Below are positions 1 through 64,000 of a stretch of 64,000 nt of DNA, piece after piece. The notes under the pieces were generated by a model that was not told the origin of the DNA, searched no databases, and saw nothing but the letters and a program-made list of their open reading frames with translations. How positions within the stretch are numbered: the stretch's first letter is position 1; every line of letters begins with the position of its first letter. Position numbers and translations under genes: made by a program. This DNA is from a virus (Duplodnaviria > Caudoviricetes): the IMG/VR virus record IMGVR_UViG_3300020577_012961, positions 1-64,000 of that record; one strand, written 5' to 3'.

Positions 1-95
1 CAGCGGCGCCAATCGCTCGCAGAAATCCCGATCAACCCTAGGGGCGCCCTTTGAAGCGCCCGGGAGCGCCCGAGGGCGTCCTCCGTCGGTGACGC

Positions 96-656
96 ATGCC
101 GCGCAAGGTCAGGCTTTCGGGGGCAGCCGAAAAGAAGCTGCGCAACGAAAAGCAGATCTCCGAGCTGCTGGCGCAGCGCGGAAAGGTCGATGAGCAGCTG
201 ATGGCGCTCGGTTGGCAGCCGACAACCGCCGCAGCGCCGGGTGCGGATACCGGTGCGGCGCGGGAGGCGCCCGACTGGGCCGCCGAGTTCGAAGACGCCT
301 TCGCGCATGACGGCGAGGAGCTCGACGACCCCACGCTGGCCATGCGCTGCGTGCGGCGAGCCCAGTTCATCGCCCTGCGGCAACGCTGCACAACGCCATG
401 CCCGACGCCCGAGCAGCTGGCGGTGTGGAAGGGCATCGAGACCCAGGCGAAGGCCATGGGGGCAACCCGCCTGACGGCCGAGCTGGAGGAGCTCGCCGGC
501 GAGGTGCAGGAGCTCCTGCAGCGCCGCCGGCGCGTCACGGCGGCGCCCGTAACGCCAACCGCCGGCCGGCCGCGTCCGCCCACTGCGCGGGGCGGAACGG
601 GGCGGCGGGGGCCCCAGCTGCTGCCTGATCCGCCGGAGGGCGGTGGAGCCGCGTAG
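96..656 (+). CDS. Putative terminase small subunit
   Basis: Immediately upstream of terL, helical 186 aa; assigned by position only. Confidence 0.45.
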   Translation: MPRKVRLSGAAEKKLRNEKQISELLAQRGKVDEQLMALGWQPTTAAAPGADTGAAREAPDWAAEFEDAFAHDGEELDDPTLAMRCVRRAQFIALRQRCTTPCPTPEQLAVWKGIETQAKAMGATRLTAELEELAGEVQELLQRRRRVTAAPVTPTAGRPRPPTARGGTGRRGPQLLPDPPEGGGAA

Positions 657-664
657 GAGCGCTC

Positions 665-2395
665 GTGCCGACGTTGCTGCAGAACCTCAGGGCGGCGAAG
701 GCACTGCTGGGCGACGGGGCGCTGCTCGACATGCGCCTCGATCTCACGGCGCCCGGCGGCTTGGACGAAGCGCTGCTGGTAGCCGGCGGCTGCTGGGACC
801 AGACCGACCAGCGGTTCCTGGACCCCATCAGCGAGCGGGAGGCGACCAGCGCGGTCACCATCCCGATGCAGGAATCGCAGGCACCGTTCGTCAACTGGGG
901 GGCGTCCTGGCTGTCGGACTTCCGTGAGGGACGCCAGGACACCGAATACAGCCGGATCCGGCTCGTCCTCCTGGACGGCGCCCGCCGCGGTGGCAAGACG
1001 TTCGGCGGCATCGGGTTGGTGATCGCCACCTGCGTCGACGTGCCAATCGCCCGTGACGGCACGCCCCTGATCGCCTGGATCGTCTGCAAGAGCTTCCGGG
1101 AGCGCTTCCAGCTCGAGAAGTGGATCACCAACCGCATTCCGGTGACCAGCCAGGGGCGGCCCAACAAAAAGGCATGGGCGAAGCACCTCGGGGCGCCGAC
1201 CCACGAGTTCCACTTCGTCCACGGCCCGATCCTCCGCCTGCTGTCGGCCGACCGCGACGACGCGACCAAGCAGGGCCGCGTCGACATCGCCCTCATCGAT
1301 GAGCCGCAGAAGATGGGCGCGGCCGCGGTGGCCAACGTGGTCCAAGGCGCCGGCGACCTGGGCGGCCTGGTCATGCTGACGGCGAACCCACCCGGCAAGA
1401 ACAGCCGGGGCGCCTGGATGTACGACCTCATGGAGGCCATCGAGGACCGGCGAATCGCGGCCCAGCAGGGCCGCCCAATGACGCCGCTGGCGGTCAAGCG
1501 CTTCTTCGTCGATGCCTCGCTGAACAAGGCCATCGAGCAGCAGGCGCGCACCGACGCAGGTGAGATCGTGAAGATCATCAATCCCGATCAGGCCCGTGGC
1601 GACGTCGATGCGAGCTGGGAAAAGCCTGGAGAGCACGCGACGAAGGGCTGGAGCGAGGCCAAGCACCGAGTGCTGCACGCGCTGCCGGAGACCAACCATC
1701 GCGACTTTCCGGACTGCACGCAGACGGTCCTCAACGAGCGTGGAATCTGGGGTGGTTGGGAAGTCGCCGCCGGCGCCGACTTCCAGGACAAGAGCTGGGC
1801 GATTGCGGGCGTGCTGGCCCGGTGCTTCGGCGATCCGCGAGACCCCATCATCTGGTTCTGCGACGAGCACTACGACAACACCGACGAGCGCGGCTATCTC
1901 GACAGCTTCAGCGACCGGTTCGCCATCAGCCGCGGCTACACGCGTGAGCGAGTGCTGTGGATCGGCGACGCGTCCGGCAGCTGGCAGAACGCCAGCCACA
2001 GCGAGGGCCGCACCAGCTTCGCCATCTGGCGCGCAAACCACTGGACGATCATCCCTCCGCAGGATCCCAAGGCGGAGGATGACGACCTCGAGGACGGCGA
2101 GGCCCGCGCGCGCAACCCCTTCGTCGACGACCAGCTGGCTCTGTGGAACGAGCTGATCCGGCGCGACCGTGTCCGCATCGATCCGGTCCGCTGCGAGTAC
2201 CTCGCCGAGTGCGTGGCGAAGGCGGTCACCAAGCGCAATCGTGGGCGACGCGGCATCGTCCAGAACAAGTGGGCGCATGCGCTGTCCTGTGCGCTCTACC
2301 TAACCTGGCGCATTGCCTCGAAGGTCCAGCAGTACGAACCCATCAACCCCGACGACGTGCGGGGCGTGAAGAACACCTGGCGCTCGAGGTACTAG
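665..2395 (+). CDS. terL: Terminase large subunit
   Basis: Walker A GARRGGKT, Walker B IALIDE, coupling motif LTANP, nuclease motifs GADF and WIGDASG; precedes portal. Confidence 0.88.
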   Translation: MPTLLQNLRAAKALLGDGALLDMRLDLTAPGGLDEALLVAGGCWDQTDQRFLDPISEREATSAVTIPMQESQAPFVNWGASWLSDFREGRQDTEYSRIRLVLLDGARRGGKTFGGIGLVIATCVDVPIARDGTPLIAWIVCKSFRERFQLEKWITNRIPVTSQGRPNKKAWAKHLGAPTHEFHFVHGPILRLLSADRDDATKQGRVDIALIDEPQKMGAAAVANVVQGAGDLGGLVMLTANPPGKNSRGAWMYDLMEAIEDRRIAAQQGRPMTPLAVKRFFVDASLNKAIEQQARTDAGEIVKIINPDQARGDVDASWEKPGEHATKGWSEAKHRVLHALPETNHRDFPDCTQTVLNERGIWGGWEVAAGADFQDKSWAIAGVLARCFGDPRDPIIWFCDEHYDNTDERGYLDSFSDRFAISRGYTRERVLWIGDASGSWQNASHSEGRTSFAIWRANHWTIIPPQDPKAEDDDLEDGEARARNPFVDDQLALWNELIRRDRVRIDPVRCEYLAECVAKAVTKRNRGRRGIVQNKWAHALSCALYLTWRIASKVQQYEPINPDDVRGVKNTWRSRY

Positions 2396-2576
2396 AACTC
2401 GTTCCCGTCGAAAGCGCAGTGACCAGCGGACCGTTGACCCGAGGCCCACTGGAAGCGCGAGAAGCAATCGGGTCCCGAAGCAGTCGACAAGCCGGAAGTC
2501 GAAAAGCGCAGCCGGCAATCTCCGACGGGGACACCTATTTCGCGGTGGCGGCATCGCGCGGCCGCGGTGAGGCGCC

Positions 2577-4292
2577 ATGGCCACCAGCCGCAAGACCAGC
2601 TCTGCCGGTGGTGGTGGCCGGAAGGCACCGCCTCCCCGCGTCGCTGCAAAGGCGAAGGCTGCCTCCGAGCGCATCGCCATGTCGGCGCGCGGGCAGCGCC
2701 GGCCGACGATCAAGGGAATCGGAACGGGAGCCGGCGCCGGCGACTACCCGGGCACGAATCGCCGCCTGCAGGCCGAGCTTGAGGATCCGTCCTACCTGTC
2801 GGTCCGCACGGCCGTGCGAGCAGGACCGCTGCCGACCCGCATCTCGACCTACCCAGCGTCGAGCCTCGACCCGCTGAAGATCGACCGCATCCTCCAGCAG
2901 GCCGACCGGGCCACGGCGGTGTGGCAGTTCGCCGACATGAACTACCAGATGCGCCAGCGCGACGCCCACCTGATGGGCATCGACCGGCAGCGTCGGCAGG
3001 GCACGGCGAACAAGGAGCTGCTCATCCACCCGCTGAGCGACCGCGACCCGCTGTCGGTTGCGCTCGCACACGTGCGCCGCTCCATCTGGCTCGGCATCGA
3101 CAATGCGCCGGCGGCGGTCTACTCGGCGCTGTCGAAGAACTGCGACGGCTGGAGCCTCAGCGAGATCATCTACGAGCAGTGCAGGCTGCGCATCGAACTG
3201 CCCGACGGCTACGGCAGCTCGAAGATTGTGTCGGTGCCCGGAATCTGGCCCCGCTCGATCGAGTGGGTCCACCCCAAGCACACGACCTTCAAGCAGGACA
3301 CCGACGAGTGCCTCCTCGACATGGGGGGCGGCAACGTCATTCACCTGCCGCAGCACAAGTACCTCTACAGCCTAGCCGCCGGCGATGGCATCGCCCCTGG
3401 GCGTGGGTATTCGCGAGCCGTCATCTGGATGCACTTCTTCAAGCACGCGTCGCTGCGTGACTGGAATGTGTTCCTTCACCTCTACGGCATTCCGATGCTC
3501 GAGGGGCGGCTCTCACGCGAGAACTGGAACGACGCGAAGATGCGCGCCGTCCTCGAGAGGGCCATGCAGGCCTACGGGACCGGCGAGGAGAACCCCATCC
3601 TGACGTCAGGGATGGACATGAAGATCAACCAGCCGACGTCGGTGACCGGGGCGGACAATGCCTGGCACACGCTGGCGGGGTTCTGCAACGCCGAACAGAG
3701 CAAGGCGGTCCTCGGGTCGACGCTGACGACGGAGGCCGGCGGCGCCAGCTACAACCTCGGCTACATCCACCAGGACTCGACGCACGAGGCCATCGTCGGC
3801 GACGCACAGGGGACGGCCAGCGATATCGAGGCTGACATCTTCCAGTCCGCGATCGAGCTCAATGCCGTCGCGCTCGCGCGCGCCTTCGAGGAGCACAGCG
3901 TTCGCTGCCTGCCCGAGGAGCTGCCGCTCATCGGCGCCGACGTCGCCTTCGCGACCGACCGAGAGTGGACGCCCGAGACCCGGATGAAGATCTTCCTGGG
4001 CCTGGCCAACGGCGGCATCAGGGGTTCGATCTCTCAGGTGCGCCGGGAGCTGCGTTACGACGCGCCGTCTGGTCCCGAAGACGAGTTCACCGGCAAGCCG
4101 GTGGTGGTGCCGGCCGGCGCGGCCGCGGTCGGCTCGGCAGATGCTTCCGCCGGCGTCGCCAACCCGAAGAAGCAGCCCGCGCCGCCGCTGCAGACGCCTG
4201 CTCCGGTGGTGGATTCCAACGATCCAGCGCCGGTGGCCGACACCGGTGACCAACCGCCCGCGGCCTCGCCGCCGGCTTCGGAGAACCCATGA
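2577..4292 (+). CDS. Portal protein (Mu gp29/DUF935-like)
   Basis: RDAHL, GWSLSEIIY, W..FLHLYGIP, CNAEQSKAVLGSTLTT motifs typical of DUF935 portals. Confidence 0.88.
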   Translation: MATSRKTSSAGGGGRKAPPPRVAAKAKAASERIAMSARGQRRPTIKGIGTGAGAGDYPGTNRRLQAELEDPSYLSVRTAVRAGPLPTRISTYPASSLDPLKIDRILQQADRATAVWQFADMNYQMRQRDAHLMGIDRQRRQGTANKELLIHPLSDRDPLSVALAHVRRSIWLGIDNAPAAVYSALSKNCDGWSLSEIIYEQCRLRIELPDGYGSSKIVSVPGIWPRSIEWVHPKHTTFKQDTDECLLDMGGGNVIHLPQHKYLYSLAAGDGIAPGRGYSRAVIWMHFFKHASLRDWNVFLHLYGIPMLEGRLSRENWNDAKMRAVLERAMQAYGTGEENPILTSGMDMKINQPTSVTGADNAWHTLAGFCNAEQSKAVLGSTLTTEAGGASYNLGYIHQDSTHEAIVGDAQGTASDIEADIFQSAIELNAVALARAFEEHSVRCLPEELPLIGADVAFATDREWTPETRMKIFLGLANGGIRGSISQVRRELRYDAPSGPEDEFTGKPVVVPAGAAAVGSADASAGVANPKKQPAPPLQTPAPVVDSNDPAPVADTGDQPPAASPPASENP

Positions 4293-4813
4293 GCCTCACG
4301 ATCAGCAGCGTCGTCGACCTCGCCCGCGGCTACCTCGGCATGCTCGGCATGCTCGGGCTCGACGCGTTCTCCGACGACCCGGCGGCCGGCACCACGCCGC
4401 TGCTCTGGTACAACACCGCCAGCGACCGGTTCAAGCTGATGCTCGACACGGGCGCGATCAAGACGGTGGCCTTCCTCGAGGAGGTCATCGCGAGCGGCGG
4501 CGCCGCGGGCGGCGACCTCACCGGCACCTACCCGAATCCCACCATCGGGTCCAACAAGGTGACCGGCCCGAAGCTGTCTTCGACGTCGATGCGCCTGCTG
4601 GCTTTCACCGGCCGCAACGGCGCCGGCGCCTGCACCGCCACCGGCACGAAGGTGGGCGACACCGTCATCGGCGTCATCGACCTGGCGGCCGGCACGGTGT
4701 CCGCGGCGTCGTCGTTCGAGGCCACGATCACCGTCAACGACCAGATCCAGCAGAGCAACGCCGGCAACCTGTCGGCCATCAAGTACGCGCTGCTCGTCGT
4801 CGCCAAGTCGTAG
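4289..4813 (+). CDS. Putative head-associated structural protein
   Basis: GGDLTGTYPNPTI fibre-type motif and beta-rich C-terminus; overlaps portal stop (ATGA). Confidence 0.5.
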   Translation: MSLTISSVVDLARGYLGMLGMLGLDAFSDDPAAGTTPLLWYNTASDRFKLMLDTGAIKTVAFLEEVIASGGAAGGDLTGTYPNPTIGSNKVTGPKLSSTSMRLLAFTGRNGAGACTATGTKVGDTVIGVIDLAAGTVSAASSFEATITVNDQIQQSNAGNLSAIKYALLVVAKS

Positions 4814-4845
4814 CCAACGCCACCGCTTCCTCCTGAGGCGCCCGC

Positions 4846-6852
4846 ATGAGCACCTCCATCGCCACGCTGCACCACGACGAGCCGCTCGGCACCCCCATGC
4901 GGGTCGAGCAGCGCGGCGACAAGTGGGTCGTGCTGCCCGAGACCGGTGACGAGGTCCTCGGCGAGCACGACACCAAGGAGGAGGCGGACGCGCAGCTGGC
5001 CGCCATCGAGGCGAGCCAGAAGCGGAGCGAGAAGGCCGCTGCCGCGCTGGGCGCGAAGGTGCCGCAGGGGGGACAGGTGGCCACGCTGCCGAGCGGCCGC
5101 GCGATCAGCGATGCCGACCTTCGCCGGATGTTCGGTGGGGTGCAGCGCTTCGACGCCGGCGCCGCCGCGGTGCGCACCAACGTGTGGGACCGGGGCCTCA
5201 CCTTCGGCGCAGGACCGAACGGGCGGAAGGAGAAGGACGGCGAAGAGGTCCAGTTCACTGTCGAAACCTTCAAGGCGTTCGTCGACAACTGGTACAGCCG
5301 GGGCGGCAAGCTCCCGCTGTGCCTCGATCACCAGAGCGCGCTCGGCGGCATCGTGCGAGCGCCGGCAGCCGGCTGGTACGACGCCTTCTCGGTGGTGCAC
5401 GGCGGCGCGGTGGTCTATTTCAAGGCCCTGGCGGCGTCGGCGGCGACCGAGCCCAACGTCGCAGAACTCCAGTTGGAGGCGAAAAAGTTCGCCACCGCCG
5501 ACGATCCCGAGCCGAGCCCCGACGGCCTGTGGGGCTTCCGCTGCGAGGTGACGCCGCTCGGCGAGAGCGCCACCGAGGGCCTGCGCAACTACAAGGGCAT
5601 CTCGCCCCTGTTCGTCATGCAGGGGACCAACGAGCAGGGCGAGCCGATCGGGCCGGTCATGTACGACTGGGCCGCCGTCAACGTGCAATTCCAGGCGGGC
5701 TGCGAGCTGACGCTCAGCATGCTGCCGGCCGCTTCGAAGGAGACCACCGTGGCCAAGCCCGTCAAGATGGACAGCGGCGTCGACCCCGGCACCAACGGTC
5801 ACAAGACCGTGCGGTGCCCCGCCTGTGGTCAGGACGTGTTCACCCAGGTCGACAACGCGCAGTGGCCTCCGCTGGCGCTCGTCGAGCACACGCTCGCCGG
5901 CAGCCAGACCGCCGAGAAGTGCACGGGCAGCGGCAAGCCCGTGTGGACCTGGTTCTCCGGCGCGCCGAGCGGCGACGCCGCCAACGGCAACCACGCCAAC
6001 AAGGACGGAAAGAACATGAACGAGACCGCCATGAAGAAGTTCGGCGTCGCCGAGGGCGCGAAGCCGGAGGACATCCACGGCAAGCTGTCGGCTTTCGCCG
6101 CCGACTGCCAGACCAAGATGGACGCCGCCGTCGAGAAGAAGGACGGCGAGGCCATGAAGGCGCTGGCCGGCGAGCTCGACGCCGCGGCCAAGATGGGCGA
6201 CGGCGGCGACGCCGCCTACGCGCATCACTTCGCCCACTTCGGCCACATGGCCAAGATGGCGAAGTCGATGGGCGACCTCTTCCTCGAGCACAAGGGCGAC
6301 GACAAGGACGACGAGGCGGCGGCCATGTCGGCCCTCGCGCAGAAGTTCGGCCTCGACCCCAAGCTGCCCCGGCCGGTGCTGCTCACCGCGCTCCGCAACG
6401 TCGCGCAGCCGGCCGTCGACGCCGACAAGCTCACGGCCAAGATCAAGGCCGAGCTGAAGGCCGAGGCCGAGGCCGAGGCGGCCAAGAAGATGGGCGTCGA
6501 GCTCACCGAGCGCGCCGTGTCCTTCGGCATGACCTTCGCCAGCGACAAGGAGAAGGCCGAGTTCGTCGCCTTCGCCACCGCGTCGCCGGCGCTCGCCGAG
6601 AAGACCATCGCCCAGCTGCCCGGCGCCCGCGCGCTCAGCCGGCAGACCGTCAACGGCAAGCCGATCGGCAAGCCCGACGTCAACGCGAACCTCGCCGGCG
6701 ACGACCCCAAGCAGGTCCGCCAGGCCTACGCCCGCGAGCGCGGCGTGATCATGAAGCGCGACAAGTGCGACCTCGAGCAGGCCAACGAGAAGCTGCGCAC
6801 CGAGAAGCCCGAGCTCTGGGCGCAGTTCCAGGCCGTCCGCGGCGTCGCCTAG
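4846..6852 (+). CDS. Mu-like prohead protease (gpI-like) fused to C-terminal scaffold
   Basis: LDHQS, APAAGW, GLWG, YKGISPLF protease motifs; Ala/Lys/Glu-rich helical C-terminal half. Confidence 0.82.
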   Translation: MSTSIATLHHDEPLGTPMRVEQRGDKWVVLPETGDEVLGEHDTKEEADAQLAAIEASQKRSEKAAAALGAKVPQGGQVATLPSGRAISDADLRRMFGGVQRFDAGAAAVRTNVWDRGLTFGAGPNGRKEKDGEEVQFTVETFKAFVDNWYSRGGKLPLCLDHQSALGGIVRAPAAGWYDAFSVVHGGAVVYFKALAASAATEPNVAELQLEAKKFATADDPEPSPDGLWGFRCEVTPLGESATEGLRNYKGISPLFVMQGTNEQGEPIGPVMYDWAAVNVQFQAGCELTLSMLPAASKETTVAKPVKMDSGVDPGTNGHKTVRCPACGQDVFTQVDNAQWPPLALVEHTLAGSQTAEKCTGSGKPVWTWFSGAPSGDAANGNHANKDGKNMNETAMKKFGVAEGAKPEDIHGKLSAFAADCQTKMDAAVEKKDGEAMKALAGELDAAAKMGDGGDAAYAHHFAHFGHMAKMAKSMGDLFLEHKGDDKDDEAAAMSALAQKFGLDPKLPRPVLLTALRNVAQPAVDADKLTAKIKAELKAEAEAEAAKKMGVELTERAVSFGMTFASDKEKAEFVAFATASPALAEKTIAQLPGARALSRQTVNGKPIGKPDVNANLAGDDPKQVRQAYARERGVIMKRDKCDLEQANEKLRTEKPELWAQFQAVRGVA

Positions 6853-6974
6853 CACCCTCGCGGCCGGGCTCCCCGACCCGGCCCGCTCACGCCCCACCAG
6901 CACCGTAGCACCCGGGCGGCCGATGCCGGCGCGCCTTGGCACCCGTCCGTCCACCCCTCACAGGGAGACCAGCA

Positions 6975-7799
6975 ATGGCACTCGGAGAGAACTACAAGGA
7001 GGGCGTCCACCCGGCGGCCCTCGACAGCGTCGGCGGCTTCCAGCAGGGCAACGTGGCCGTCTACGCGGCGCCGGCCGCGACCGGTGACCGGCAGGTCGCC
7101 CTGCCCACCGGCACCGCGCCCTGGCTCACCCCGCCCTTCGGCATCAACCGCAGCGCCGGCTACGTCGGCGGCACCGGCACCACCTCGGGCGAGACCCTCG
7201 ACCTGACCCGCCAGGGCATCTCGACCGTCCTCCTCAAGAACGGCACCGCCGCCACCCGCGGCGGCAAGATGATCGCGTCGGCCACGCTGGGCTACGTCCA
7301 GCCCTACACCGACTACAGCTTCTCGGCGTGGATCCTCGGCACCTTCGAGGAGGCCCTCACCGCGAGCTCCACCAGCGACCAGGTGACGGCCTACGTGCAG
7401 CCGTACTTCCAGGCCATCGTGCGCCCGGTCACCGCCGGCACCACGTCGACCTTCGGCGCCAACACCCGCTTCCTCGGCGCCGTCGGCAGCACCATCGCGT
7501 CCGCGCAGGTGCCGCTCTACGTGGCGCGCTTCGCCGGCGAGACCATCCGCAACCTCGCGGCCACCCTGGTCACCGCCCCCGGCGGCACCGACACCGTCGT
7601 CTTCACGGTCCAGAAGTCGAGCGACAACGGCGCGACCTGGGCCGACACGGCGCTCACCTGCACCATCACCGGCGTCGCCAAGAGCGCGAGCGACCTGACC
7701 GACGCCGTGGTGCTGGCGGCCGGTGACATCCTGGCGATCAAGACGGTCTCGAGCGCCACCACCGCCGCCCAGGCGACGGCGACCTTCGACGTCACCTAG
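6975..7799 (+). CDS. Capsid decoration/cement protein with C-terminal beta-sandwich
   Basis: Between protease and major capsid gene; GGGAG RBS before ATG 6975; Thr/Gly/Ala-rich. Confidence 0.6.
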   Translation: MALGENYKEGVHPAALDSVGGFQQGNVAVYAAPAATGDRQVALPTGTAPWLTPPFGINRSAGYVGGTGTTSGETLDLTRQGISTVLLKNGTAATRGGKMIASATLGYVQPYTDYSFSAWILGTFEEALTASSTSDQVTAYVQPYFQAIVRPVTAGTTSTFGANTRFLGAVGSTIASAQVPLYVARFAGETIRNLAATLVTAPGGTDTVVFTVQKSSDNGATWADTALTCTITGVAKSASDLTDAVVLAAGDILAIKTVSSATTAAQATATFDVT

Positions 7800-7810
7800 T
7801 CGTCCTCGAC

Positions 7811-7845
7811 AAGGACCGCCCGCGCCCCGACGGGCGGTCCTTTCC
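7811..7845 (+). terminator. Stem-loop (weak terminator or mRNA stability element)
   Basis: 12-bp stem aaggaccgcccg/cgggcggtcctt, 8-nt loop, short T tract. Confidence 0.5.
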
Positions 7846-7926
7846 CTGCTCACCTCGAATCCGTAACCCCACGCGCTGCCCTCGGGCGGGCGCGACAGCA
7901 ACGCGCATGCCGCGCGGAGGGATCAC

Positions 7927-9045
7927 ATGGCAACCAGCCAGGGCGTTCTCCATCACGACGTTCTCCTCTCGCAGTACGTGCAGCACTGGAAGGCGCCCAA
8001 GGGCGTCAACTGGTACCTGCACAACAAGCTCTTCCCGGTGGTCACCTCCGACAAGGCGAGCAACGTCTTCAAGGTGATCAACCAGGGGACGTTCATGCAG
8101 CGCGGCAACGCCACCATCGGCCCGCGCGGCGACGTGAACACGGTGCAGGCCTACTACGATCCCGAGGTCCAGTTCGTGACCAAGCCCTACGGGCTCGACG
8201 GGATCGTCGACTACCTCGAGCGCGAGATGGCCGACGACGCGGCCAAGTACGAGGAGCTGCAGACCGACCTGCCGATGTCGCTGATCCACAACGACCTCGA
8301 GCTGGACGCCTGGAACGCGGTCACCACCACCGCCAACCTGGGCAGCAACTACGCCACGGTGCCGACCGACGAGATGTGGGACAACGCCTCGTCGCTGAAC
8401 GCCAACCCGATCCTCCGCATGCGCAAGAAGTGCGAGTCGATCATGGCGGTCACCGGTCGCAAGGTGAACTTCGCCGCCTTCGACCGGCTGGCGCTGCGCG
8501 CGCTCAAGTACCACCGCACGACGCAGGCGATCGCGCCGGTGCACACCACGCCGGCCGGCCTGCAGGAGATCACCGTCAAGCAGATCGAGGAGAAGCTCCA
8601 GGACGTCATGGAGCCCGGCTCGATCCACATCGTGCACTTCCGCTACGACGGCAGCCGTGGGCCCAAGGGCCAGAGCTCGCTGGTGCCGAAGAGCCCGGTC
8701 GGCCCGAACCTGGTGCTCGGCTACATCACCGACACCTCGCGCGAGGACATCAGCGCCACCAAGCAGTTCGCCTTCGTCGGCGACCGCAACAACGTGCAGG
8801 GCACCAACCTGCAGGGCGTCAAGGACGTGCCCGCCCTCGACGAGGTGCTGTCCGGCGAGACCCACGACCCGCGCGCCCCGATCGCCGCCTACACCTACCC
8901 GGTCTACAGCGGCCAGCGCGGCGGCCACGCCGTCCGCGTCCTCACCAACCGCGTCTTCAAGGTGGTGCGGCCGTCCTCGCTGTGGGTGGACTTCGGCATC
9001 GTCGACTCCAGCAACTCGGCCCTCTACGGCTCCGAGCTGTCGTAG
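7927..9045 (+). CDS. Major capsid protein
   Basis: 372 aa, KLFPVV..DK N-terminal motif, W....ANPI motif, very strong codon bias, GGAGG RBS, position. Confidence 0.82.
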   Translation: MATSQGVLHHDVLLSQYVQHWKAPKGVNWYLHNKLFPVVTSDKASNVFKVINQGTFMQRGNATIGPRGDVNTVQAYYDPEVQFVTKPYGLDGIVDYLEREMADDAAKYEELQTDLPMSLIHNDLELDAWNAVTTTANLGSNYATVPTDEMWDNASSLNANPILRMRKKCESIMAVTGRKVNFAAFDRLALRALKYHRTTQAIAPVHTTPAGLQEITVKQIEEKLQDVMEPGSIHIVHFRYDGSRGPKGQSSLVPKSPVGPNLVLGYITDTSREDISATKQFAFVGDRNNVQGTNLQGVKDVPALDEVLSGETHDPRAPIAAYTYPVYSGQRGGHAVRVLTNRVFKVVRPSSLWVDFGIVDSSNSALYGSELS

Positions 9046-9054
9046 CCCCCTGAC

Positions 9055-9089
9055 CAGGGCGCGCCGTAGCAATCGCGCGGCGCGCCCTG
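9055..9089 (+). terminator. GC-rich hairpin after major capsid gene
   Basis: 12-bp stem cagggcgcgccg/cggcgcgccctg. Confidence 0.5.
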
Positions 9090-9155
9090 TGTGAATCCCT
9101 GCCGACCCCGACGGCGACGGCGCGCGCCCCGACGCGCTGAGAAAGCTCTCCGACC

Positions 9156-9602
9156 ATGGCCGACAAGCCCAGCGACAAGAACACCACCACCGCCCCCGCC
9201 GCCGACAAGACGCTGCGCTGCCGCGTCGTCACCCGCTACGGCGAAGCCAACGTGGGCGACCTGGTCGAGGTCTCCGAGAAGGAGTACCGACGCCTCCGCA
9301 AGCCGCGCCTCGACGCGGACGGCAACCCGGTGCGCGGGAAGTTCAACTTCCCGGTGCTGATCACCGCCGAGGACCAGGCAAAGCTGGACGAGGAGAAGCG
9401 GCTCGAGGAGGAGGCCCGCCTCCGTTCCAGCGCCGCCGCCGACGACGCCACCACGGCGGCCGGCTGGGCTGCGTTCGAGCGCCAGTCGCTCGAGGCCGTC
9501 ACGGCCGATCGCGAGGCGCAGATCGCTCGGCAGAAGCAGATCGAGCTGGAGGTGGCGGAGCGGCTGCGCGCCGGCGGCGCCTCGGCCTCCGCCACGGGGT
9601 AG
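9156..9602 (+). CDS. Hypothetical protein (head completion region)
   Basis: Good codon bias; position after MCP. Confidence 0.6.
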   Translation: MADKPSDKNTTTAPAADKTLRCRVVTRYGEANVGDLVEVSEKEYRRLRKPRLDADGNPVRGKFNFPVLITAEDQAKLDEEKRLEEEARLRSSAAADDATTAAGWAAFERQSLEAVTADREAQIARQKQIELEVAERLRAGGASASATG

Positions 9603-9605
9603 CCC

Positions 9606-10058
9606 ATGGCCTACTGGGCCACGCTAAGCCAGATCGAGACCGCGATCGGGGGTGCCGAGCGGGCGAGGCAGCTCGCGAAGGCCGACGCCTACGGTGACGC
9701 TGTCTACCTCGACTTCATCGCGAAGTGCCAAGCGCCGGCCAACGCCTACCTGCGATCACTGCTCCGCAAGGTCATCGACCCCGACAACGCGGCGGTCGCC
9801 TCGGACCCGCTCATCGCCGACCACGAGGCCACGCTCACCGCCCGAAACATGCACCGCAAGGGCGCTGGCGGCCTGGAGATGCCGCCGGAGCTGAAGACGG
9901 CGATCGAGGACTTCAACGCCTGGGAGCAGAAGCTCAGCGACGGCAAGATCGCATTCGATTCGCCAGACGCGACGGCCACCGAGGCCGGTGTGAAGATGGT
10001 GCAGACCGACACCGACGGCCGCCGGGTGACGCGCAGCAACATGCGGGGGTTCTGCTGA
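9606..10058 (+). CDS. Head-tail adaptor (Mu gp36/DUF1320-like)
   Basis: MAYWAT N-terminus, W...LSDGKI motif, C-terminal RSNMRGF; position. Confidence 0.72.
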   Translation: MAYWATLSQIETAIGGAERARQLAKADAYGDAVYLDFIAKCQAPANAYLRSLLRKVIDPDNAAVASDPLIADHEATLTARNMHRKGAGGLEMPPELKTAIEDFNAWEQKLSDGKIAFDSPDATATEAGVKMVQTDTDGRRVTRSNMRGFC

Positions 10059-10071
10059 AGCGAGGTCGACG

Positions 10072-10860
10072 GTGATCGACATCGAGTTCAACGTCGAGAC
10101 CGTCGAGGGGCTCCGGTCCATCCGGATCATCGCCGACAAGCTCGCGGACAAGGACTGGCTGTCGAGCCTCCTCCGGCGCTACGATCGCGAGTGGCTCCGG
10201 CCCCGCATCGACCAGCGCTTTGAATCTCGCATCGGATGGCCGGCCCGCAAGGAGGTCACCGAGAAGCGCATTGCCAAGCAGGCGGTGCTGCGCGAGGCGA
10301 AGAGCGTTTCGGTGCTCCGCCGGAAGCTCGTGCGCGATGTGGCGCGGGCGCGAAAGCGCCTGGGCGCGGTGAACACCGCCGACGGCTTCTTCCGCGAGCG
10401 GGCGCGGCAGGAGAAGCTCGGCCTCGACGGCAAGCGGTCGTACTCCATGTCGGACGTGCTGCGGTCGCGTGCGGCCGCGGTCGCGCGACGTGAGGCCGTG
10501 TTGGCCGAGTTCGAGCGCCTGGCCAACGGCGGCGATCCGAGTCGCCCTCTGACGACGCAGAAGCAGACCGACAAGCTGCGCGAGCGCATGGAGCGGGCCA
10601 AGAAGCTCGATTCCGGCGAGGCCACGCTCGGACGCATCGCCGGCAGCTTCAAGACCGAGATTCGCGACGGCACGCTGGTGGACGCCAGCGAGATCTCCTG
10701 GAGCAACATCCACAACGAGGGAGGGCGCGCTGGCCATGGTGCAGTCGAACCGCCGCGCCCCTTCGCGTTCCTCGAGGACATCGACGTGCGGATGCTCGTC
10801 AACATGATCCGAGAGGACCTCGAGGACGATGGCGGCGTGATCCTGCGCAACGAGGGCTGA
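10072..10860 (+). CDS. Virion morphogenesis protein (Mu gpG-like)
   Basis: IHNEGG...PPRPFAFL motif. Confidence 0.7.
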   Translation: MIDIEFNVETVEGLRSIRIIADKLADKDWLSSLLRRYDREWLRPRIDQRFESRIGWPARKEVTEKRIAKQAVLREAKSVSVLRRKLVRDVARARKRLGAVNTADGFFRERARQEKLGLDGKRSYSMSDVLRSRAAAVARREAVLAEFERLANGGDPSRPLTTQKQTDKLRERMERAKKLDSGEATLGRIAGSFKTEIRDGTLVDASEISWSNIHNEGGRAGHGAVEPPRPFAFLEDIDVRMLVNMIREDLEDDGGVILRNEG

Positions 10861-10861
10861 C

Positions 10862-11776
10862 GTGGCGCTCTACTACCCGACCGCGCTGGCCACGGTGCAG
10901 GACGCCCTCCTCGACCTGGTGGCCCTCGGCTACCGGGTCCGCGATGGCGCCGTCGATGACCGAGACGCGCTGGCGCGCGTCCTCACTCTCGGCGCGGACA
11001 GGAGCAACGCGATCCCGGACCGGTCGCTGCGGTTTGTCGCCGAGACCGGGTGCTGTTGGATCTTCCGGCGCTGGTCGCAAGACGAGCCATCGGAGGTGTG
11101 CGTCGCCGCTGCCGACCGCGGAAGCCGCCCGGGCCGCTGGCTGCGCACGGCTTCTCCGATTCAGACCACCGACGGAAGCAGCATCGCCGCAGTGGACAGC
11201 GGGTACCTGAAGAACGTGGCGCTGTGGACCGGAGAGATCGGCGGCAAAGACTGGGACCAGCGCATCCTCGCCGCCCGCCCGGCCGTGATCCTGAAGTACC
11301 GCGGCGAGGATAAGGATTGGATCACCACGCCGCGCGGAAAGAGCGCGACGAAGCTCCTGCACTTCGAGCTGTGGGCGGTCTCCCTGAACTACCGGCTGGA
11401 GCTCGAGGCCGCGATCGGCCCAGCGCTCTCCGATGAAAAGAAGGAGGATCCGGGCGTCGCCCGCATCATGGGCGACCTCGAGAACCTGCTCGACGGCGTG
11501 GCGGGGACCCAGCTCGACATCCATGCGGGCCGCGACAGCAAGGGACTCCTCGGCTTCGATTGCGGGCTTGTCGGCCCGACGACCCCAGCGGTCGAAGACT
11601 TCGCCGGAAGCGAGTTCATCTGGACAGCGCCATTCGACGTGCGCGTCACCGTGCACCGGCAGGCGCCGACCCAGCCGCCGCTGGATGTGCTGACCGCCCA
11701 AGGCGTCACCGACGCGCTCAAGTACCCGGTGGACACCATCATCCCCGAAGAAGGAGCCCCCGATGCGACAGCCTGA
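10862..11776 (+). CDS. Putative tail terminator/completion protein (gp37-like)
   Basis: Position before sheath; RPAVILKY motif. Confidence 0.5.
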   Translation: MALYYPTALATVQDALLDLVALGYRVRDGAVDDRDALARVLTLGADRSNAIPDRSLRFVAETGCCWIFRRWSQDEPSEVCVAAADRGSRPGRWLRTASPIQTTDGSSIAAVDSGYLKNVALWTGEIGGKDWDQRILAARPAVILKYRGEDKDWITTPRGKSATKLLHFELWAVSLNYRLELEAAIGPALSDEKKEDPGVARIMGDLENLLDGVAGTQLDIHAGRDSKGLLGFDCGLVGPTTPAVEDFAGSEFIWTAPFDVRVTVHRQAPTQPPLDVLTAQGVTDALKYPVDTIIPEEGAPDATA

Positions 11777-12044
11777 ACTCGGCGAGCTGGTGACCATCCG
11801 GCCGGCCGAGCAGTTCAAGACGAAGGGGTCGCTCTCGATGGTGATGCGCGCGCCCGGCGTGCGCCTCTTCAACGATGGCGTCGAGACCCCGTGGACCTCT
11901 TTCCTGATCGAGCGCTATCGGTCGGGCGAGATCGAGATCGTGCCGCCGCCCGCCGCCGAGGAGCCCGGTCCCAGCGCCCCGGAGGCGCTGCCCGCGGATG
12001 CTCCCGCTGCCTCCACCACGCCCGCCCCTGAGGTGCAGCCGTGA
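11763..12044 (+). CDS. Small tail protein (Mu gp38/DUF2635-like)
   Basis: GVETPWTSFLIERYRSGEI resembles gp38 pattern; immediately before sheath. Confidence 0.55.
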   Translation: MRQPELGELVTIRPAEQFKTKGSLSMVMRAPGVRLFNDGVETPWTSFLIERYRSGEIEIVPPPAAEEPGPSAPEALPADAPAASTTPAPEVQP

Positions 12045-13864
12045 CCGTGCCGATCAACCCCGATCTCCCACTGTCGCAGGTCCGGCCGCAGACGGCCGTG
12101 TACCTCGACTTCAAGGCGCCCGGCGGCGGCGACGAGAGCGAGCCGATCAACGTCATCCTGTTCGGCGAGCGGCTGACCTCGGGGCAGTGGGCCCCGAACA
12201 GCGTCAACGCCATCCTGTCGCAGAAGGACGCCGACGACGGTGCCGGCAGCACAAGCCTGCTGGCGCTCATCGCCCGCTCCGCCCTCGGCACGGGCAAGGC
12301 GAGCAACGTGCGCCTGTGGGGCGTGCCGATCGCCGAGGCCGCAGCCGGCACCGCCTCGATCGGCAAGCTCGTCGTCAGCGGGACGGCGACGGCTGCCGGC
12401 GGCGCCAACATCCTTTTCGGCAGCCAGGTCGTCTCGGTCTCGTGGGCGACCGGCGACACCGGGGCCACGGTGGCCACCGCCCTCCTCGCCGCGCTCCAGG
12501 CGCTCGATCGCCAGCCCTTCACGTTCGCGCTCAACACCGCCACCATCACCTACACCGCCACGCAGAAGGGCGCGGTCTTCGAGGACTGGCCGATCCGCGT
12601 CAGCTACACGGTGCAGGGCACCGGCATCTACTTCGGGCCGGGGTCGGTGACCTTCGCCACGAACGCCGTGGGCGCGGGCACGGTCAAGATCATCAACGGC
12701 TCCACCACCGTCAGCGCCACCCTCGCCAACGGCAACACGCCGACCGTCATCGGCGACGCCGTGGTGGCGGCGCTGAACGGCGACGACTTCCCGCTCGACG
12801 CGGGGACCAACGCGGCCGGCGTGGTGCCGCTCTACTTCGCCCACAACCGGATCTGCCGGCGCACGTCGGTGGCCGTGGTGACCTCCACCGGCACCACCGC
12901 CACCCTGACGGGCGGCAGCGCAACCGACGGCACCGGCAGCGCGTCCAGCCTCACCTACAACGGCACGCTGGGAGCGGGATTTCCCTCGTTGGCGACAGCC
13001 CTTACCAACGTCCACAACAAGGGCAGCTTCGGCAAGTGGGTGTGCCCCTGGTCGAACGCGACGCCGCTCGGGAGCCTCTTCTCGCAGGTGGTGACCGATG
13101 CCGGCGGTGGGACGGGTGCGCAGCGCGGGCAGGTAGTGCACGTTGGCAGCGTCGACGGCCTGGCAGCCGCCGGCGCGCTCGCAGCCGGCACTTCGCCGGC
13201 GATGACCACCGACCCGCAGGGCCAGGTCCGCGGCGCGGTGGCCTGGTGCCCGGATGCCGGCGTGCCCGCCTGGGATCTGGCCGTCCGCACCGCGGTGATG
13301 CGCGCGTCGGTCTCGAGCCCCTTCCACGTCTACAACGGCGAGAAGGTGCCGTACAACGCCGACGTCCCGGTCTACACGCCGGACGCGGCCGTGTGGCCGT
13401 CCGACCTGACCATCAACAGCGCGCTCCGCGACTACGGCCTCACCCCGCTGGTGGTGAAGGGTGGCGTGCTGGTGGTCGAGCAGGGGCGCACCACCTCGCT
13501 GTCGAGCGACCGTCGGCTGTGGGACTGGTCCTACGTCGACCAGCGCGACAGCCACCGCCGCGACGTGCGCACCGAGGGGCCGAGCCGGTTCAAGGACTGC
13601 GCCCTCGTGGCCAGCCTCGACGCCGTCAACACCGAGAACGACATCACCACCGACGTCGTCAAAGCTTGGCTCCGCGGCAAGCTCTTCCAGTGGCAGCTCG
13701 AGGGCACCTACGACGGCGCCACGGCGCTGGCCCCGCTGGTGGACGCACAGATCAACGCCGGCCAGGCCAGCCGCTGCGACGCCGTCTACCCCGACAGCCC
13801 GAAGATCCCCTTCCACATCCTGAGCCTGATCAGCCAGCAGGCCAGCCCGCCGATCGGAGGCTGA
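12041..13864 (+). CDS. Tail sheath protein (Mu gpL-like)
   Basis: 607 aa; P...YLDF N-terminus, GSTSLLA, INSALRDYGLTPL, GRTT motifs. Confidence 0.87.
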   Translation: MTVPINPDLPLSQVRPQTAVYLDFKAPGGGDESEPINVILFGERLTSGQWAPNSVNAILSQKDADDGAGSTSLLALIARSALGTGKASNVRLWGVPIAEAAAGTASIGKLVVSGTATAAGGANILFGSQVVSVSWATGDTGATVATALLAALQALDRQPFTFALNTATITYTATQKGAVFEDWPIRVSYTVQGTGIYFGPGSVTFATNAVGAGTVKIINGSTTVSATLANGNTPTVIGDAVVAALNGDDFPLDAGTNAAGVVPLYFAHNRICRRTSVAVVTSTGTTATLTGGSATDGTGSASSLTYNGTLGAGFPSLATALTNVHNKGSFGKWVCPWSNATPLGSLFSQVVTDAGGGTGAQRGQVVHVGSVDGLAAAGALAAGTSPAMTTDPQGQVRGAVAWCPDAGVPAWDLAVRTAVMRASVSSPFHVYNGEKVPYNADVPVYTPDAAVWPSDLTINSALRDYGLTPLVVKGGVLVVEQGRTTSLSSDRRLWDWSYVDQRDSHRRDVRTEGPSRFKDCALVASLDAVNTENDITTDVVKAWLRGKLFQWQLEGTYDGATALAPLVDAQINAGQASRCDAVYPDSPKIPFHILSLISQQASPPIGG

Positions 13865-13867
13865 TCC

Positions 13868-14248
13868 ATGTTCACGGTTCCCGGCCAGCTCCCGGTCTCG
13901 ATCAACGACCGCTACGCGACGACGATCAAGGGCTTCACCGTCAAGCAGAACCGAAGCTCGACGGTGCACTCGGGCTTCACCGGCAACTTCGCCAAGAGCG
14001 AGGGCATCTACCAGTACAGCTTCGACTTCGAGATGCCGCCGCTGAAGAACGACGACGGCACCGGCGGGTGGCAGTTCACCGCCAACGTCCTCAAGGGCCC
14101 CTTCACCCTGTCGTTCTACATCGGCAGCCAGGAGTACCGCCTGACCGGCTGCGGCGTGAACGACAAGAGCCTCCAGGTGGCCCAGGCCGCCGGCTCGACG
14201 TCGTCGCCGATGAGCGGCAACGCGCTGCGCTGCACGCCCGAGCTCTAG
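13868..14248 (+). CDS. Tail tube protein
   Basis: 126 aa beta-rich protein directly after sheath. Confidence 0.72.
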   Translation: MFTVPGQLPVSINDRYATTIKGFTVKQNRSSTVHSGFTGNFAKSEGIYQYSFDFEMPPLKNDDGTGGWQFTANVLKGPFTLSFYIGSQEYRLTGCGVNDKSLQVAQAAGSTSSPMSGNALRCTPEL

Positions 14249-14318
14249 TTCGCCTTCTCGCGCCGGCAATGCCGTCGGCGCGCCGCGGTTCCACCCTCGC
14301 ACCCCGACGAGGAGACCC

Positions 14319-14849
14319 ATGGACGCCGAAGCCTTTCTCGCCAGCGCCGGCCAGTCGGTCGTCGCGCCCCACCGCGTCATCGTCCGCCTGTTCAGCAAGG
14401 ACAAGGGCGGGCCCCTCCAGGAATGCCCCGCCGTCCTCCAATTCGTCCCCGACTCCGATCGCCTCCGCGCCATCGACGCCGCCGCCGACATCCTGGCGAG
14501 GGTGCCGGGCGGAGCCACGCCCGATCGGCGGGCCGTCGAGGAAGCGCACCACGTGCTCACCTACGCACTGCGGGATGCGGACCAGCCGGCACGGGTCTTC
14601 TTCAAGAGCGTCGAGCAGTGCAAGCAGTTCCTCGTCGAGGACGAGGCGCTGCGCCTGTGGAACGAGTACGAGCGCTTCAAGGTGACGCATTACCCGGGCT
14701 CCATCTCCGTCGACGAGGTCAAGGCGATCAAGGAGGCGGCCCAGACGCTTTTTTTGGACGGCCTGATCTCGCGCTTCGGCTACTGGCCGATCCTGAGGGC
14801 ACTGCCTTCTTTGGCGGTGATCTATGGCGCGCCTCTCCGCGCGCCGTAA
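14319..14849 (+). CDS. Tail assembly chaperone
   Basis: Between tube and tape measure; GAGGAG RBS; contains T-TTT-TTG slippery heptamer. Confidence 0.72.
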   Translation: MDAEAFLASAGQSVVAPHRVIVRLFSKDKGGPLQECPAVLQFVPDSDRLRAIDAAADILARVPGGATPDRRAVEEAHHVLTYALRDADQPARVFFKSVEQCKQFLVEDEALRLWNEYERFKVTHYPGSISVDEVKAIKEAAQTLFLDGLISRFGYWPILRALPSLAVIYGAPLRAP

Positions 14850-14983
14850 TCACCTACGCCTACTTCGTCGAGGTGGCGCGAAGCATCCAGCTGCTCGACC
14901 TCAAGCGCGCCGAGGACCGTCAGTACGAGGTCATGAAGGGCGCGGTCACCAACGGCCTGCACCTCTTCTTCTTCGGGAAGTGA
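14750..14983 (+). CDS. Predicted -1 frameshift extension of tail assembly chaperone
   Basis: TTTTTTG at 14750-14756; -1 frame open to 14983 with strongly biased codons and no obvious own RBS/start. Confidence 0.6.
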   Translation, partial: FFGRPDLALRLLADPEGTAFFGGDLWRASPRAVITYAYFVEVARSIQLLDLKRAEDRQYEVMKGAVTNGLHLFFFGK

Positions 14984-14987
14984 CCCC

Positions 14988-15728
14988 ATGGGCGCGAAGT
15001 TCATCATCTACGCGCTCACCGATCCCGACGGCGCTGTCCGGTACATCGGCAAGTCCTGCAGCGGCCTCGCGCGGCCCCGCCGCCACGGCCACCCGAGCGA
15101 GCTGGCGAAGGACGTCGGCTACAAGGGCAACTGGATCCGGTCGCTCCGCGAGCAAGGACAGGACTTCGGCATTCGCGTGCTGGAGGAAGTGAGCGACGAA
15201 GCGCAGCTGTCAGCGCGCGAGATTGCATGGATTGCTGAAGGGCGCGCGCAGGGCTGGAGGCTGACCAATCTGACCGACGGCGGGGATGGACTGCGGGGCG
15301 TAAAGCGCGGGCCGTTTTCTGAGGAATGGAAGCGCAAGCTCAGCGAGGCGCACAGGGGCAAGACGCACTCGGCAGAGACGCGGGCGAAGATGAGCGCGGC
15401 GCACACCGGAAAGCCGAAGGCGCCGGAGGCGGCAAAGAAGAGCGGAGAGGCGCGGCGGGGGCGTCGCCTGTCCGACGAAATGAAGGAGCGCATCCGGAAC
15501 ACATTGAAGGGCCGAAAGCCGCCGCCGCAATCGTGGATGAACTCCGTGGCGGTGACGAAGGGCCGGCCGCTTTCTCAGGAGCACCGCGAAAAGATCCGCG
15601 CAGCCTTGAAGGGCCGCGTCATCCCTGACGAAGCGCGCGCCCGAAGCGCCGCGGCCCGTCGAGGCCTTCCGTGGTCTGCGCAGCGTCGGGCGGCATTCGA
15701 AGCGAGGAGGGTGGCACGTGGCTCTTGA
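14988..15728 (+). CDS. Free-standing GIY-YIG homing endonuclease with NUMOD3 repeats
   Basis: IIYAL...RYIGKS, conserved Arg/Glu/Asn, repeated HSAETRAKMS-type motifs. Confidence 0.87.
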   Translation: MGAKFIIYALTDPDGAVRYIGKSCSGLARPRRHGHPSELAKDVGYKGNWIRSLREQGQDFGIRVLEEVSDEAQLSAREIAWIAEGRAQGWRLTNLTDGGDGLRGVKRGPFSEEWKRKLSEAHRGKTHSAETRAKMSAAHTGKPKAPEAAKKSGEARRGRRLSDEMKERIRNTLKGRKPPPQSWMNSVAVTKGRPLSQEHREKIRAALKGRVIPDEARARSAAARRGLPWSAQRRAAFEARRVARGS

Positions 15729-17469
15729 AGGTGCCGCCAAAGTTGAGATCGATGTTCTTGGCGCCGATCGCGCCGCCGCCGCGGCCCGCTCTGCGCTGTC
15801 ACCCTGGGGCGAGTACGCCGACAAGGCCAAGGAGAAGTTCAGGGGGTTCCGGCAGGAGGTGGGCGGCGCGATCGGCAGCGTGGTCTCCGACCTCGGGCGG
15901 GTCATCACGGTTGGCAGCACGATCTCGTTCGCCGGCGCGGTGCAGAGCGTCCAGAGCTTCGAGAAGGCTACCGCGCAGCTCGCCGTCGCCACCCGCCAGC
16001 CCCTCGAGCAGATCCGTACCCAGTTCGAGGACATCGGCCAGAAGATGGGCATGAAGCCCGAGGCGGTGGCGAGCTACGTCACCGGCGTCGGGCGCATCAC
16101 CTACAACTTCAACGAGGCCCAGCGCAACCTCGGCGCCTTCAAGAACGCTGCGGCCGACTGGAACCGCCCCCTCGAGGGGATGGCCGGCCTGCAGGTGGCC
16201 ATCAACAAGCTCGGCTTCAAGGACGCCGAGAAGGCGCTGGCGCAGATCCGCGCGAATGCCGAGTCGCTGAAGACCGTGGGCGGGCCCGCGGCGCTCGCCG
16301 ACCAGGTGGAGCGCCTGTCAGGCGTGTGGGACCGCGTGAAGGGCGGCGGCGGCAGCGGTTCGATCGCGTTGACCGGCCTCATTGGCAACGGCTTGAACCC
16401 GCAGCAGCAGCAGCGAGCGCAGCAGCAGATCCTGGGCGACTTCACCAGCGACACCATCGGCTGGGAGCGGTTCCTGCGGCGCACCGGGCAGCTGGGCCGG
16501 AACGAGCGCGTCACCGACGATTCGGGCCAGATCAAGAACCTGCCCGAGTACATCGCCAAGATCCAGCGCGGGTACATGAAGGTCTCCGGCGGCAACAAGG
16601 ACCAGATGGCCTGGCTCGCCGGGCTGCACTTCGGTGACACCATCACGGGCTCCGCCTTCGCCAACATGGACCCCGAGAAGCTGGCGCGGCTCGCGAAGGA
16701 GCAAAGCGCCTCCGACGCCCAGGCGCGCCTCAACGCGACCGATGCCGGGCGGCGCGACGTGAACGCGGTGAAGCGCGCAGGCAAGGAACGGGGCCTCTTC
16801 GGCTCCGACACCTTCCTGGGCGGGCTTGCCAAGATGTACGACGAGTTCTCGGCGGAGAACCCAATCGCTGGCAAGGGCGTGGAGCTGGGCATCGCGGGCG
16901 CCGCCGGCTGGCTGGGCAAAGCCATGATGGGCCGGAAGGCAGTGGCCGCGGCGGAAGGTGCGGCGGCAGCCAGCAAGCTAGCTCCCGCGGCGCGCGCGCT
17001 CCGCGTAGGCGGCCGCTTCGGCCTTGCCCGCAGCCTCGGCTTCGGCGAACTGCTCGCCGAAGGCCTTGGGCTGACCCTGGGCAACGCAACGGCCCCCATC
17101 AACCAGAAGGCCCGTCAAATCGAGGGCGAGACGGCCGGAGCGCTACAGACGATGCGCGAGGGCCGCGTGGCCGCGATCGTGCGCGCGGCCGAGCGCTCCG
17201 GCGGCACCAGCGAAGGCTACATGCGCGAGCTCGGCAAGCCGCTGCTCGCACAGATCGCCCACGACCCGCAGCTTCAAACGGTGGCGGCTGGCATGGCCAA
17301 CGGATCGGTCGACCTGTCCCGGCTGGCGCCCGGGCTCGCTGAGGCCTTCACCTCCGCGCTGTCGAAGTCGCCGCTCAAGGTGCACGTCGAGATCATCGAC
17401 AGCACCAGCGCCGGCGTCGACGCTGCGCAATCCGACTTCAACGCCAGCGGAACGAGCGGCAACCAATGA
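15718..17469 (+). CDS. Tape measure protein
   Basis: 583 aa Ala/Gly-rich helical protein in canonical position. Confidence 0.78.
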   Translation: MALEGAAKVEIDVLGADRAAAAARSALSPWGEYADKAKEKFRGFRQEVGGAIGSVVSDLGRVITVGSTISFAGAVQSVQSFEKATAQLAVATRQPLEQIRTQFEDIGQKMGMKPEAVASYVTGVGRITYNFNEAQRNLGAFKNAAADWNRPLEGMAGLQVAINKLGFKDAEKALAQIRANAESLKTVGGPAALADQVERLSGVWDRVKGGGGSGSIALTGLIGNGLNPQQQQRAQQQILGDFTSDTIGWERFLRRTGQLGRNERVTDDSGQIKNLPEYIAKIQRGYMKVSGGNKDQMAWLAGLHFGDTITGSAFANMDPEKLARLAKEQSASDAQARLNATDAGRRDVNAVKRAGKERGLFGSDTFLGGLAKMYDEFSAENPIAGKGVELGIAGAAGWLGKAMMGRKAVAAAEGAAAASKLAPAARALRVGGRFGLARSLGFGELLAEGLGLTLGNATAPINQKARQIEGETAGALQTMREGRVAAIVRAAERSGGTSEGYMRELGKPLLAQIAHDPQLQTVAAGMANGSVDLSRLAPGLAEAFTSALSKSPLKVHVEIIDSTSAGVDAAQSDFNASGTSGNQ

Positions 17470-18386
17470 ACGAGAACCAGCCCTCCACGCTGCCGGCGAA
17501 GACGTACCGCCTGGAGTTCGGCGGGATGGAGCTCCATGCGCTCGCTCGCGAGCTGATCGATAGCCGCCAGCAACGCGTGGCTGTTCACGAGTTCGACCGT
17601 CGCCCGGGCGGGCAGACCGAACCCATGGGACGCGGCCCGCACTCGACACGCGCGACCCTGGTCTGGATCGGTGACCAGGGCTTTCAGGATGCGCTCCGCT
17701 TCGGGGCGATGCTAGACGACAACCCGACCCGGCTCCTCGTCCATCCCCTCTACGGGCGGATGCAGGCGACGTGCAAGGGGTTCGACGGCGCCAACCTGCG
17801 CGCGTCCGAGCCAAACACCTACTACACGCCGGTCGAGTTCCTCGAGTCGAACCTTGACGCGAGCCTCGTGACGCAGGCCGCGCAGGGGGTGCCCGCCAAG
17901 GCGGGAGCCATCCGCGAGGGCGTCGAGACCTTCACGTCGTTCGCGGCTACTTGGTCCATCACGATCACCGCGGGCGTGCAGCTTTTCCTCGAGGCGGCGG
18001 CGAACTTCGCAACCCTCGCTCTCGACGCGGTGGACGACGGCACCCTGGACCCGGGGCTCGGCAGCGAGCTGGCCACCTTGCTCACCATGACCGGCACTGC
18101 GCAGGCCGAGCTGCGCTCGGTGAACACCCCGGAGGCGGCGCAGGCGGCCGACCAGTGCGAGGTGATCGCGGCCAACGCGCGCGAGCTCGGGGATGCGCTC
18201 CAGGCCACCAAGCCGGCGCCGACGGTCTACGTCGTGCCGAGCGACCTGCCCCCCATCGCGGTGGCCAACCTGCTCTACGGCGCCGCGGCGGCGCAGCACC
18301 TCGACGCGCTCTTCATCAACAACCCGTCGATCGTCGGCCTGGACCCGGTTCCGGCCGGCACGCGCCTGTTCGTTGAGGCAGCCTGA
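17466..18386 (+). CDS. Mu gpN-like DNA circularisation/tail protein with LysM-like C-terminus
   Basis: RVAVHEF..R.G...EPMGRG and LVHPLYG motifs; C-terminal NPSI....VPAGTRL. Confidence 0.8.
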   Translation: MNENQPSTLPAKTYRLEFGGMELHALARELIDSRQQRVAVHEFDRRPGGQTEPMGRGPHSTRATLVWIGDQGFQDALRFGAMLDDNPTRLLVHPLYGRMQATCKGFDGANLRASEPNTYYTPVEFLESNLDASLVTQAAQGVPAKAGAIREGVETFTSFAATWSITITAGVQLFLEAAANFATLALDAVDDGTLDPGLGSELATLLTMTGTAQAELRSVNTPEAAQAADQCEVIAANARELGDALQATKPAPTVYVVPSDLPPIAVANLLYGAAAAQHLDALFINNPSIVGLDPVPAGTRLFVEAA

Positions 18387-19681
18387 TGGCCGTCACGTCG
18401 CTGCGCCCGGTAGGCTTTCTGGATGGGGACCGCGAGGTCGCCAGCCCCCGGAAGCAGTCGACTGGCGACCCGATCTTCGTCATTGAGATCGGGGGAGTCC
18501 AGTACGAGTGCCGGGAGCACAGCTACACCGCCAACGTGCTGAAGCTCGCGGACACGGCCACGGTCACGATCCCCTGCCCGGACGGATACGCGCTGTCCAA
18601 GGCGGGACCGGTCTCGATCTCCAAGGTGGCCCCCCGCGGCGCCCTCTGCATGCTGTACATGAGCGATCCGGCGGTGAGCGGCGGCGCGCTCATGCCTCGG
18701 ATTCGAGGGCGCGTGGTGCGGCGGAGCGCGTCCGGTGGCGGAGACGGTACCGTGCTCACCCTGTCCGTTGCCGACCTTGGCTGGCACCTGACCTCCTGCG
18801 GTCGCGTCTTCAAGAACATCTGGGGAGCGCAGTGGGAGACGATGATCCGGAGCCAGATCCTCGACGCCTCCCTGAAGTGGGGCTTCGTGGACGTGCGCGG
18901 CACAAATCTGCTGAGCAAGCGCATCAAGCTGGGCCGCGCAGCCGTCGAGGCCGCCATCCAGCAGAAGTACGACCCAAAGAAGATCGTTCGGCTACAGATC
19001 GAGGTCGGCCAGACCCTCGACACGCTCTTCATCGAGTGGGCGCGCTACGGCAAGCTGCTGCTCAACGTCTCCACCGACGGCTACCTGCAGTTCTTCAAGC
19101 CGGCGAGTGGAATGGGGACGACGCCGTACACCGAGAAGCCCCTCTACACCTTCATCCGCCGCCGGGCGCCCAACAACCAGCACAACAACATCAAGACGGC
19201 GTCCCTCGACGAGAGCGCGGAAACGTACACGCACGTCGAGTGCTGGTCTTCGGTGGTGGACCTCCAGGCCGCCAAGGACATCCAGGACAAGCTGAAGGCG
19301 GACCCGAACGCGGCGCGCTACCACGGCGAGTACAACCCGCCGGCGAGCAAGCGCCCGTTCGACTTCTTCCGCAGCTACACCTTCACCGACCCCAACCAGA
19401 TCGGCCACGACGCCGTCACCCAGCGGGCCGAGTGGCAGTGGCAGCGGTTCGAGTTTGATGCCTGGACCTACACCGTCGAGGTCTACGGCCACAGCCAGAA
19501 CGGCTTCCCGTTCGTCGATGACACCATGTGCGAGGTGCACGACGAGATCCTCGGCGTCGACGGGCTCTTCTACGTGGTCGGAGTCGACTGCAAGCGGAAG
19601 CTGGCCAAGGCCGGCTTCGACCGCGGCGCTGGCACGACCGCCCGGCTCACCATCAAGAAGCCGAACCTGCTGGCCGCGTAG
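18386..19681 (+). CDS. Baseplate hub (Mu gp44/P-like)
   Basis: Position; IEVGQT, C-terminal VHDEILGVDGLFYV..GTTARLTI. Confidence 0.75.
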   Translation: MAVTSLRPVGFLDGDREVASPRKQSTGDPIFVIEIGGVQYECREHSYTANVLKLADTATVTIPCPDGYALSKAGPVSISKVAPRGALCMLYMSDPAVSGGALMPRIRGRVVRRSASGGGDGTVLTLSVADLGWHLTSCGRVFKNIWGAQWETMIRSQILDASLKWGFVDVRGTNLLSKRIKLGRAAVEAAIQQKYDPKKIVRLQIEVGQTLDTLFIEWARYGKLLLNVSTDGYLQFFKPASGMGTTPYTEKPLYTFIRRRAPNNQHNNIKTASLDESAETYTHVECWSSVVDLQAAKDIQDKLKADPNAARYHGEYNPPASKRPFDFFRSYTFTDPNQIGHDAVTQRAEWQWQRFEFDAWTYTVEVYGHSQNGFPFVDDTMCEVHDEILGVDGLFYVVGVDCKRKLAKAGFDRGAGTTARLTIKKPNLLAA

Positions 19682-19690
19682 GGGGCGACG

Positions 19691-20371
19691 ATGCCGATCG
19701 ACTGGGGCTCTCGCATCGCCGCTGCGGAGGCCAGAGCGAAGGACTGGGCGCGGCAGATCGTCGCCAACCTGGTGCAGGTCTCGCCGCTGTCCTCGAGCGA
19801 CAGCAAGCGCGGCGGCTTCCGGGTGGAGGGCCGACCCAGCTCGAGCAGCTTCAGCCAGGCCGCGCGCCTGATGCAGCACGCCGGCTTCCAGTCGCGAGCC
19901 TTGGCCGCCACGCAGTTCGTCAAGCTCCTCGTCGAGGGAGGCGCGGCGAAGGCGCTGCTCGTGGCCGAGGACGACGGCGTCGACCTGGGACTGGCGGAGG
20001 GCGAGGCTGCACTCTATTCACCGGCGAAGCCCGCCGCCAAGGTGGTGGCCACCGCGGGCGGAGGACTCCAGCTCAAGACCGACGGCACCGCGGACGCGGT
20101 CTTCCAGGACGGCGACAAGAAGGTCGCCACCGACCTGACGCCCACCGACAACGGGACGATCGCCATGACCGCGGTGGCGGTGCCGGGGCCGCCTCCAGTG
20201 ACCACGGTGACCTTCACGTGGGCGCCGCCGAGCGGAACGCCGCAGATCATCGGCACGCTGCAGTTTACCTCCGGGCTCCTCACCTCAGCGACGCCTGCCC
20301 TGAGCGGGATCGGCATGACTGGCAAGGTGAAAGGCGGCTCGCCGCACCTCCTCGCACCGCAGGGGACTTGA
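19691..20371 (+). CDS. Baseplate spike (Mu gp45/V-like)
   Basis: QHAGFQSR, LAEGEAALYS motifs. Confidence 0.75.
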   Translation: MPIDWGSRIAAAEARAKDWARQIVANLVQVSPLSSSDSKRGGFRVEGRPSSSSFSQAARLMQHAGFQSRALAATQFVKLLVEGGAAKALLVAEDDGVDLGLAEGEAALYSPAKPAAKVVATAGGGLQLKTDGTADAVFQDGDKKVATDLTPTDNGTIAMTAVAVPGPPPVTTVTFTWAPPSGTPQIIGTLQFTSGLLTSATPALSGIGMTGKVKGGSPHLLAPQGT

Positions 20372-20372
20372 G

Positions 20373-20762
20373 ATGCCGCTCGCCATCAACGGCCACCGCG
20401 GGATGGCCTACCAGAACGCCGGCAACGGGCGGCTCACCTGGGTGTGGAAGAACGGCAACCCCGTCTTCGACGACGGCCTTGTCGACCGCATCATGTCCCT
20501 GCTCGTCGAGCAGGAGTGGTGGGCGGACCGCGCACGGCGGCGTCACTCCCAACTCCTTGACGTTCACGAGGACGACGAGCGCACGAAGAGCCGACTCGAG
20601 CAATATGCACTCGACGCCCTCGATTCTCTGATTGGCGAAGGCGCCGTCAGAAACGTGGCGCCAGAGGCAAGCCGAGACATCAACGGCCGCTGGTCGCTGC
20701 TCATCCGCTACTCCACCGCCGCCGGGCCGCAGAAGCCGCTCGACGTGCCAATCTCGGTGTGA
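20373..20762 (+). CDS. Baseplate protein (Mu gp46-like)
   Basis: WWAD...SQL, YALDALDSLI pattern. Confidence 0.75.
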   Translation: MPLAINGHRGMAYQNAGNGRLTWVWKNGNPVFDDGLVDRIMSLLVEQEWWADRARRRHSQLLDVHEDDERTKSRLEQYALDALDSLIGEGAVRNVAPEASRDINGRWSLLIRYSTAAGPQKPLDVPISV

Positions 20763-22255
20763 CGATGGCATTCACTCCCGATCCCATCGAGACGCTCGAG
20801 GGCAACCAGGTCGCGCGCTACCGGAACAAGTTCCCCGACAAGGGGCTCGGGACCGAGGACTTCCTCGGCAAGCTGGCCCACGCCGAGGCGGCCGGGCACT
20901 ACTCGCAGCAGCAGCGCATGCGGCGCATCTCGCTCGACTCCGTGCCGCAGAACGGCAGCCTCTACGCCGCGCTGTCGAGCTGGGCAACGGCAATCGGCCT
21001 GCCTGACGGAAGCGGCGTCGACGGCAGCTATGGGCCGCTCAAGGCGACCGTCGCAACGGGCATCGCCGCGCAGGCGCGAGGAAACGTGGGTGCCACGGTA
21101 TGGAGTGGCATCGGCGATGCGCCCGTGCTCACCGGGCCGGACGGCATCACCAAATTCGTGATGACCGCGGCTGCGTCCATCGGCGGTGGCGGCACCTGCA
21201 ACATCGCGCTCAACGCCACCACCCCGGGCACCGCCGGCAACGTCTCCGCCGGCGACATCCTGACCTTCGACTCGCCGCCGGCAAACGTGCAGTCGACGGT
21301 GTCCGTCGTCACCGGCGCCACCAACGCGATCGACCAGGAGTCCATCCAGGCCTTGCTGGCGCGCATCCTCGACCGCTGGCGCAACCCGCCCAAGGGCGGC
21401 GCCGCGGCTGACTACCGCGCCTGGTGCGAATCGCTCGCGGGCATCGTGGAGGTCTACCTCTACCCGCTCCGAAAGGGGACGGGCACCGTCGACATGGTCG
21501 TCCTGCAGGCGGGTTCCAGCGCCTACAGCACCTCCACCCGCGACCCAGGAGCGACACTCGCAGGGCTCGTCCAAGCCTTGATTGACGAGGTGCGGCCGAT
21601 CACCGTCGAAAGTGCGCTCGTGCTGCGGCCGACACTCGGCACGGGCATGACCATCCGGCTCCGCGTCACGCCCAGCGCCGCCAAATACGTGTTCGACTGG
21701 AATTCAACGGGCGGCACCTGGACCGTCGACACCGTCGTCGACACCACGCACATCAAGCTGAATACCCTCGCGGACGCAACGCTGAAGGCGGCAATCGACA
21801 ACGCGCAGAAGCCGCGAATCCAGCTTCGCCGCACCGGCTCGGTGCTGCCGGTCCAGGTCCGATGCATCGCGTGGTCCGACGGTGGTGGCAAGACCACCCT
21901 GACCCTCGAGACTGCGCTCGTTGTGTCCAACACGCCCAGCGTCGGTGACGCGGTTTATGCCGGGGGACCGGTCGTCGCCGGTGTGGCCGACGCTGTGCTG
22001 GCCTACGTCGACAGCCTAGGGCCCTCGCGTGTGAGCGGCTACGCCGACCCCAACACGATCTGGGACGACACCTGCCGTATTGACCAGCTCCGCCGCACTG
22101 CGCTAGACGCTGTTGATGCGGATGGGACGCGCCTGGTCCTGTCTTTCGTGGCAACGCCCACCATCAACGGCAGCACCAGCGACGTGCAGGCGGCAGACGC
22201 CTCGAGCAGCCCGCCAGAGCTCCTTTTCGCCAAGTGGATTTCGGTTACGGCCTGA
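20759..22255 (+). CDS. Baseplate J-like wedge protein (Mu gp47)
   Basis: PGTAGN, DQES...L.RI....RNPPKGG...DY..W, GTGTVD; start may be ATG 20765. Confidence 0.88.
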   Translation: MTMAFTPDPIETLEGNQVARYRNKFPDKGLGTEDFLGKLAHAEAAGHYSQQQRMRRISLDSVPQNGSLYAALSSWATAIGLPDGSGVDGSYGPLKATVATGIAAQARGNVGATVWSGIGDAPVLTGPDGITKFVMTAAASIGGGGTCNIALNATTPGTAGNVSAGDILTFDSPPANVQSTVSVVTGATNAIDQESIQALLARILDRWRNPPKGGAAADYRAWCESLAGIVEVYLYPLRKGTGTVDMVVLQAGSSAYSTSTRDPGATLAGLVQALIDEVRPITVESALVLRPTLGTGMTIRLRVTPSAAKYVFDWNSTGGTWTVDTVVDTTHIKLNTLADATLKAAIDNAQKPRIQLRRTGSVLPVQVRCIAWSDGGGKTTLTLETALVVSNTPSVGDAVYAGGPVVAGVADAVLAYVDSLGPSRVSGYADPNTIWDDTCRIDQLRRTALDAVDADGTRLVLSFVATPTINGSTSDVQAADASSSPPELLFAKWISVTA

Positions 22256-22257
22256 TC

Positions 22258-23262
22258 ATGAGCACCGCCAGCGAGAAGGCGAAGCTGATCGCCAACCTGC
22301 CCGGTCGCCTGGACAGGTGGACCGACCTCACACCGGGCAGCGACCCAGACAAGGTGCTGGAGGTGAGCGCACGCGGCACGGACGAGGAAGTTGTCTTGCC
22401 GCTCGAAGCTCGTGCGGCAGACGCCAACCCACTCACCGCGACGGCGACCGGCATCGGAATGTGGGAAGAGGCCTTCGGGGACAGCAACACGAGCGTCGCA
22501 CTCTACGGCGGCGTAGAACAGCGTCGAGCGCACGTGTTGACGCGCCACCGGGAGCATGGAGCATCCACCCGCGATAACATCCTCGCCTCGCTGGTGGCGA
22601 TGTGCGGCTCGACGGCAGTGACACTGCTTGAGCACCGGCGCTCGGTGCTGACGGCTGCAAACTGGTACGAACTTCCCTCCTATCCGAGCATCGCCGGGAG
22701 CGCAAACACGGACCTTTCCATCGCGTGTGCCGACAACGCACCTGCATCGCGAGCAGGCGCTCAGGTGACGGTGCGCGTCACCCATGCCAGCGTCGAAGAC
22801 TTGACCCTGACGATCATCGCCCCAGACGCGACGCAGTCGAGTCCGATGCGATTTGGTTCGGGCTCGGTCACGGCTCAAGACTTCCGCTTCTTCTGGCCCG
22901 GCGCAGCGGGGAAGAGCATTACCGGCAATTGGACCATTCGCATCACAAACGCCAACGCAACCGTGGGCACGGTCGATGATCCGGCCGGTGATGGCATCAC
23001 TGGTCTGTTCGTCGAAGGCATCGGCTTCGGTCCGTACGACGGCGAAGGGCGCGGTGCCAACATCTTCGAGTGGTGTGCACTCGTGGATGAGGCAGCGGCA
23101 GTGTCTGGCATCTATGACCGAGCTGCGGTGGCCGCCGTCATCCAGCGATGGAACCAAGTGCACGGGCGGGGGTACTTGGCGCTCAAGAACCTCAACGGGG
23201 GCGACGCTGGCGTCTGGGGCGATTCCACCAATTCCTGCTGGGACGGCTTCATCTGGGAGTGA
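22258..23262 (+). CDS. Baseplate protein (gp48/YmfQ-like) with inserted proprotein-convertase P-domain-like module
   Basis: LPG, P.TA...I.MWEE, EQRRA N-terminal motifs; VTVRVTH..VEDLTLTIIAPD...GNWTIRIT insert. Confidence 0.68.
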   Translation: MSTASEKAKLIANLPGRLDRWTDLTPGSDPDKVLEVSARGTDEEVVLPLEARAADANPLTATATGIGMWEEAFGDSNTSVALYGGVEQRRAHVLTRHREHGASTRDNILASLVAMCGSTAVTLLEHRRSVLTAANWYELPSYPSIAGSANTDLSIACADNAPASRAGAQVTVRVTHASVEDLTLTIIAPDATQSSPMRFGSGSVTAQDFRFFWPGAAGKSITGNWTIRITNANATVGTVDDPAGDGITGLFVEGIGFGPYDGEGRGANIFEWCALVDEAAAVSGIYDRAAVAAVIQRWNQVHGRGYLALKNLNGGDAGVWGDSTNSCWDGFIWE

Positions 23263-23265
23263 CCG

Positions 23266-23847
23266 ATGGCGTGGCCCTACGACACATTCCTCGAGACGAT
23301 CTCCGCAGGTGTCACGACGGCCAAGAAGACGTTTGCCGACGGCATCCAGCAGGCGATCAATCGCCTGTTCTCGGGCGCGTACCGCGTGTGGAAGCTCGAA
23401 GTGAACGCCGCGGGCGGCCCCTCCACCAATGCCGGCAGCAACGAGATCTACGCGCTCGGCAAGATCGTGACCGCCAGTGACCTCTACGCGAGGCGACTCC
23501 GTGCAACGGGAAACTCGCTCGTGGTCGGCGACTTCGATTTCCCGACCGGCAACTTCGGGGCTTCAGCGACGGTTTCCAACGTCTCGGGCAACGACACGCA
23601 CTTCCGGTTCCAGGTCAACGCCGCCGGTGCAGGCGTGGCGGCGCCTGGCTCAGTGCGCCTGACCTTCAAGGACGGCGCCTACCCGACCGCTCCGCGTGCG
23701 ATCGGTGTCCTTCGAGCCGTCGACAACAACGCCGACTTCGCCTTCGGAGTGCAGGTTGACTGCACGACCACGACGGCCGTCCTGACGTGGTGGGGGACTC
23801 CGACCGCCGGCCGCTCGTACTACTTCGACGTGTTCGTCATCGGGTGA
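23266..23847 (+). CDS. Short tail fibre / putative receptor-binding protein
   Basis: Directly after gp48-like gene where Mu-like fibres lie; beta-rich C-terminal domain with V.LTF...YPTAP motif. Confidence 0.62.
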   Translation: MAWPYDTFLETISAGVTTAKKTFADGIQQAINRLFSGAYRVWKLEVNAAGGPSTNAGSNEIYALGKIVTASDLYARRLRATGNSLVVGDFDFPTGNFGASATVSNVSGNDTHFRFQVNAAGAGVAAPGSVRLTFKDGAYPTAPRAIGVLRAVDNNADFAFGVQVDCTTTTAVLTWWGTPTAGRSYYFDVFVIG

Positions 23848-23869
23848 GAATGACGTCGAAGTAGTACGA
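23815..23869. repeat. Perfect 17-bp inverted repeat at the convergent gene junction
   Basis: tcgtactacttcgacgt (23815-23831) / acgtcgaagtagtacga (23853-23869), 21-nt loop. Confidence 0.9.
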
Positions 23870-24268
23870 CCTCGAAGAGGTGGGCTTGTTCCAGTAGGTG
23901 ATGATCGAGCCCACGCTCACGGCGTCGACCTGGACGCCGAAGCCGAAGTCCGCAGGGTCGTCGGCGGCGCGCAAGACGGCGATGCCGTGCGATGCCGGCG
24001 CATCGAGGAAGCGCGCAAGGGAAATGCGCACCGCCGCGGGGTCGCTCTGGCCGGTGCCAGCGCTGTTTACCTGGAACCGGAAGGAGGTTGCTGTGCCGGT
24101 AACGTTCGACACGGTGGCCTCGGTCCCGTAGCTGCCGTTGGGGAAGTCGAAGTCCGTGACAAGGATTGGCTCTTCCCCGCGCGGCAGCTCTTCGGGGTTT
24201 GGCGCTGTGCAGCCTGCCAAGGCAGCTGCGAGCAGATACGCGAAAAGCAGGGGAGCACGGTGCCGCAC
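23837..24268 (-). CDS. Lipoprotein whose mature domain is paralogous to the tail-fibre C-terminal domain
   Basis: GGAGG RBS then GTG at 24268; MRHRAPLLFAYLLAAALAG-C lipobox (Cys20); 55/109 identical residues to 23266..23847 in an ungapped hand alignment. Confidence 0.85.
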   Translation of the reverse strand: MRHRAPLLFAYLLAAALAGCTAPNPEELPRGEEPILVTDFDFPNGSYGTEATVSNVTGTATSFRFQVNSAGTGQSDPAAVRISLARFLDAPASHGIAVLRAADDPADFGFGVQVDAVSVGSIITYWNKPTSSRSYYFDVILTR

Positions 24269-24281
24269 GACAGCCCTCCGT

Positions 24282-24779
24282 TCACAGCACGTTGTACATC
24301 GCGCGGTCGCGTTTGGAGTCGGTGACCACCTCGATGGCTCGCACGCGATCCAACCGGAACGTGCGCTCTTCTTGGCGGAGGTGGCAGTAGCCACCGAAAA
24401 GGTCCTTGTTGTATCCCTTCTCGCCGAGTTGGTACCCGGACTGCGCTCCGCCAAGCCACTCGGGCGTGACGACGCGAGAGCTCCATTCGCCGTGGGTGTC
24501 GCAGTAGACGATTTCGATGTCCCACTCCTTGCGGATGGCCATCGAGATGGTCCGGCGCCTGGGCCGCGGGTCGAACGGCGGCCGATCCAGGTCGGGCCCG
24601 GTCTCCCCGAGCTGGCGCTCCTCGAAGGGCAGGCCGAAGAAGTCCGTCGGCTGGGCCTCCACCGGAGTGGGTGGCCCTGGCTGGTAGATGGTCCGCTGCC
24701 GCTCGACCTCGGCGTTGTGGCGGCTGATGGCGTAGCCGATCACCGCAACGACGACCACAGCGAGAAGCACCAGTTCCAC
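24282..24779 (-). CDS. WYL-domain protein with N-terminal transmembrane anchor
   Basis: IEIVYCD..G..S.R.V.P and GYCHLRQEERTFRLDRV WYL motifs; hydrophobic N-terminus; no HTH. Confidence 0.82.
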   Translation of the reverse strand: MELVLLAVVVVAVIGYAISRHNAEVERQRTIYQPGPPTPVEAQPTDFFGLPFEERQLGETGPDLDRPPFDPRPRRRTISMAIRKEWDIEIVYCDTHGEWSSRVVTPEWLGGAQSGYQLGEKGYNKDLFGGYCHLRQEERTFRLDRVRAIEVVTDSKRDRAMYNVL

Positions 24780-24818
24780 GTCCGCCTCCCCGGCCTCGGG
24801 ATGGCCGGTTCGAGCTGA

Positions 24819-24847
24819 AGCCTACCGAACCTCACGGTCGGCTGCAA
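24819..24847 (-). promoter_or_regulatory. Sigma70-like promoter for the WYL-lipoprotein operon
   Basis: TTGCAG-17 nt-TAGGCT on - strand, about 40 nt upstream of GTG 24779 (GGGGAGG RBS). Confidence 0.55.
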
Positions 24848-24989
24848 CCCGCCCCCCGAGCGGTTGCTTGCCGACTGCAACAACAGCACTCCGGCAACCG
24901 CCGCCAGCGCGCCCGGCGTTCCCTCGGCAACGAGGGATCGGGGCGTCAGGCCGCTGGCGGCGGCCGCCGCTATCTCCGACGAGGAACCC

Positions 24990-25565
24990 ATGTTCAACGA
25001 CCTCTCCGATGGTGGAATCGTCCTCGTCGCCCAGTACAGCGGCGACATCCCGATCAGCTTCCTCGGCATCGGCGCCAACGGCCAGCCCGGCAAGGCGGGG
25101 CTTGTGCGCAACCTGTCGTCGGCGAACTGGATCGCCTCGGACTGGTTCTTCGTCGGCGCGTCGGCCAAGGTTGCTCTGACCGTCTCGGGCGCCATCGGAA
25201 CCGGCGTGAAGATCCGCATGGAGGGGCGCCGCCGCGACACCGTGAACGACGCGGACGGCCCCCCGATCGTCCCGCTCTTCCGGCCCTTCCTCATCGACAC
25301 CACGCGAACCGACAGCCCCGCCACCGCGGCCGCGAAGGAGCAGACCATCCTGGCGGCCGACTTCCGGAACGGCCTGGGCACCGGCACCGACCAGGTGAGC
25401 GACTGGAACGGCACGGCCGCCGGCGCGGCCGCCGCTTCCGAGGCGCTTGACGTGCGGCTGCTGAGCTCGGATGCGCTCATGTCGGGCTGGGCTCGCGTGC
25501 TGCTCATCAGCACGGCCGGCCCGACGACCGGAGACAAGATCATCGTCTCGGTCAATCGCGGGTAA
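24990..25565 (+). CDS. Hypothetical beta-rich structural protein
   Basis: GAGGA RBS, ATG 24990, strong codon bias. Confidence 0.6.
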   Translation: MFNDLSDGGIVLVAQYSGDIPISFLGIGANGQPGKAGLVRNLSSANWIASDWFFVGASAKVALTVSGAIGTGVKIRMEGRRRDTVNDADGPPIVPLFRPFLIDTTRTDSPATAAAKEQTILAADFRNGLGTGTDQVSDWNGTAAGAAAASEALDVRLLSSDALMSGWARVLLISTAGPTTGDKIIVSVNRG

Positions 25566-25635
25566 CTCCGCTAGTCACTTCTCACCGGTCACTTCCAGAC
25601 AGTCCAGCGCCCCGTCACGGGGCGGAGGCACCCCC

Positions 25636-26016
25636 ATGTCTACGCCTGTGCTGCTCCCCGACAGCCGAGCGCGCAACGACCGCACCATCGAGGTCCGCGG
25701 CGCCGATCGCGTGGTCCCCTTCTACTGCGCGAGCTGCGGCGTCGAGATGGGCAAGGCGCCCGCGTCCGACGTCATCGCCTGCGTCACCTTCCTCTGCGAG
25801 GCGCAGCAGAACGGGTGCGCGGAGAAGTTCGGCAGTGTGATCGGTCTCAAGAAGGCTGTCACTCCGACGGAGGCGAAGTTCCAGATCTACGCCCAGGCGC
25901 AGCTTGAGTGCTTCGGCCACTACCTCACCGTCGACGAAATCACGGTGGTCCTGGCGGACGTCGATCACCGATTCACCAAATTGACCCGGGAGCTGTTCCC
26001 GGAATTGGGGCTCTAG
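25636..26016 (+). CDS. Cys-containing hypothetical protein (possible Zn-binding)
   Basis: GGAGG RBS; CASC and C......C motifs. Confidence 0.6.
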   Translation: MSTPVLLPDSRARNDRTIEVRGADRVVPFYCASCGVEMGKAPASDVIACVTFLCEAQQNGCAEKFGSVIGLKKAVTPTEAKFQIYAQAQLECFGHYLTVDEITVVLADVDHRFTKLTRELFPELGL

Positions 26017-26064
26017 GAGCCCGCGAACGCACTGCGCCCAGGGGGGCGCAAGGAGACAAGAACC

Positions 26065-26562
26065 ATGGCGTGCTACTACACCGCTCCGGGGGCGCTGTTC
26101 ACCACCTCGTCGACGCCCAACACCGCGCTCCTGGCGACGGCGCTGAAGGCTGGCGCGACCCGCGCCATCGCCGTGCGGCAGGCGATCGGCTCCGGCCGTG
26201 ACACGGCCCGCACCAACCTGAACGCGATCCAGTACGAGCTCATCAAGTGGACGAGCACCGCGACGGCGGTCAACACCGGTGCGACCGTCACCCTCGGGCC
26301 GACGGACCCCGGCTTCCAGGCGGCGAAGGGCACCTTCTTCACCTGCACCGGCCAGGGCGGCACCTCGCTCACCACCGGCACCGGCGGCCCGGTGATCCAC
26401 GGCACCTGGACCTCTTCGCTCACCTCGACGCAGCCGTGGGTCGAGTACAACCAGGACGCCTATCCCACGATCGAAGGCGGCGCGACGATGTCGATCGACA
26501 CGCGCATGTCGTCCCCGATCGCCTCGGCGCTCTGCTCCTCGCAGCTGAGCGTCGTCGAGTAG
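26065..26562 (+). CDS. Putative abundant structural/fibre subunit
   Basis: AAGGAG RBS, Thr/Gly-rich beta protein, strong codon bias, hairpin downstream (about 26573-26604). Confidence 0.55.
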   Translation: MACYYTAPGALFTTSSTPNTALLATALKAGATRAIAVRQAIGSGRDTARTNLNAIQYELIKWTSTATAVNTGATVTLGPTDPGFQAAKGTFFTCTGQGGTSLTTGTGGPVIHGTWTSSLTSTQPWVEYNQDAYPTIEGGATMSIDTRMSSPIASALCSSQLSVVE

Positions 26563-26618
26563 TTCCACCTCCGCGGGGCGCTGCCGGTCACTGGGGCGCC
26601 CCGCAATGAGGCTTCGCC

Positions 26619-26993
26619 ATGCTCTTTCTCGCGGGGCTCAGCAAGGCGTTCGGCACGGACGCGACCGACTGGCTCGCCAAGCAGCCGGACGACAAGACCG
26701 CGTGGGCCGCCTGCCCCGATCCGCGGTGGATGCTGTGGGCCGCGCAGAAGGCGGGCGTGGACCGCGCGCTCATCCTGCAGACGCTGACCCAGATCGTGGG
26801 CGTGCCGACCGCGAAGGAGCTGGCGGTGAAGGCCAACCCCGAGCTGGGCGCCGCGGCCATCGTGGCGCACCTGGCGTGCTGCGACGGCAAGCGGCCGGCG
26901 GACATGGAGACCGCCATGGCCGTGGCGGCGGACCTGGTGCGCGCCAACATCCCCTACGCGACGCTCGCGGCTGCGGTCCTGGCGGCCAAGTAG
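26619..26993 (+). CDS. Hypothetical helical protein
   Basis: AWAACPDPRWMLW motif; good codon bias. Confidence 0.55.
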   Translation: MLFLAGLSKAFGTDATDWLAKQPDDKTAWAACPDPRWMLWAAQKAGVDRALILQTLTQIVGVPTAKELAVKANPELGAAAIVAHLACCDGKRPADMETAMAVAADLVRANIPYATLAAAVLAAK

Positions 26994-29387
26994 ATGGGCC
27001 TCACCAACGTCCAGCGGGTCGTCTTCGACCTGAGCGGCGCGGCGCTCCCGTACAGCCAGAGCATCGGCACCGTCGCTGTCGGCGACGTGGTGCTGTTCCA
27101 AGTCCTCAATCGCACCTCCACGGGTTGCAACTTCTCGGGGCAGATCACCGACTCGGGCGCCGGCAACAACCTCCAGCAGATCACCTTCATCGACGACGGC
27201 ACGCGCGGCCGGACGGAGCTGTGGGGCTGCATCTGCACCGCCGCCGGCACGATGGTTATCAACATCGGCGCCGGCTCCGCGCCCTATGCCGGCTTCGACC
27301 ACATCTTTATCGAGATCGGTCAATGGTCGACGAGTGGCGGGACGGCCGCCATTGCCACGCACTCCGAGCTGGCGATCCCGTTCACCAGCTTCACGAGCCT
27401 GAGCGGCAACTCGCTCACCTTCGCCCTCGACGGCATCGTCGCCGCCTTCTTCGGTGGCGTCGGCATCGGCAACGACGTACCGACGCCGGACTCGGGTTGG
27501 ACGCTCACCAATCACGGGGCGCCGAACCAAGCCGTCTGCATGGTCGACAAGGATGTGGTGGCGGCCGACTCTCCGGTCACCCCGCACATCCAGTTCGGCG
27601 GCGGCGCTTTCGAGTACGGCAACTGCCTCGCCGTCATGGTGAGCTTCACCGCCTCGGGGGGAAGCGCCACCCCCGACGAGGACGACCCCGCCCCGCCCCG
27701 CGCCCCCTCGCGCAGCTGGGCCGCAGCCGCCCTGGCACTGGCGGCGCTGTCCGGCGGCGTCGACGAGCTGCCCCCGCAGGCGGCGGCCACGATCGTCGAG
27801 GACGTTCCGGCCTACGCCTCGCCGCCCCCGCTTCTCGCGGCGCGCGCTGCGCCGACGGTCGCACCGGATGAGTCGTGGTTCGCGTCGGCCTACGACGACG
27901 AGGCCATCCTCTGCCCCTACCGCTGCGTCGGGCCGGTCGCCCAGCAGCAGCGCACCATCGCGGCACAGGCCGCGGCGTACCAGCAAGGGCCACACGAGGA
28001 TCTGTGGTTCCAGAGCACGCCGGACGACGCCCCCACGTCAACGTGGGCACCGCCTCCGGTCGCATGGCTCTACGCCGAAGAGGCGAGCACCGGGCTGTCG
28101 GCCGCGGCCGACGAGCTTCCGGTCACAACCACATCCATCGTCGACGACCTGCCGACCTGGCAGCCGGCGCCACCTCCCTACGTTCTGCTCTTCGCGGAGG
28201 AGGCCTCGCAGGTCTACGCGCCGACGGACGAGAGCTGGTTTGCCAGTGCCGTCGATGACGAAGCGGTGCTGTGTCCGCTCCGTTGTGGGGGGCCGCTCGG
28301 TATCCAGCGCACTGCAGCCGCGGCGCAGGCCGCCGCCTCGATGCAGAGCCTCGGCGAAGAGTGGCCGACACCACCGCCGACGGCGATCGTTGACGACGAT
28401 CCGGGGTTCGTTCCACCGCCGCCTCCTGCCCTGCTCCTCTTCGCCGAAGAGGCGTCGCAGGGCCAGACGGCGCCCGACGATTCCTGGTTCGCAAGCGCGG
28501 TAGACGAAGGCCCGCTTTCCTGGCCGCCCCCGCCGTACCCGCTCCCTGCGCCCGGGCTTGTCGCGCCGTTCGACGAGTGGATGCCGCAGCCAGGCATCTT
28601 CGGTCTAGACGACGAGGCGACGCAGCCGGTCACCCCGCCGCGGTTCGATCTGCCGTCGTTCGGTCGGGCTGCAGCGACGATTCCGACCTTCGTTGACGAG
28701 CTCTACTTCCAGAGCACACCCGACGACACTGAGCCGGGCGCCTATCCGCCGCCGCCAAACCTGCTTCTCTACGCGGAGGAGAGCGCCGCCGCGTTCGCTC
28801 CAGCGGTCGATGATGTTCCGTCGATCGTTGACGAGGATAGCTCCTGGCCTCCGCCGCCGCCCTCGCGACGGGTGGCGGTCGTCAGTGGTGCCCACGAGGA
28901 AGCGCCCTTCGGCGTCGTCGATGACGACACGGGGGCGTGGTTCCGACCTGCAGCTGCACGGGTTCCCGTTGCGGCGGCTACGGCCGTGGACGAGTTCGTT
29001 GGCACGCTGCCGGTGGATGACGAGGTGGTCCAGCCGGTCACGCCGCCGCGGTTCGACGTGCTGGCGGCGCGTGCGTCGGCCGCCGCGTGGGCGAATGCGG
29101 ACGAGCTCTTCTTCGCCGGCATCGTCGATGACGACCCGACGCAGCTTCAGCCGCCCCCGCCGCAGTGGACCGTCCGGATCGGACGGGCTCCTGACGACAG
29201 CGCGGCCGGCCTCTTCCGCGGCGCGCCCCGCCCCCTCTGCGGCCACCTGTCCGAGCGATCGGAGGTGACTGTGGAGTTCGCCGAATGGGCCGAGGGCAAC
29301 ACCCTGCTGCGCGAGTGGCCGGACGCGGTTGCCACCGTCACCGAGGGCGAGGCCGTCTCCGCTGTCCTGACTGAAAGGCGCTGCTGA
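26994..29387 (+). CDS. 797-aa protein: N-terminal beta domain plus acidic Pro-rich repeat region
   Basis: Repeated SWFASA, [YF]AEE, FQSTPDD and QPVTPPRFD motifs; coupled to neighbours. Confidence 0.7.
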   Translation: MGLTNVQRVVFDLSGAALPYSQSIGTVAVGDVVLFQVLNRTSTGCNFSGQITDSGAGNNLQQITFIDDGTRGRTELWGCICTAAGTMVINIGAGSAPYAGFDHIFIEIGQWSTSGGTAAIATHSELAIPFTSFTSLSGNSLTFALDGIVAAFFGGVGIGNDVPTPDSGWTLTNHGAPNQAVCMVDKDVVAADSPVTPHIQFGGGAFEYGNCLAVMVSFTASGGSATPDEDDPAPPRAPSRSWAAAALALAALSGGVDELPPQAAATIVEDVPAYASPPPLLAARAAPTVAPDESWFASAYDDEAILCPYRCVGPVAQQQRTIAAQAAAYQQGPHEDLWFQSTPDDAPTSTWAPPPVAWLYAEEASTGLSAAADELPVTTTSIVDDLPTWQPAPPPYVLLFAEEASQVYAPTDESWFASAVDDEAVLCPLRCGGPLGIQRTAAAAQAAASMQSLGEEWPTPPPTAIVDDDPGFVPPPPPALLLFAEEASQGQTAPDDSWFASAVDEGPLSWPPPPYPLPAPGLVAPFDEWMPQPGIFGLDDEATQPVTPPRFDLPSFGRAAATIPTFVDELYFQSTPDDTEPGAYPPPPNLLLYAEESAAAFAPAVDDVPSIVDEDSSWPPPPPSRRVAVVSGAHEEAPFGVVDDDTGAWFRPAAARVPVAAATAVDEFVGTLPVDDEVVQPVTPPRFDVLAARASAAAWANADELFFAGIVDDDPTQLQPPPPQWTVRIGRAPDDSAAGLFRGAPRPLCGHLSERSEVTVEFAEWAEGNTLLREWPDAVATVTEGEAVSAVLTERRC

Positions 29388-30106
29388 TGGGATCGACCCT
29401 CGCCACCGCCCTGGAATACGACCAGGGCAAAGTGATCGCGCTGCGCTGGGATCTCACCGAGAACGCCGGTGCGTGGAGCCCCTTCATCCAGTACCAGGTG
29501 AACGACTTCGCGAAGTACCAGTCGAAGACGTGGAAGGCGCTGCGCGCGTCTCTCGGCTCCGCGCCGAGCGAGGGCGCCGACTGGACCGCGGACCCGGCGC
29601 GCGTCGATCCCGACACCCTGGCTTTCGCGGTGACGCCGCCGGGGTACTCAACCAAGGTACACACGCTCATCTCGGCGGGCACCATCCTCGAGAAGCGCGG
29701 CGCCGGCGTCTACGAGGCGCGCATCAACACCACGCCGGCAGCGGGCATCTGGAAGGCCGAGCTGCTCGGGAGCGGCTCGGGCCAGACCGCGCTGCCCTAC
29801 TACGCCAAGGTGATCGCGGGCGCCGTGGCAATGCCGTTCACGCCCGGCGTCGATTCAGGCTCGTATTTCAAGCCCCTGCTCCACACCATCACCGCGCAGG
29901 AGATCAACGCGGCGGTGCCGGTTCAGGTGGCCTGCGACGACTTCGTACCGACGAGCGCGGTCGCCTTCGTCGTCGGCGGCGCCAACGTCTCTGACCTGGC
30001 GAACTGCGATGGAAGCAACTACTGGGTGAACATCGCCATCAGCGACGGGGTCAATCCCTCGCCGTTCAACGCCGGTGACACCCTCATGATCTTCGCGATG
30101 AGGTAG
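29387..30106 (+). CDS. Putative structural protein with CBM5/12-like carbohydrate-binding module
   Basis: AW.....Y.VND...YQSKTWKA......P....DW motif. Confidence 0.6.
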   Translation: MGSTLATALEYDQGKVIALRWDLTENAGAWSPFIQYQVNDFAKYQSKTWKALRASLGSAPSEGADWTADPARVDPDTLAFAVTPPGYSTKVHTLISAGTILEKRGAGVYEARINTTPAAGIWKAELLGSGSGQTALPYYAKVIAGAVAMPFTPGVDSGSYFKPLLHTITAQEINAAVPVQVACDDFVPTSAVAFVVGGANVSDLANCDGSNYWVNIAISDGVNPSPFNAGDTLMIFAMR

Positions 30107-30109
30107 CCG

Positions 30110-31690
30110 ATGCTTCGCTTGCTCTTCTCGCTGCTCGGGGCCTTGCTGCTCCTTGCGCCCTCTCCGGCCGCCGCGCAGTCACCGCCGCTGCGCACCATCA
30201 TGGTGAACGGCACGGCCGTCACCGTTCCATGGTCCGTCCTCAACTTCACTGGCACCGGGGTCACCTACAGCAACGACGCGCTCAACAAGCGCATGGTGAT
30301 CAACATCTCGGGGGTCTCGGGGTCCACCTCCCAGAACTACCTCTTCGCCGGCCCCACGTCGGGAAGCGGGACTCCGTCCTTCCGATCTCTCGTCCTCGGA
30401 GACCTTCCTGGGACGGTCAAGTCGAGGCCCTACTTCGACATCCGCGACTATGGTGCCGTCGCCGGCTCCGACGTGGCGCCGGCGGTGCAAGCGGCGTTCG
30501 ATGCGGCGTGCGCCGCGGGCACCGGCACGGTCGTCATGCCGTCGCGCGACTCGTCGGGCGCTGCCGTGGTGTGGCTCTGGCAGTCGGCGGTCAGCGTCAA
30601 CTGCGCGCCCGGCGGCATCGGGCCGTTCCCCATCCTCAACCTCCAGGGTCCGAGCACGGTACTCGTCACCGCTGGATCGGGCGCTCCCTACGTGGCGCTC
30701 ACCGTCTCCAACGCAAGCCGCTTCACCGTCGAAGGGATCAAGTTCTACGGCACCCGCGACACCGCCCACCCGACGACCGCGCCCAACCCGCTCTCGGGGG
30801 TGATCTCGGCCACCAAGGTGCGGGTGCTCCGCTGCGAGTTCAACGGGATCATGCTCGACCGGCCCGTCGGCCCGCTGTGCCTCTTCCCCGACAACGCGGT
30901 GGTGTTCGGCCAGGACGTCGAGGTCGACGACGTGGTCTTCGCCGCGGTCGGGGGCTCCTGCCAGGCCGTCGTGCGCGCCAAGGACTACGTCAACCTCTCG
31001 GTGCGCAACACCTACTTCATCGACTTCTTCACCCTCGACAACGTGAACATGATTCCGGCCTCCGGCGACTACGTCTATTCGTCGATTGTCGCGCTCGACC
31101 CCGACTCAACCACCGACGTGAGCCACTTCGGCGCGAGCCGGGTGCTCATCGACAACGTCCGAATCGACGAGGGGACCGGCGGCGGGGGCGAGCAGGTGAT
31201 CATCGCCAACACCTTCCCCGTCTCCGGCCGCCCGCCGGTTCCCTACGTGCAGGTGAACGCGGTGCAGGAGATGGTGGGGCCGTCGGCGAGCACCACGGGG
31301 CTGCGGATCGAGGGCGCCAAGAAGGTCCACGTCAGGGACTGGCTCGTCTACCACGGCAGCGTCTCGAGCACCGCTCTCCTGCTCCGCAACGTCGACGAGG
31401 CCACCATCCAGGGCACCTACACCATCGCCTCGGGCGGGTCGATCACGAAGGTGGACGCCGACAGCTCAGTGGGGGTGCTTCGGCTCATCGACTCGCACCT
31501 CAGCGCGTCGGGGGTCACAGCGGTGCAGATCATCCAGGAAAAGTCTGCCTGGCCGTTCAACCTCTTCAACTTCACCAACGCCACGCGCCCGGCGGCCAAT
31601 GCCGTGCGGCCCGGCGCGCTCATCTGGAACACGCAGACCAGCCAGGTGCAAGTGAGCGACGGCGCCAACTGGCTCATCGTCGGGCCGTAG
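30110..31690 (+). CDS. Pectate-lyase-3-like beta-helix depolymerase/tailspike with signal peptide
   Basis: FDIRDYGAV..DVAPAVQAAFDA motif, beta-helix repeats; MLRLLFSLLGALLLLAPSPAAA-Q signal. Confidence 0.7.
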   Translation: MLRLLFSLLGALLLLAPSPAAAQSPPLRTIMVNGTAVTVPWSVLNFTGTGVTYSNDALNKRMVINISGVSGSTSQNYLFAGPTSGSGTPSFRSLVLGDLPGTVKSRPYFDIRDYGAVAGSDVAPAVQAAFDAACAAGTGTVVMPSRDSSGAAVVWLWQSAVSVNCAPGGIGPFPILNLQGPSTVLVTAGSGAPYVALTVSNASRFTVEGIKFYGTRDTAHPTTAPNPLSGVISATKVRVLRCEFNGIMLDRPVGPLCLFPDNAVVFGQDVEVDDVVFAAVGGSCQAVVRAKDYVNLSVRNTYFIDFFTLDNVNMIPASGDYVYSSIVALDPDSTTDVSHFGASRVLIDNVRIDEGTGGGGEQVIIANTFPVSGRPPVPYVQVNAVQEMVGPSASTTGLRIEGAKKVHVRDWLVYHGSVSSTALLLRNVDEATIQGTYTIASGGSITKVDADSSVGVLRLIDSHLSASGVTAVQIIQEKSAWPFNLFNFTNATRPAANAVRPGALIWNTQTSQVQVSDGANWLIVGP

Positions 31691-31742
31691 CCCGGGCGGT
31701 GCATCCCTCAACTGCGCCTGTCCCGACAGGCGAGGAGATCCC

Positions 31743-32753
31743 ATGCGCAAGATCCGTCTCGCTCTCGGCCTCACGCTGGTTCTCGGAGTGGGCCCCTTTC
31801 TCCCCACCGCCGCGTTCGCCCAGGCCGACGCCGTCGCCGCCGCTGATGCAGCGCCCGTCGTCGCACCCGCACCGCCTGCCGCCGCGCCCGTGCCGCTCGA
31901 CGACCCAGCCGAGCTCGCGGCCCGCGCCGTGACCGCGGCCGACCAGGGCGACTGGCGGGTGCTGGCGGTTGCGCTCCTCGCGCTCGCCGGCTTCCTCCTC
32001 CGCAACAAGACGCCAACCGATGGCGCGGTCGGGGTCTTCCTGCACAGCAAGAAGGGCGCGCTGCTCGTGTCCGCCGTGTCCGCCGGCATCGGATCGGCCG
32101 TTCCGGCCCTGCAGGGGGGCGCCAGCGTGCGAGCGGTGGTGATCAGCGCGGTGGCCTCTGCGGTCGGCGCCTTCATGGGGTGGCTCACGCCGGCGCCCGC
32201 GGCCGCCAAGGGCGGTGCAGCGGTGGCCGTGGTGGTGGTGCTGATGCTCGGGGGCTGCGGCGCCGCGGCCGGGGACGGCCTGGCCACCGTGATAGTGATG
32301 GGCCTGCTGGCGGGGGCCCTCGCCTTCGCCGTCCACGCCATACGCTCGAAGGGCATTCCGATGGTCGTGCTGGCGCTCGCCACGGGGCTGGCGGCCTCGA
32401 GCGGCTGCGGCGCCTCGCAGAAGCAGGTCTTCTACACCACCACGATCGCCACCGTGCAGACCCTCGACGAGGGGATCGGCGTTTTCACGAAGTGGGCGGT
32501 CGTCGAGGAGGACCACATCGCCGATGGCGCGATCGACGCCTGCAAAAGCAAGGCGACGATGACGCTCTACATGGCCTGCACCAACGACTTCACCGGACCC
32601 CGCCGCGCGCCCATCGACAAGGCCAAGACCGCGATCCGCGTCTACCAGGGCGCGAAGGTGGCCGGCACCGGCGCGGCGAGCGTTGACCTCGCAGGCGCGG
32701 CGAAGGGCGTGGTCGAGGCCCTGGGAGCCGTTGGCATCAAGGTGGGGGGCTGA
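31743..32753 (+). CDS. Multi-pass membrane protein, putative holin/spanin-like lysis protein
   Basis: Signal peptide, several hydrophobic helices, two internal lipobox-like motifs; lysis region. Confidence 0.5.
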   Translation: MRKIRLALGLTLVLGVGPFLPTAAFAQADAVAAADAAPVVAPAPPAAAPVPLDDPAELAARAVTAADQGDWRVLAVALLALAGFLLRNKTPTDGAVGVFLHSKKGALLVSAVSAGIGSAVPALQGGASVRAVVISAVASAVGAFMGWLTPAPAAAKGGAAVAVVVVLMLGGCGAAAGDGLATVIVMGLLAGALAFAVHAIRSKGIPMVVLALATGLAASSGCGASQKQVFYTTTIATVQTLDEGIGVFTKWAVVEEDHIADGAIDACKSKATMTLYMACTNDFTGPRRAPIDKAKTAIRVYQGAKVAGTGAASVDLAGAAKGVVEALGAVGIKVGG

Positions 32754-32755
32754 CC

Positions 32756-33118
32756 GTGGACTCGATCGCCGTCGCAAAGACCGCCCTCGAGATCGTCCGG
32801 CTGGGCGGGCAGACCGTCGCCGGGCTCAACCTCAACCCCGTCGCCACGCTTGCCGCTACCGCGGTCGCCGGCGCCACGCAGGTGGCCCTCAACGCCATCG
32901 ACAACGCCGAGAAGAGCGAGGCCGAGGCGCTCGCCGCGCTGAAGGCGACGCTGGCCAGCTCGATCGCCGCGGTCGACCAGCGGCTCGGCGACCTTGACGC
33001 GGCCCGGCGCGCCGCCGACGACAAGATCGCCGCCCACGCCCCGCCTGGGCAGTCCGACAAGGCCGCCGCCGACCTGGTGGCGGACGTCAAGGCCGAGCCC
33101 GGCTCCACCGCACCCTGA
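32756..33118 (+). CDS. Hypothetical protein (lysis region)
   Basis: Ala-rich helical; coupled to upstream gene. Confidence 0.55.
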   Translation: MDSIAVAKTALEIVRLGGQTVAGLNLNPVATLAATAVAGATQVALNAIDNAEKSEAEALAALKATLASSIAAVDQRLGDLDAARRAADDKIAAHAPPGQSDKAAADLVADVKAEPGSTAP

Positions 33119-33140
33119 CGTAGCAGTAGAGGAACCGGCC

Positions 33141-33167
33141 CCCGCCCCGACTGCGAATCGGGGCGGG
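33141..33167. terminator. Intergenic hairpin
   Basis: cccgccccga/tcggggcggg 10-bp stem. Confidence 0.45.
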
Positions 33168-33263
33168 AGCCTGACACGACGGGCGCCTGTAGTCGCCTGC
33201 CGCGCTGCCGGGGATGCTCCCGCAGGCCCGGTGCGCGATCAAGCCCGTCCTCGGAGCCTGGTC

Positions 33264-33794
33264 ATGCTGCTGCTCGCGCTGCTGGAGGCTGGGGCGTCGG
33301 CGTCGGAAGTCGCGGCGCAGGCTGGGCCCGCCACCATCTTCACCGCCATCGTTGCCGTTGCCGGGGCTGTGGGTGCGCTTTCCCTCGGCATCGGTCCCTC
33401 GCTCAAAGTCTACGCAGAAGCGAAGGCCGAGGAGCGCAAGGCGGCCGCCGAGGCGCAGAAGGCCGCCGAAGCGCAGAAGGCGGCCGCCGTCGACGAGAAG
33501 AAGCTCGCCGAGCACGTCCTCGCGGTGTTCCGCGCCTACTACGGCGACCGCGTGGTGCAGCTGCTCAAGCACCACCTCGAAATCCACGACGCCACCTTCG
33601 GCAACAAGGTGACGGGCACCGACGGAATCAAGCAGCACGTCGAGAGGCTCGAGGAGCTTGCCCAGTCCATCGCCGCCGAGGTGAGCGAGATGTACCGCCA
33701 TCAGGCCGAGGCCCGACACCAGCAAGAACTTGTCGCCGCGGCGGAGCGGGCGATGGCCGGCGGCGGCACCAACCCTGGAACCGGAAGGCGCTGA
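33264..33794 (+). CDS. Membrane protein with coiled coil (holin- or spanin-like)
   Basis: GGAG RBS, one TM segment followed by coiled coil. Confidence 0.5.
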   Translation: MLLLALLEAGASASEVAAQAGPATIFTAIVAVAGAVGALSLGIGPSLKVYAEAKAEERKAAAEAQKAAEAQKAAAVDEKKLAEHVLAVFRAYYGDRVVQLLKHHLEIHDATFGNKVTGTDGIKQHVERLEELAQSIAAEVSEMYRHQAEARHQQELVAAAERAMAGGGTNPGTGRR

Positions 33795-33797
33795 TCC

Positions 33798-34094
33798 ATG
33801 ACGGTATCGTCTGGCCACGACTCCCTCTCGCCTGCGTCCTCGGCGGTGCCTGCGGCCATCGACGTCGAGGAAGTCACCGATCCGATGCACGCCCTGCCGA
33901 TCGCGGCGCAACCTGACGAACCCGACGAGCCCGCGCGACTTCCGCCGCCTCCGGCGGGCCCGCGCCGCCGCCACTCGTCCTACGGAGCCACCGAGGCGTT
34001 CTGGCGGCGGGGGCTGCCGCTGGCGCTGGTGTGGATCGCGTTCTGGCTGGGCCTGCTCCACAAACAGCAGCTCGCGCGGGCCCTCGGGTTGTGA
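33798..34094 (+). CDS. Small membrane protein
   Basis: C-terminal TM helix; just before the putative lysin. Confidence 0.5.
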   Translation: MTVSSGHDSLSPASSAVPAAIDVEEVTDPMHALPIAAQPDEPDEPARLPPPPAGPRRRHSSYGATEAFWRRGLPLALVWIAFWLGLLHKQQLARALGL

Positions 34095-34099
34095 CCGCC

Positions 34100-34729
34100 A
34101 TGCCCACCAACCGCATCACCATCGGCGGCATCGGCGTCGAGCAGGTCGGGCTGGCGTTCGTGTGGACGGGGCCGCTCGCCATCGACGCGGACGGCGCACC
34201 CACCGCGTATCACCCCGACGGCAAGAGCGGCCTCGACTTCCTGGCGAACGCCGGCAAGCCCGGCAACTGGTACGGGATCGTGACCGACACGGGGACGCGC
34301 GGCGGGGCTCCCGTCGTCCAGGGCCAAGGCGACCCGTGCCCGGGGTACTTCATCTCGCCCACCTCGCTCTTCGACCCGACGAAGAAGCGCACCGACCCGC
34401 GCCGCTACGTCGACAGCTCCACCGTCCCCTACCTCGCCGTGCCGCCCGAGCTGCGGACGCTGGGCGTGGGGCTGGGAGACGTCGCCCTGGTCGAGTACCA
34501 CGGCAGGTCGTCGCCGGCGATCGTTGCGGACGTGGGCCCGCGCGGGAAGTTGGGGGAGGGGTCGATCGCGCTGGCCAAAGCGATCGGCGTGCCCGAGTCC
34601 CCCCGCCGTGGTGGCACGGGCAACGGCGTCCAGGTGACGCTCTGGCCGGGGACCTCGAAGGGGTGGCCGCGGAGCCTCGACGACATCGCCGCCCAGGTGC
34701 AGGGGCTGCGGGCGGGAGCGCCGGCCTGA
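34100..34729 (+). CDS. GH75 (chitosanase-like) glycoside hydrolase, putative endolysin
   Basis: IDADGA, YVD...VPY.AVP, LGDVA, ADVGP...GEGSIALA motifs; start may be GTG 34091. Confidence 0.78.
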   Translation: MPTNRITIGGIGVEQVGLAFVWTGPLAIDADGAPTAYHPDGKSGLDFLANAGKPGNWYGIVTDTGTRGGAPVVQGQGDPCPGYFISPTSLFDPTKKRTDPRRYVDSSTVPYLAVPPELRTLGVGLGDVALVEYHGRSSPAIVADVGPRGKLGEGSIALAKAIGVPESPRRGGTGNGVQVTLWPGTSKGWPRSLDDIAAQVQGLRAGAPA

Positions 34730-35169
34730 TGCGCGAGTTCACCCAGACCAACACCTCGCCGGGCAACTGCCACCAGACCGCGGTGGCGTGCCTGCTTGAG
34801 GTGGGCCCCGAGAAGCTGCCCGACCAGGTGGAGATCGAGTCGAGCGGCCGCAGCTGGCACAACGCGATCCGGGCCTACCTGTACCGCCACCACAGCGGCC
34901 TCATGCTCTTCGACCAGGTCCGGTTTCCTCTGTTCGGCGCCCTCGCCCCCACCGGCCACCACCTGATGGTCGGGGAGACGGTGAGGACGCCGGAGAGCGG
35001 CATCCTCCACGTCGTGGTGGGCTACCGGGGCCGCGAGGTGTGGGACCCGCACCCGTCGCGCGCCGGCCTCACCCGCTGCACGACGTGGGAGTTCCTGGCG
35101 CCCATCGAAGAGGGGTGGCGCGAGACCTGGGACCGGGTGCCCTGCGTCTGCCCGGCCTGCGCCACCTGA
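34729..35169 (+). CDS. Papain-fold (C39-like) Cys peptidase-like protein
   Basis: Q.....GNC...AVACLL, HVVV, VWDPHP (Cys-His-Asp). Confidence 0.6.
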   Translation: MREFTQTNTSPGNCHQTAVACLLEVGPEKLPDQVEIESSGRSWHNAIRAYLYRHHSGLMLFDQVRFPLFGALAPTGHHLMVGETVRTPESGILHVVVGYRGREVWDPHPSRAGLTRCTTWEFLAPIEEGWRETWDRVPCVCPACAT

Positions 35170-35203
35170 CCACCGCCGTCCCCGACGGCACGAAGGAGAC
35201 CTG

Positions 35204-35857
35204 ATGCGTCGAATCGAGCTCGTCACCAACGGCGGCGACCCCCGGATGGGCAGTTCCCAACGCGTGCACCTTGCGTGGGTGGAGATCGCCCCCTTCGTCA
35301 GCGCCCGCATGCCCGACGTGGTCGTGTGGGGCAACCGCTGCTTCCAGCGAGAGGTGCGGCCCGACTCCGACCAGCGCGACGCCTTCGACGCCTGGTGGTA
35401 CGTCGAGTGCTTTGCCGTTATGTCGCTGACGCCGTCGCCGGGCCTGCCGGTCTGCAAGCACGGCAAGGTCGCCGACACCTGCGGCGACTGCGAGGCCGAG
35501 AACCCGACGCCGCTGCGCGCGGCGCCCCCGCCGGTCGACCGCACCGCCGTCCAGCTCACCGACGGCTCGCCGGTCACCGCCGACCACCGCGAGATCCGCC
35601 CCGACGGCCAGCAGAAGGGCTACGTGGTGCTGTCCGACGAGGAGCGCGCCAAAGGGTTCGTCCGCCCGGTCCGCAGCACCTACGTCCACGAGAAGTGCGG
35701 CGGCATCACCACGATGGGCCGTTCCCTCGCCGAGACCTACGCCCGCGATCCGGCGTTCTACTCGGGGACCTTCTGCGCCACCTGCCGCAGTCACTTCCCG
35801 GTCGGCGCCGAAGGCGAGTTCGTGTGGAGCGGGACCGACATCAAGGTCGGGACCTGA
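35204..35857 (+). CDS. Phage hypothetical Zn-binding protein
   Basis: GFVRPVR..YVH..CG...TYARDP.FY..TFC..C motif. Confidence 0.65.
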   Translation: MRRIELVTNGGDPRMGSSQRVHLAWVEIAPFVSARMPDVVVWGNRCFQREVRPDSDQRDAFDAWWYVECFAVMSLTPSPGLPVCKHGKVADTCGDCEAENPTPLRAAPPPVDRTAVQLTDGSPVTADHREIRPDGQQKGYVVLSDEERAKGFVRPVRSTYVHEKCGGITTMGRSLAETYARDPAFYSGTFCATCRSHFPVGAEGEFVWSGTDIKVGT

Positions 35858-36221
35858 TCGGTAGCCGCTCGGTAGCCGCCGAGGCCCGGATCGGGCCGCT
35901 GCCGGCAACTTTCGAGCAACCGAGGACGTGCCGTGCCCGCCCCATCCCCGAAGCCAACCCCCACTGCCCGCCAGATCCTCGCCAAGACGCACCCCAAGCA
36001 CCTCCACCACGGCGCCAGCTACCAGCGAACCAGGCCCGATGGCGCTCAGGTCTACGCCTGCGGGTGCGGGGACGCGCTGGTGGTGAAGGCCGCCGATCTG
36101 GCGAAGCTCTGAGCCGCTGAACCAGTCCTCACATTTCGTCCCGAAAAAGAGGAAACGTCCGTCGCTGGCGATGCGCGCCTGCGGCGCTCGCCGAAACAAT
36201 CCAGCACAGGAGACCCCGCCC

Positions 36222-36716
36222 ATGAAGACCCTGCTGATCGCCCTCGCGCTGGCTCTCGCCAGTCCCGCCAGCGCCGCCGCCCCCACCGCGCAGCACGCCG
36301 CCGGCCCCGCCGCCACGCTCGGCCACGGCTGGGTCTACCTCGGCAGGCTGGGCGCCGACGGTCGCATCTCGTTCGCCACGCTGAACGGCGCTCCGTCATC
36401 CATGAAGGCCAGCGTCGAGGGGACGACCACCCGCAAGCTCGACAAGCCGCTGAAGGTCCAGACCATGGAGGGCCTGCGGCTGCGCGGGAGCCCGTCACCG
36501 ACCGCCGAGGCGCTGGGCCGCATCCCACGCGGAGCCACCGTGCGCATGGTGGGCCTGTACGCCAACTACGGCTTCGTATGGGCCGAGCTGGACACAAGCG
36601 GCGCGAGAGTGATCACGGCGAGACTGATGTCGCCGGCCGTCGACGGCTTCACCGGGCGCTCGGGCTACGGCCCAAGTACCGCCAGCACCACCAGAACCAC
36701 CAGCCGCCGCGGCTGA
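36222..36716 (+). CDS. Secreted protein with bacterial SH3-like domain
   Basis: AGGAG RBS; MKTLLIALALALASPASA signal; LRLRGSPS....LGRIPRG..V.....W motif. Confidence 0.62.
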   Translation: MKTLLIALALALASPASAAAPTAQHAAGPAATLGHGWVYLGRLGADGRISFATLNGAPSSMKASVEGTTTRKLDKPLKVQTMEGLRLRGSPSPTAEALGRIPRGATVRMVGLYANYGFVWAELDTSGARVITARLMSPAVDGFTGRSGYGPSTASTTRTTSRRG

Positions 36717-36859
36717 CCCCTCCGGCCCCGCTCCCCGCGGCGGCCGCCCCTCCCGCCTCTGCCCCGTCCGGGGCGCTCCTCCCAGCCAGCTCCTAATTCG
36801 TGTCGAAGTAGTAGATCCTGGAAACCGCGCACGGATCTTTCCGGGTTCTTTCCCGGTTC

Positions 36860-37111
36860 CTACCCCTCCACCTCATGCCCCGCGCGCACCAGCCAGGCCC
36901 GCACGCGCTCGGCAAGCTGCTCCGTGGTGAGACCTGCGGCCGGCGCCGCGTACAGCCTCTCGGGGATGGCCGGCGCCTGCGAGATGATCTGGGAGACCGC
37001 TCCCGCCGAGACCATCGCCAGCCGCAAGCGCCACGCCAGCCGCTTTCCCTCGTCACCCTGAGGGGCCTCGATCTGCACCGTGGCCGGCCCGATGTAGACG
37101 GTGACCCGCAC
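36860..37111 (-). CDS. Hypothetical protein
   Basis: GGAGG RBS region; operon context; start uncertain. Confidence 0.45.
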   Translation of the reverse strand: MRVTVYIGPATVQIEAPQGDEGKRLAWRLRLAMVSAGAVSQIISQAPAIPERLYAAPAAGLTTEQLAERVRAWLVRAGHEVEG

Positions 37112-37130
37112 GGGCGGGAGCGTACCTCCG

Positions 37131-37334
37131 TCAGCCGCCCTTGTCCTCCTGCAGCGGCAGCGACCGGGCGCGCAGCTCGGGGCGCTGGGCGAGGACGCGA
37201 TCGACGAGCCGATCGAGCTTCTCGCCGGTCCGGCCCTCGTAGAGCTGCGGGCGATCGGAGAAGCGCAGCAGGAAGCGGCCGTCGGGCAGCTGGCGATAGA
37301 GGGCGCGGACGGTGGTGGGGAGGCGGCCTGTCAC
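37131..37334 (-). CDS. Hypothetical protein
   Basis: GTGA overlap with upstream HTH gene. Confidence 0.5.
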   Translation of the reverse strand: MTGRLPTTVRALYRQLPDGRFLLRFSDRPQLYEGRTGEKLDRLVDRVLAQRPELRARSLPLQEDKGG

Positions 37335-38182
37335 CGGTCGGACTCCGGCCACGCCTCGAACCTCTTGCGTGCCGCCCGCGTGTTGTTGATGCGCTCGACG
37401 ACGCGGAAGAGCCCCGCCACGTAGAACGTCCCCCACTCGATCCGCTCGGGCTCGGCCCCGGGCGCCGGCTCGATCACGAACAGGCGCGAGCCGCGGTCCC
37501 CATTCGTCAGCACCGCCAGACGCTGCCACCCGGCGGCGATCCGGCCCTTCACGCCGTGGCGCCCGACCTTCTCCTGGTCCTGGAGCACCGGCCGCGGTGC
37601 GAGGCGCAGAGACAGGCCATCGGCGCCGCCGACGCAGACCGCCAGCCAGGTGGTCTCATCGGCCGCCGCTGCCTCTGCCGCCTCGCGTGCCAGCCGCTCT
37701 TCCTGCCCCCTCAGACCGCGTGGCGCGAGCTGGAATGCGTCGACCGATCGGGGGTGCAGGTAGTGGCGCCCCCCCTTCATCCAGCTCGGCAGGCGCTGCG
37801 CGGCGATGGCCTGACGCACGGCGTTCTCGTGCACCCCGAGCCGCGCCGCCGCCTCGCCCACGGTCAGGGTGTACTCCGCCGCCAGCGTCTCGACGTCGAC
37901 CCGGTCCTGCGCGACGCGCTTGCGGAAAAGCAGGTCGGTCATCACCCGGTAGGCGGGATCGGCGAGCACGGCCGCGGTAACCGCGCCGCGAGCCGGGAAG
38001 ATCGAATGGTCAAGGATCGGGTTGTCGCGCCCGTAGGCCACGGCAATCAGGTCGTCTTCGGTGGCCTTCGGGTCGGCCACCATGCCCTCGAGGCGCTCGA
38101 GGAAGGCGACGACGTCCGGCTTGGGGTCCTCGAGCTCGACGCGGTGACCGGTGAGCGTGGTGTGGGTGATGGTGTTGCGCAT
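37331..38182 (-). CDS. Protein with central excisionase-type HTH domain
   Basis: LTVGEAAARLGVHENAVRQAI...RLP...GGRHY. Confidence 0.75.
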   Translation of the reverse strand: MRNTITHTTLTGHRVELEDPKPDVVAFLERLEGMVADPKATEDDLIAVAYGRDNPILDHSIFPARGAVTAAVLADPAYRVMTDLLFRKRVAQDRVDVETLAAEYTLTVGEAAARLGVHENAVRQAIAAQRLPSWMKGGRHYLHPRSVDAFQLAPRGLRGQEERLAREAAEAAAADETTWLAVCVGGADGLSLRLAPRPVLQDQEKVGRHGVKGRIAAGWQRLAVLTNGDRGSRLFVIEPAPGAEPERIEWGTFYVAGLFRVVERINNTRAARKRFEAWPESDR

Positions 38183-38195
38183 GGTGTCCTCGCTG

Positions 38196-38227
38196 AAAAA
38201 GGGGGCCCGGGGGTTGCCCGGGCCCCC
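38196..38227 (-). terminator. Intrinsic terminator inside the operon
   Basis: 11-bp stem gggggcccggg/cccgggccccc followed by TTTTT on - strand. Confidence 0.8.
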
Positions 38228-38233
38228 GGTGGT

Positions 38234-38542
38234 TCACACCACCTCGGCCTGCCCGAGGTAGCGCAGGAAGATCGCTTCCTGCCGGTAGTGGGCCTTGGCG
38301 AAGGCCACGATGGCGGCGAGCTTGTCGCCGTCGAGGAGCGACGCCACCGCGACGCCGTAGATGCGGTGAGTGTCGTCGTAGCGGCGGCCTCCGTCGACCC
38401 AGGCGCCCGCCGCCGCGCCGGGGTAGAGGGTGAGCCCGCCGAAGCGGGCCAGCACCGCCGCCTCGAAAGCGGCGTGATCCTCCGCGCTGAACGCCGTGCC
38501 GGCGTTGTCAGCGACGGGGATCAGGAACTGCACTTCGAACAT
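38234..38542 (-). CDS. Small PII/ferredoxin-like-fold protein (DUF3574-like)
   Basis: FGGLT.....G.W.D, F...YRQEAIF pattern; GAGGAGG RBS. Confidence 0.6.
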   Translation of the reverse strand: MFEVQFLIPVADNAGTAFSAEDHAAFEAAVLARFGGLTLYPGAAAGAWVDGGRRYDDTHRIYGVAVASLLDGDKLAAIVAFAKAHYRQEAIFLRYLGQAEVV

Positions 38543-38583
38543 CGTGACCTCCTCTTTGGAGCGCCGGGCTTGCTGCCGGCCGG

Positions 38584-38668
38584 TCAGTCACCGTGACTGA
38601 TGAAACAAGATATAACACCACCGGTCGCGGTGGTCAACAGAAAAAAAGTAGTGCCGTGATTTTTTTCT
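38584..38668 (-). promoter_or_regulatory. Sigma70-like promoter with A/T tracts and operator-like palindromes
   Basis: TTGACC at 38637-38632, TATATC/TATCTT -10 candidates, accaccg/cggtggt inverted repeat overlapping -35/spacer, tcagtcac-c-gtgactga at 38584-38600. Confidence 0.65.
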
Positions 38669-38670
38669 GG

Positions 38671-39570
38671 TCAGGCGAGGAGCTGCCGCAGGTGGTCGGG
38701 TACAAAGCCCCCGCGCGGCACCGCTTCCAGGCCCGCGCGGATGATGGCGGAGGCGTCGACGGCGCGCCCGGCGGCGGCTCGGGCCAGCTGCGCGGCGAGG
38801 GGCGCGGGCAAGCGCAGGGTGAGGCGCACCTCGTCCTCGAGGACCGGGTCGGCCACCTCGAGGGGCACGCGGTCGGCGGCGACGGCTTCAATCCACCACC
38901 TGAGCACGTCGGCCCGGCAGGCGCGGTAGATGGTCTCGCAGGCGTCGTCGAACGCTGCCAGGGCCTGCGCAGAGGCCCGGACCTGCACCACCACCTGGTC
39001 GGGGCGCGGCGGGCGGCCGTGGTCGCCGGCCTTGCGGCTCCCTGGTGCACGGCGAGTCGATGGCGGTGCGCTGTGCTCTGCTGGATCGGATGGGAAGTTG
39101 ACGACGGCGGCGGGGCCGAAGACGAGGCGGGCTTCCGCATCGTAGGCGCGGGCCGCCACCTCCTCGTCATCGAAGGCCCCCAGGTACTTGCGCTTGCCAG
39201 CGACGGTGATCCCGGCGACCCACCGTCCATTGGTGAGCGTGACCCCCTTGTAGATGCTCAGGAAGGCGCCACGACGGGGCTTGTTGTGCGAGTTCTCCGC
39301 CAGGGTGCAGACGCGCAGGTTGCCGCGGACGTTGTTCAAGCCGTTGCCGTCGAGATGATCCACCACCGTGCCGTCAGGCACATCGAGAACAAAGTGGTGC
39401 AGGGACATGGTCACCGACGGAGCGATGCGGGCCGCTGCATAGTGGGTGGCGTTGCCGCCCGCCGTCCGATACGCACGCCACCGATACCGAGCCACGCGGG
39501 CGTGATCATCGTCGTCGACGGTAGCCACCATCGCGGCGCCGTCCGGTGTCACGACTCGTATCTCCTTCAC
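38671..39570 (-). CDS. HNH-AP2 endonuclease fused to two ribbon-helix-helix-like domains
   Basis: VDHLDGNGLNN...NLR (HNH), YKGV...W.A.I...YLG.F....AARAYD (AP2), VRLTLRLPAPL...IIR (RHH). Confidence 0.8.
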   Translation of the reverse strand: MKEIRVVTPDGAAMVATVDDDDHARVARYRWRAYRTAGGNATHYAAARIAPSVTMSLHHFVLDVPDGTVVDHLDGNGLNNVRGNLRVCTLAENSHNKPRRGAFLSIYKGVTLTNGRWVAGITVAGKRKYLGAFDDEEVAARAYDAEARLVFGPAAVVNFPSDPAEHSAPPSTRRAPGSRKAGDHGRPPRPDQVVVQVRASAQALAAFDDACETIYRACRADVLRWWIEAVAADRVPLEVADPVLEDEVRLTLRLPAPLAAQLARAAAGRAVDASAIIRAGLEAVPRGGFVPDHLRQLLA

Positions 39571-39773
39571 GCTTCACCCCCGTGGCGCTCGAGGTACTCC
39601 CTGATGGCCATGCGCGCCACCGTGGCCTCCGACTCGCCGATCCGTTCGGCATGGCGGCGCAGGCTCTCTCGCAGGGCCTGTGGTAGACGGATGCCCCAGG
39701 GGGGCGACATGCCGCTTGGTTCGTCAGCGTCGAGGGATGGGCGGCCCCGTCGGGGCTTCTTGGTGCGTGCCAT
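39567..39773 (-). CDS. Ribbon-helix-helix DNA-binding protein
   Basis: RGRP, IRLPQAL...A...G.SEA.VAR.AIREYL. Confidence 0.72.
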   Translation of the reverse strand: MARTKKPRRGRPSLDADEPSGMSPPWGIRLPQALRESLRRHAERIGESEATVARMAIREYLERHGGEA

Positions 39774-39792
39774 TCGTCTGCCTCCAAGGTCC

Positions 39793-39823
39793 AAAAGGGG
39801 CGGCCCGCGGTGGCGCCGCCCCT
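39793..39823 (-). terminator. Intrinsic terminator after ardC
   Basis: aggggcggc/gccgcccct stem plus T tract on - strand. Confidence 0.65.
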
Positions 39824-39834
39824 CGGTGTGGCGG

Positions 39835-40770
39835 CTACGCCGCCTCGGTCTCCTCGGTGTCAGCCTGCATGCCCTCGCCGCGGAGCAGGCCGGCCGCCTC
39901 GCGGGCGAGCCGGGCGGCGGTGAAGACCGCGTACTTGTCGCCGCGGAGCACCTTGATCCAGTGGCCGAGGTAGGGCAGGTGCTGCTCGTCGAGGAGCGAC
40001 GGCACACCGAAGTCCGCGCAGAAGAAGGCGGCGCCGATCTCGGCGACCAGCTCCTCGGCGGCGTAGGAGTCGCTGCCGAAGCGGCCGGTGAGGTTGCGGG
40101 CCTTGCGGCTGGTGTGGCCGGTCCAGTGCACGTGCTCGTGAGCCAGCACCGCGATGTAGGCCGCCTCGCTGTCGAAGGACGCGCGCGGCGGCATGCGGAT
40201 GACGTCGAGAGCGGGGACGTAGCAGGCGGCGGCGCCACCGTGCTCGACCCGCGCGCCGGTCGCGGCCAGCGCCGCCAGCGCCTCGGCGTGGAGGGTCTCC
40301 GGCTCGACCGCCGGCGCCGCCGGGGCGCCCGGCTCCTGCCCGGCCGCCCACTCGATCTGCGCGTGGTTGAAGACGGTGTAGGTGCGCAGCACGGGGCGGC
40401 GGCGGGAGCGCTTCTCGGTGGTCTGCTCCCCCTCGCCCTCCGGCTTGTCGCCGGCCTTGCGCTCGACGAACTGGAAGAAAGTGACGAGGGTGCCGTGCTC
40501 GCCCTTGCGGACGTGGCTCCCGGGGTAGTTCTTGCTGACCTGGTTGAAGGTGTACCAGCGGGGGTCGGCGTAGCCGCTGAGCCAGACCATCAGCAGGTTG
40601 ACGCCGCGGTAGACGTGGCCGGTGTGGCCGTTGTGCGGCGCCACGGGCCCGGCGGCGTTGCTGGCGCTCCAGGGCTGCTGCCAGGGCGCGAGCGTGCGCT
40701 TGCCGGCGGCGAGCTCCTCGAGGGCGTTCACGATGCGGTCGGTGATCTCCTGGTAGTTGTCGCGAGCCAT
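39835..40770 (-). CDS. ardC: ArdC-like antirestriction/ssDNA-binding protein with zincin domain
   Basis: PWQQPW, YRGVN, WYTFNQ, VRKGE, VFN..Q, HEHVHWTGH, YAAEELVAE. Confidence 0.9.
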   Translation of the reverse strand: MARDNYQEITDRIVNALEELAAGKRTLAPWQQPWSASNAAGPVAPHNGHTGHVYRGVNLLMVWLSGYADPRWYTFNQVSKNYPGSHVRKGEHGTLVTFFQFVERKAGDKPEGEGEQTTEKRSRRRPVLRTYTVFNHAQIEWAAGQEPGAPAAPAVEPETLHAEALAALAATGARVEHGGAAACYVPALDVIRMPPRASFDSEAAYIAVLAHEHVHWTGHTSRKARNLTGRFGSDSYAAEELVAEIGAAFFCADFGVPSLLDEQHLPYLGHWIKVLRGDKYAVFTAARLAREAAGLLRGEGMQADTEETEAA

Positions 40771-40796
40771 CGTCGTTCTCCGTCGTTGATGAGGAG

Positions 40797-40825
40797 AACA
40801 TAGCGCTCGCTTCGATATTTGTCAA
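40797..40825 (-). promoter_or_regulatory. Strong sigma70 promoter for ardC
   Basis: TTGACA-17 nt-TATGTT with AT-rich upstream element. Confidence 0.8.
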
Positions 40826-40833
40826 ACAGAAAA

Positions 40834-41049
40834 TTACGAAAAACATTCAGGAGGGAACGGAGACCACTCGTCCCCGTCGCTGGCGCGGTACCGCCTCGCT
40901 CGTCCCTCCCCCCGGCGCTCGGCGCCGCAGAGGAGGCAGATACAGCGCCCTTGGCTGTCCTGGAAGGCGTGGCCGCGGTCGTCGTCGGCAACGAGATCGG
41001 GGTCGATGGCGTCGGGCGGCGGCTCGCGATCGTCGGGGGGATCGGTCAT
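40834..41049 (-). CDS. Small hypothetical protein (His/Cys motif)
   Basis: GGGGAG RBS, ATG 41049. Confidence 0.45.
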   Translation of the reverse strand: MTDPPDDREPPPDAIDPDLVADDDRGHAFQDSQGRCICLLCGAERRGEGRARRYRASDGDEWSPFPPECFS

Positions 41050-41112
41050 CTGGTCTTGCTCCCCTCTGCTGGCCGCAGCCGGTCCGCAGGGCTGACGCGC
41101 CGGTGCCAGCAG

Positions 41113-41322
41113 GGCACACAGCGCAGGCACAATCGCTCCGAAGTCCGCTCCGCTCCTGCGCAACCGAGCGGATTTTGAGTCCCCTGCGTCTGCCATTCCG
41201 CCACCCGGGCGTTCTGCTACTTCACCGTCGCTGACGCCCTCCTCGCATCCACTCCCGCCTCCGTACCTTTCGAGCCCGTTCCGGGCACAGCGGCACCCCC
41301 CGAAGGCACATTCCTGGGCACA
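41113..41322 (-). other. attP: attP: 5' half of tRNA-Leu(CAA) flanked by TGTGCC arm-type repeats
   Basis: tRNA fragment 6 bp after int stop; TGTGCC copies at 41113, 41126, 41284, 41305, 41317 on both sides of the core. Confidence 0.8.
41170..41210 (-). pseudogene. tRNA-Leu(CAA) 5' fragment (not a complete tRNA)
   Basis: GCCCGGG TG GCGGAATGGCAGACGC A GGGGA CTCAAAA TCC; no T-arm or 3' acceptor strand follows. Confidence 0.85.
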
Positions 41323-42347
41323 CTGACGCTGACGGCCGCGACGGCTGCGGCCCGGGCGTCGGAGAACGTGTGCGCGTAGCGGTTCACCATGTCGAGCGTC
41401 TTGTGGCCGAGGATATCACGGATGACCGCGAGCGGGACGCCGTCGCCGTGGAGGTAGCTGGCGAGCGTGTGCCGCAGGTCGTGCGGACGCAGCTTCCCGA
41501 CCTTCGCGGTCTCCCGGGCGTTGTGCCAGGCCGTGTAGTGGTTCGACTCGGCGAAGACGCGGCCAATCGCCGGGCCGGGGCCGCGCTGCACCGCCATCAT
41601 CCACAGCGCCTCCCACGCCCCCTCGTTGAGCGGGACCGATCTCGGCGCCCGGTTCTTCGTGATCGGACCCGGAAGGTCGATCGCGCCGGTGGCGTAGTTG
41701 ATCATCTCCCAGCGCACCATCGTCGCCTCGGTGGGTCGCATGCCGGTGTTCGCGCGCAGCAGCGCCCACGGCAGCACCTCGCGCCCGCGGGTGCCCCCGA
41801 GGGCCGCCAAGAAGCGCAGCAGCTCCTCGCGCGTGAGGATGCGCCAGGCGGCGGCGGTGTAGTGGTGCTCGGGGTTCTTCGCCAGCGGCGCCGCTGGCAT
41901 GATCTTCGCGACGTTGGCCGCGAACTTGAGCACCTGCCGAAGCGTCGACAGCTCTTTGCAGACGGTGCCGGCGCCGACCTGCTTCATCCGCTCGGCCCGG
42001 AACCGCTCCTGTGCTTCGACGTCGATGGTGCGCGGGTCACACTCGGGGCTGAAGAAGCGGCCGATCACGCGCAGGTGTTTCTCGCGCATCTTGTCCGTCT
42101 CCGACGAGAACGCCCGACCCTTCGACCGCGCCTGCTCTTCCTTCCACTCGAGGAACTTCACCCCGAGGATCTTGAGCGTGTAGTGGCCCTCGCGCTTGCG
42201 CTTCGCCTCGAGCTTGTCGACCTCGTCTCGCTCGACCCGAAGAGCCTCGACGCGCGTGCGCTTTCGTGTGGAGAAACGGACCACGTCTCCGTCGACGTAG
42301 AGCTTTGACCAGTAGTACGGGGAGCCGGGTCGTCGGTAGAGGGACAC
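41217..42347 (-). CDS. int: Tyrosine integrase
   Basis: TGMR..E, TKN...R.VPL, HDLRH, LGH...MVNRY catalytic residues; GTG start 42347. Confidence 0.93.
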   Translation of the reverse strand: MSLYRRPGSPYYWSKLYVDGDVVRFSTRKRTRVEALRVERDEVDKLEAKRKREGHYTLKILGVKFLEWKEEQARSKGRAFSSETDKMREKHLRVIGRFFSPECDPRTIDVEAQERFRAERMKQVGAGTVCKELSTLRQVLKFAANVAKIMPAAPLAKNPEHHYTAAAWRILTREELLRFLAALGGTRGREVLPWALLRANTGMRPTEATMVRWEMINYATGAIDLPGPITKNRAPRSVPLNEGAWEALWMMAVQRGPGPAIGRVFAESNHYTAWHNARETAKVGKLRPHDLRHTLASYLHGDGVPLAVIRDILGHKTLDMVNRYAHTFSDARAAAVAAVSVSVPRNVPSGGAAVPGTGSKGTEAGVDARRASATVK

Positions 42348-42529
42348 TCGAGGGCCTCCAGCGGGGCGCGTGGTTCGAGAGCCGCGAGCAGGTCTGCGCC
42401 ACGATACCACCGCTTCCGCCCCGCGGCGCGGTGGGCGACGTGGCGACGGAGCCAGCGCTTCTCCACGCCGAGAAGGGCAGAGGCCTCCTTCTCCGGATAG
42501 AGGGCGTTCTCGGCGAGGACGGCGGGCAC
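42158..42529 (-). CDS. Excisionase-like HTH protein
   Basis: EKEASALLGV...WLRR...RWYR..DL; overlaps int 5' end. Confidence 0.6.
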   Translation of the reverse strand: MPAVLAENALYPEKEASALLGVEKRWLRRHVAHRAAGRKRWYRGADLLAALEPRAPLEALECPSTDDPAPRTTGQSSTSTETWSVSPHESARASRLFGSSETRSTSSRRSASARATTRSRSSG

Positions 42530-42531
42530 CG

Positions 42532-42987
42532 CTATGCGCCTCCCGTGGCCAGCTCGCCGCCGTCGACCACCTCGACGCCATGCCGCCGCCCGACCGCCAC
42601 CAGCAGCTCGGCGAGCACGCGGCGGTGGCACCTGGTCGCTGTGCCACACCAGCAGCAGAGCACCACCCGCCCGCGCCCGAGCAGCTCGCGCCACGCCGCG
42701 CGCCTCCGGCGGTAGCTCGCCCGCATCTCCTCGACGTAGAGCTCGCGGTACCAGGCGAAGGCGAAGTCGAGGCGCTCTTCCTCGGTCGAGCCGATCGGGG
42801 CGCCCCTCTTCCGCTTCGCGAGCCGCTTGCAGGCGAGCCCGGCGTCGAGGAGGTCATCCGACGGCGCGAACGGGTCGGCGGCGGCGCCCCCGCCGCGTCG
42901 GGTGACGTTGAAGGCGTCGGGCCCGCGGTAGCCGGCGATCTTGGCGCGGGGGTTGGGAAGGCGCGCCGTGTGGACGAGGAGGCGCAT
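42532..42987 (-). CDS. DUF488-like protein
   Basis: Y..EMR...W..LL....VVLCCWC....CHRRVLA. Confidence 0.6.
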   Translation of the reverse strand: MRLLVHTARLPNPRAKIAGYRGPDAFNVTRRGGGAAADPFAPSDDLLDAGLACKRLAKRKRGAPIGSTEEERLDFAFAWYRELYVEEMRASYRRRRAAWRELLGRGRVVLCCWCGTATRCHRRVLAELLVAVGRRHGVEVVDGGELATGGA

Positions 42988-43460
42988 CAGCTTCCTTCCA
43001 GCAGCAGCGCCACCAGCGCCTCGACGTGTTCGTCTTGCAACCCGCGCTCGAAGTTCGTCTGCACGAGGCGCGGCGTCAGGTGCACCATGTCGCTGTCGTC
43101 GTCGACGATGGCAAACGCCTGCACCTCAGCGCCAGCCTCGTCAAGCCACTGCTGGATCTCGTGGCCCCGGTAGCGCGGCGCGCCCTCCGGTGTCCTGTGC
43201 AGGCGCGGTGTGGCTCCGATGATGGGACACGGCGGCGGGAAGCCGGCCTCGATGAGCACGCCACGCAGGTTGGCCAGCGAGTTGAGGATGCGCCACGTCG
43301 AGGACACCACGATTCGCGCGCCCGTCCGCCTGATCACCTCGGCGAGGCGCGCCACCGCCTCGGGGTCAACGGCGCGAAGGAAGTTCGTCGTGGGCGGCTG
43401 GCGCTCCATCCACGCGTGGCTGTTGAGCACGCCGTCGAAGTCGAGGAAGAGGACGCGCAT
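42987..43460 (-). CDS. HAD-family phosphatase (HAD_SAK_2-like)
   Basis: LFLDFDGVLN, VVSSTWR, RG.EI..WL, IVDDD. Confidence 0.82.
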   Translation of the reverse strand: MRVLFLDFDGVLNSHAWMERQPPTTNFLRAVDPEAVARLAEVIRRTGARIVVSSTWRILNSLANLRGVLIEAGFPPPCPIIGATPRLHRTPEGAPRYRGHEIQQWLDEAGAEVQAFAIVDDDSDMVHLTPRLVQTNFERGLQDEHVEALVALLLEGS

Positions 43461-44083
43461 CAGTAGCCGGACGCCTCCATCGCAGCCTCGCGGTCCGCCG
43501 TCAGCGACGCCAGCCGAACGATCTCGCCGCGCGGGAAGGTCAGCATCTGGTACGGCCGCCCGGTGACCACGTGCACCACGTCCCCCACCAGCGTGACCTT
43601 GACGATCGGCGTGGACTCGCCGTCCACGTCCAGGAACAGCCCGTGGCGCAGCTGCTCGGCGAGCCGCTCCTGTGGCAGGCCCAGCAGGTCGAGCCGCAGG
43701 TACCAGGGCTTCGTGGCCGGGAGGCTGTTGCTTCCGAGCTCGCCGACCCACTCCTTCGGAACCGGTGGCCACCGCTCGTCGTCCCCGTAGCCGTCGCCGT
43801 CGCGGGATGGCGTGCGCTCGTAGCCGGGCACCGGGAGCCATCGCGCGCCGGTGAAGATCTGGCCGGTGGAGCCTGGCCACCAGGGCGGCTGCACCGCGTG
43901 CGGAACCCAGCGGTTGCCGTCGAAGTCACCTTCGCCCTGCACCTCCGACAGCTCGCCCGGGTAGGGCGTGCGGTTCGGGTTGGCGAAGCAGTTGACCTCG
44001 TGGCGGCGGATGGACATCGGCCGCAGCGCCTTGCGCTTCCGGCAGTGCTCGCAGCGGTAGAGCGTGACCTTGGTGGTGATCAT
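43460..44083 (-). CDS. Hypothetical protein with N-terminal Zn finger
   Basis: YRCEHC...HE..C; translational coupling. Confidence 0.55.
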   Translation of the reverse strand: MITTKVTLYRCEHCRKRKALRPMSIRRHEVNCFANPNRTPYPGELSEVQGEGDFDGNRWVPHAVQPPWWPGSTGQIFTGARWLPVPGYERTPSRDGDGYGDDERWPPVPKEWVGELGSNSLPATKPWYLRLDLLGLPQERLAEQLRHGLFLDVDGESTPIVKVTLVGDVVHVVTGRPYQMLTFPRGEIVRLASLTADREAAMEASGY

Positions 44084-44302
44084 CTACTTCCCCATGGCGA
44101 CGAGCCAGCAGGACACGCACCGGCGCGCCCGCGGTGGCCTCGTCGGTTCGCGGCGGCGCAGACACCAGACGCTGTGCCCGCACTCGAGCGTGACGAGCTG
44201 GACGAACCCGCCGCCCGGGCGCGGCAGGCACTCCGACGAGCGCACGGCGCGCATCGGCTCCTCGGGGATGACGGCGCCGGCAAGGTCGACGGGACGAGGC
44301 AC
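44084..44302 (-). CDS. Small Cys-rich protein
   Basis: LECGH...RRCVSC. Confidence 0.5.
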   Translation of the reverse strand: MPRPVDLAGAVIPEEPMRAVRSSECLPRPGGGFVQLVTLECGHSVWCLRRREPTRPPRARRCVSCWLVAMGK

Positions 44303-44542
44303 CTACTCCACCTCCAGCAGCTGCCGCAGCGACGGCGTGACTTTCTGGTCGCCGTAGATGCTGGCGCCCTCGATCGAGCGGATGTCGAGCTTGAAGCCCA
44401 TGGCTTCGGCGATGGCGGCGGCACGGGCCCCGCAGGCCAGGCACACGCGAAGCGCCTCGCTGCTCCCGGGCCAGAGCATCGCGAAGATGGCGTAGGCCTC
44501 GCCGCAGTCGCTCGACTCGCATAGCAGGGGATCAGGCTGCAT
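44303..44542 (-). CDS. Small Zn-finger protein
   Basis: C....C and CLAC. Confidence 0.5.
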   Translation of the reverse strand: MQPDPLLCESSDCGEAYAIFAMLWPGSSEALRVCLACGARAAAIAEAMGFKLDIRSIEGASIYGDQKVTPSLRQLLEVE

Positions 44543-45002
44543 CGTCGGCGCCCTCCGCAGCCAGCGCGCGCCGCGCCGCCGCCAGCCCCGCGCACAGGTC
44601 GGCCGGCGAGCCGTCGGCCTTGAACGCGCCCGCGCGGGTCACCGGCGGCGCGTAATCGCCCGGCCCGCGGCTGAAGCGCGCTCCCGTCGGGTGGGCCATC
44701 GCGACGATCCGGCGCATGCCCTGGTGGCAGGCGAAGGAGCCCGACGAGTGCACGAGATCCTCGATTGCCTCCTCGCTGTTGTGCTCGTAGCCGGCGGCGC
44801 CGGTGCGCTCCGGCGAGCCGGTCCGGAAGGCGCAGTCGGCGCACATCTTGGTGCGCTGGTTGGCCGGGCCCTGCTGCAGAGCCTGCTGCTCGCGATCGTG
44901 GACGGGGCGCCAGCAGGTGCAGCCGGCCGGGCCGTCGATCGCGGAGCCAATGCAGCACGGCAGCTCGCCGTTGCCGACGTCGGGAAGTGTGGGGTCGCGC
45001 AT
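44532..45002 (-). CDS. Cys-rich hypothetical protein
   Basis: CADCAFR, FACH, LCAG. Confidence 0.6.
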   Translation of the reverse strand: MRDPTLPDVGNGELPCCIGSAIDGPAGCTCWRPVHDREQQALQQGPANQRTKMCADCAFRTGSPERTGAAGYEHNSEEAIEDLVHSSGSFACHQGMRRIVAMAHPTGARFSRGPGDYAPPVTRAGAFKADGSPADLCAGLAAARRALAAEGADDAA

Positions 45003-45244
45003 CAGCCGGCGCTCCTGCGGTCGCGGCGCCGCTCCGCCCACTTCAGCGTCGCGCGGACGACAGCAACCGGCTCGCCCAACTCCGCCGCTAACCTCGCCAC
45101 GCTCAGCTTGGCGTCGGCCTCGTACCGCTGCAAAAGCGCCTCCCCCTCCTCGGGAGAGAACCGGCAGCGGGCGTGGCCCTTGAGGGTGGAGCCGGCCCAG
45201 GGGATCCAGGGCTGGTCGCAGCCGTAGCCGCAGGGCTGGGCCAT
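45002..45244 (-). CDS. Small HTH-like protein
   Basis: SVARLAAELG..V..VR..L. Confidence 0.45.
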   Translation of the reverse strand: MAQPCGYGCDQPWIPWAGSTLKGHARCRFSPEEGEALLQRYEADAKLSVARLAAELGEPVAVVRATLKWAERRRDRRSAG

Positions 45245-45522
45245 CACTGCTCCTTCCACGAGCGCGCCTCGCCGTCCCATGCCGTGAGGGCCGCTGCGAG
45301 CCGCCGCGCTCGCTGATGACCAGCGGCGCTGTTGCCGGGGAAGATGTCGTTGCCATCGAATACAGCCTTCGCGCACGCCGCAATCCGGCGGAGCACGTCG
45401 ATCTCCTGGCCGACGCGGCGCTTGCCGTTCATGCCGTTGCCGACCCTGCCTTCGAGTGTCTCCACCCGGCCGGTCAACTCCTCGATGCGCGCCACCAGGG
45501 CGTCCTTCTCGTCGTCGTCCAT
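45244..45522 (-). CDS. Hypothetical protein
   Basis: Coupled start/stop with neighbours. Confidence 0.5.
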   Translation of the reverse strand: MDDDEKDALVARIEELTGRVETLEGRVGNGMNGKRRVGQEIDVLRRIAACAKAVFDGNDIFPGNSAAGHQRARRLAAALTAWDGEARSWKEQ

Positions 45523-46226
45523 CAGGCGTTCCGCGCAACGAACGGCGCTGCCCGGCGGAGCACCTCGCGCGCCCGCTCGACGTCGAAGGTGTCGGCGGCG
45601 GCGCGCACCCCGCTCTCCATGTCGATCCAGAAGTCGCGGTGGACGCGCTGGGCCACGTCCTCGAGCACCTGCGTGACGTTGTCGGGGGTGATGCCGCCGG
45701 CGAAGCCGACGCGAACGAAGGACCGCGGGGTGGGCCAGCGCTCGGGCACCGCGCCGCGGCCCCCCGAAGGGTCGAAGAGGACGCTGGCGCGCCCGGGCGG
45801 AGCCTCGGCAGCGATCTTGGCCGCGCAGTTCTCCGCCCAGGTCAGCTCCGTCACGCTGCGGGCCTGCAGGATGAACTCGGCCGCGGGGTAGCGCTGGGCC
45901 AGCTGGCGCGGGCCCGGGTCCTCAGGGTTCCAGCCGTTGAGCTGCACCCGCTCGAAGGCGCCCGAGAGCCCCCCGACAAAGGAGTGCTCCCCTGCCAGGG
46001 CGTCCCGCGCGATGGCGCCGCAGAGGTGGGCCGACAGGCGCATCCCGGGCCCAGCGATGGAGAGGAGCGTGTCCAGCCACTCCTTCGACGGGTAGCGGGG
46101 CTGGCCGATGCGCTTCGCCGAGAAGAGGAGTCCCCACTCGACGAAGGGGAACTCGTGCGAGAGCGCCACCAGCTCGCCGGGGTCGACGCCGTCGTCGGCG
46201 CCGGTGATCGTCACCATGGTCAGCAT
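45522..46226 (-). CDS. Phosphoribosylanthranilate-isomerase-like TIM-barrel protein (phage family)
   Basis: VTITGAD, HLCG, RVQLN, LFDPSGGRG, GFAGGI.PDNV, WIDMESGVR. Confidence 0.75.
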   Translation of the reverse strand: MLTMVTITGADDGVDPGELVALSHEFPFVEWGLLFSAKRIGQPRYPSKEWLDTLLSIAGPGMRLSAHLCGAIARDALAGEHSFVGGLSGAFERVQLNGWNPEDPGPRQLAQRYPAAEFILQARSVTELTWAENCAAKIAAEAPPGRASVLFDPSGGRGAVPERWPTPRSFVRVGFAGGITPDNVTQVLEDVAQRVHRDFWIDMESGVRAAADTFDVERAREVLRRAAPFVARNA

Positions 46227-48664
46227 CAGCCCACTGCCTCTCTGCGCGCCTCGCGCGCGTCCATGTCCTCGGCCGGCCGCCCGTCGTCCCGGCGCACCCA
46301 GATCCCGGTCGAACCCAGGACCCACATCCCGGTCGCCGCAGCCAGCAGCGCGGTGAGCAGCGACTCGGCGATGGCCTTTGCGGCGCCCACCGGCACGGCG
46401 TTTCCGATCCGCTCCCGGTGCTTCGCCCGGCTCTTCCCCGCCAGCTGCAGCGGTGCGCCGTCGAGCGTGGCGGGCAGCCCCTGCAGCGCGGCGAGCTCCA
46501 GGTCGGTGAGCGGCCGGTGCCACGTCCCGTCCTTCGGGGACAGGATCACCGGCACCTTGCCGTCGGGTAGCTGCTTCACGCCCTGGTCGAGGAGGCGCAG
46601 GGCCTCGGCGATCGTCATGGGCTGGTAGCAGGGCGGCAGCGGCGCGCCGGCGGCAATGCGCGGGTCCGCGGCGGCGGTGGCGCTGGCGGGGGCGGCCTCG
46701 GCCCAGCCGGCGACGCGCGTGCGGCTGTCGGCCACCGCCAGCGGGCCGTTGTCGATCTGCCCGTGGCCGGTGACGGCGTAGGCCGGGCGGGCGGGGTCGA
46801 GCACGCCGTAGGCGCCGCTGGTCTCGCGCGGGGTGCAGCCGATGGCGATGCGCGGGTCGCCCACGCTGGCGGCGCCGCTCGTGGGAATGGTCGCCCCGGT
46901 GACGGTGGGGGCGGGCGAGTCCCATGCCCCCATGCGCAGGATGTCGTTGAAGGCGGGGCCCTTGTTCCCGAGGGGGATGCGCGGGTCGGCGACGGAGGGC
47001 GCGCCACTGCCCGGCCGCCCAGCCCCCATCACGGTCGGGCCCGGCTCCTCCCACTCGGTGACGGCGTACTTGTTCCGGTGGCGGGTCGGGTTGTCGCAGA
47101 GCGCTACCCGCGGGTCGGCCACGCTGTGGCTGCCGTTGCTCGGGTAGCTCTCGCCGCAGACGGTCGCGGCCGCCTCGTCCCAGCCCCCGACGCCGTACCG
47201 CCCGCCGCCCCAGGTCCCATTTCCCTCCGCGCTGAGCGAGTTCGGCAATGCGTCGGATTCACCCCGATTTGGAAGGTTATCCGCGGCCACCCTCGGATCG
47301 GCGACCGCCGCCACCGCGTTAGAGCTCGACACGCGGGCGGCGCCGGTGACCGCCCCGAGCGGCTCGTTCCAGTCGCCCACCCCCATCAGCCCCGGTGAGC
47401 CGTTGAAGCGGTCCGCGTTGCGCGCGGTGGCCCCGTCGTAGGCGATGCGGGGATCTCCGACCGACCGCGGCCCGGTCGACGGGTGGCCACCGCTGGTGAC
47501 GGTGGCGCCCGGCTCGGTCCACTCCTGCACCCCGTAGGCGCCGTCGTGCCAGTTGACGCGCTCGTCGGCGACTGCAGCGGGCCCGGTGCGCACGTCGGCG
47601 CGGCCGCGAACGGTGGCGGCGGGCTCGCCGGCGTCCATCACCCCGAGGGCGCCGCGGCGGGGTGCGTGGTCGAGGGCGACGTGGCCGGCTACATCACCTA
47701 CAACTTGTTCCTGTTGTTTTCCCGGAACCAGCCTCGGGTCGGCCACCGCCCCCGCCCCGTTGCCGGGCCCGCCGATGACGGTGCGCGCCGGCTCGTCGAA
47801 CGCGCCCACCGCGTACTTGCCCTTGAACCAGTGCACCTCGCCGTCGGTCTTCTCGCCCTTCTGCTCCCAGCGCTTCCGCGCCTCGGGGTCGCGCGCCTTC
47901 ATCCCGGGCAGGTCGCGCCAGTCCCCACCCGGCGGGATGAGCGCCAGCCGGATCCAGTTGAGCAGTGACAGCCGCGGCAGCCGGTGCATGGGCCCCGCCG
48001 CCTCCGTCTCGGGCAGCGGCAGCTCGGCGAGGATGTCCCCGCAGCTCTTCCCGGGCTTCAGCGGCGGTCGGAACACGTAGGCCGGCACGCGCCCCGGGTG
48101 CCGCGCCACCAGCAGGTAGCGGCGCCGGTGCGCCCCGAGGTCCCCGATCCGCCGGAGGTCGTGCGCCTCCTCGTGGAAGACGTACCCGTAGCCCCCGAGC
48201 AGCTGGCGCACCTGCATCAGCCACTTCGCCCCCCGGCTGGTCACCCGCGGGACGTTCTCGAGGACGATCAGGCCGGGCGGCGTCGTCCAGGTCTCCAGCA
48301 GCAGGAACAAGCCCTTGAAGACCAGGCTGTTCATCTCCTGGTACTTCTCCGTCTCGGCCGTCTCCGACGACAGCAGCCCCGAGTGCCCCTTGCAAGGCGG
48401 CGACGTGAAGACGCAGTCGGGCGCGGTCTCGCCCCACGCGGAGCGCAGCTCGGCCGGCGTCATGGTGGCGAGGTCGGCGGCGGTGGCCGGGCCGGAGGCG
48501 ATCCGCTCGTAGTCCTCACAGGCGAGGGCGTCGAAGTCGACGCCACCGGCGTTGGCGAAGCGGGCGTGGTCGCCGCCCAGGCGCGCCTCGGCGAGGTCGA
48601 AGCCGCGGGCACCAGCGCCCAGGCCGGCGAAGAGGAAGCCAGCGCGGAAGGTGTGGCGGCTCAT
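46226..48664 (-). CDS. DNA (cytosine-5) methyltransferase with repeat-expanded variable region
   Basis: LFAGLG, SPPCKG, ENV, R.RY motifs and C-terminal IGNAVP. Confidence 0.9.
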   Translation of the reverse strand: MSRHTFRAGFLFAGLGAGARGFDLAEARLGGDHARFANAGGVDFDALACEDYERIASGPATAADLATMTPAELRSAWGETAPDCVFTSPPCKGHSGLLSSETAETEKYQEMNSLVFKGLFLLLETWTTPPGLIVLENVPRVTSRGAKWLMQVRQLLGGYGYVFHEEAHDLRRIGDLGAHRRRYLLVARHPGRVPAYVFRPPLKPGKSCGDILAELPLPETEAAGPMHRLPRLSLLNWIRLALIPPGGDWRDLPGMKARDPEARKRWEQKGEKTDGEVHWFKGKYAVGAFDEPARTVIGGPGNGAGAVADPRLVPGKQQEQVVGDVAGHVALDHAPRRGALGVMDAGEPAATVRGRADVRTGPAAVADERVNWHDGAYGVQEWTEPGATVTSGGHPSTGPRSVGDPRIAYDGATARNADRFNGSPGLMGVGDWNEPLGAVTGAARVSSSNAVAAVADPRVAADNLPNRGESDALPNSLSAEGNGTWGGGRYGVGGWDEAAATVCGESYPSNGSHSVADPRVALCDNPTRHRNKYAVTEWEEPGPTVMGAGRPGSGAPSVADPRIPLGNKGPAFNDILRMGAWDSPAPTVTGATIPTSGAASVGDPRIAIGCTPRETSGAYGVLDPARPAYAVTGHGQIDNGPLAVADSRTRVAGWAEAAPASATAAADPRIAAGAPLPPCYQPMTIAEALRLLDQGVKQLPDGKVPVILSPKDGTWHRPLTDLELAALQGLPATLDGAPLQLAGKSRAKHRERIGNAVPVGAAKAIAESLLTALLAAATGMWVLGSTGIWVRRDDGRPAEDMDAREARREAVG

Positions 48665-48665
48665 C

Positions 48666-50327
48666 TCACGCCACCCCCATGAACAGCGGCGCGTCCCCTC
48701 GAATCCGCCGCTCGCTCATGGCCACGTAGTCGGGATTCAGCTCGATCCCGATGGCCCGGCGCCTCAGCCGGGTGGCGACCAGGGCGGTGGTGCCGGCGCC
48801 GCTGAATGGATCCAGCACGACCGCCGGATTGACGCCCCCCCCCGCGCACTTACACGACTGGCGCCACCCCACGGTCGGCGTCACCGACGGCGCCCACGGC
48901 ACGCCGCGGCCGAGGTGGTCTCCCGGGCGGTCTCCTTCGCTGCCGTCGGCGATGCTGCGCTGCTTGTTGCCGGAGCGCGGTCCTTCGACCTCCACCTTGT
49001 CGCCGACCACGCGCTCCCACGGAGCCCCGCACGCGGAGCAGACGCCGTGCTCCGACGTGCCCGCCTTGATGCAGGGCTCGACGAGGGCGGGCGGGAACGT
49101 GGCGAAGTGCGCCTCGGGGAAGGGCTGCGTGCCAATGGTCCAGACGCTGCGGCGGTTGCGGAGCCCCGTGGCGCTCGCTTCGTTGCCGTGGGTCTCCCGG
49201 GGCTTCGCCGCGCTGTTGACGAACGAGTTGCCGCCGGTGTAGCTGCCGCCACCACGGAACGAGCGCGCGTTGCCTTTGGCGGCGGTGATCGGTTCGCGAA
49301 TCGCCTCGGCGTCGTAGAAGTAGGTCGGGGACTTCGACAGCAGGAAGAGGTATTCGTGCGCCTTGGTCGGTCGGTCCGTCACCGACTCCGGCATGGGGTT
49401 CAACTTCGACCATATGATGTCCGAGCGCAGGTAGTAGCCCGGCTCAAACATCGACGGCGGCGCCGGGAAGTCCACGTCGCTGCTACCCGTGCGATGCAAC
49501 AGCTTCAATGCAGCATGCGCCGCCTCCGCGCGCTCCCCCGACGACGGGCAGCCAATGAGGATCCGCGCCTGCTGCTGCTTGGCGACGAGGTACGGATACA
49601 ACTCGCGCACGAAGTCGCGGCACTCCGCGGTGCGCAGGTTCCAGCGATAGATCGTCTGCTTGCGGCGCCCGTCGGTCTGCTCCGGTCCCTGCGAGCAGAT
49701 CGATCCCTTGCCGACGAGAGCCATGATGCGCTCGACCACGGCAAGGCTCGTGTTGGCGATCTCGACGCCCGGTCCGTAGCTGTCGCTCTGGCGCTGGTAT
49801 CCCTGACCGTTGCTCTGCCCTGCCTTGCGCTTGTGGATGAACATGCAGCCTTCGGCGTCGAGCATCGCGGCGAGCCAGATCCGATCCCGCTCGTCGCGGA
49901 TTGTGCCGGTGTAGTAGGGCGCGCGCAGTGCTTGGGCGACGAGCCAGGGGATGCCGACGAGGTCTTTCTCTTTCAACCCCTCAGGCACCGCGCCGCTTCG
50001 CTCCCTCGCCTCGTCGCCCAGCCCCGCGCGCCCGGTCTCTCGACGGCTGCCCCACCGCGTCGCGTAGCTGTCCCCGAGGTTGAGCCACAGTGTGCCGTCC
50101 TCCCGCAGCACCCGCCGCACCTCGCGGAACGCGTCAACGATCCGCGCAACGAATTCGTCGGGCGTGCCCTCGAGTCCGATCTGACCGGCGACGCCGTAGT
50201 CGCGCAGCCCCCAGTACGGCGGGCTCGTCACGCAGCAGTGCACCGACTCCGACGGCAGCGTGCGCAGCACCGCCAGGGCGTCGCCCTGGAGGATGCGGAA
50301 GGGCTGGGCGTCGAGGATGTCAGCCAC
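48666..50327 (-). CDS. DNA N4-C/N6-A methyltransferase (beta class) with in-frame LAGLIDADG insertion
   Basis: TSPPYW, WLNLGD, DIIW.K, HFATFP, DPFSGAGTT; internal WLAAMLDAEG domain. Confidence 0.88.
   Translation of the reverse strand: MADILDAQPFRILQGDALAVLRTLPSESVHCCVTSPPYWGLRDYGVAGQIGLEGTPDEFVARIVDAFREVRRVLREDGTLWLNLGDSYATRWGSRRETGRAGLGDEARERSGAVPEGLKEKDLVGIPWLVAQALRAPYYTGTIRDERDRIWLAAMLDAEGCMFIHKRKAGQSNGQGYQRQSDSYGPGVEIANTSLAVVERIMALVGKGSICSQGPEQTDGRRKQTIYRWNLRTAECRDFVRELYPYLVAKQQQARILIGCPSSGERAEAAHAALKLLHRTGSSDVDFPAPPSMFEPGYYLRSDIIWSKLNPMPESVTDRPTKAHEYLFLLSKSPTYFYDAEAIREPITAAKGNARSFRGGGSYTGGNSFVNSAAKPRETHGNEASATGLRNRRSVWTIGTQPFPEAHFATFPPALVEPCIKAGTSEHGVCSACGAPWERVVGDKVEVEGPRSGNKQRSIADGSEGDRPGDHLGRGVPWAPSVTPTVGWRQSCKCAGGGVNPAVVLDPFSGAGTTALVATRLRRRAIGIELNPDYVAMSERRIRGDAPLFMGVA
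49440..49919 (-). mobile_element. LAGLIDADG homing-endonuclease domain inserted in the methyltransferase
   Basis: WLAAMLDAEGC, IANT, YRW, L.PYL..K..QA; interrupts the conserved ALRA..YLRSDIIW block. Confidence 0.75.
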
Positions 50328-50508
50328 TGGAGCCCCTCCCCTCGAACGCCGGCCGCATGTCCGGCAGCAGGACCGACACCCGGCACTCGGCCCCGCAGCG
50401 CGGGCAGTCGGTCTCCCCCACGTTGTCGGTCTTCCGCTCCAGGCTGTCGGGAGGGGTCAGCTCGGCGCCGCAGATCGGGCAGAAGCGGATGGAGTCGACG
50501 TGGGCCAC
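50320..50508 (-). CDS. Zn-ribbon protein
   Basis: CPICG, CPRCG. Confidence 0.55.
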   Translation of the reverse strand: MAHVDSIRFCPICGAELTPPDSLERKTDNVGETDCPRCGAECRVSVLLPDMRPAFEGRGSSG

Positions 50509-50937
50509 CTACGCCGCCTTCCTCGGCTCGCGCAGGAGCCCCGCCGGGTCGAGCGGCAGCAGCACCACCGCGTCCAGGCGCGAGAGGATCCCGGCCCGGC
50601 TCGGGTGGGGGTCGTGCACGACCTTGTTGCCCCGGGCGATGACGCTGTGCTGCCAGGGCAGCTTCGTCTCCGGGTCGACCTCCCCGTTGGCCCGCGGGCT
50701 GGTGCCGCTGAGGATGTAGAGGCCCCGGAGGAAGCCGTAGTCGTCGCCGTCGCCCGCCTTCAGGAGCAGGGCGTAGAGCCCCCGCGGCCGCAGCCAGCGG
50801 TTCACCGCCCCGATCCAGTCGGCCTCGCCCATGAAGTAGGGCACCTCGGCGAGGTCGATCTCGAGGAGGGAGGCGAGGCAGGCCGAGAAGCAGTTGCCGC
50901 CGGGCATGCCGAAGTTGGTCTGGTCGACGGGCTTCAT
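50509..50937 (-). CDS. Papain-fold Cys peptidase-like protein (paralog of 34729..35169)
   Basis: QT....GNCF.ACLASLLE, HSVI, VHDPHPSRAG. Confidence 0.62.
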   Translation of the reverse strand: MKPVDQTNFGMPGGNCFSACLASLLEIDLAEVPYFMGEADWIGAVNRWLRPRGLYALLLKAGDGDDYGFLRGLYILSGTSPRANGEVDPETKLPWQHSVIARGNKVVHDPHPSRAGILSRLDAVVLLPLDPAGLLREPRKAA

Positions 50938-51218
50938 CGCACCCTTCCCGCCCGCCTCCGCGCCCAGTGCACCAGATCGCCGCCGAACCACAGCCCGACG
51001 GCGACGGCCGCCGCGCCCAGGTCCAGCACGAATTCCGCCGCCTCGCGCGCCGCGATCACCGCCAGCTTCGCCACGCGACCGGCGAGGATGCGGTGGAGGT
51101 CGCCGCGACAGGCCGCGCACTCGCGCAGGTGCCGCCCGAAGGCGTGGCGTGCCGGCGCGTCCATCCGGTCGCTGGCGTAGTAGGGCAGGAAGGCGCAGAG
51201 GTCGCTTCGCGAGGTCAT
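50934..51218 (-). CDS. Anti-sigma-factor-like protein (zf-HC2 domain plus TM)
   Basis: C..L..Y....M......F..HL.EC..C followed by hydrophobic helix. Confidence 0.68.
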   Translation of the reverse strand: MTSRSDLCAFLPYYASDRMDAPARHAFGRHLRECAACRGDLHRILAGRVAKLAVIAAREAAEFVLDLGAAAVAVGLWFGGDLVHWARRRAGRVR

Positions 51219-51424
51219 GGGGTGGCTCCTTCGATCGCGCGCAGCCGCTCCACCTCGGCGACCGCCGCCTTCACTGAGAGGCCTCCCGCGGCGGGCCGGA
51301 ACGGCGGCAAGAGGTGGAAGGTGGGGCAGCCGGCGCGGTCCAGGGTGATCGGCGAGACGGGCGTGCCGCGCAGCGCGTGGAAGCGGTGGGCGTCCTCGGC
51401 GTCCCAGTGGCGAGGCAGGTTCAC
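51215..51424 (-). CDS. Hypothetical protein
   Basis: Overlapping start/stop with neighbours. Confidence 0.4.
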   Translation of the reverse strand: MNLPRHWDAEDAHRFHALRGTPVSPITLDRAGCPTFHLLPPFRPAAGGLSVKAAVAEVERLRAIEGATP

Positions 51425-51609
51425 CGGCTTCCCCGTCGACGGAATACGCCGGCCACCTGGTTGACCATCTCCGACCCCACCGGCGGCGCCGCGGGCATGG
51501 TGCGCCGCAGCAGCCCGCCCGGCGCCCGCTCGAGCAGCTCGACCAGGTCCACCGGCGGCGGCAGCTTCAGCGCGGCCAGCTTCCTTCGCTCTGAGGAGTA
51601 GTGGGGCAT
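51421..51609 (-). CDS. Hypothetical protein
   Basis: GAGGGA RBS before ATG 51609. Confidence 0.4.
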   Translation of the reverse strand: MPHYSSERRKLAALKLPPPVDLVELLERAPGGLLRRTMPAAPPVGSEMVNQVAGVFRRRGSR

Positions 51610-51735
51610 GGGTCCCTCGTGTCGGTGCGGTTGCTGAGAGCTACCGAGCGCTCGCACACTCGTCATCCTGCGTTCGTGCTAGTACATAGTCAAGCGCAAT
51701 CTGCAGAGCCCCTGCTCCCCCGTCGCTGGCAAGGT

Positions 51736-52143
51736 CTACGGCCGCGCCACTACGATGACCTCGATTGCCTGCCCGGTCTCCGCCCCCTCCCAGACCGCCG
51801 GCTGCTCGTCGAGGTAGAGTCGGGCACGCCCGTCGTAGATGCTCCGCACGTGCCCGGTGACGCGGGCCAGGATGGCCGGCCTGGGGCGGCGGCCGATCAC
51901 CATCGGCTCGCCGGCCGGGTAGCCGAGCTCGGCCTCGATCCGCGAGGCCTGCTCCGCCTCGGCGAGGTAGTCACGCGTGCCCGCCACATCCGGGCAGGCG
52001 GAGCAGGGAGCGCCAGCCAGCCCGAAAGACCCGCAGCGGCCGCACTGGGCGAGCGGCTCGGGCACCGTCGTGGAGTGCGGCAGAGCCAGGCAGACGTGAT
52101 GCTCGTCGCGGAGAATCGAATCGCAGCGGGCGCAGGTTGCCAT
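51736..52143 (-). CDS. Cys-rich hypothetical protein
   Basis: Multiple CxxC motifs. Confidence 0.5.
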   Translation of the reverse strand: MATCARCDSILRDEHHVCLALPHSTTVPEPLAQCGRCGSFGLAGAPCSACPDVAGTRDYLAEAEQASRIEAELGYPAGEPMVIGRRPRPAILARVTGHVRSIYDGRARLYLDEQPAVWEGAETGQAIEVIVVARP

Positions 52144-53006
52144 CAGGACGGGTTCCCTTCGGCACCGGCGGGCGGACCGATCACAGCCAGGGCGGTGCGC
52201 AGCGCGCTCATCGGGGCCTTGATGGTGGCGGTGACCGAGACCACGTCCTCGTCGCGGGCACCGGCGTGCCGGCGGTTCACGTCCATCAGCAGGCTGCGGA
52301 GCGGCTCAAGGAGCGCCTGGACGTCAGGGGACGGCGCCGACTCGGCCGACAGGCCGGTCTCAGCAAGCGCGGCCCGCAAGCCGCCGCACGCCGGGCAGGC
52401 CTCGACCACATCGCCGGGGAGCCGGACCAGCTGGCCTACGCCGCCGCAGTAGGCGCAGTCGACCACCGACCGCCGGATCCGGTTCAGCTGGCCAATAGCC
52501 GCGTCCCGCTGGGCCTCCAGCTCGTGCCACTGCTCGCGCTTCTTCAGCAGGCCCAGCAGCGACTTCTCCAGCTTCTGCTTCGCATGGGCCTCGGCCTCGC
52601 GAGCTCGCTTCACCTCGCCGAGCAGGCGCAAATTGCTCTCGGTCTTGGCTCGCTGTGTCTCGGCCTCGTGGCGCCATTCATCGCGCTGCAGGAGCGCCTG
52701 GTTCAGGAGCGCGGCCCGTTCGTCGCGCTGGGCGTCGAGGGCGTCCCGCTCCTGCTCCAGCGCCTCGATCGCGGACTGGGCGGAGCCGAGGGCCCCTTCC
52801 GCGGCCGCAACCTGGGAGCGCAGGCCATCCACGGTGGCGGCGACCTGCTGGGCGTAGACGCGGGTTGCTTCCACCAACTGGGCATGGGCGGTGGTGGCCT
52901 CGATTACCTTGGCCTTGGCGGCGGCAAGCTCCGCGTCTCGGCGCTCCTCCCAGCACGCACAGCCCGCGTGGTGTGTGGTGCCGGGGGTGTCTTTGCAGGT
53001 GGCCAT
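52143..53006 (-). CDS. Coiled-coil protein with CxxC motifs
   Basis: AAGGAG RBS; long heptad region; CAYC..CPAC. Confidence 0.6.
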   Translation of the reverse strand: MATCKDTPGTTHHAGCACWEERRDAELAAAKAKVIEATTAHAQLVEATRVYAQQVAATVDGLRSQVAAAEGALGSAQSAIEALEQERDALDAQRDERAALLNQALLQRDEWRHEAETQRAKTESNLRLLGEVKRAREAEAHAKQKLEKSLLGLLKKREQWHELEAQRDAAIGQLNRIRRSVVDCAYCGGVGQLVRLPGDVVEACPACGGLRAALAETGLSAESAPSPDVQALLEPLRSLLMDVNRRHAGARDEDVVSVTATIKAPMSALRTALAVIGPPAGAEGNPS

Positions 53007-53008
53007 GG

Positions 53009-53245
53009 TCAGGGCTCCTTGTGAAACAGCCGCTCGCAGATGGCGCACACGTCGTCGCGGCTTTGCTCGCACCGGATCGGCTGCACGTCGTCGGGGTCGT
53101 TCTCGCACGCGCGATTCCACAGCGACTCCGGGATGTGCTCCGGGTCCCAGCAGGCGGCGAGGTGTAGGCGGCAGTCGAGGCAGTAGACCTCGACCGTCTG
53201 GTCGCAGGGGCCGATGGCAACGCGAAGGTGCTCGCAGGTGGCCAT
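53009..53245 (-). CDS. Small Cys-rich protein
   Basis: MATCEH, CLDC, CAIC. Confidence 0.5.
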   Translation of the reverse strand: MATCEHLRVAIGPCDQTVEVYCLDCRLHLAACWDPEHIPESLWNRACENDPDDVQPIRCEQSRDDVCAICERLFHKEP

Positions 53246-53433
53246 CACGCGCGTCCCTTCGCGGCGAGGGCTCGCCCGGTGCGCTTCTTCGAGGCGGACC
53301 GCTTTCGGTACCAGGACCACCACGCTGGCGTCGTCGAGGAGCCCAGGCGCTCGGCGCACGAGGGGCACTCCATCGCCTGCCGGGTGTGGCCGAACTCACA
53401 GGCCGGCTCAATCGCACGCCGATGGTCAGCCAC
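53245..53433 (-). CDS. Small hypothetical protein
   Basis: GGGAGG RBS, GTG start, CPSC. Confidence 0.4.
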   Translation of the reverse strand: MADHRRAIEPACEFGHTRQAMECPSCAERLGSSTTPAWWSWYRKRSASKKRTGRALAAKGRA

Positions 53434-54400
53434 TCGCGCCTCCCTTCGCGGCAGGGGAGGCGAGGGCACGGAAGTGCCGCTCTGCCTCATCGAATGCCGC
53501 GGCGCGAGAGTTCATGTCGGCAATCGCCGCCGCTTCCGCTCCGAACCTAGTGAACGCGCGACGCAGAACCGCAGCGCGCGCCTTCATGTTGTCCGCCGCC
53601 TCCTCCAGCGCCTTGCCCCGCGCCTCCACCAACTCGGCCTTGAGGCGGGCCACGTCGGCGAGGGCGGCATCACGCTCGGCGACAACACGCTGCGCCGCCG
53701 CGAAGATGGTCTCCGACTTGCGGCTGCCAAGTACCACCGCGATGTCCAGCAATTCACGGAGGCCGCGGTCAACCTCGTCAATCTTTCGCGCGTAGCTGGC
53801 CTTGAAGTAGTCCCGCTCCGCCTCGGCGGCGGCCGCCCGCGCGAGCAGCTTCGCGTTGTCCAGCAGGACACTCGCCAGCCGCGCTCCTCTCGCGCCTATT
53901 GCCGCGGGGTCGCCTCCGTGTGACCGAAGTTCCTCGTCTACTTCACCCGCGCTCATCCGCGCGATATCTAACGCATCCATCAGCGCCGCATCGCTGGGAT
54001 GGATCGGCTTGCCCTTCTCGCCGGGCATGCCGACCAATTGCGCGTCGAACTGCGCGATCAGAGCGGCAGCATCGCCTCCAGCACCTCCCTCACCTTCGCC
54101 CGCAGTTCCGCCTTCTCCGCCTCCGGCAGCGCCGAGCAGTTCCCGTTCCCATCTGCCCTCTGCCTCGGTTATCCGGTCGTTATCGACTGTCTCTAGCTCG
54201 CGAACCGTCGGCCTCAAGCCCTCCGCGAGAAGGGACCTGATGACGGCGATTCGACGGTTGTTCTTGGCGGACTTGCGCGCCTCCCTGATGTGCTGAAAGA
54301 GACGCGATCGCGGGTCGAACGACTGTCCGACGTAGAACGGGCAACCATCCCTAGGATCGATCAGCGCGTAGATGGTCGCGGGCGCGCCGCTGCCCTTTAG
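53426..54400 (-). CDS. GIY-YIG nuclease domain fused to coiled coil; start unresolved
   Basis: TIYALIDPRD..PFYVGQS..P..R..QH; no ATG/GTG near the domain start. Confidence 0.55.
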   Translation of the reverse strand, partial: LKGSGAPATIYALIDPRDGCPFYVGQSFDPRSRLFQHIREARKSAKNNRRIAVIRSLLAEGLRPTVRELETVDNDRITEAEGRWERELLGAAGGGEGGTAGEGEGGAGGDAAALIAQFDAQLVGMPGEKGKPIHPSDAALMDALDIARMSAGEVDEELRSHGGDPAAIGARGARLASVLLDNAKLLARAAAAEAERDYFKASYARKIDEVDRGLRELLDIAVVLGSRKSETIFAAAQRVVAERDAALADVARLKAELVEARGKALEEAADNMKARAAVLRRAFTRFGAEAAAIADMNSRAAAFDEAERHFRALASPAAKGGASG

Positions 54401-54603
54401 TCGATCAGCCGGTCCAGCCTCAGCGCCGTCCTCACTGCTTCCGCCACATCGATCCCCCGTTCCGAGGCTCGCGCGATCACCTGCTCCCGCTCCCGGGGCG
54501 TCATGCGCACCTGGGGCAGCAGCGCCGTCCGGGGCTCCGTCGAGGTTGGCTTCCTGCCGGCTCCCTTGCGGGCTCCGCCGTGGGTCTTGGTCGTCTTGGG
54601 CAT
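54397..54603 (-). CDS. Ribbon-helix-helix-like DNA-binding protein
   Basis: HGGARKGAGRKP then VRMT..E......A...G..VAEAVR. Confidence 0.7.
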   Translation of the reverse strand: MPKTTKTHGGARKGAGRKPTSTEPRTALLPQVRMTPREREQVIARASERGIDVAEAVRTALRLDRLID

Positions 54604-54614
54604 GGGACACGGTA

Positions 54615-54821
54615 TCACTCCTCAATCTCAAGCCGAGCGTCCTCGGCGTCCATGTCGGTCGACGTGGCCTCGATCACGCCGATGCAGCGCGCACCATCGA
54701 GGTCGTCAAAGGTGATGCCGTTGCCGCTGGCCTTGGCTTCCAGCCACCGCCGCCACTCTCGGCGCGGCATCCGCCAGATCATCCCGAAGTCGTTGATTAG
54801 GACGGTGCGCGACTTCCTCAC
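54615..54821 (-). CDS. Hypothetical protein
   Basis: GTGA overlap with upstream gene. Confidence 0.5.
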   Translation of the reverse strand: MRKSRTVLINDFGMIWRMPRREWRRWLEAKASGNGITFDDLDGARCIGVIEATSTDMDAEDARLEIEE

Positions 54822-55003
54822 GACCGCACCGCCTTGGCAAGCTGACGCTGCGCCGCGGCGGTCATGACCGAGTAGAGCGCCTCCATCTTCTCGCGGAGCG
54901 CGGCGGCCCTGACGCAGCGACCAGTCAGGAGGGCGGCCTTGCGGGCGGCGTCGATGGCGAGGTAGTCGGCCACGATCGGGAAGGTCTTGTTCGTCGTGTT
55001 CAT
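54818..55003 (-). CDS. Hypothetical protein, probably on a leaderless mRNA
   Basis: ATG 6 nt after the -10 box, no RBS. Confidence 0.55.
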   Translation of the reverse strand: MNTTNKTFPIVADYLAIDAARKAALLTGRCVRAAALREKMEALYSVMTAAAQRQLAKAVRS

Positions 55004-55009
55004 GTCTAC

Positions 55010-55038
55010 AACCTAGCGCCCCCGCTTGAATCCGTCAA
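55010..55038 (-). promoter_or_regulatory. Sigma70 promoter
   Basis: TTGACG-17 nt-TAGGTT. Confidence 0.7.
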
Positions 55039-55045
55039 GCCAAAA

Positions 55046-55342
55046 TCAACCGTGCGTGTCGTTCTTCTTGTCTGCCGTCGCTGCCGCAAGCTCCGCCACC
55101 AGCCGCCCCCTCACCTCGTCCCACTCCGCCACGGCGCGGGCGTAGCGGTCGGAGGCGGCGGCGAGCTGGGCGCGGAGGGAGGCGTTGTCCTGCTCGGCCG
55201 CGTCGAGCATGTCCAGTAGCCGCAGCGTAGCAGCGGCGCGGATGACAGCCGGGTCTTTGACCGGGCCATTGAAGTTGCAGGCGGCGCGGATGCTTTGGCG
55301 CTCCTGGGCGCTCAGCGGGCCGATGTTCGTTCCGGTGCTCAT
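55046..55342 (-). CDS. Coiled-coil hypothetical protein
   Basis: GAGGAG RBS, ATGA overlap. Confidence 0.5.
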   Translation of the reverse strand: MSTGTNIGPLSAQERQSIRAACNFNGPVKDPAVIRAAATLRLLDMLDAAEQDNASLRAQLAAASDRYARAVAEWDEVRGRLVAELAAATADKKNDTHG

Positions 55343-56856
55343 GGCTTGCTCCTCGCCGCGGCCAGTTCTTTCGTCAGCCGCTCCACGTCGGCGGCGAGGC
55401 GGGAGACGGCGGCGCGGGCCTCTGCGGCTGCCCAATCGGGATCGGGACCGATGAGTGCGTTGAGCAGCGCCAGTGCGTCCCCCGTCCCCGCGTCGTGCCG
55501 GCGCGCGGAGGGCTGCTGCGCACCGCGCCGCACCTTGGCCTGCGGGCAGTCGGGGTTGGCGCACGCCATGCCGTCGCGGACTTGGCGCTTCCACGAACGC
55601 CCGTCCTCCCGGCCTGGTCGCGGCGTGCCGCAGTCGTTGCAGCGCCCGTCGAAGTCAGCGCCGCCCACGGGCTCTCCGATCGCCGGGGGCGCTGCGATGG
55701 GGGCAGGGCCCACGTAGTCAGCCATCACACCGTCGACGATGGTGGCGATCGCCGCGGCGCTGAGCTTGCCGATGGCGTCGAGCTTCTCCATCGTCGCGTC
55801 GACGGCAAAGACCACGGCGCTGCGCACCACGTCCCGCAGGTCGTCCACCGTGGGCGCAGGCTGCGGCGAGGGGGTGGTGCCGAGATTCCAGCGTCGCACC
55901 AGCTCAGCGGCGAGCGCCTCGTCAAGCCCGTCCATCATCGTGGCCACGTACTTGCGCGCGCTCACCGGGCGGCGAGGTCCGGTGCGGATAACGATCTCGC
56001 CGTCCTCGCGGTGTACCTCCAGCGTCGTCGGCCACTGCCCGGCCGCACACCCGCTGGCGCACGCGCCCACCCACGAAGACCGCGAAAAGCTGCCGTCGGA
56101 GACGGTGCGGACGCCACCCAACACGGTCGCACCGACGGCGAAGGCGTTGCCGCACAGGATGCACGCGCCCGCGTTCTGCGCCTCGGTGGGGCCGCTCCAC
56201 TTGATCGAGTCGGTGGGCGAGGCCGCCGGCCCCGAAATCACCTTCTCCAGCTCCTGCCACTCCGCCTTGACGTAGCCCTCGGTGCCGACCGCCTTGGTCC
56301 AGAGGCGATGGAAGAGGTTCCAGGGCGTGACGGGCTCGGGTGGCGGCGGGTCCGCATTGCCCTTCGCGTCCTTGCCGTTGCACAGGCAGCCGGTCTCGCA
56401 GCACCAGATGGCGCCGTCCTGGTCGGGGATGTGCGGGGCGAGGTGGCGGCACACGGCGCAGCGAGGAGGCGGCAGGGTGGTAATCGTCTCGGGGGCCGCG
56501 CCGGGCGGCTCCAGCGGCATCCACCCCCGCTCGCTGTGCCAGTGGAAGCGCACCTTGTTGTCGTCGTAGCAGAGGAACTCCACCTCCAGCGGCACTGGCG
56601 GATCCGAGGACCACACGAGGCTGTGCTCTGCGTCGAGAATGGGCTGCATGTCGACCGGCAGGACACGCTGGAGGTGGTGACCGGCGGACAAACCATATTC
56701 GGCATGCGTGACGCCGTTCGTACGCCTCGCCGCCACCTGGGTGCGCACGTCCCCGAGGTTGGTGATCTTGTACCAGTAGATCAGGCGCTGGCCCGCGGCA
56801 GCCTCCAACGTGGTGGTGTGCATCGTGGCGGGGGTGGGGGTTGATTCGGTGCTCAT
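55339..56856 (-). CDS. Mosaic hypothetical protein with several Cys clusters
   Basis: AGGAG RBS, ATG 56856; LWTKAVG..GYVK.EW and CxxC modules. Confidence 0.55.
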   Translation of the reverse strand: MSTESTPTPATMHTTTLEAAAGQRLIYWYKITNLGDVRTQVAARRTNGVTHAEYGLSAGHHLQRVLPVDMQPILDAEHSLVWSSDPPVPLEVEFLCYDDNKVRFHWHSERGWMPLEPPGAAPETITTLPPPRCAVCRHLAPHIPDQDGAIWCCETGCLCNGKDAKGNADPPPPEPVTPWNLFHRLWTKAVGTEGYVKAEWQELEKVISGPAASPTDSIKWSGPTEAQNAGACILCGNAFAVGATVLGGVRTVSDGSFSRSSWVGACASGCAAGQWPTTLEVHREDGEIVIRTGPRRPVSARKYVATMMDGLDEALAAELVRRWNLGTTPSPQPAPTVDDLRDVVRSAVVFAVDATMEKLDAIGKLSAAAIATIVDGVMADYVGPAPIAAPPAIGEPVGGADFDGRCNDCGTPRPGREDGRSWKRQVRDGMACANPDCPQAKVRRGAQQPSARRHDAGTGDALALLNALIGPDPDWAAAEARAAVSRLAADVERLTKELAAARSKP

Positions 56857-57110
56857 GATCTGTCTCCTGCGTCGCCGGCGTAGCAGTGCAGGCGAGCGCG
56901 CGTCTCGGCGTCGGTGGCGTGGAAGGTCTGGCACGGCTGGCACCACGGCGGGCGCTGAGGGGCGGGCTCGGCTTGCGTCGGTGCCTTCGGCGCCTCCCAC
57001 GGGACGCCGCACGACGGGCAGCGCTTGACCCCGCTCGTGACCTTGTGGCCGCAGAGGCGACAGTGCTGATGCCACAGGCGGTCGGGGCAGATGGTGCAGG
57101 TCACTTCCAC
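56853..57110 (-). CDS. Zn-finger protein
   Basis: AAGGAGG RBS, four CxxC motifs. Confidence 0.55.
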   Translation of the reverse strand: MEVTCTICPDRLWHQHCRLCGHKVTSGVKRCPSCGVPWEAPKAPTQAEPAPQRPPWCQPCQTFHATDAETRARLHCYAGDAGDRS

Positions 57111-57154
57111 AAAGTCACCCTCTTTTCTGCTCTGCCGGGATTCCCAGCGAGGCC

Positions 57155-58222
57155 TCAGCCATTGGCCACCGCCTGCATCTCGGAGAACACGGGGTGCAGG
57201 CTCCACCCGTCCTCGCTGGTCGGACCCTGCAGCAGCACGCCGTCGAGCGTGCCGAAGCGCTGCGCGTCGGCAGCGGTGATGTCACCCTCGTAGAGCAGGT
57301 ACTTCAGCTTGTGCCGCCAGCCCCCGCGCTCCGCCGCCGTGCGCAGGCGGAGGAGGAGGTCGGTGGCGTACCGCGACCAGGCCCCGCGCCCGTCGGCGCT
57401 CTCGTAGACGTCAGTGAACCACTGCCAGCCGGCCGACTCCTCCCTGTAGCCCGCCCGCACCGCCCGCCAGTTGCTCCGGTCGTTGAAGGGCTCCGCCCAC
57501 ACCGTCTCGCAGCGATCGGGCCGGATGGCCTCGACGAGCCGCTCCAGCCCATCGTCTTCCAGCACGTCGGGGAAGATCGGGCACAGCATCCCGAACGTCG
57601 GCACACCGGCGTCCTGCAGCATGTTCGTCGCGGTGACCCGGGCGAGCGGCGGCGGCGTCCCCACCTCGACGCGGCGCGCCCATGCGTCGTCGAGCGTCCC
57701 CGTGGACAGCCCCACGACCACCCGATCGCGGTGCTCCACCAAGAAGCCTCGCACCTTCTCCGACGTGCCCACGACGCTGTTCTTGGTGAGGATGCGGACC
57801 CGGAAGGACGTGCGCTCCATGAGCATGCGCAGCGCCGCCGAGGTGGTGCCGCTGTGGAGCGGTGGCCCCGAGAAAGCGTCGGTGAGCATCGACAGCACCA
57901 GCGTCTCCCCCGCGCCCCACGTCTTGGGGCGCTTGGCGAGCTGGGCTTCGAGCTTCTCCAGCACATCGGGCCAGGTGAAGGCGAGCTCCGGTGAGCTGCT
58001 CGGGTAGAGGCGCCTCCCGGTCACGTCCTCGGTGATGTCGGCGAACCGCTCCCGGTTGATGCGGAGGTAGTTCCCCGTATTGCTGCTGCAGTAGGAGCAG
58101 CCGAAGCCGCAGAGGGCCATCAGGTCGAGCTTCCAGGTGGCGAGGTGCTTCTTCGCGAAGCCCGGGGCCCGCCTGATCGGCTCGGCAATCGAGGGCACCT
58201 CGACGACGAGGTTACGGGCCAT
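57155..58222 (-). CDS. Radical SAM protein (spore-photoproduct-lyase-like)
   Basis: CGFGCSYC CxxxCxxC; TD, ILTK, VG.S, PIFP motifs. Confidence 0.8.
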   Translation of the reverse strand: MARNLVVEVPSIAEPIRRAPGFAKKHLATWKLDLMALCGFGCSYCSSNTGNYLRINRERFADITEDVTGRRLYPSSSPELAFTWPDVLEKLEAQLAKRPKTWGAGETLVLSMLTDAFSGPPLHSGTTSAALRMLMERTSFRVRILTKNSVVGTSEKVRGFLVEHRDRVVVGLSTGTLDDAWARRVEVGTPPPLARVTATNMLQDAGVPTFGMLCPIFPDVLEDDGLERLVEAIRPDRCETVWAEPFNDRSNWRAVRAGYREESAGWQWFTDVYESADGRGAWSRYATDLLLRLRTAAERGGWRHKLKYLLYEGDITAADAQRFGTLDGVLLQGPTSEDGWSLHPVFSEMQAVANG

Positions 58223-58255
58223 TGGCGGGCTCCGTTTCCTGCGCGGCGCTGACGC

Positions 58256-58597
58256 TCACGCGTGCGCCCCGATGCGAACTTCGCTCCCGTCGGGCTGCGG
58301 GTGCCTGCTCACGTCGAAGCAGCCAAACGAGCTTCCCTCGTCCATCCACCCGATCCACTCGTTGGCCAGTGCGGCGGGAACGTGTGCCACCCAATCCTCG
58401 TCTCCCCCGTGCGGGGAGAGTGCCTGGTACTCCGCAGGGGCATCCTCGAACCGCCATACCCGAATAACCGGCTCGCTCACCATCGCCAATGCGGTGCGGA
58501 GATCGGCGGCCTCTACGATGGGCATGGTGCCGCGCAGCTCGCACATGGCGAGGATGGAAGTCAGGCGGTCGATGACCTGCTGCCGATCGGGCGTCAC
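58256..58597 (-). CDS. Hypothetical protein
   Basis: IRVWRFEDAP...S..GGDEDW. Confidence 0.5.
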   Translation of the reverse strand: MTPDRQQVIDRLTSILAMCELRGTMPIVEAADLRTALAMVSEPVIRVWRFEDAPAEYQALSPHGGDEDWVAHVPAALANEWIGWMDEGSSFGCFDVSRHPQPDGSEVRIGAHA

Positions 58598-58827
58598 GGG
58601 CGCACCGGCGGGGCGAGGCGGTCGATGATGGCCAGCGCCACGGGATACCAGCCGAGTGCGCGCCACGTCTCCACCTGCTGGCGCTCCTCGGGAGTGAGGA
58701 GGTCGGCGGGCTTGGCCTCGCACTGTGGACAGTGCGTCTTTGCGGGAATCATCACGCCGTTGGCTCCGAAGGTCGCGGGGCTGTACGTCAGCGACGACGC
58801 CAGCGCATTGCAGTTGGGGCACCGCAT
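58594..58827 (-). CDS. Zn-ribbon protein
   Basis: CPNC, CPQC. Confidence 0.5.
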   Translation of the reverse strand: MRCPNCNALASSLTYSPATFGANGVMIPAKTHCPQCEAKPADLLTPEERQQVETWRALGWYPVALAIIDRLAPPVRP

Positions 58828-60107
58828 TACCTCTTCCCCTTCCTCGGCTTCCCCGTCCGCATCTGCGGGAACTGCCGCGACACCATCTCGCCGCTCGCCT
58901 TCAGCTCGTCCTTCAGCTTCCCGAGCGCCGCCTTTGCCGCGTCCGACGGCACCCACCTGGTGGTGCTGCCCTCGTACCGCTCCATCCCGTTCGACAGCGG
59001 GATCGGCGTGCGGCGCGCCACGTCGTCGGCGGCCCCGAGCATCGCCTCCGCCGCCATGCGCACCAGGCGCGCGACCGAGTAGGCCCGGCCGATGGTCTCG
59101 AGCGACAGCGCGGCCTTCTCCTCCAGCGCCAGCGCCTTCGTCTCGTCCCCGCTGGCGCGCTCGATGTCGGCCTTGCGATAGAGCCAGAGGGCCTCGTCCT
59201 CGCGTCGGCTCAGCTCGCCGCGGAAGTGGTCCTTGAGCAGGTCGATCGCGCCCTCCTCGCTCACCTTGGGCGGCAGCAGCGCCAGCAGCTCCACCGGGTT
59301 GATGCGGGCGAAGCGCTCGACGTCGCCGCGGATCGCCGGGCAGTGCCGGGCGGCATCGCACAGCTCGCACTGCGGGCCGGTCGACAGCATCCCGCGCTCG
59401 AGGAGCGCCATCGGACCGCCGGCCAGGTAGACGCGGCGCGCGCGCTCGCGGGACTCCATGAGCTGCCCGAGGCTATCGGCGAAGCCCTCGAGGGCGATGC
59501 TGTCGCGGTAGGCGCGGTCGGTGGCCCAGCCGCTGGCGATCGGCCGCATCAGCATGGTCTCGGCGTCGTCGGCGCCGGCGACGCGCACGCCGCAGAGGGC
59601 GTAGAAGTCGGTCTGTGCGCAGGTGTCGGCGCGGCTCCGGAAGATGAAGCGCTTCAGGTCGGCGACGAACACCGTCGACGGGCTGCGCATGCCGATGATG
59701 TCGGTGGTGCCGAGGATCCACTCGCGCGGGTCCAGCGCGGGGTAGCCGGCGGCGCGGCCCGAGACCCGCACCACCTCGCCGGTGCGCACGCGGAGCGCGA
59801 AGCCCACCTCGTGCTCGGCCCCCCGCGGGATGGCCGACAGGTCGATGGCGAGGAAGAACTCCACCTCGGCGTCGCGCTCCTCCTCCGGCAGGGACTTCAC
59901 CACCAGGGCGGCGGCGGACTCGGGGTCCATCTCGGCGGCCAGCTCGACGAAGCGGTGCAGGCGGCTGCCGCCGGCGGCGTAGGGGTTGGCGTGGCGGACC
60001 TTCGGCAGCGCGCCGGAGCCCAGGCACACCATCTCCTTCTCGATGGAGCTGGCGGTGAGCTGCGTCGGCGGCAGGTCGGCCGGCTGCAGGGTGAGGGCGG
60101 CGGTCAT
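58827..60107 (-). CDS. Cas4/RecB-like PD-(D/E)XK exonuclease
   Basis: N-terminal Cys, G...H, E, GTTD, VADLK, Q..FYA, C..C.....C. Confidence 0.75.
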   Translation of the reverse strand: MTAALTLQPADLPPTQLTASSIEKEMVCLGSGALPKVRHANPYAAGGSRLHRFVELAAEMDPESAAALVVKSLPEEERDAEVEFFLAIDLSAIPRGAEHEVGFALRVRTGEVVRVSGRAAGYPALDPREWILGTTDIIGMRSPSTVFVADLKRFIFRSRADTCAQTDFYALCGVRVAGADDAETMLMRPIASGWATDRAYRDSIALEGFADSLGQLMESRERARRVYLAGGPMALLERGMLSTGPQCELCDAARHCPAIRGDVERFARINPVELLALLPPKVSEEGAIDLLKDHFRGELSRREDEALWLYRKADIERASGDETKALALEEKAALSLETIGRAYSVARLVRMAAEAMLGAADDVARRTPIPLSNGMERYEGSTTRWVPSDAAKAALGKLKDELKASGEMVSRQFPQMRTGKPRKGKR

Positions 60108-60346
60108 CGCGTCACCTCCGCCGGCGTCCCGCCGCGCGTCCATTCGACCGTGACCTTGCCGGCCACGTCCTCGACGACGACCCAGCCCAGCGCGATCCAC
60201 CGATCGGCGAAGGCGCGCAGCACCACCTTGCGCGGGCGGACAGGCGGGTTGCGGCGGAAGCACTCGAAGTAGGTGGCCTGCTCCGCCGGGGCGCGGCCCG
60301 CCTCGAGGCGGCTGGCCAGGTCGGCGCTCTTGTCCGCGTCGTCCAT
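60104..60346 (-). CDS. Hypothetical protein
   Basis: Coupled start/stop. Confidence 0.45.
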   Translation of the reverse strand: MDDADKSADLASRLEAGRAPAEQATYFECFRRNPPVRPRKVVLRAFADRWIALGWVVVEDVAGKVTVEWTRGGTPAEVTR

Positions 60347-60585
60347 CACGCGCTCCGCTTCGGGCAGCCGCAGGTGTCGCAGGCGCCGGTGATCTCGTCG
60401 TGAAGGCCTCGCATTTCGAGGAGGAGGTCCGAGAGCACCGACTGCCACTTCTTCGCCTGCTCGTAGAGCGGCTGGTCGCAGGGGATGGTGCTGCTCAGCA
60501 TCTCGACCTTGTAGAAGGCGGTGTCGACGTGGGCGATGGCGTCGTGGAGGATGACGCGGTCCTCGGATTCGAGCGGCTCAGCCAT
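60346..60585 (-). CDS. Hypothetical protein
   Basis: AAGGA RBS; C-terminal CDTC. Confidence 0.5.
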   Translation of the reverse strand: MAEPLESEDRVILHDAIAHVDTAFYKVEMLSSTIPCDQPLYEQAKKWQSVLSDLLLEMRGLHDEITGACDTCGCPKRSA

Positions 60586-60805
60586 GGGAGTCCTTTCGTC
60601 GGAGCCAGCGGAGGCCAGCGCACGCGGCGCGGATCACCCATGCGAGGACAATCACCACGTCGACCAAGGGCCAGACGAGAGTGAAGAGGGTGATCCCAGC
60701 AGGCGGGAAGCGTTCGTCCTCCCGGCTGGTCTCATTGAAGAGGCGAAACAGAGCAGCGGTCTGCATCATCCCGGCGAGGTAGAGGGCGATGAGAAGGTCA
60801 GCCAC
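60578..60805 (-). CDS. Small membrane protein
   Basis: Two hydrophobic segments, LVWPL motif. Confidence 0.5.
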   Translation of the reverse strand: MADLLIALYLAGMMQTAALFRLFNETSREDERFPPAGITLFTLVWPLVDVVIVLAWVIRAACAGLRWLRRKDSHG

Positions 60806-61253
60806 AGTCGCGCTCCTTTCGGCTGGCGGTGCGCAGCCGCCGGGCGAGCGCCTTCCACCTGGCCGCGCGCTGGCGGGCGCGGTGGAGCTCGCGCTCGGCC
60901 GGGTCGGTGGCGGCCCGGAGCTCGAGCTGGGCGCGCAGGGCGTCGCGCTCGCGCGTGATGCCCTTGCAGCCGCGCTCCAGGGCGGCGACCAGGTCGCGGG
61001 CGGTGGCCAGCTGCTTGCGGGCCTCGTCGCGCTCCTGCTGGCGCTCCTGCCACAGGCGGGCGGTGTAGCGGCCGGAGCCGTTGGCGGTGTCGAGCTTCAA
61101 CTTCAGGGCGTCGAGCTGCGCCTCCAGCTCAGCCACCCGGGCGCGCTGCCGCTCGGCCAGTTCGGTGAGCGCCGCGAAGTTCCGGCGGACGTCGGAGAGG
61201 GTCGCCTCCGCTTCAGCCTCCCGGAGCACGGCCACGGTCGACGCGCCGATCAC
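60798..61253 (-). CDS. Coiled-coil protein
   Basis: GGAGG RBS, GTGA overlap, ERDE/ERDA heptads. Confidence 0.5.
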   Translation of the reverse strand: MIGASTVAVLREAEAEATLSDVRRNFAALTELAERQRARVAELEAQLDALKLKLDTANGSGRYTARLWQERQQERDEARKQLATARDLVAALERGCKGITRERDALRAQLELRAATDPAERELHRARQRAARWKALARRLRTASRKERDCG

Positions 61254-61348
61254 CGACCCCTCCACGTGTTGACGAAAACGAGGAGGTAGACCCCGATCGC
61301 GAGCGACGCCCATGGGTGAGCCACGATCCAGTTGAGAAGGTCGACCAT
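61250..61348 (-). CDS. 32-aa membrane peptide
   Basis: MVDLLNWIVAHPWASLAIGVYLLV; coupled at both ends. Confidence 0.45.
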   Translation of the reverse strand: MVDLLNWIVAHPWASLAIGVYLLVFVNTWRGR

Positions 61349-62499
61349 CAGAAGACCACGTCGTCGGTGGGGTCGGCCGGCGCGGCGACGGCCGCCGGGC
61401 GCTTGCACCCCTCGCCGAGGGCCACCCAGCTGGCGCAGTCGGTGCGGCAGTCGGGGCAGGTGCCGTCGCTGAACTCGGGCACCGGCGCGGCCGGCGCGGG
61501 CGCCTCGGGGTACTTCTTCACCATCTCCGCGAGGGTCACCGACGCGTTGCTCCAGGCCGTGACCTTGGGCCCGTCCCAGCCGAGGGCCTCGCTCTCGCGG
61601 ACGCTGTAGACGTAGTCGCCGACGTTCTGCGAGACGAGGACGCGGGCGGCGGCGAGCAGCGCGGTGGCGTCCTCGGGGGTCACCTGCGAGCCGGCGCCCG
61701 CCGCGGTGGGCGCGGTCATCCGGCCGGGGCAGACGCCGGCGCACGGAGAGCAGCCGCAGCCCTCGCAGGACCCCTCACGCTCGCCGACCTCGAGCAGCTC
61801 GACCGCTCGCCGGAGCTCGCCGAGCAGCTCGCGGGCGCGGCCGGGCTCTCCGGGGAAGATGCGGTCGATCTCGTCGATCAGCGCCATGGGGCTCTCCGGC
61901 TGCTCCTCCTTCGCGGCCCGTTCCAGGAGCTGCGCCATCTCCTGGTCGTCGGCGTGCTCCGCCTCCACCTCGCGCAGCCGCACCATGGCCTCTTCGGGGT
62001 TGTCGAAGCGCTCGTCCGCGAGGCCCAGGACTTCGGCGCGCGGTCCGCGGAAGCTGAAGCTCTCGTCGTCGTTCTGAGCGAGGAGCACCTCAGCGACCAA
62101 GAAGCCGATGTCGACCGTCGGCCTGAAGGCGACGGCGTACTCGAGGAGGCCGTGGGGGTCGGAGTCGGGCGGGCAGGCGCCGTCGTCTTCGTAGCTCTCC
62201 TCGTCATGCGCCGACAGCGCGGCCACCGGCGCCCGGCAGTCGGCGTGCGGGCAGGCGTACTGGTTGCGGCGCCGCGCGTCCTCCTCGCTGATGTCGGTGA
62301 TGCTGAAGATGGCAGCCCCGGCGTAGGTCGGCGCGCCCACCAGGTGGCCCCTGGGGCAGAGCATCTCGATGCGGGCGAAGCGCGCGCCAAACTGCTCCAC
62401 GTCGGTGAGGCGGCCCATGTGCTGGCGGTGGCCGAAGACTTCCAGGCAGACCCAGCGCTCCGCCGCGAGCCCGATTGTGACGGTTCCGGTGGTCTCCAT
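61348..62499 (-). CDS. Mosaic hypothetical protein
   Basis: N-terminal W..LE.FGHR...G..T.VE.FG phage domain; Cys clusters. Confidence 0.6.
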   Translation of the reverse strand: METTGTVTIGLAAERWVCLEVFGHRQHMGRLTDVEQFGARFARIEMLCPRGHLVGAPTYAGAAIFSITDISEEDARRRNQYACPHADCRAPVAALSAHDEESYEDDGACPPDSDPHGLLEYAVAFRPTVDIGFLVAEVLLAQNDDESFSFRGPRAEVLGLADERFDNPEEAMVRLREVEAEHADDQEMAQLLERAAKEEQPESPMALIDEIDRIFPGEPGRARELLGELRRAVELLEVGEREGSCEGCGCSPCAGVCPGRMTAPTAAGAGSQVTPEDATALLAAARVLVSQNVGDYVYSVRESEALGWDGPKVTAWSNASVTLAEMVKKYPEAPAPAAPVPEFSDGTCPDCRTDCASWVALGEGCKRPAAVAAPADPTDDVVF

Positions 62500-62502
62500 G
62501 GC

Positions 62503-63195
62503 TCAGGCCTCCCCCGTCAGCACGGCCAGCTGGCGCACCCGGAACGGCAGCGCCGCCGCGTCCTCGATGGCCATCCGGCGCCGCCACTCCTTCCGGTCTG
62601 GGAACCAGGCGAAGCCGTGCGCCTTGACGACGTCCTTCTGCTCGAAGGGCGCCAGCGACACGAACTCGGCCTTCGGGCGCAGGCCGCGCGCCAGCATCGC
62701 GCCCAGGTCGGCGCCGAGCTCGCGGGCGCGGGTGAACAGGCGGGCCAGCAGCTCGCAGTCGGCGAGGGCGCGGTGCGCCACCGCCACGCCCAGGTCGTGC
62801 TCGAGCGCCAGCGCCACCAGCGAGGGCTCCGGCTTCGTCTGCTTGGGCCACTGCAGATCGCTCTTGCTGCAGACCCAGGGCAGCAGGCGGCGGACCGGCT
62901 CCGGGGTGAAGCTCTCGTCGAATGCGGCGTGGTGCGCGACGAAGGCGGTGGCGCCAGCGGCCATCTGCATGACGTGACCCCACACCGGCCCGGCGGCGGG
63001 CGCGTCGCGGAGCGCGGCCGGCGGGATCCGGTTGATGTTCTCGCAGGGGTTGTCGGGCGCCTCCATCAGAGAGGAGAACGACTCCAGCGCGGTGGCGTGG
63101 TCGATGCTGTAGAGCACCGCGCCCACCTCGAGGACGCGGTCGACCTTGGGATCGAGACCGGAGGTCTCCGTGTCGATGATCAGGATGGTTGCCAC
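62503..63195 (-). CDS. DEDDh 3'-5' exonuclease (Pol III epsilon-like) with DUF5710-like C-terminus
   Basis: IDTETSG, VAH.A.FD, AHRALAD; PFEQKD.VKA.GF.W....K.W. Confidence 0.88.
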   Translation of the reverse strand: MATILIIDTETSGLDPKVDRVLEVGAVLYSIDHATALESFSSLMEAPDNPCENINRIPPAALRDAPAAGPVWGHVMQMAAGATAFVAHHAAFDESFTPEPVRRLLPWVCSKSDLQWPKQTKPEPSLVALALEHDLGVAVAHRALADCELLARLFTRARELGADLGAMLARGLRPKAEFVSLAPFEQKDVVKAHGFAWFPDRKEWRRRMAIEDAAALPFRVRQLAVLTGEA

Positions 63196-63204
63196 GCTCG
63201 CCTC

Positions 63205-63648
63205 CTACAGCTCGTCGGGGGCCGGCTCATCGGCCGGCGGTTGCTGTTGCTGCTGCGCGCGCTTCCTGGCCGCCCACCCCCGGGCCAGCTTCGCGTCGCG
63301 CAGCTTGTAGGTCTTCTTCTTCGGGTCGGACTCCTGCGCGGCGAAGTCGTCGAAGACGATCGCCAGCAGGTCGAGGAAGTCCGGCGGGCACTCCGAGAAC
63401 TTCGATCCCTTGAAGGACTCGCCCGCCCAGTCCCGCGGGTTGAGGCGCACCTCGGGGTCGCCGTACTTGCCGGCCATCTCGGCGTCGGTGGCGATGGAGC
63501 CGCCGGCCGACGAGCCGCCCGCTGGCCGCGGCGCCGCGCCCAGGTGGTTCACCAGCAGCGCGAGGCCGCGGAGGATGCGCTCGTCCCGCTCCTTTTCCTC
63601 CTTCTGGCCCGCCAGGATGGCGTCGAGCTTCTCGTCGATGGTCGGCAT
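63205..63648 (-). CDS. Hypothetical protein
   Basis: Strong codon bias; GDPEVR..PRDW.G. Confidence 0.6.
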   Translation of the reverse strand: MPTIDEKLDAILAGQKEEKERDERILRGLALLVNHLGAAPRPAGGSSAGGSIATDAEMAGKYGDPEVRLNPRDWAGESFKGSKFSECPPDFLDLLAIVFDDFAAQESDPKKKTYKLRDAKLARGWAARKRAQQQQQPPADEPAPDEL

Positions 63649-63651
63649 GGG

Positions 63652-63894
63652 CTACGGCACAACGTCCACGCCGTGGCGCGCGAGCAGCGCGTCGTCGACG
63701 TTCACCAGATCGAGGATTGCGACGTTGGTGGCGGGGTCGTAGCTGGCCTGGAGACACGGCCCATCGCCCCCGATCGGCTGCAGCTCGATGCCGCACTGGA
63801 GCTTGAGGTAGCCGGAGAGCGCCACAGCCTCGGCCGTCAGCATCCACGGCTCAACTCGCATCACCACGTGCGGCTCCGGCCGCGCCCCCTCCAT
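63652..63894 (-). CDS. Hypothetical protein
   Basis: Short ORF in the same operon; start uncertain. Confidence 0.4.
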   Translation of the reverse strand: MEGARPEPHVVMRVEPWMLTAEAVALSGYLKLQCGIELQPIGGDGPCLQASYDPATNVAILDLVNVDDALLARHGVDVVP

Positions 63895-64000
63895 CCCGGC
63901 CTCGACGTTGGTGACGCCGTCGCCACTATCGCAGGTGTCGAAGCCCCACGACTGCAGTAGCGCGACGGTGCGGACGATACCGGGGGTGAGACCGGGAATG

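Follow-up and report, generated by a model that had tools for sequence, protein, structure and literature searches.

Phage T5 encodes a small lipoprotein, Llp. By blocking the receptor that the phage itself uses, Llp prevents both superinfection and the loss of progeny (10.1101/2022.06.28.497910). The Llp gene adjoins that of pb5, purified pb5 by itself blocks T5 infection, and in other coliphages the genes of exclusion lipoproteins lie downstream of gpJ (10.1101/2022.06.28.497910). The locus analysed here resembles that of T5 in that a small candidate lipoprotein, L1, is encoded beside a putative receptor-binding gene, F1, but Llp is unrelated to pb5, whereas the body of L1 is a paralogue of the fibre tip; a further difference is that Llp binds FhuA from the periplasmic side and thereby shuts the outer loops through an allosteric effect. 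The Cor lipoproteins of T1, phi80, N15 and HK022 and the exclusion lipoproteins of the BASEL coliphages occupy a variable slot right after the host-recognition genes, and relatives of the source phage likewise carry unrelated exported proteins or lipoproteins in the slot convergent to the fibre gene; Cor lipoproteins differ in having no homology to L1 and, to our knowledge, are not derived from a tail tip protein. The receptor-blocking phage lipoproteins that we are aware of (Llp and Cor) bear no relation to the proteins that they keep from binding, and for this reason their targets must be found singly.

Ltp of Streptococcus thermophilus phage TP-J34 is reported to be a surface lipoprotein, encoded by the prophage, that confers superinfection exclusion (PMC3952083). 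L1 is likewise proposed to be a lipoprotein encoded by a prophage. Ltp acts on DNA injection and has helix-turn-helix-like repeats, and we know of no indication that it is a copy of a receptor-binding protein. A search of the literature for a lipoprotein or decoy derived from a receptor-binding protein found nothing relevant.

The fibre gene and the gene that faces it

The window, the whole 64-kb stretch of DNA that was analysed, comes from a phage that by its gene content is a temperate myovirus with a Mu-like baseplate, temperate because it carries a tyrosine integrase at 41217-42986. No relatives of the phage were present in isolate genomes or among cultured phages, its sheath and fibre had no match among cultured phages, and there are no tRNA genes within the 64-kb window. 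A tRNA-Leu(CAA) half lies at about 41170-41210. Sheath and hub genes lie farther upstream of the fibre gene, and a gp46-like gene joins the Baseplate_J gene upstream of the gp48-like gene. The features of the locus are as follows.

20759-22255: Baseplate_J gene (E 5.4e-34), upstream of the gp48-like gene
22234..23262, plus strand: baseplate wedge gene like Mu gp48 and P2 gpI (Pfam PF10076 Phage_Mu_Gp48, E 2.3e-6, a match under the curated cut-off)
23266..23847, plus strand: F1, candidate short tail fibre or receptor-binding protein, 193 aa, placed after baseplate J and gp48
23512..23844, plus strand: fibre head (tip) domain, residues 83-193, 110 bits against the family profile
23815..23869, no strand assigned: hairpin across both stop codons, with a 17-nt perfect inverted repeat from the SYYFDV codons of both genes (inverted-repeat search and RNA fold)
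23837..24268, minus strand: lipoprotein gene L1, 143 aa, with GTG start, GGAGG ribosome-binding site and GC3 of 0.81-0.87
23846..24172, minus strand: fibre-head copy, L1 residues 33-141, behind a Pro/Glu-rich tether (residues 21-32)
24209..24268, minus strand: predicted signal peptide with lipobox L-A-G-C, residues 1-20, Cys20 (PROSITE PS51257 rule; modelled helix 6-17)
24275..24279, minus strand: Shine-Dalgarno GGAGG, read from the sequence, with a 6-nt spacer to the GTG at 24268
24282..24779, minus strand: gene of 165 aa with an N-terminal TM helix and a WYL-like domain (Pfam WYL E 1.2e-7, a partial hit over positions 49-70 of the 70-position profile), with its own GGAGG and a GTG at 24779
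24780..24989, no strand assigned: intergenic region between divergent genes, 85-210 nt long according to which start the following plus-strand gene uses; any promoter of the minus-strand pair would have to sit here

F1 follows baseplate J and gp48/I, the position that the fibre gene holds in Mu and P2, and its model resembles that of a receptor-binding protein, with an N-terminal helix, a linker and a beta-sandwich head; position and model together support the reading of this gene as a fibre in an earlier note on this DNA. In the AlphaFold model (pLDDT 81.8) a helix at residues 19-35 is followed by a low-confidence linker and a head at residues 78-193 with pLDDT >93, and the N-terminus, MAWPxD..E.I.AGVTTAKK, is common to the orthologues P0004, P0005, P0008, P0055, P0129 and P0155. 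The arrangement recalls TP901-1 BppL/ORF49 and the short lactococcal receptor-binding proteins, which, at about 160-190 aa, combine an N-terminal helix and a neck with a beta-sandwich head at the C-terminus; the TP901-1 receptor-binding protein is the top Foldseek match in the PDB (E 3.8e-4) and the bIL170 head matches the models at Z 5.3-5.5, but this is a weak likeness at the level of architecture (TM-score about 0.2), with no sequence relation and with another type of baseplate. In a viral structure library F1 matched uncharacterised phage and fibre proteins (E 1.5e-7), and its structural matches, at Z of at most 7.7, are to the C-domains of tailspikes and fibres and of many glycosidases alike. 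An exhaustive search placed the head domain at the C-terminal end of 276 proteins of 120-1350 aa, and about 30 of the 150 family members listed are long proteins with Sec signals. The profile of this family used for scoring was built without the window's own proteins; against PDB sequences the family profile had no match, and a search of the ESM Atlas gave no usable match.

The minus-strand gene meets the fibre gene tail to tail, as the earlier note had described, with the fibre stop at 23845-23847, the lipoprotein stop at 23837-23839 and an overlap of 11 nt. The gene is real: it has a GGAGG, a GTG start, coding GC3, a lipobox and a confident model. Its start lies 13 nt past the stop of the upstream minus-strand gene. 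A longer, TTG-started reading frame from 24454 was rejected as non-coding in the L1 frame (GC3 0.65 versus 0.81-0.87 in the gene). Gene calls made independently on three other assemblies gave the identical 143-aa product, L1 being 100% identical on assemblies L005-L007, and no population variation was seen at the locus across the three other assemblies, which are 100% identical. The samples SRR32380193, SRR32380195 and SRR31616005 contain the phage.

The N-terminus of L1, M-R-H-R-A-P-LLFAYLLAAALAG-C20, conforms to the PROSITE PS51257 rule and has the basic N-region, hydrophobic core and lipobox [LVI][ASTVI][GAS]C with the Cys at 15-35 by which lipoproteins were recognised. When about 2300 possible starts in the six frames of the window were scanned for a lipobox, 11 passed a loose rule, and among these L1 alone combined a canonical lipobox with a hydrophobic core, making it the one convincing site in 64 kb; the same scan of the 64-kb window found no spanin-like lipoprotein. 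The LAG-C20 signal on which the original proposal was built is thereby borne out, and L1 is a candidate bacterial lipoprotein with a convincing predicted Sec/SPII signal. Its model (pLDDT 86.7) is a beta-sandwich whose strands follow the order seen in the fibre head, and the two models match the same PDB chains (5axg, 3vmn, 5mqm, 6f7k and 7dd9) at similar Z. The head fold is a generic beta-sandwich of a kind that mostly forms the C-terminal part of glycan-active enzymes and tailspikes (Z of at most 8.3). Against Pfam, PHROG and PADLOC L1 fell into no family at E up to 0.1, and so has no Llp or Cor membership by sequence, and a homologue search with L1 returned L1 itself only.

Descent and selection of the copy

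BLASTP aligned fibre residues 83-191 with lipoprotein residues 33-141 without gaps (55 of 109 identities, 73 of 109 positives, E 7e-34), reproducing the ungapped 109-aa domain and its 55 identities first counted from the letters, and all of the shared motifs then quoted (DFDFP, ATVSNV, FRFQVN, VLRA, FGVQVD, RSYYFDV) were found. A search for other convergent fibre/copy pairs gave one more, in a second phage, L013, so that the pair is known from two instances. There the order of gp48, fibre (F2) and convergent copy (L2) is the same, the 11-nt stop overlap is retained, and the orthologue of the gp48-like gene ends in the identical C-terminal motif ...WDGF.WE; the contig end cuts the N-terminus of L2, and the GC content of L013 is 58.5% versus 70% in the source phage. 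What appears new here is that the same fibre and inverted copy are kept in a second, compositionally distant phage. Neither IMG/VR, isolate genomes nor JGI metagenomes held further pairs or relatives. In the tree F1, F2, L1 and L2 form one clade with 100/100 support, on a long branch apart from the other family members, which upholds the proposed duplication of the fibre tip and makes F1 and L1 true paralogues. By these sequence comparisons the folded part of L1 is an old, diverged copy of the fibre tip that was inverted and given its own signal. Each lipoprotein had been expected to be closest to its own neighbouring fibre; identity and informative sites contradict this, L1 and L2 being closest to each other, and likelihood tests of one old duplication versus own-fibre pairing (AU p 0.56 and 0.30) are compatible with either branching.

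The copies have changed at distinctive places. Against the family profile the fibres score 110 bits (F1) and 99 (F2) and the copies 43 (L1) and 44 (L2), and all 39 outgroups are nearer the fibre than the copy. Of the 17 columns with conservation of at least 85%, L1 keeps 6 and the fibre 14, and fibre-copy identity is 60% in family-variable columns versus 43% in conserved ones (p 0.10). Both copies have lost the most highly conserved motifs of the family and kept residues special to the fibre lineage. DFDFP, FRFQVN, VLRA.D, GVQVD and RSYYFD are shared by all four proteins (F1, F2, L1 and L2). The two divergent segments between F1 and L1 coincide with the family-conserved TFKDGxWTxxP and T..T......GTP stretches, which are kept in the fibres and lost in both lipoprotein copies. 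The earlier note had suggested that these segments may mark specificity loops, but they are the most conserved motifs of the family and not hypervariable loops, and they more likely mark a lost constraint of fibre assembly.

Neutral decay, which would give a dN/dS of about 1, does not describe the divergence. For L1 and L2 a dN of 0.42 stands against a dS of about 1.9 (ratio about 0.22), and between F1 and L1 the ratio is 0.28-0.42 with dS of at least 1, values indicative of purifying selection. The copies look selected and not decaying, because L013 keeps the identical layout and the 11-nt overlap at a dN/dS of about 0.2 between the phages. The F1 and L1 arms share 61% of their DNA, with changes of all kinds, and 32 of the 55 identical residues share codons. 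The identical stretch over SYYFDV reflects strong codon bias; recent gene conversion is not needed to account for its 17 nt, given the 32 of 55 identical codons and dS of at least 1.

The minus-strand unit

L1 and the membrane-tethered WYL gene appear, from their arrangement, to be a two-gene unit on the minus strand, opposed to the late operon. The product of 24282..24779 also matches PADLOC WYL models (E 1.3e-9 and 4.2e-8), and this TM-WYL protein had no further relatives among 5.8 billion proteins. A consensus scan found no promoter in 24780..24989, where TTGCAG-17-TAGGCT has only 6 of 12 consensus positions. At the other end of the unit the hairpin at 23815..23869 has a folding energy of -43.1 kcal/mol (z -4.2) as plus-strand RNA and of -39.4 kcal/mol (z -4.3) as minus-strand RNA, and no U-tract follows it. 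L013 has a 22-nt repeat, 82% complementary, in the same place, and the hairpin is possibly a bidirectional terminator or RNA end.

Possible roles of an anchored fibre tip

The reading we favour, to which we give a probability of about 45%, is by analogy that L1 is an Llp/Cor-like exclusion or anti-readsorption lipoprotein with its specificity taken from the fibre. By its sequence, the C-terminal beta-sandwich head of the fibre was duplicated long ago, and the inverted copy carries a ribosome-binding site of its own, a Sec/lipoprotein signal and a short flexible tether. After export and lipidation at Cys20 the product would stay anchored to the membrane. Its head domain would lie in the periplasm, in the cell wall or at the cell surface and there recognise the envelope ligand of the fibre tip, with no need of fibre assembly. 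Binding of the same ligand is suggested because L1 keeps fibre-lineage residues without the family-wide motifs. By occupying, sequestering or misrouting the ligand, L1 would keep related phages from adsorbing to a lysogen or to a cell under infection, and would spare progeny from waste on debris. The fibre copy and its retention in a second, distant phage point to a possible, undescribed way of acting on a phage's own receptor.

Other exported proteins or lipoproteins in the fibre-convergent slot of related phages speak for exclusion: unrelated exported or lipoprotein genes are convergent to the fibre orthologue in L003 (LAAC, Cys15) and in L012, and the P0055 fibre is followed by a convergent 190-aa gene. 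Against it stands the alteration of the copy at many conserved residues, because of which the binding specificity of L1 may have changed. The failure of the consensus scan to reveal a convincing promoter and the count of just two instances, one with its N-terminus cut off, weigh against it too. The ordinary lipoprotein of a Gram-negative host faces the periplasm, out of reach of the outer face that a fibre contacts. The ligand may also be an abundant glycan, because the fold resembles that of glycan enzymes and long members with Sec signals occur in the family, and such a ligand may hardly be maskable one to one by a lipoprotein.

The same fold leads to a reading that we consider unlikely, yet less so than those that follow, in which L1 is a glycan-binding conversion lipoprotein unrelated to exclusion and its head a carbohydrate-binding module that alters the lysogen surface; it might, for instance, retain exopolysaccharide, make kin cells aggregate or offer a dock to the tailspike-like enzyme that the phage secretes. 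Most of the structural neighbours are CBM3-like modules or beta-sandwich domains from the C-termini of dextranases, other glycosidases and lyases, about a fifth of the listed family members are long and secreted, and further proteins with Sec signals are encoded by the phage, among them a tailspike-like one at 30107-31690; divergence from the fibre at many conserved sites would fit as well. However, the ancestor of the copy is this fibre lineage and not the cellular family members, the tail-to-tail linkage with the fibre gene is kept in two distant phages, and in related phages the slot is filled by other exported proteins or lipoproteins, like slots of the Llp/Cor type. WYL domains sense ligands for the defence regulators to which they are attached, and L1 could instead be half of an envelope sensor whose head reports the receptor or an arriving fibre while the membrane WYL protein relays the signal inward to abortive infection or prophage control. 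The two genes lie 13 nt apart on the minus strand with a GGAGG before each, the better PADLOC match is to such a domain, and a membrane protein near the fibre region of L003 has the same N-terminal helix and RRHN..ER motif; but the Pfam match is partial, there is neither an effector nor a DNA-binding domain, the 5.8 billion proteins searched held no other relatives of the protein, and the membrane protein of L003 is encoded apart from the lipoprotein there. We regard a sensor as improbable.

The tail-to-tail geometry itself invites comparison with the Mu G and P1 C segments (S/S', U/U'), where an inverted second fibre C-terminus likewise lies tail to tail with the first after a Mu-like baseplate module, and the two arms here make an imperfect palindrome; the inverted copy could then be a silent spare tip, a remnant or a reservoir for fibre-tip exchange, with an incidental lipoprotein signal. 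The source phage differs in having no Gin/Cin-type invertase: the whole 92.8-kb record (about 75% complete) gave no match to serine invertase (PF00239), with controls positive in 12 of 14 genomes, and reverse transcriptase (PF00078) is absent from it. The inverted-repeat search found no crossover repeats at the domain boundary, and the segment has a single orientation in four 100% identical assemblies and the same one in L013. A Mu-type invertible segment is rejected on these results, as is a diversity-generating retroelement, given also that the arms are just 61% identical with changes of all kinds. Moreover, L1 is a stand-alone exported gene, with its own ribosome-binding site, start and signal peptide, and not a promoterless alternative exon, and the copy is under apparent purifying selection without motifs that all fibres keep; we give a spare tip very little credence. 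We give still less to a poison subunit or trap, in which the L1 head co-assembles with or binds the fibre heads of incoming or progeny phage. The shared fold and 50% identity would allow this, but an exported lipoprotein would be separated from progeny fibres, whose assembly is cytoplasmic, and the family-conserved motifs that the copy lacks are the likeliest assembly surfaces; the trapping of incoming fibres by hetero-oligomerisation, one of the actions first suggested for L1, is unlikely because those fibres are already folded.

If L1 is an exclusion lipoprotein, a wider principle may follow, which we hold as a possibility somewhat on the doubtful side: phages can build an exclusion or anti-readsorption factor by duplicating their own receptor-binding tip and exporting it as a lipoprotein, so that the specificity of the virion is inherited. 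If this pair and that of L013 act alike, such proteins would form a so far undescribed class of exclusion protein, reached by a simple evolutionary route from the receptor-binding tip, and a phage's exclusion factor would be recognisable by sequence alone. The copy would also offer a natural soluble or anchored binding head for finding the receptors of uncultured phages. Comparison of fibre and copy splits the residues of the head into those lost in the copy, which would serve needs of the fibre only, and those kept in both, which are candidates for contact with the ligand.

The convergent gene pair and its setting

The short tail-fibre gene F1 and the lipoprotein gene L1 converge and overlap by 11 nt, and BLASTP aligns residues 83-191 of the fibre with residues 33-141 of L1 without gaps and with 55/109 identities (E 7e-34), exactly the figure reached by hand count in the earlier note. 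The minus-strand gene is real, as judged from its ribosome-binding site, GC3, independent gene calls and signal. Its GTG start at 24268 lies 13 nt beyond the stop of the upstream minus-strand gene and is preceded by GGAGG at 6-nt spacing. The frame has a GC3 of 0.81-0.87, the composition of an alternative extended upstream is typical of another frame, and gene callers returned the same 143-aa product on three independent Logan assemblies whose contigs match the window at 100% identity. The lipoprotein signal first noticed by eye is borne out at the level of sequence, as the N-terminus MRHRAP-LLFAYLLAAALAG-C satisfies the PROSITE lipoprotein rule. A loose form of the rule is matched at 11 of about 2300 possible starts in the six frames of the 64-kb window, and of these 11 sites the one in L1 alone pairs a hydrophobic core with a canonical lipobox, so a composition rich in Ala, Leu and Gly does not account for the signal.

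Features of the window (coordinates, strand, description)
Upstream of F1, +, portal (Portal_Mu, E 9e-40)
Upstream of F1, +, sheath (phrog_165, E 8e-37)
Upstream of F1, +, gp43-like gene (DNA_circ_N)
Upstream of F1, +, baseplate hub (phrog_177)
Upstream of F1, +, gp46-like gene (GP46)
Upstream of F1, +, baseplate J (E 5e-34)
Upstream of F1, +, gp48 / P2 I-like gene (E 2.3e-6, under the cut-off)
23266-23847, +, fibre gene F1, 193 aa
24268-23837, -, lipoprotein ORF L1, 143 aa
24282-24779, -, stand-alone protein (the WYL protein) with a single transmembrane helix at its N-terminus plus a partial WYL domain, in the same orientation as L1
26994-29387, +, 797-aa acidic, proline-rich protein built of the short repeats D[DE]SWFASA, LFAEEAS and LWFQSTPDD; no family match found
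30107-31690, +, tailspike-like late gene, 527 aa, with a clear Sec signal peptide at its start (MLRLLFSLLGALLLLAPSPAAA-Q); signal peptides also begin the nearby genes at 31740 and 36220
39835-40821, -, ArdC-like anti-restriction protein with a zincin peptidase domain (early/accessory region)
41170-41210, -, 5' half of a tRNA-Leu(CAA)-like sequence, just past the integrase stop
41217-42986, tyrosine integrase
46226-50456, -, two large DNA methyltransferases, C5 and N6/N4 (early/accessory region)

The IMG/VR virus record containing the window is 92.8 kb long with a G+C content of 70%. A Mu-like contractile-tail module precedes F1 on the plus strand, and its gene order therefore places the 193-aa gene at the position of Mu S or P2 H. 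The tyrosine integrase indicates a temperate lifestyle; the tRNA-like half beside it likely forms the core of the attachment site and could point to the host, and ARAGORN found no complete tRNA gene in the window. On the minus strand, L1 is paired with the gene of the membrane-tethered WYL protein, and the two oppose the late operon; beyond them lies an intergenic region of 85-210 nt and then plus-strand genes again. A search for a convincing sigma-70 promoter for this pair found none. Among 5.8 billion proteins the WYL protein matched only itself; its N-terminal helix and an RHN..ER motif recur in a different membrane protein of a relative (contig L003).

The shared head domain

An exhaustive profile search with the head, the C-terminal domain of the fibre that is copied in L1, recovered 276 proteins of 120-1350 aa at E <1e-3, nearly always with the domain at the extreme C-terminus. 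A few share the fibre N-terminus MAWPxD..E.I.AGVTTAKK that marks orthologous short fibres. About 30 of the 150 listed matches are long and start with a Sec signal peptide, so the domain is not confined to virions; these proteins (P0009, P0013, P0031 and P0044 among them, 320-1290 aa) are secreted and probably cellular. On an unrelated siphovirus-like contig, the head domain occurs in a 198-aa protein (L010:6001-6597) that has a Sec-like signal peptide and whose gene immediately precedes the tape-measure gene.

AlphaFold models of the two heads have an identical strand order, with pLDDT >93 for the fibre and mostly >90 for L1, lower at residues 81-90. The top PDB match of the whole fibre in Foldseek is the TP901-1 receptor-binding protein (E 3.8e-4, with a low TM-score), followed by R-pyocin fibre tips, and a viral structure library returned uncharacterised phage proteins and annotated tail fibres. 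In a Foldseek-independent structure search both heads matched the same chains (Z <=7.7 for the fibre, <=8.3 for the lipoprotein), namely beta-sandwiches at the C-termini of dextranases and other enzymes that act on glycans, the tailspikes of Det7, LKA1 and phi297, and the heads of adenovirus, reovirus and lactococcal fibres. For these predicted structures a Z of at most 8.3 reflects a common beta-sandwich and not family membership, and a PDB sequence search with the family profile gave no match.

Ancestry and constraint of the copy

A word-indexed search with the fibre identified F2 (P0155), 53% identical to F1 over its full length, on the 1.3-kb contig L013. There the fibre follows a gp48-like gene and is met by a convergent ORF, again with an 11-nt overlap. 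This ORF (L2; L013:988-1317, -) is a head-domain copy of 109 aa that runs off the end of the contig, so that its N-terminus is missing. The G+C content of 58.5% in L013, against 70% in the window, indicates that the two phages are far apart. Head identities are 65% for F1-F2, 56% for L1-L2, 49% for F1-L1, 52% for F2-L2, 53% for F1-L2 and 51% for L1-F2; the expectation that each lipoprotein would be closest to its own fibre thus fails on identity, L1 being nearer to L2. The four heads form one clade on a long branch (support 100/100), in which L1 and L2 are sisters (91/61) with branches 2-3 times the length of the fibre branches, and six four-taxon informative sites favor the split of fibres from lipoproteins, with one and two for the other splits. 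An AU test does not reject the tree uniting F1 with L1 (p 0.56). The plain reading of these sequences would be a single old duplication inherited with the fibre, the order of events being left unsettled by the AU tests.

Substitution rates between head copies
L1-L2: dN 0.42, dS about 1.9 (saturated), ratio about 0.22
F1-F2: dN 0.24, dS about 1.6, ratio 0.15
F1-L1: dN 0.43-0.44, dS 1.0-1.5, ratio 0.28-0.42

Both genes are under purifying selection, and the neutral decay considered in the earlier note (dN/dS about 1) is not observed. The copies have nonetheless moved away from the family. Against a profile built excluding all four heads, F1 and F2 score 110 and 99 bits and L1 and L2 43 and 44; outgroups are nearer the fibre than the lipoprotein in 39/39 cases, and family-consensus matches present in one copy only number 24 in the fibre and 9 in the lipoprotein (p 0.009). 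At the 17 columns conserved at >=85%, L1 retains 6 and the fibre 14. The losses do cluster in the two divergent segments that had been proposed as specificity loops; these segments are instead the best-conserved motifs of the family, TFKDGxWTxxP and the T..T......GTP stretch ahead of the last strand, lost in L1 and L2 in differing ways. Many of the 39 positions invariant across the four heads fall in family-variable stretches (DFDFP, FRFQVN, VLRA.D, GVQVD, RSYYFD), and fibre-copy identity is 60% at family-variable and 43% at conserved columns, a trend that is not significant (p 0.10). We read this pattern as copies that would have shed a fibre-only constraint, assembly or neck contact, and retained lineage-specific features.

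Within the limits of the data, a switch of the Mu G type is ruled out, because the 92.8-kb record contains no resolvase, no repeats were found at the domain boundary, the fibre and copy arms are 61% identical in DNA, and a single orientation occurs in all assemblies and in L013. A diversity-generating retroelement is excluded by the lack of a reverse transcriptase in the same record. A 17-nt perfect inverted repeat from the SYYFDV codons folds into a strong hairpin (-43 and -39 kcal/mol, z about -4.2) that spans the stop codons of the two genes and is partly conserved in L013; it may end both transcripts, but has no U-tract.

Proposed function and the convergent slot

Our best reading, at a probability of about 0.45, is that L1 would be exported and held by a lipid anchor, that its head would still recognise the ligand of the fibre, and that it would block or divert this ligand, so that the lysogen or infected cell would be protected and progeny spared. 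The main doubts are the many residues changed relative to the fibre and the ligand itself, which is likely a glycan and may be too abundant for L1 to mask. L1 could alternatively act as a glycan-binding conversion factor, which we consider unlikely, though worth keeping in view. A sensor pair formed with the co-oriented WYL protein is improbable; that L1 is a silent spare tip is more doubtful still, and a poison subunit is the explanation to which we give least credence.

The gene convergent to the fibre differs among relatives. In L003 (SRR29078159) it encodes a lipoprotein (MRYALPLLALLLAAC) with an unrelated body; its lipobox is LAAC with Cys15, and it has a coiled-coil-like stretch. In this part of the contig (L003:1680-6286) the gp48-like gene is separated from the fibre orthologue by inserted genes, one of them for a 637-aa helicase whose C-terminal portion has HTH/sigma-70 region 4-like parts. 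The convergent gene of L012 is likewise unrelated, its product being an exported Cys-rich protein; the P0055 contig has a convergent 190-aa gene overlapping the fibre by 4 nt, and the P0008 contig has none among its gene calls. A variable exported-protein slot beside the host-recognition gene is known from T5, with Llp next to pb5, and from the exclusion lipoproteins downstream of gpJ; in T5, infection is blocked by purified pb5 alone (10.1101/2022.06.28.497910). A literature search found no paper in which a lipoprotein is described as descending from a receptor-binding protein. Exclusion lipoproteins beside a receptor-binding gene are a known kind; what would be new in this candidate, judging from its sequence, is a lipoprotein body derived from the receptor-binding protein.

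What the first reader, a model, noticed from the sequence alone, without database searches (positions are those of the whole stretch)
23837..24847. Membrane-tethered stand-alone WYL protein co-transcribed with the decoy lipoprotein from its own promoter
Seen: a - strand TTGCAG-17-TAGGCT promoter, then a TM-linker-WYL gene, a 13-nt gap with GGAGG, then the lipoprotein, all inserted against the late operon like a moron. Known: WYL domains bind nucleic acids and usually sit on HTH regulators of defence or DNA-damage genes. This one has no HTH but has a membrane anchor. Inference: an envelope-level anti-phage pair, with the lipoprotein acting at the surface or periplasm and the WYL protein sensing or holding injected nucleic acid at the inner membrane.
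Basis: partly seen in the sequence, partly recalled or inferred. Interest (0 to 1): 0.78.

Follow-up and report, generated by a model that had tools for sequence, protein, structure and literature searches.

The report
Membrane-anchored WYL protein plus fibre-mimic lipoprotein
A temperate phage carries, backwards at the end of its tail-fibre genes, a small self-promoted operon encoding a membrane-pinned nucleic-acid-sensor-type (WYL) protein and an exported lipoprotein that copies the tip of the phage's own tail fibre; it is most likely an untested two-layer device for keeping rival or sister phages out.

Summary
On the minus strand there is a TTGCAG-17-TAGGCT promoter-like site. It is followed by a 165-aa gene (N-terminal TM helix, disordered Pro-rich linker, WYL barrel; no HTH, no WCX), a 13-nt gap holding GGAGGG, and a 143-aa lipoprotein gene (lipobox LAGC). 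The pair converges on the tail-fibre gene.

The lipoprotein's mature part is 50% identical to the fibre's C-terminal 110 aa. The same module ends a 793-aa tailspike-like protein from another contig.

The cassette is not a recent insertion. Two distant relatives (baseplate proteins 30-40% identical in the one with DNA) keep TM-WYL plus an abutting lipoprotein at the same junction. TM-WYL is conserved (43-48%), while the lipoproteins are unrelated to each other, and one is shown not to be fibre-like.

About half of the 52 nearest WYL relatives also carry a TM anchor. They sit next to prophage repressors, inside a BREX locus, or behind helicase-nucleases. No cultured phage has one, and I found no paper on them.

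Best reading (0.45): T5 Llp/Cor-like receptor masking by the lipoprotein, plus an inner-membrane WYL sensor or blocker. Function is inferred, not shown. The scan had already noted membrane-anchored WYL prophage morons on other DNA (e1-365512, e1-310263). The lipoprotein pairing and fibre mimicry are new here.

The parts
24819..24847 (-). Sigma-70-like promoter, TTGCAG (24847-24842), 17-nt spacer, TAGGCT (24824-24819)
   Evidence: Sequence read. The pattern TTGNNN-16/18-TANNNT occurs only 6 times in 186 kb of the contig (both strands), and at least three of those sites lie just upstream of gene starts. Relative L004 has TTGACC-17-TACGCT at the same position.
24785..24791 (-). Ribosome-binding site GGGGAGG, 5 nt before the GTG start
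24282..24779 (-). TM-WYL gene, 165 aa: TM helix (about residues 2-20), basic flank, disordered Pro-rich linker (29-70), helix 71-84, five-strand WYL barrel 87-152, short C-terminal helix
   Evidence: Pfam WYL 32 bits. Hydropathy. AlphaFold2 model with alignment A1, pLDDT 80. Foldseek top hits are the WYL domains of PafBC, BrxR, CapW and DriD. The family profile matches PafBC at 8.5e-16. Third-position GC is 0.86.
24269..24281 (-). 13-nt intergenic gap holding the RBS GGAGGG (24279-24274)
   Evidence: Relatives have the same tight spacing, 8-10 nt with an RBS overlapping the stop.
23837..24268 (-). Lipoprotein gene, 143 aa: signal peptide with lipobox LAGC (Cys20); mature residues 33-141 are a copy of the fibre tip
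   Evidence: BLASTP against the fibre protein gives 50% identity over 109 aa with no gaps, E 7e-34. No family hit in Pfam, PHROGs, PADLOC or NCBIfam.
23266..23847 (+). Short tail-fibre gene (193 aa), following baseplate J and the gp48-like gene. The N-terminus (MAWP...) is shared with the L002 fibre. The C-terminal tip module (23512-23847) is the donor or paralogue of the lipoprotein domain.
   Evidence: Position after PF04865 and PF10076 genes. N-termini compared. The tip module also ends a 793-aa tailspike-like protein, P0061 (38% identity, E 1e-11).
23815..23869 (.). 17-bp perfect inverted repeat spanning both stop codons; a strong hairpin on either transcript and a possible bidirectional terminator
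   Evidence: repeat I2. RNA folds of -39.4 and -43.1 kcal/mol, z-scores -4.3 and -4.2. It arises from the shared SYYFDV codons of the two convergent paralogues.
24990..25565 (+). Conserved backbone gene on the far side of the cassette (191 aa, unknown function)
   Evidence: Homologous to the genes flanking the cassette in L002 and L004 (E 8e-5).

Best explanation
This is a lineage-conserved, self-promoted two-gene envelope cassette of a temperate phage with a Mu-like tail. It most likely acts in superinfection exclusion.

Gene 2 makes an exported lipoprotein. Its mature domain is a diverged copy of the phage's own fibre tip. It would bind or mask the structure that the tip recognises. That would stop further adsorption to the lysogen or infected cell, and to cell debris. 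T5 Llp and T1 Cor work this way, and they too are encoded beside the receptor-binding gene.

Gene 1 makes a single-pass inner-membrane protein. Its N-terminus is predicted to face outward. Its WYL domain hangs in the cytoplasm on a flexible linker of about 45 residues. By analogy with ssDNA-binding WYL domains, it would bind a nucleic-acid-type ligand at the membrane. It would then either block DNA entry (as inner-membrane SieA does) or trigger a membrane response.

Shown here: the architecture, the fold, the promoter-like site and RBS signals, the conserved synteny, and the pattern of variable lipoproteins and fibres beside a conserved TM-WYL. Inferred: expression timing, ligand, receptor masking, and any protection phenotype.
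For: - The architecture and fold are confirmed.
- Topology: 12 of 18 family members have an acidic residue and no Lys/Arg before the TM helix. Most members other than the low-GC group (P0017-19, P0033, P0037, P0049) have a basic cluster right after it. By the positive-inside rule this puts the WYL domain in the cytoplasm.
- The invariant R145 aligns with CapW R184 (E. coli CapW R200), which is required for ssDNA binding (alignment; PMC11662680).
- The lipoprotein is a paralogue of the fibre tip, and the same tip module ends a tailspike-like protein.
- Three phage lineages keep TM-WYL plus an abutting lipoprotein between the fibre gene and the same backbone gene.
- TM-WYL is 43-48% identical across them. 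The lipoproteins are unrelated to each other, and the two fibres that can be compared differ beyond a shared N-terminus. This is as expected if each lipoprotein is matched to its own fibre or receptor.
- The promoter-like site is one of only six such sites in the contig. The phage is temperate, with an integrase and an HTH_3 repressor.
- More distant TM-WYL proteins lie next to CI-like repressors, inside a BREX locus and behind helicase-nucleases.
- Exclusion factors encoded at the receptor-binding locus are an established pattern (PMC9586334, PMC11990801). An inner-membrane injection blocker is also established (PMC10883804).
Against: - There are no functional data, and the host is unknown and uncultured.
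- The lipoproteins of the two relatives are not fibre-like, so mimicry cannot be the general mechanism.
- The two proteins lie on opposite sides of the inner membrane, so direct cooperation is hard to picture.
- The fibre C-terminal module could be a folding or trimerisation module rather than the receptor-binding part. The lipoprotein structure model was unusable (pLDDT 47).
- The CapW and DriD ssDNA pockets also use a WCX domain, which is missing here.
- Only three syntenic examples were found.
- If the host has an outer membrane, a lipoprotein on its periplasmic face could not occupy an external binding site by simple competition.
Confidence: 0.45

Rival explanations
1. Two independent functions share one promoter. 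TM-WYL is a self-contained abortive-infection sensor-effector: ligand binding to the WYL domain clusters the TM helices and depolarises the membrane, as CARF-TM (Cam1) and other sensor-TM effectors do. The lipoprotein is an unrelated, swappable exclusion gene.
For: TM-WYL occurs without any lipoprotein in most contexts outside the closest subfamily: a BREX locus, helicase-nuclease operons and repressor-adjacent positions. About half of the nearest WYL relatives are TM-anchored. Makarova et al. 2014 treat WYL and CARF as parallel ligand sensors and list a membrane-associated CARF (PMC4012209). The comparison with Cam1 rests on my own knowledge.
Against: One TM helix with only 1-2 residues outside is a minimal effector. 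The abutting arrangement (8-13 nt, RBS over the stop) is kept in three lineages that have diverged to 30-48% identity, which argues for coupled expression and probably a linked function.
Confidence: 0.25
2. The pair serves the phage's own lytic cycle rather than defence of the lysogen. Examples would be protecting progeny from re-adsorbing to debris, or sensing DNA to time lysis in the way of T4 lysis inhibition.
For: T5 Llp has this debris-protection role (PMC9586334, PMC11990801). The cassette is a fixed backbone component among late structural genes, not a variable cargo gene.
Against: It is transcribed against the late operon from a sigma-70-like site rather than with it. TM-WYL relatives sit beside prophage repressors and in host defence loci. 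The predicted cytoplasmic location of the WYL domain does not fit periplasmic DNA sensing.
Confidence: 0.15
3. A two-component spanin: an inner-membrane i-spanin plus an outer-membrane lipoprotein o-spanin, acting in the last step of lysis.
For: The gene order, a TM protein followed at once by a small lipoprotein, resembles Rz/Rz1.
Against: An i-spanin is N-in/C-out with a periplasmic coiled coil. Here the charge distribution predicts N-out/C-in, and the soluble part is a WYL beta-barrel. The lipoprotein is about 123 aa when mature, beta-rich and fibre-derived, not a short Pro-rich peptide. No endolysin or holin adjoins it in the window. In L002 the endolysin lies 2.3 kb away on the other strand.
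Confidence: 0.03

Closest known systems
wHTH-WYL-WCX transcription regulators (CapW, BrxR, PafBC, DriD)
   Same: The WYL Sm/SH3-like barrel is the same: the best structural and profile matches are to these proteins. The CHLR-x3-R-x-FR-x-DR motif is conserved, including the Arg equivalent to CapW R184. They share an association with phage defence and prophage contexts.
   Different: There is no HTH and no WCX domain. Instead there is an N-terminal TM helix and a disordered linker, so the protein cannot act as a DNA-bound transcription factor.
T5 Llp and T1/phi80 Cor superinfection-exclusion lipoproteins
   Same: Each is a small phage lipoprotein encoded directly beside the receptor-binding gene and expressed apart from the late genes (PMC9586334, PMC11990801). 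Here the lipoprotein also varies between related phages.
   Different: There is no sequence similarity: no family hit in Pfam, PHROGs or NCBIfam. This lipoprotein is a paralogue of the fibre tip itself, and it is operonic with a conserved TM-WYL partner that Llp and Cor lack.
Inner-membrane injection blockers (P22 SieA; lactococcal Sie2009-type proteins, the latter from my own knowledge)
   Same: Each is a small inner-membrane protein expressed from a prophage. Some TM-WYL relatives sit right next to the CI-like repressor, as sie genes do.
   Different: There is no homology. SieA acts on ejection proteins through its membrane and periplasmic parts, whereas here the only folded domain is a cytoplasmic ligand-binding barrel.
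Sensor-TM defence effectors such as CARF-TM Cam1 (my own knowledge) and TM/WYL-TerB fusions (PMC4012209)
   Same: A cytoplasmic ligand-sensing domain is joined to a membrane anchor. TM-WYL-TerB forms were seen in viral contigs.
   Different: This protein has a single helix, no TerB domain and no known activating ligand or upstream signal generator.

Membership tests
WYL domain (Pfam PF13280) | Profile match above the curated cut-off | tested here: met
   32 bits against a cut-off of 21.8. PADLOC WYL models score 1e-9 to 4e-8.
WYL domain (Pfam PF13280) | Sm/SH3-like five-strand barrel fold | tested here: met
   In the AlphaFold2 model the barrel region has pLDDT above 90. Foldseek top hits are PafBC, BrxR, CapW and DriD, E 2e-5 to 1e-3.
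WYL domain (Pfam PF13280) | Conserved basic ligand-binding residues | tested here: inconclusive
   R135, R139 and R145 are invariant in 18 family members. R145 aligns with CapW R184. The second Arg of the CapW RWHVR motif is Gly here, and the first is Lys (PMC11662680).
wHTH-WYL-WCX regulators (CapW/BrxR/PafBC/DriD) | N-terminal winged HTH DNA-binding domain | tested here: not met
   There is no HTH hit. Residues 1-70 are a TM helix plus a disordered linker.
wHTH-WYL-WCX regulators (CapW/BrxR/PafBC/DriD) | C-terminal WCX dimerisation and ligand-pocket domain | tested here: not met
   The protein ends 13 residues after the barrel.
Llp/Cor exclusion lipoproteins | Lipoprotein signal peptide with lipobox Cys | tested here: met
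   MRHR, a hydrophobic core, then LAGC. The partners in L002 and L004 also have lipoboxes.
Llp/Cor exclusion lipoproteins | Encoded adjacent to the receptor-binding protein gene | tested here: met
   It is convergent with the fibre gene and overlaps it by 11 nt. The junction is the same in L002 and L004.
Llp/Cor exclusion lipoproteins | Sequence homology to Llp or Cor | tested here: not met
   No family hit in Pfam, PHROGs, NCBIfam or PADLOC.
Llp/Cor exclusion lipoproteins | Blocks the cognate receptor | not testable with these tools
   This needs adsorption and plating assays in the (unknown) host.
Two-component spanin (Rz/Rz1) | i-spanin with N-in/C-out topology and a periplasmic coiled coil | tested here: not met
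   The N-flank is acidic, the C-flank is basic, and the soluble part is a beta-barrel.
Two-component spanin (Rz/Rz1) | Placement in a lysis cassette with holin and endolysin | tested here: not met
   No lysis-enzyme domain was found in the neighbouring genes. The script for a contig-wide check was lost.

The most novel reading that the evidence does not exclude
Membrane-anchored WYL proteins are a new class of inner-membrane nucleic-acid sensors or blockers carried by temperate phages and defence islands. In this lineage they work as an obligate pair with a lipoprotein matched to the receptor. In this phage the lipoprotein was made by copying the phage's own fibre tip, which would be a receptor-binding-domain mimic used for exclusion and, as far as I could find, is undescribed.
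Probability: 0.3. Interest if true: 0.8.

Novelty: new variant of a known kind. Interest (0 to 1): 0.6.

Why it matters
WYL domains are known only as ligand sensors on transcription factors, helicases and nucleases. A WYL domain tethered to the membrane, with no output domain, implies a different way of acting, either at the site of DNA entry or on the membrane itself.

A lipoprotein built from the phage's own fibre tip would be a very direct way to evolve receptor masking. It would explain why exclusion genes and receptor-binding genes travel and vary together.

The family is fairly widespread in metagenomes. It is absent from the 50,697 cultured-phage records searched and from the defence-system catalogue searched, so it is an open target for defence and exclusion screens.

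Tried and rejected
**Searches that found nothing useful**
- DNA search of 7.5 kb against cultured phages: no match.
- tblastn of TM-WYL against cultured phages: only a weak WYL hit inside a BirA-like gene. The fibre gave none and a 576-aa early-region protein gave none.
- Word-based homologue searches for TM-WYL and for the lipoprotein found only the query itself.
- Scans of viral, genome and metagenome contigs with single proteins or close alignments gave no further syntenic loci.
- Two alignments were too diverse to give search patterns.
- The ESM Atlas search on the lipoprotein gave no usable hit.

**Analyses that failed**
- The single-sequence AlphaFold2 model of the lipoprotein was unusable (pLDDT 47). 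The fold of the tip module, and whether it is lectin-like, therefore remains unknown.
- Host identification failed. There are no tRNAs, relatives cannot be drawn for virus records, and the baseplate protein's best hits are 25-40% identical to phages mainly of Proteobacteria. The short lipoprotein signal peptides hint at a host with an outer membrane, but that is only an impression.
- The script machine was lost. A contig-wide screen for other lipoproteins, spanins or holins, and a dN/dS estimate for the fibre/lipoprotein pair, were not done.

**Ideas rejected**
- Spanin pair: the topology and fold do not fit.
- HTH-less regulator fragment or pseudogene: the family is conserved at full length with its TM helix.
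- The 'long palindrome' as a recombination substrate: the two paralogues are only about 62% identical at the DNA level, apart from one 17-nt run that shared codons explain.
Full report
**Setting**

The window is the first 64 kb of a 92.8-kb IMG/VR virus record with about 70% GC. The plus strand carries a Mu-like contractile-tail module. It includes baseplate J (20759-22255, PF04865, E 5e-34) and a gp48-like wedge protein (22234-23262). A 193-aa gene follows at the position of the tail fibre (23266-23847). The phage is temperate. It has a tyrosine integrase (41217-42857, minus strand) and an HTH_3 repressor-like gene beside a divergent promoter region.

**The observation**

All the stated elements are present:
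- TTGCAG (24847-24842), a 17-nt spacer, and TAGGCT (24824-24819).
- GGGGAGG 5 nt before the GTG start at 24779.
- A 165-aa ORF ending at 24282.
- A 13-nt gap holding GGAGGG.
- A GTG at 24268 that opens a 143-aa ORF ending at 23837.

The strict sigma-70 scan found nothing, because each hexamer matches the consensus at only 3 of 6 positions. The relaxed pattern TTGNNN-N16-18-TANNNT is very rare in this GC-rich contig, with six sites in 186 kb counting both strands. At least three of them lie in gaps just upstream of gene starts:
- This gene.
- The ArdC-like gene (site at 40825).
- The gene divergent from the repressor-like gene (site at 74347).

The other three sites are less clear. The 55038 site partly overlaps the start of the gene it precedes. 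The 72692 site shares sequence blocks with 74347. The 20040 site lies inside a gene. I read the pattern as marking the phage's few host-type promoters, with the cassette owning one. The homologous cassette in L004 has TTGACC-17-TACGCT at the same place. L002 has no clear equivalent.

**The TM-WYL protein**

Residues 1-18 are strongly hydrophobic. An AlphaFold2 model built with an 18-member alignment (pLDDT 80) gives these parts:
- A helix at residues 2-28.
- A disordered Pro-rich linker at 29-70.
- A helix at 71-84.
- A five-strand barrel at 87-152.
- A short C-terminal helix.

Foldseek places the barrel with the WYL domains of PafBC, BrxR, CapW and DriD. The family profile hits PafBC at 8.5e-16 and WYL-bearing AAA ATPases at 5e-14. 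Pfam WYL is above its cut-off. There is no HTH and no WCX domain.

Twelve of the 18 aligned members have an acidic residue and no Lys/Arg before the TM helix. Most members other than the low-GC group have a cluster of Arg/Lys right after it. The positive-inside rule therefore puts the N-terminus outside and the WYL domain in the cytoplasm.

Eight residues are invariant in the 18 sequences: Y92, G97, R102, C132, R135, R139, F141 and R145. R145 aligns with CapW R184 (E. coli CapW R200), whose mutation abolishes ssDNA binding (PMC11662680). The CapW RWHVR motif is not kept.

**The lipoprotein**

The signal peptide is MRHR, a hydrophobic core, then LAGC. Mature residues 33-141 align without gaps to residues 83-191 of the fibre protein at 50% identity (E 7e-34). 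At the DNA level identity is about 62% over 336 nt, so the duplication is old and both copies remain open.

The same module forms the C-terminal ~100 aa of a 793-aa tailspike-like protein from another contig (38% identity, E 1e-11). It is therefore a mobile fibre or spike end-module.

Because the two paralogues converge, their shared SYYFDV codons form a 17-bp perfect inverted repeat across both stop codons. This folds into a strong hairpin on either strand (-39 and -43 kcal/mol, z about -4.2). It is a plausible bidirectional terminator. The repeat itself needs no special explanation beyond the shared codons.

**Relatives and synteny**

An exhaustive HMMER search of 1.84 billion cluster representatives gave 52 hits. 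About 26 of them have a strongly hydrophobic segment, mostly N-terminal.

The two closest are P0005 (46%) and P0006 (54% over the domain). Each lies on a phage contig in the same arrangement: baseplate J, then a gp48-like gene, then the fibre, all running towards a convergent lipoprotein and TM-WYL pair.
- In L002 the gap between TM-WYL and the lipoprotein is 10 nt. In L004 it is 8 nt. In both, an RBS overlaps the stop codon.
- Both downstream proteins have lipoboxes, LAAC and IGAC.
- L002's baseplate proteins are 30-40% identical to the window's, and its TM-WYL is 55% identical over the domain.
- The gene on the far side of the cassette is also homologous in all three.

The cassette is therefore a fixed feature of this lineage, not a recent moron. 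By contrast, the three lipoproteins are unrelated to each other. L002's is not similar to its fibre or to anything else on its contig. The two fibres that can be compared share only their N-terminus.

**More distant TM-WYL proteins**

These lie in other contexts:
- Directly after CI-like HTH_3 repressors (L007, L012).
- Between PglX and PglZ of a BREX locus, with an Hsp70-like and helicase insert (L009/L010).
- Overlapping the end of a DEAD/UvrD-PDDEXK helicase-nuclease pair (L014/L015).
- Among small early-type phage genes.

No lipoprotein abuts them. One lies two genes away in L007. Viral contigs also hold TM-WYL forms with TerB-like extensions, which is a fusion type listed by Makarova et al. 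(PMC4012209).

Cultured phages have no relative. PADLOC and NCBIfam give only generic WYL matches. Three literature searches found nothing on membrane-anchored WYL proteins. Earlier notes of this scan had flagged membrane-anchored WYL morons in lambda-like prophages on other DNA. I treat these as leads that agree with my result, not as evidence.

**Interpretation**

The pattern is a conserved membrane protein beside a lipoprotein that changes between phages whose fibres also differ. Both are encoded at the receptor-binding locus and transcribed on their own. This matches the logic of T5 Llp and T1 Cor, which are exclusion lipoproteins encoded beside the receptor-binding gene (PMC9586334; PMC11990801). 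In this phage, the lipoprotein being a copy of the fibre tip suggests the simplest route to receptor masking.

The TM-WYL partner has a cytoplasmic barrel of an ssDNA-binding type and keeps company with defence and lysogeny genes. This fits an inner-membrane exclusion or sensing role. P22 SieA is a functional analogue (PMC10883804). None of this is shown. The ligand, the timing of expression, the receptor and the host are all unknown.

The main rival is that TM-WYL is an autonomous abortive-infection sensor-effector and the lipoprotein is a separate exclusion gene. A role in the phage's own lytic cycle is possible. A spanin pair is rejected on topology and fold.

**Verdict**

I rate it a new variant of known kinds: a WYL sensor domain in a new membrane-anchored architecture, and an exclusion-type lipoprotein of new origin. 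Interest is moderately high because the family is unstudied and the mimicry idea is directly testable. It is tempered by the unknown host and the small number of syntenic examples.

Noticed in passing
L034:1665-1693 (minus strand) and L034:3348-3376 (plus strand), i.e. contig 72692 and 74347: Two sigma-70-like sites share the blocks GTACTAG and GCTAGTCT. One faces a gene divergent from an HTH_3 repressor-like gene (contig 73859-74353). This is probably the immunity switch, with operator-like repeats.
   Followed up: partly
window:39835-40825: An ArdC-N plus zincin metallopeptidase (anti-restriction type) gene on the minus strand, with a near-consensus TTGACA-17-TATGTT site just upstream.
   Followed up: partly
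window:22234-23262: The gp48-like baseplate wedge protein carries an inserted proprotein-convertase P-domain (a galactose-binding-like sandwich, 26 bits). It may be an extra carbohydrate-binding element on the baseplate.
   Followed up: no
L009:8001-8414 and L010:5027-5440: A 137-aa low-GC TM-WYL gene sits inside a type I BREX locus, right after the PglX methyltransferase and before an Hsp70-like protein, a UvrD-type helicase and PglZ. It occupies a place in the locus, yet has no HTH as the regulator BrxR does.
   Followed up: no
L019:4554-5735, L020:4656-5810: Longer viral proteins (about 385-395 aa) combine an N-terminal TM helix, a WYL domain and a TerB-like C-terminal region. PHROG 6785 (unknown function) probably covers this form.
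   Followed up: no
L011:872-2167: Two WYL-type genes lie in tandem: a 215-aa soluble one with the same EPRLRA...W motif as the TM-WYL family, followed by the 152-aa TM-WYL P0010.
   Followed up: no
L004:1134-1580: The partner lipoprotein of P0006 ends in a Cys-rich, knottin-like segment (9 Cys in the last 50 residues), consistent with an oxidising, exported location.
   Followed up: no
window:23815-23869: A 17-bp perfect hairpin spans the overlapping stop codons of the convergent fibre and lipoprotein genes. It is a possible bidirectional terminator without a U-tract.
   Followed up: partly
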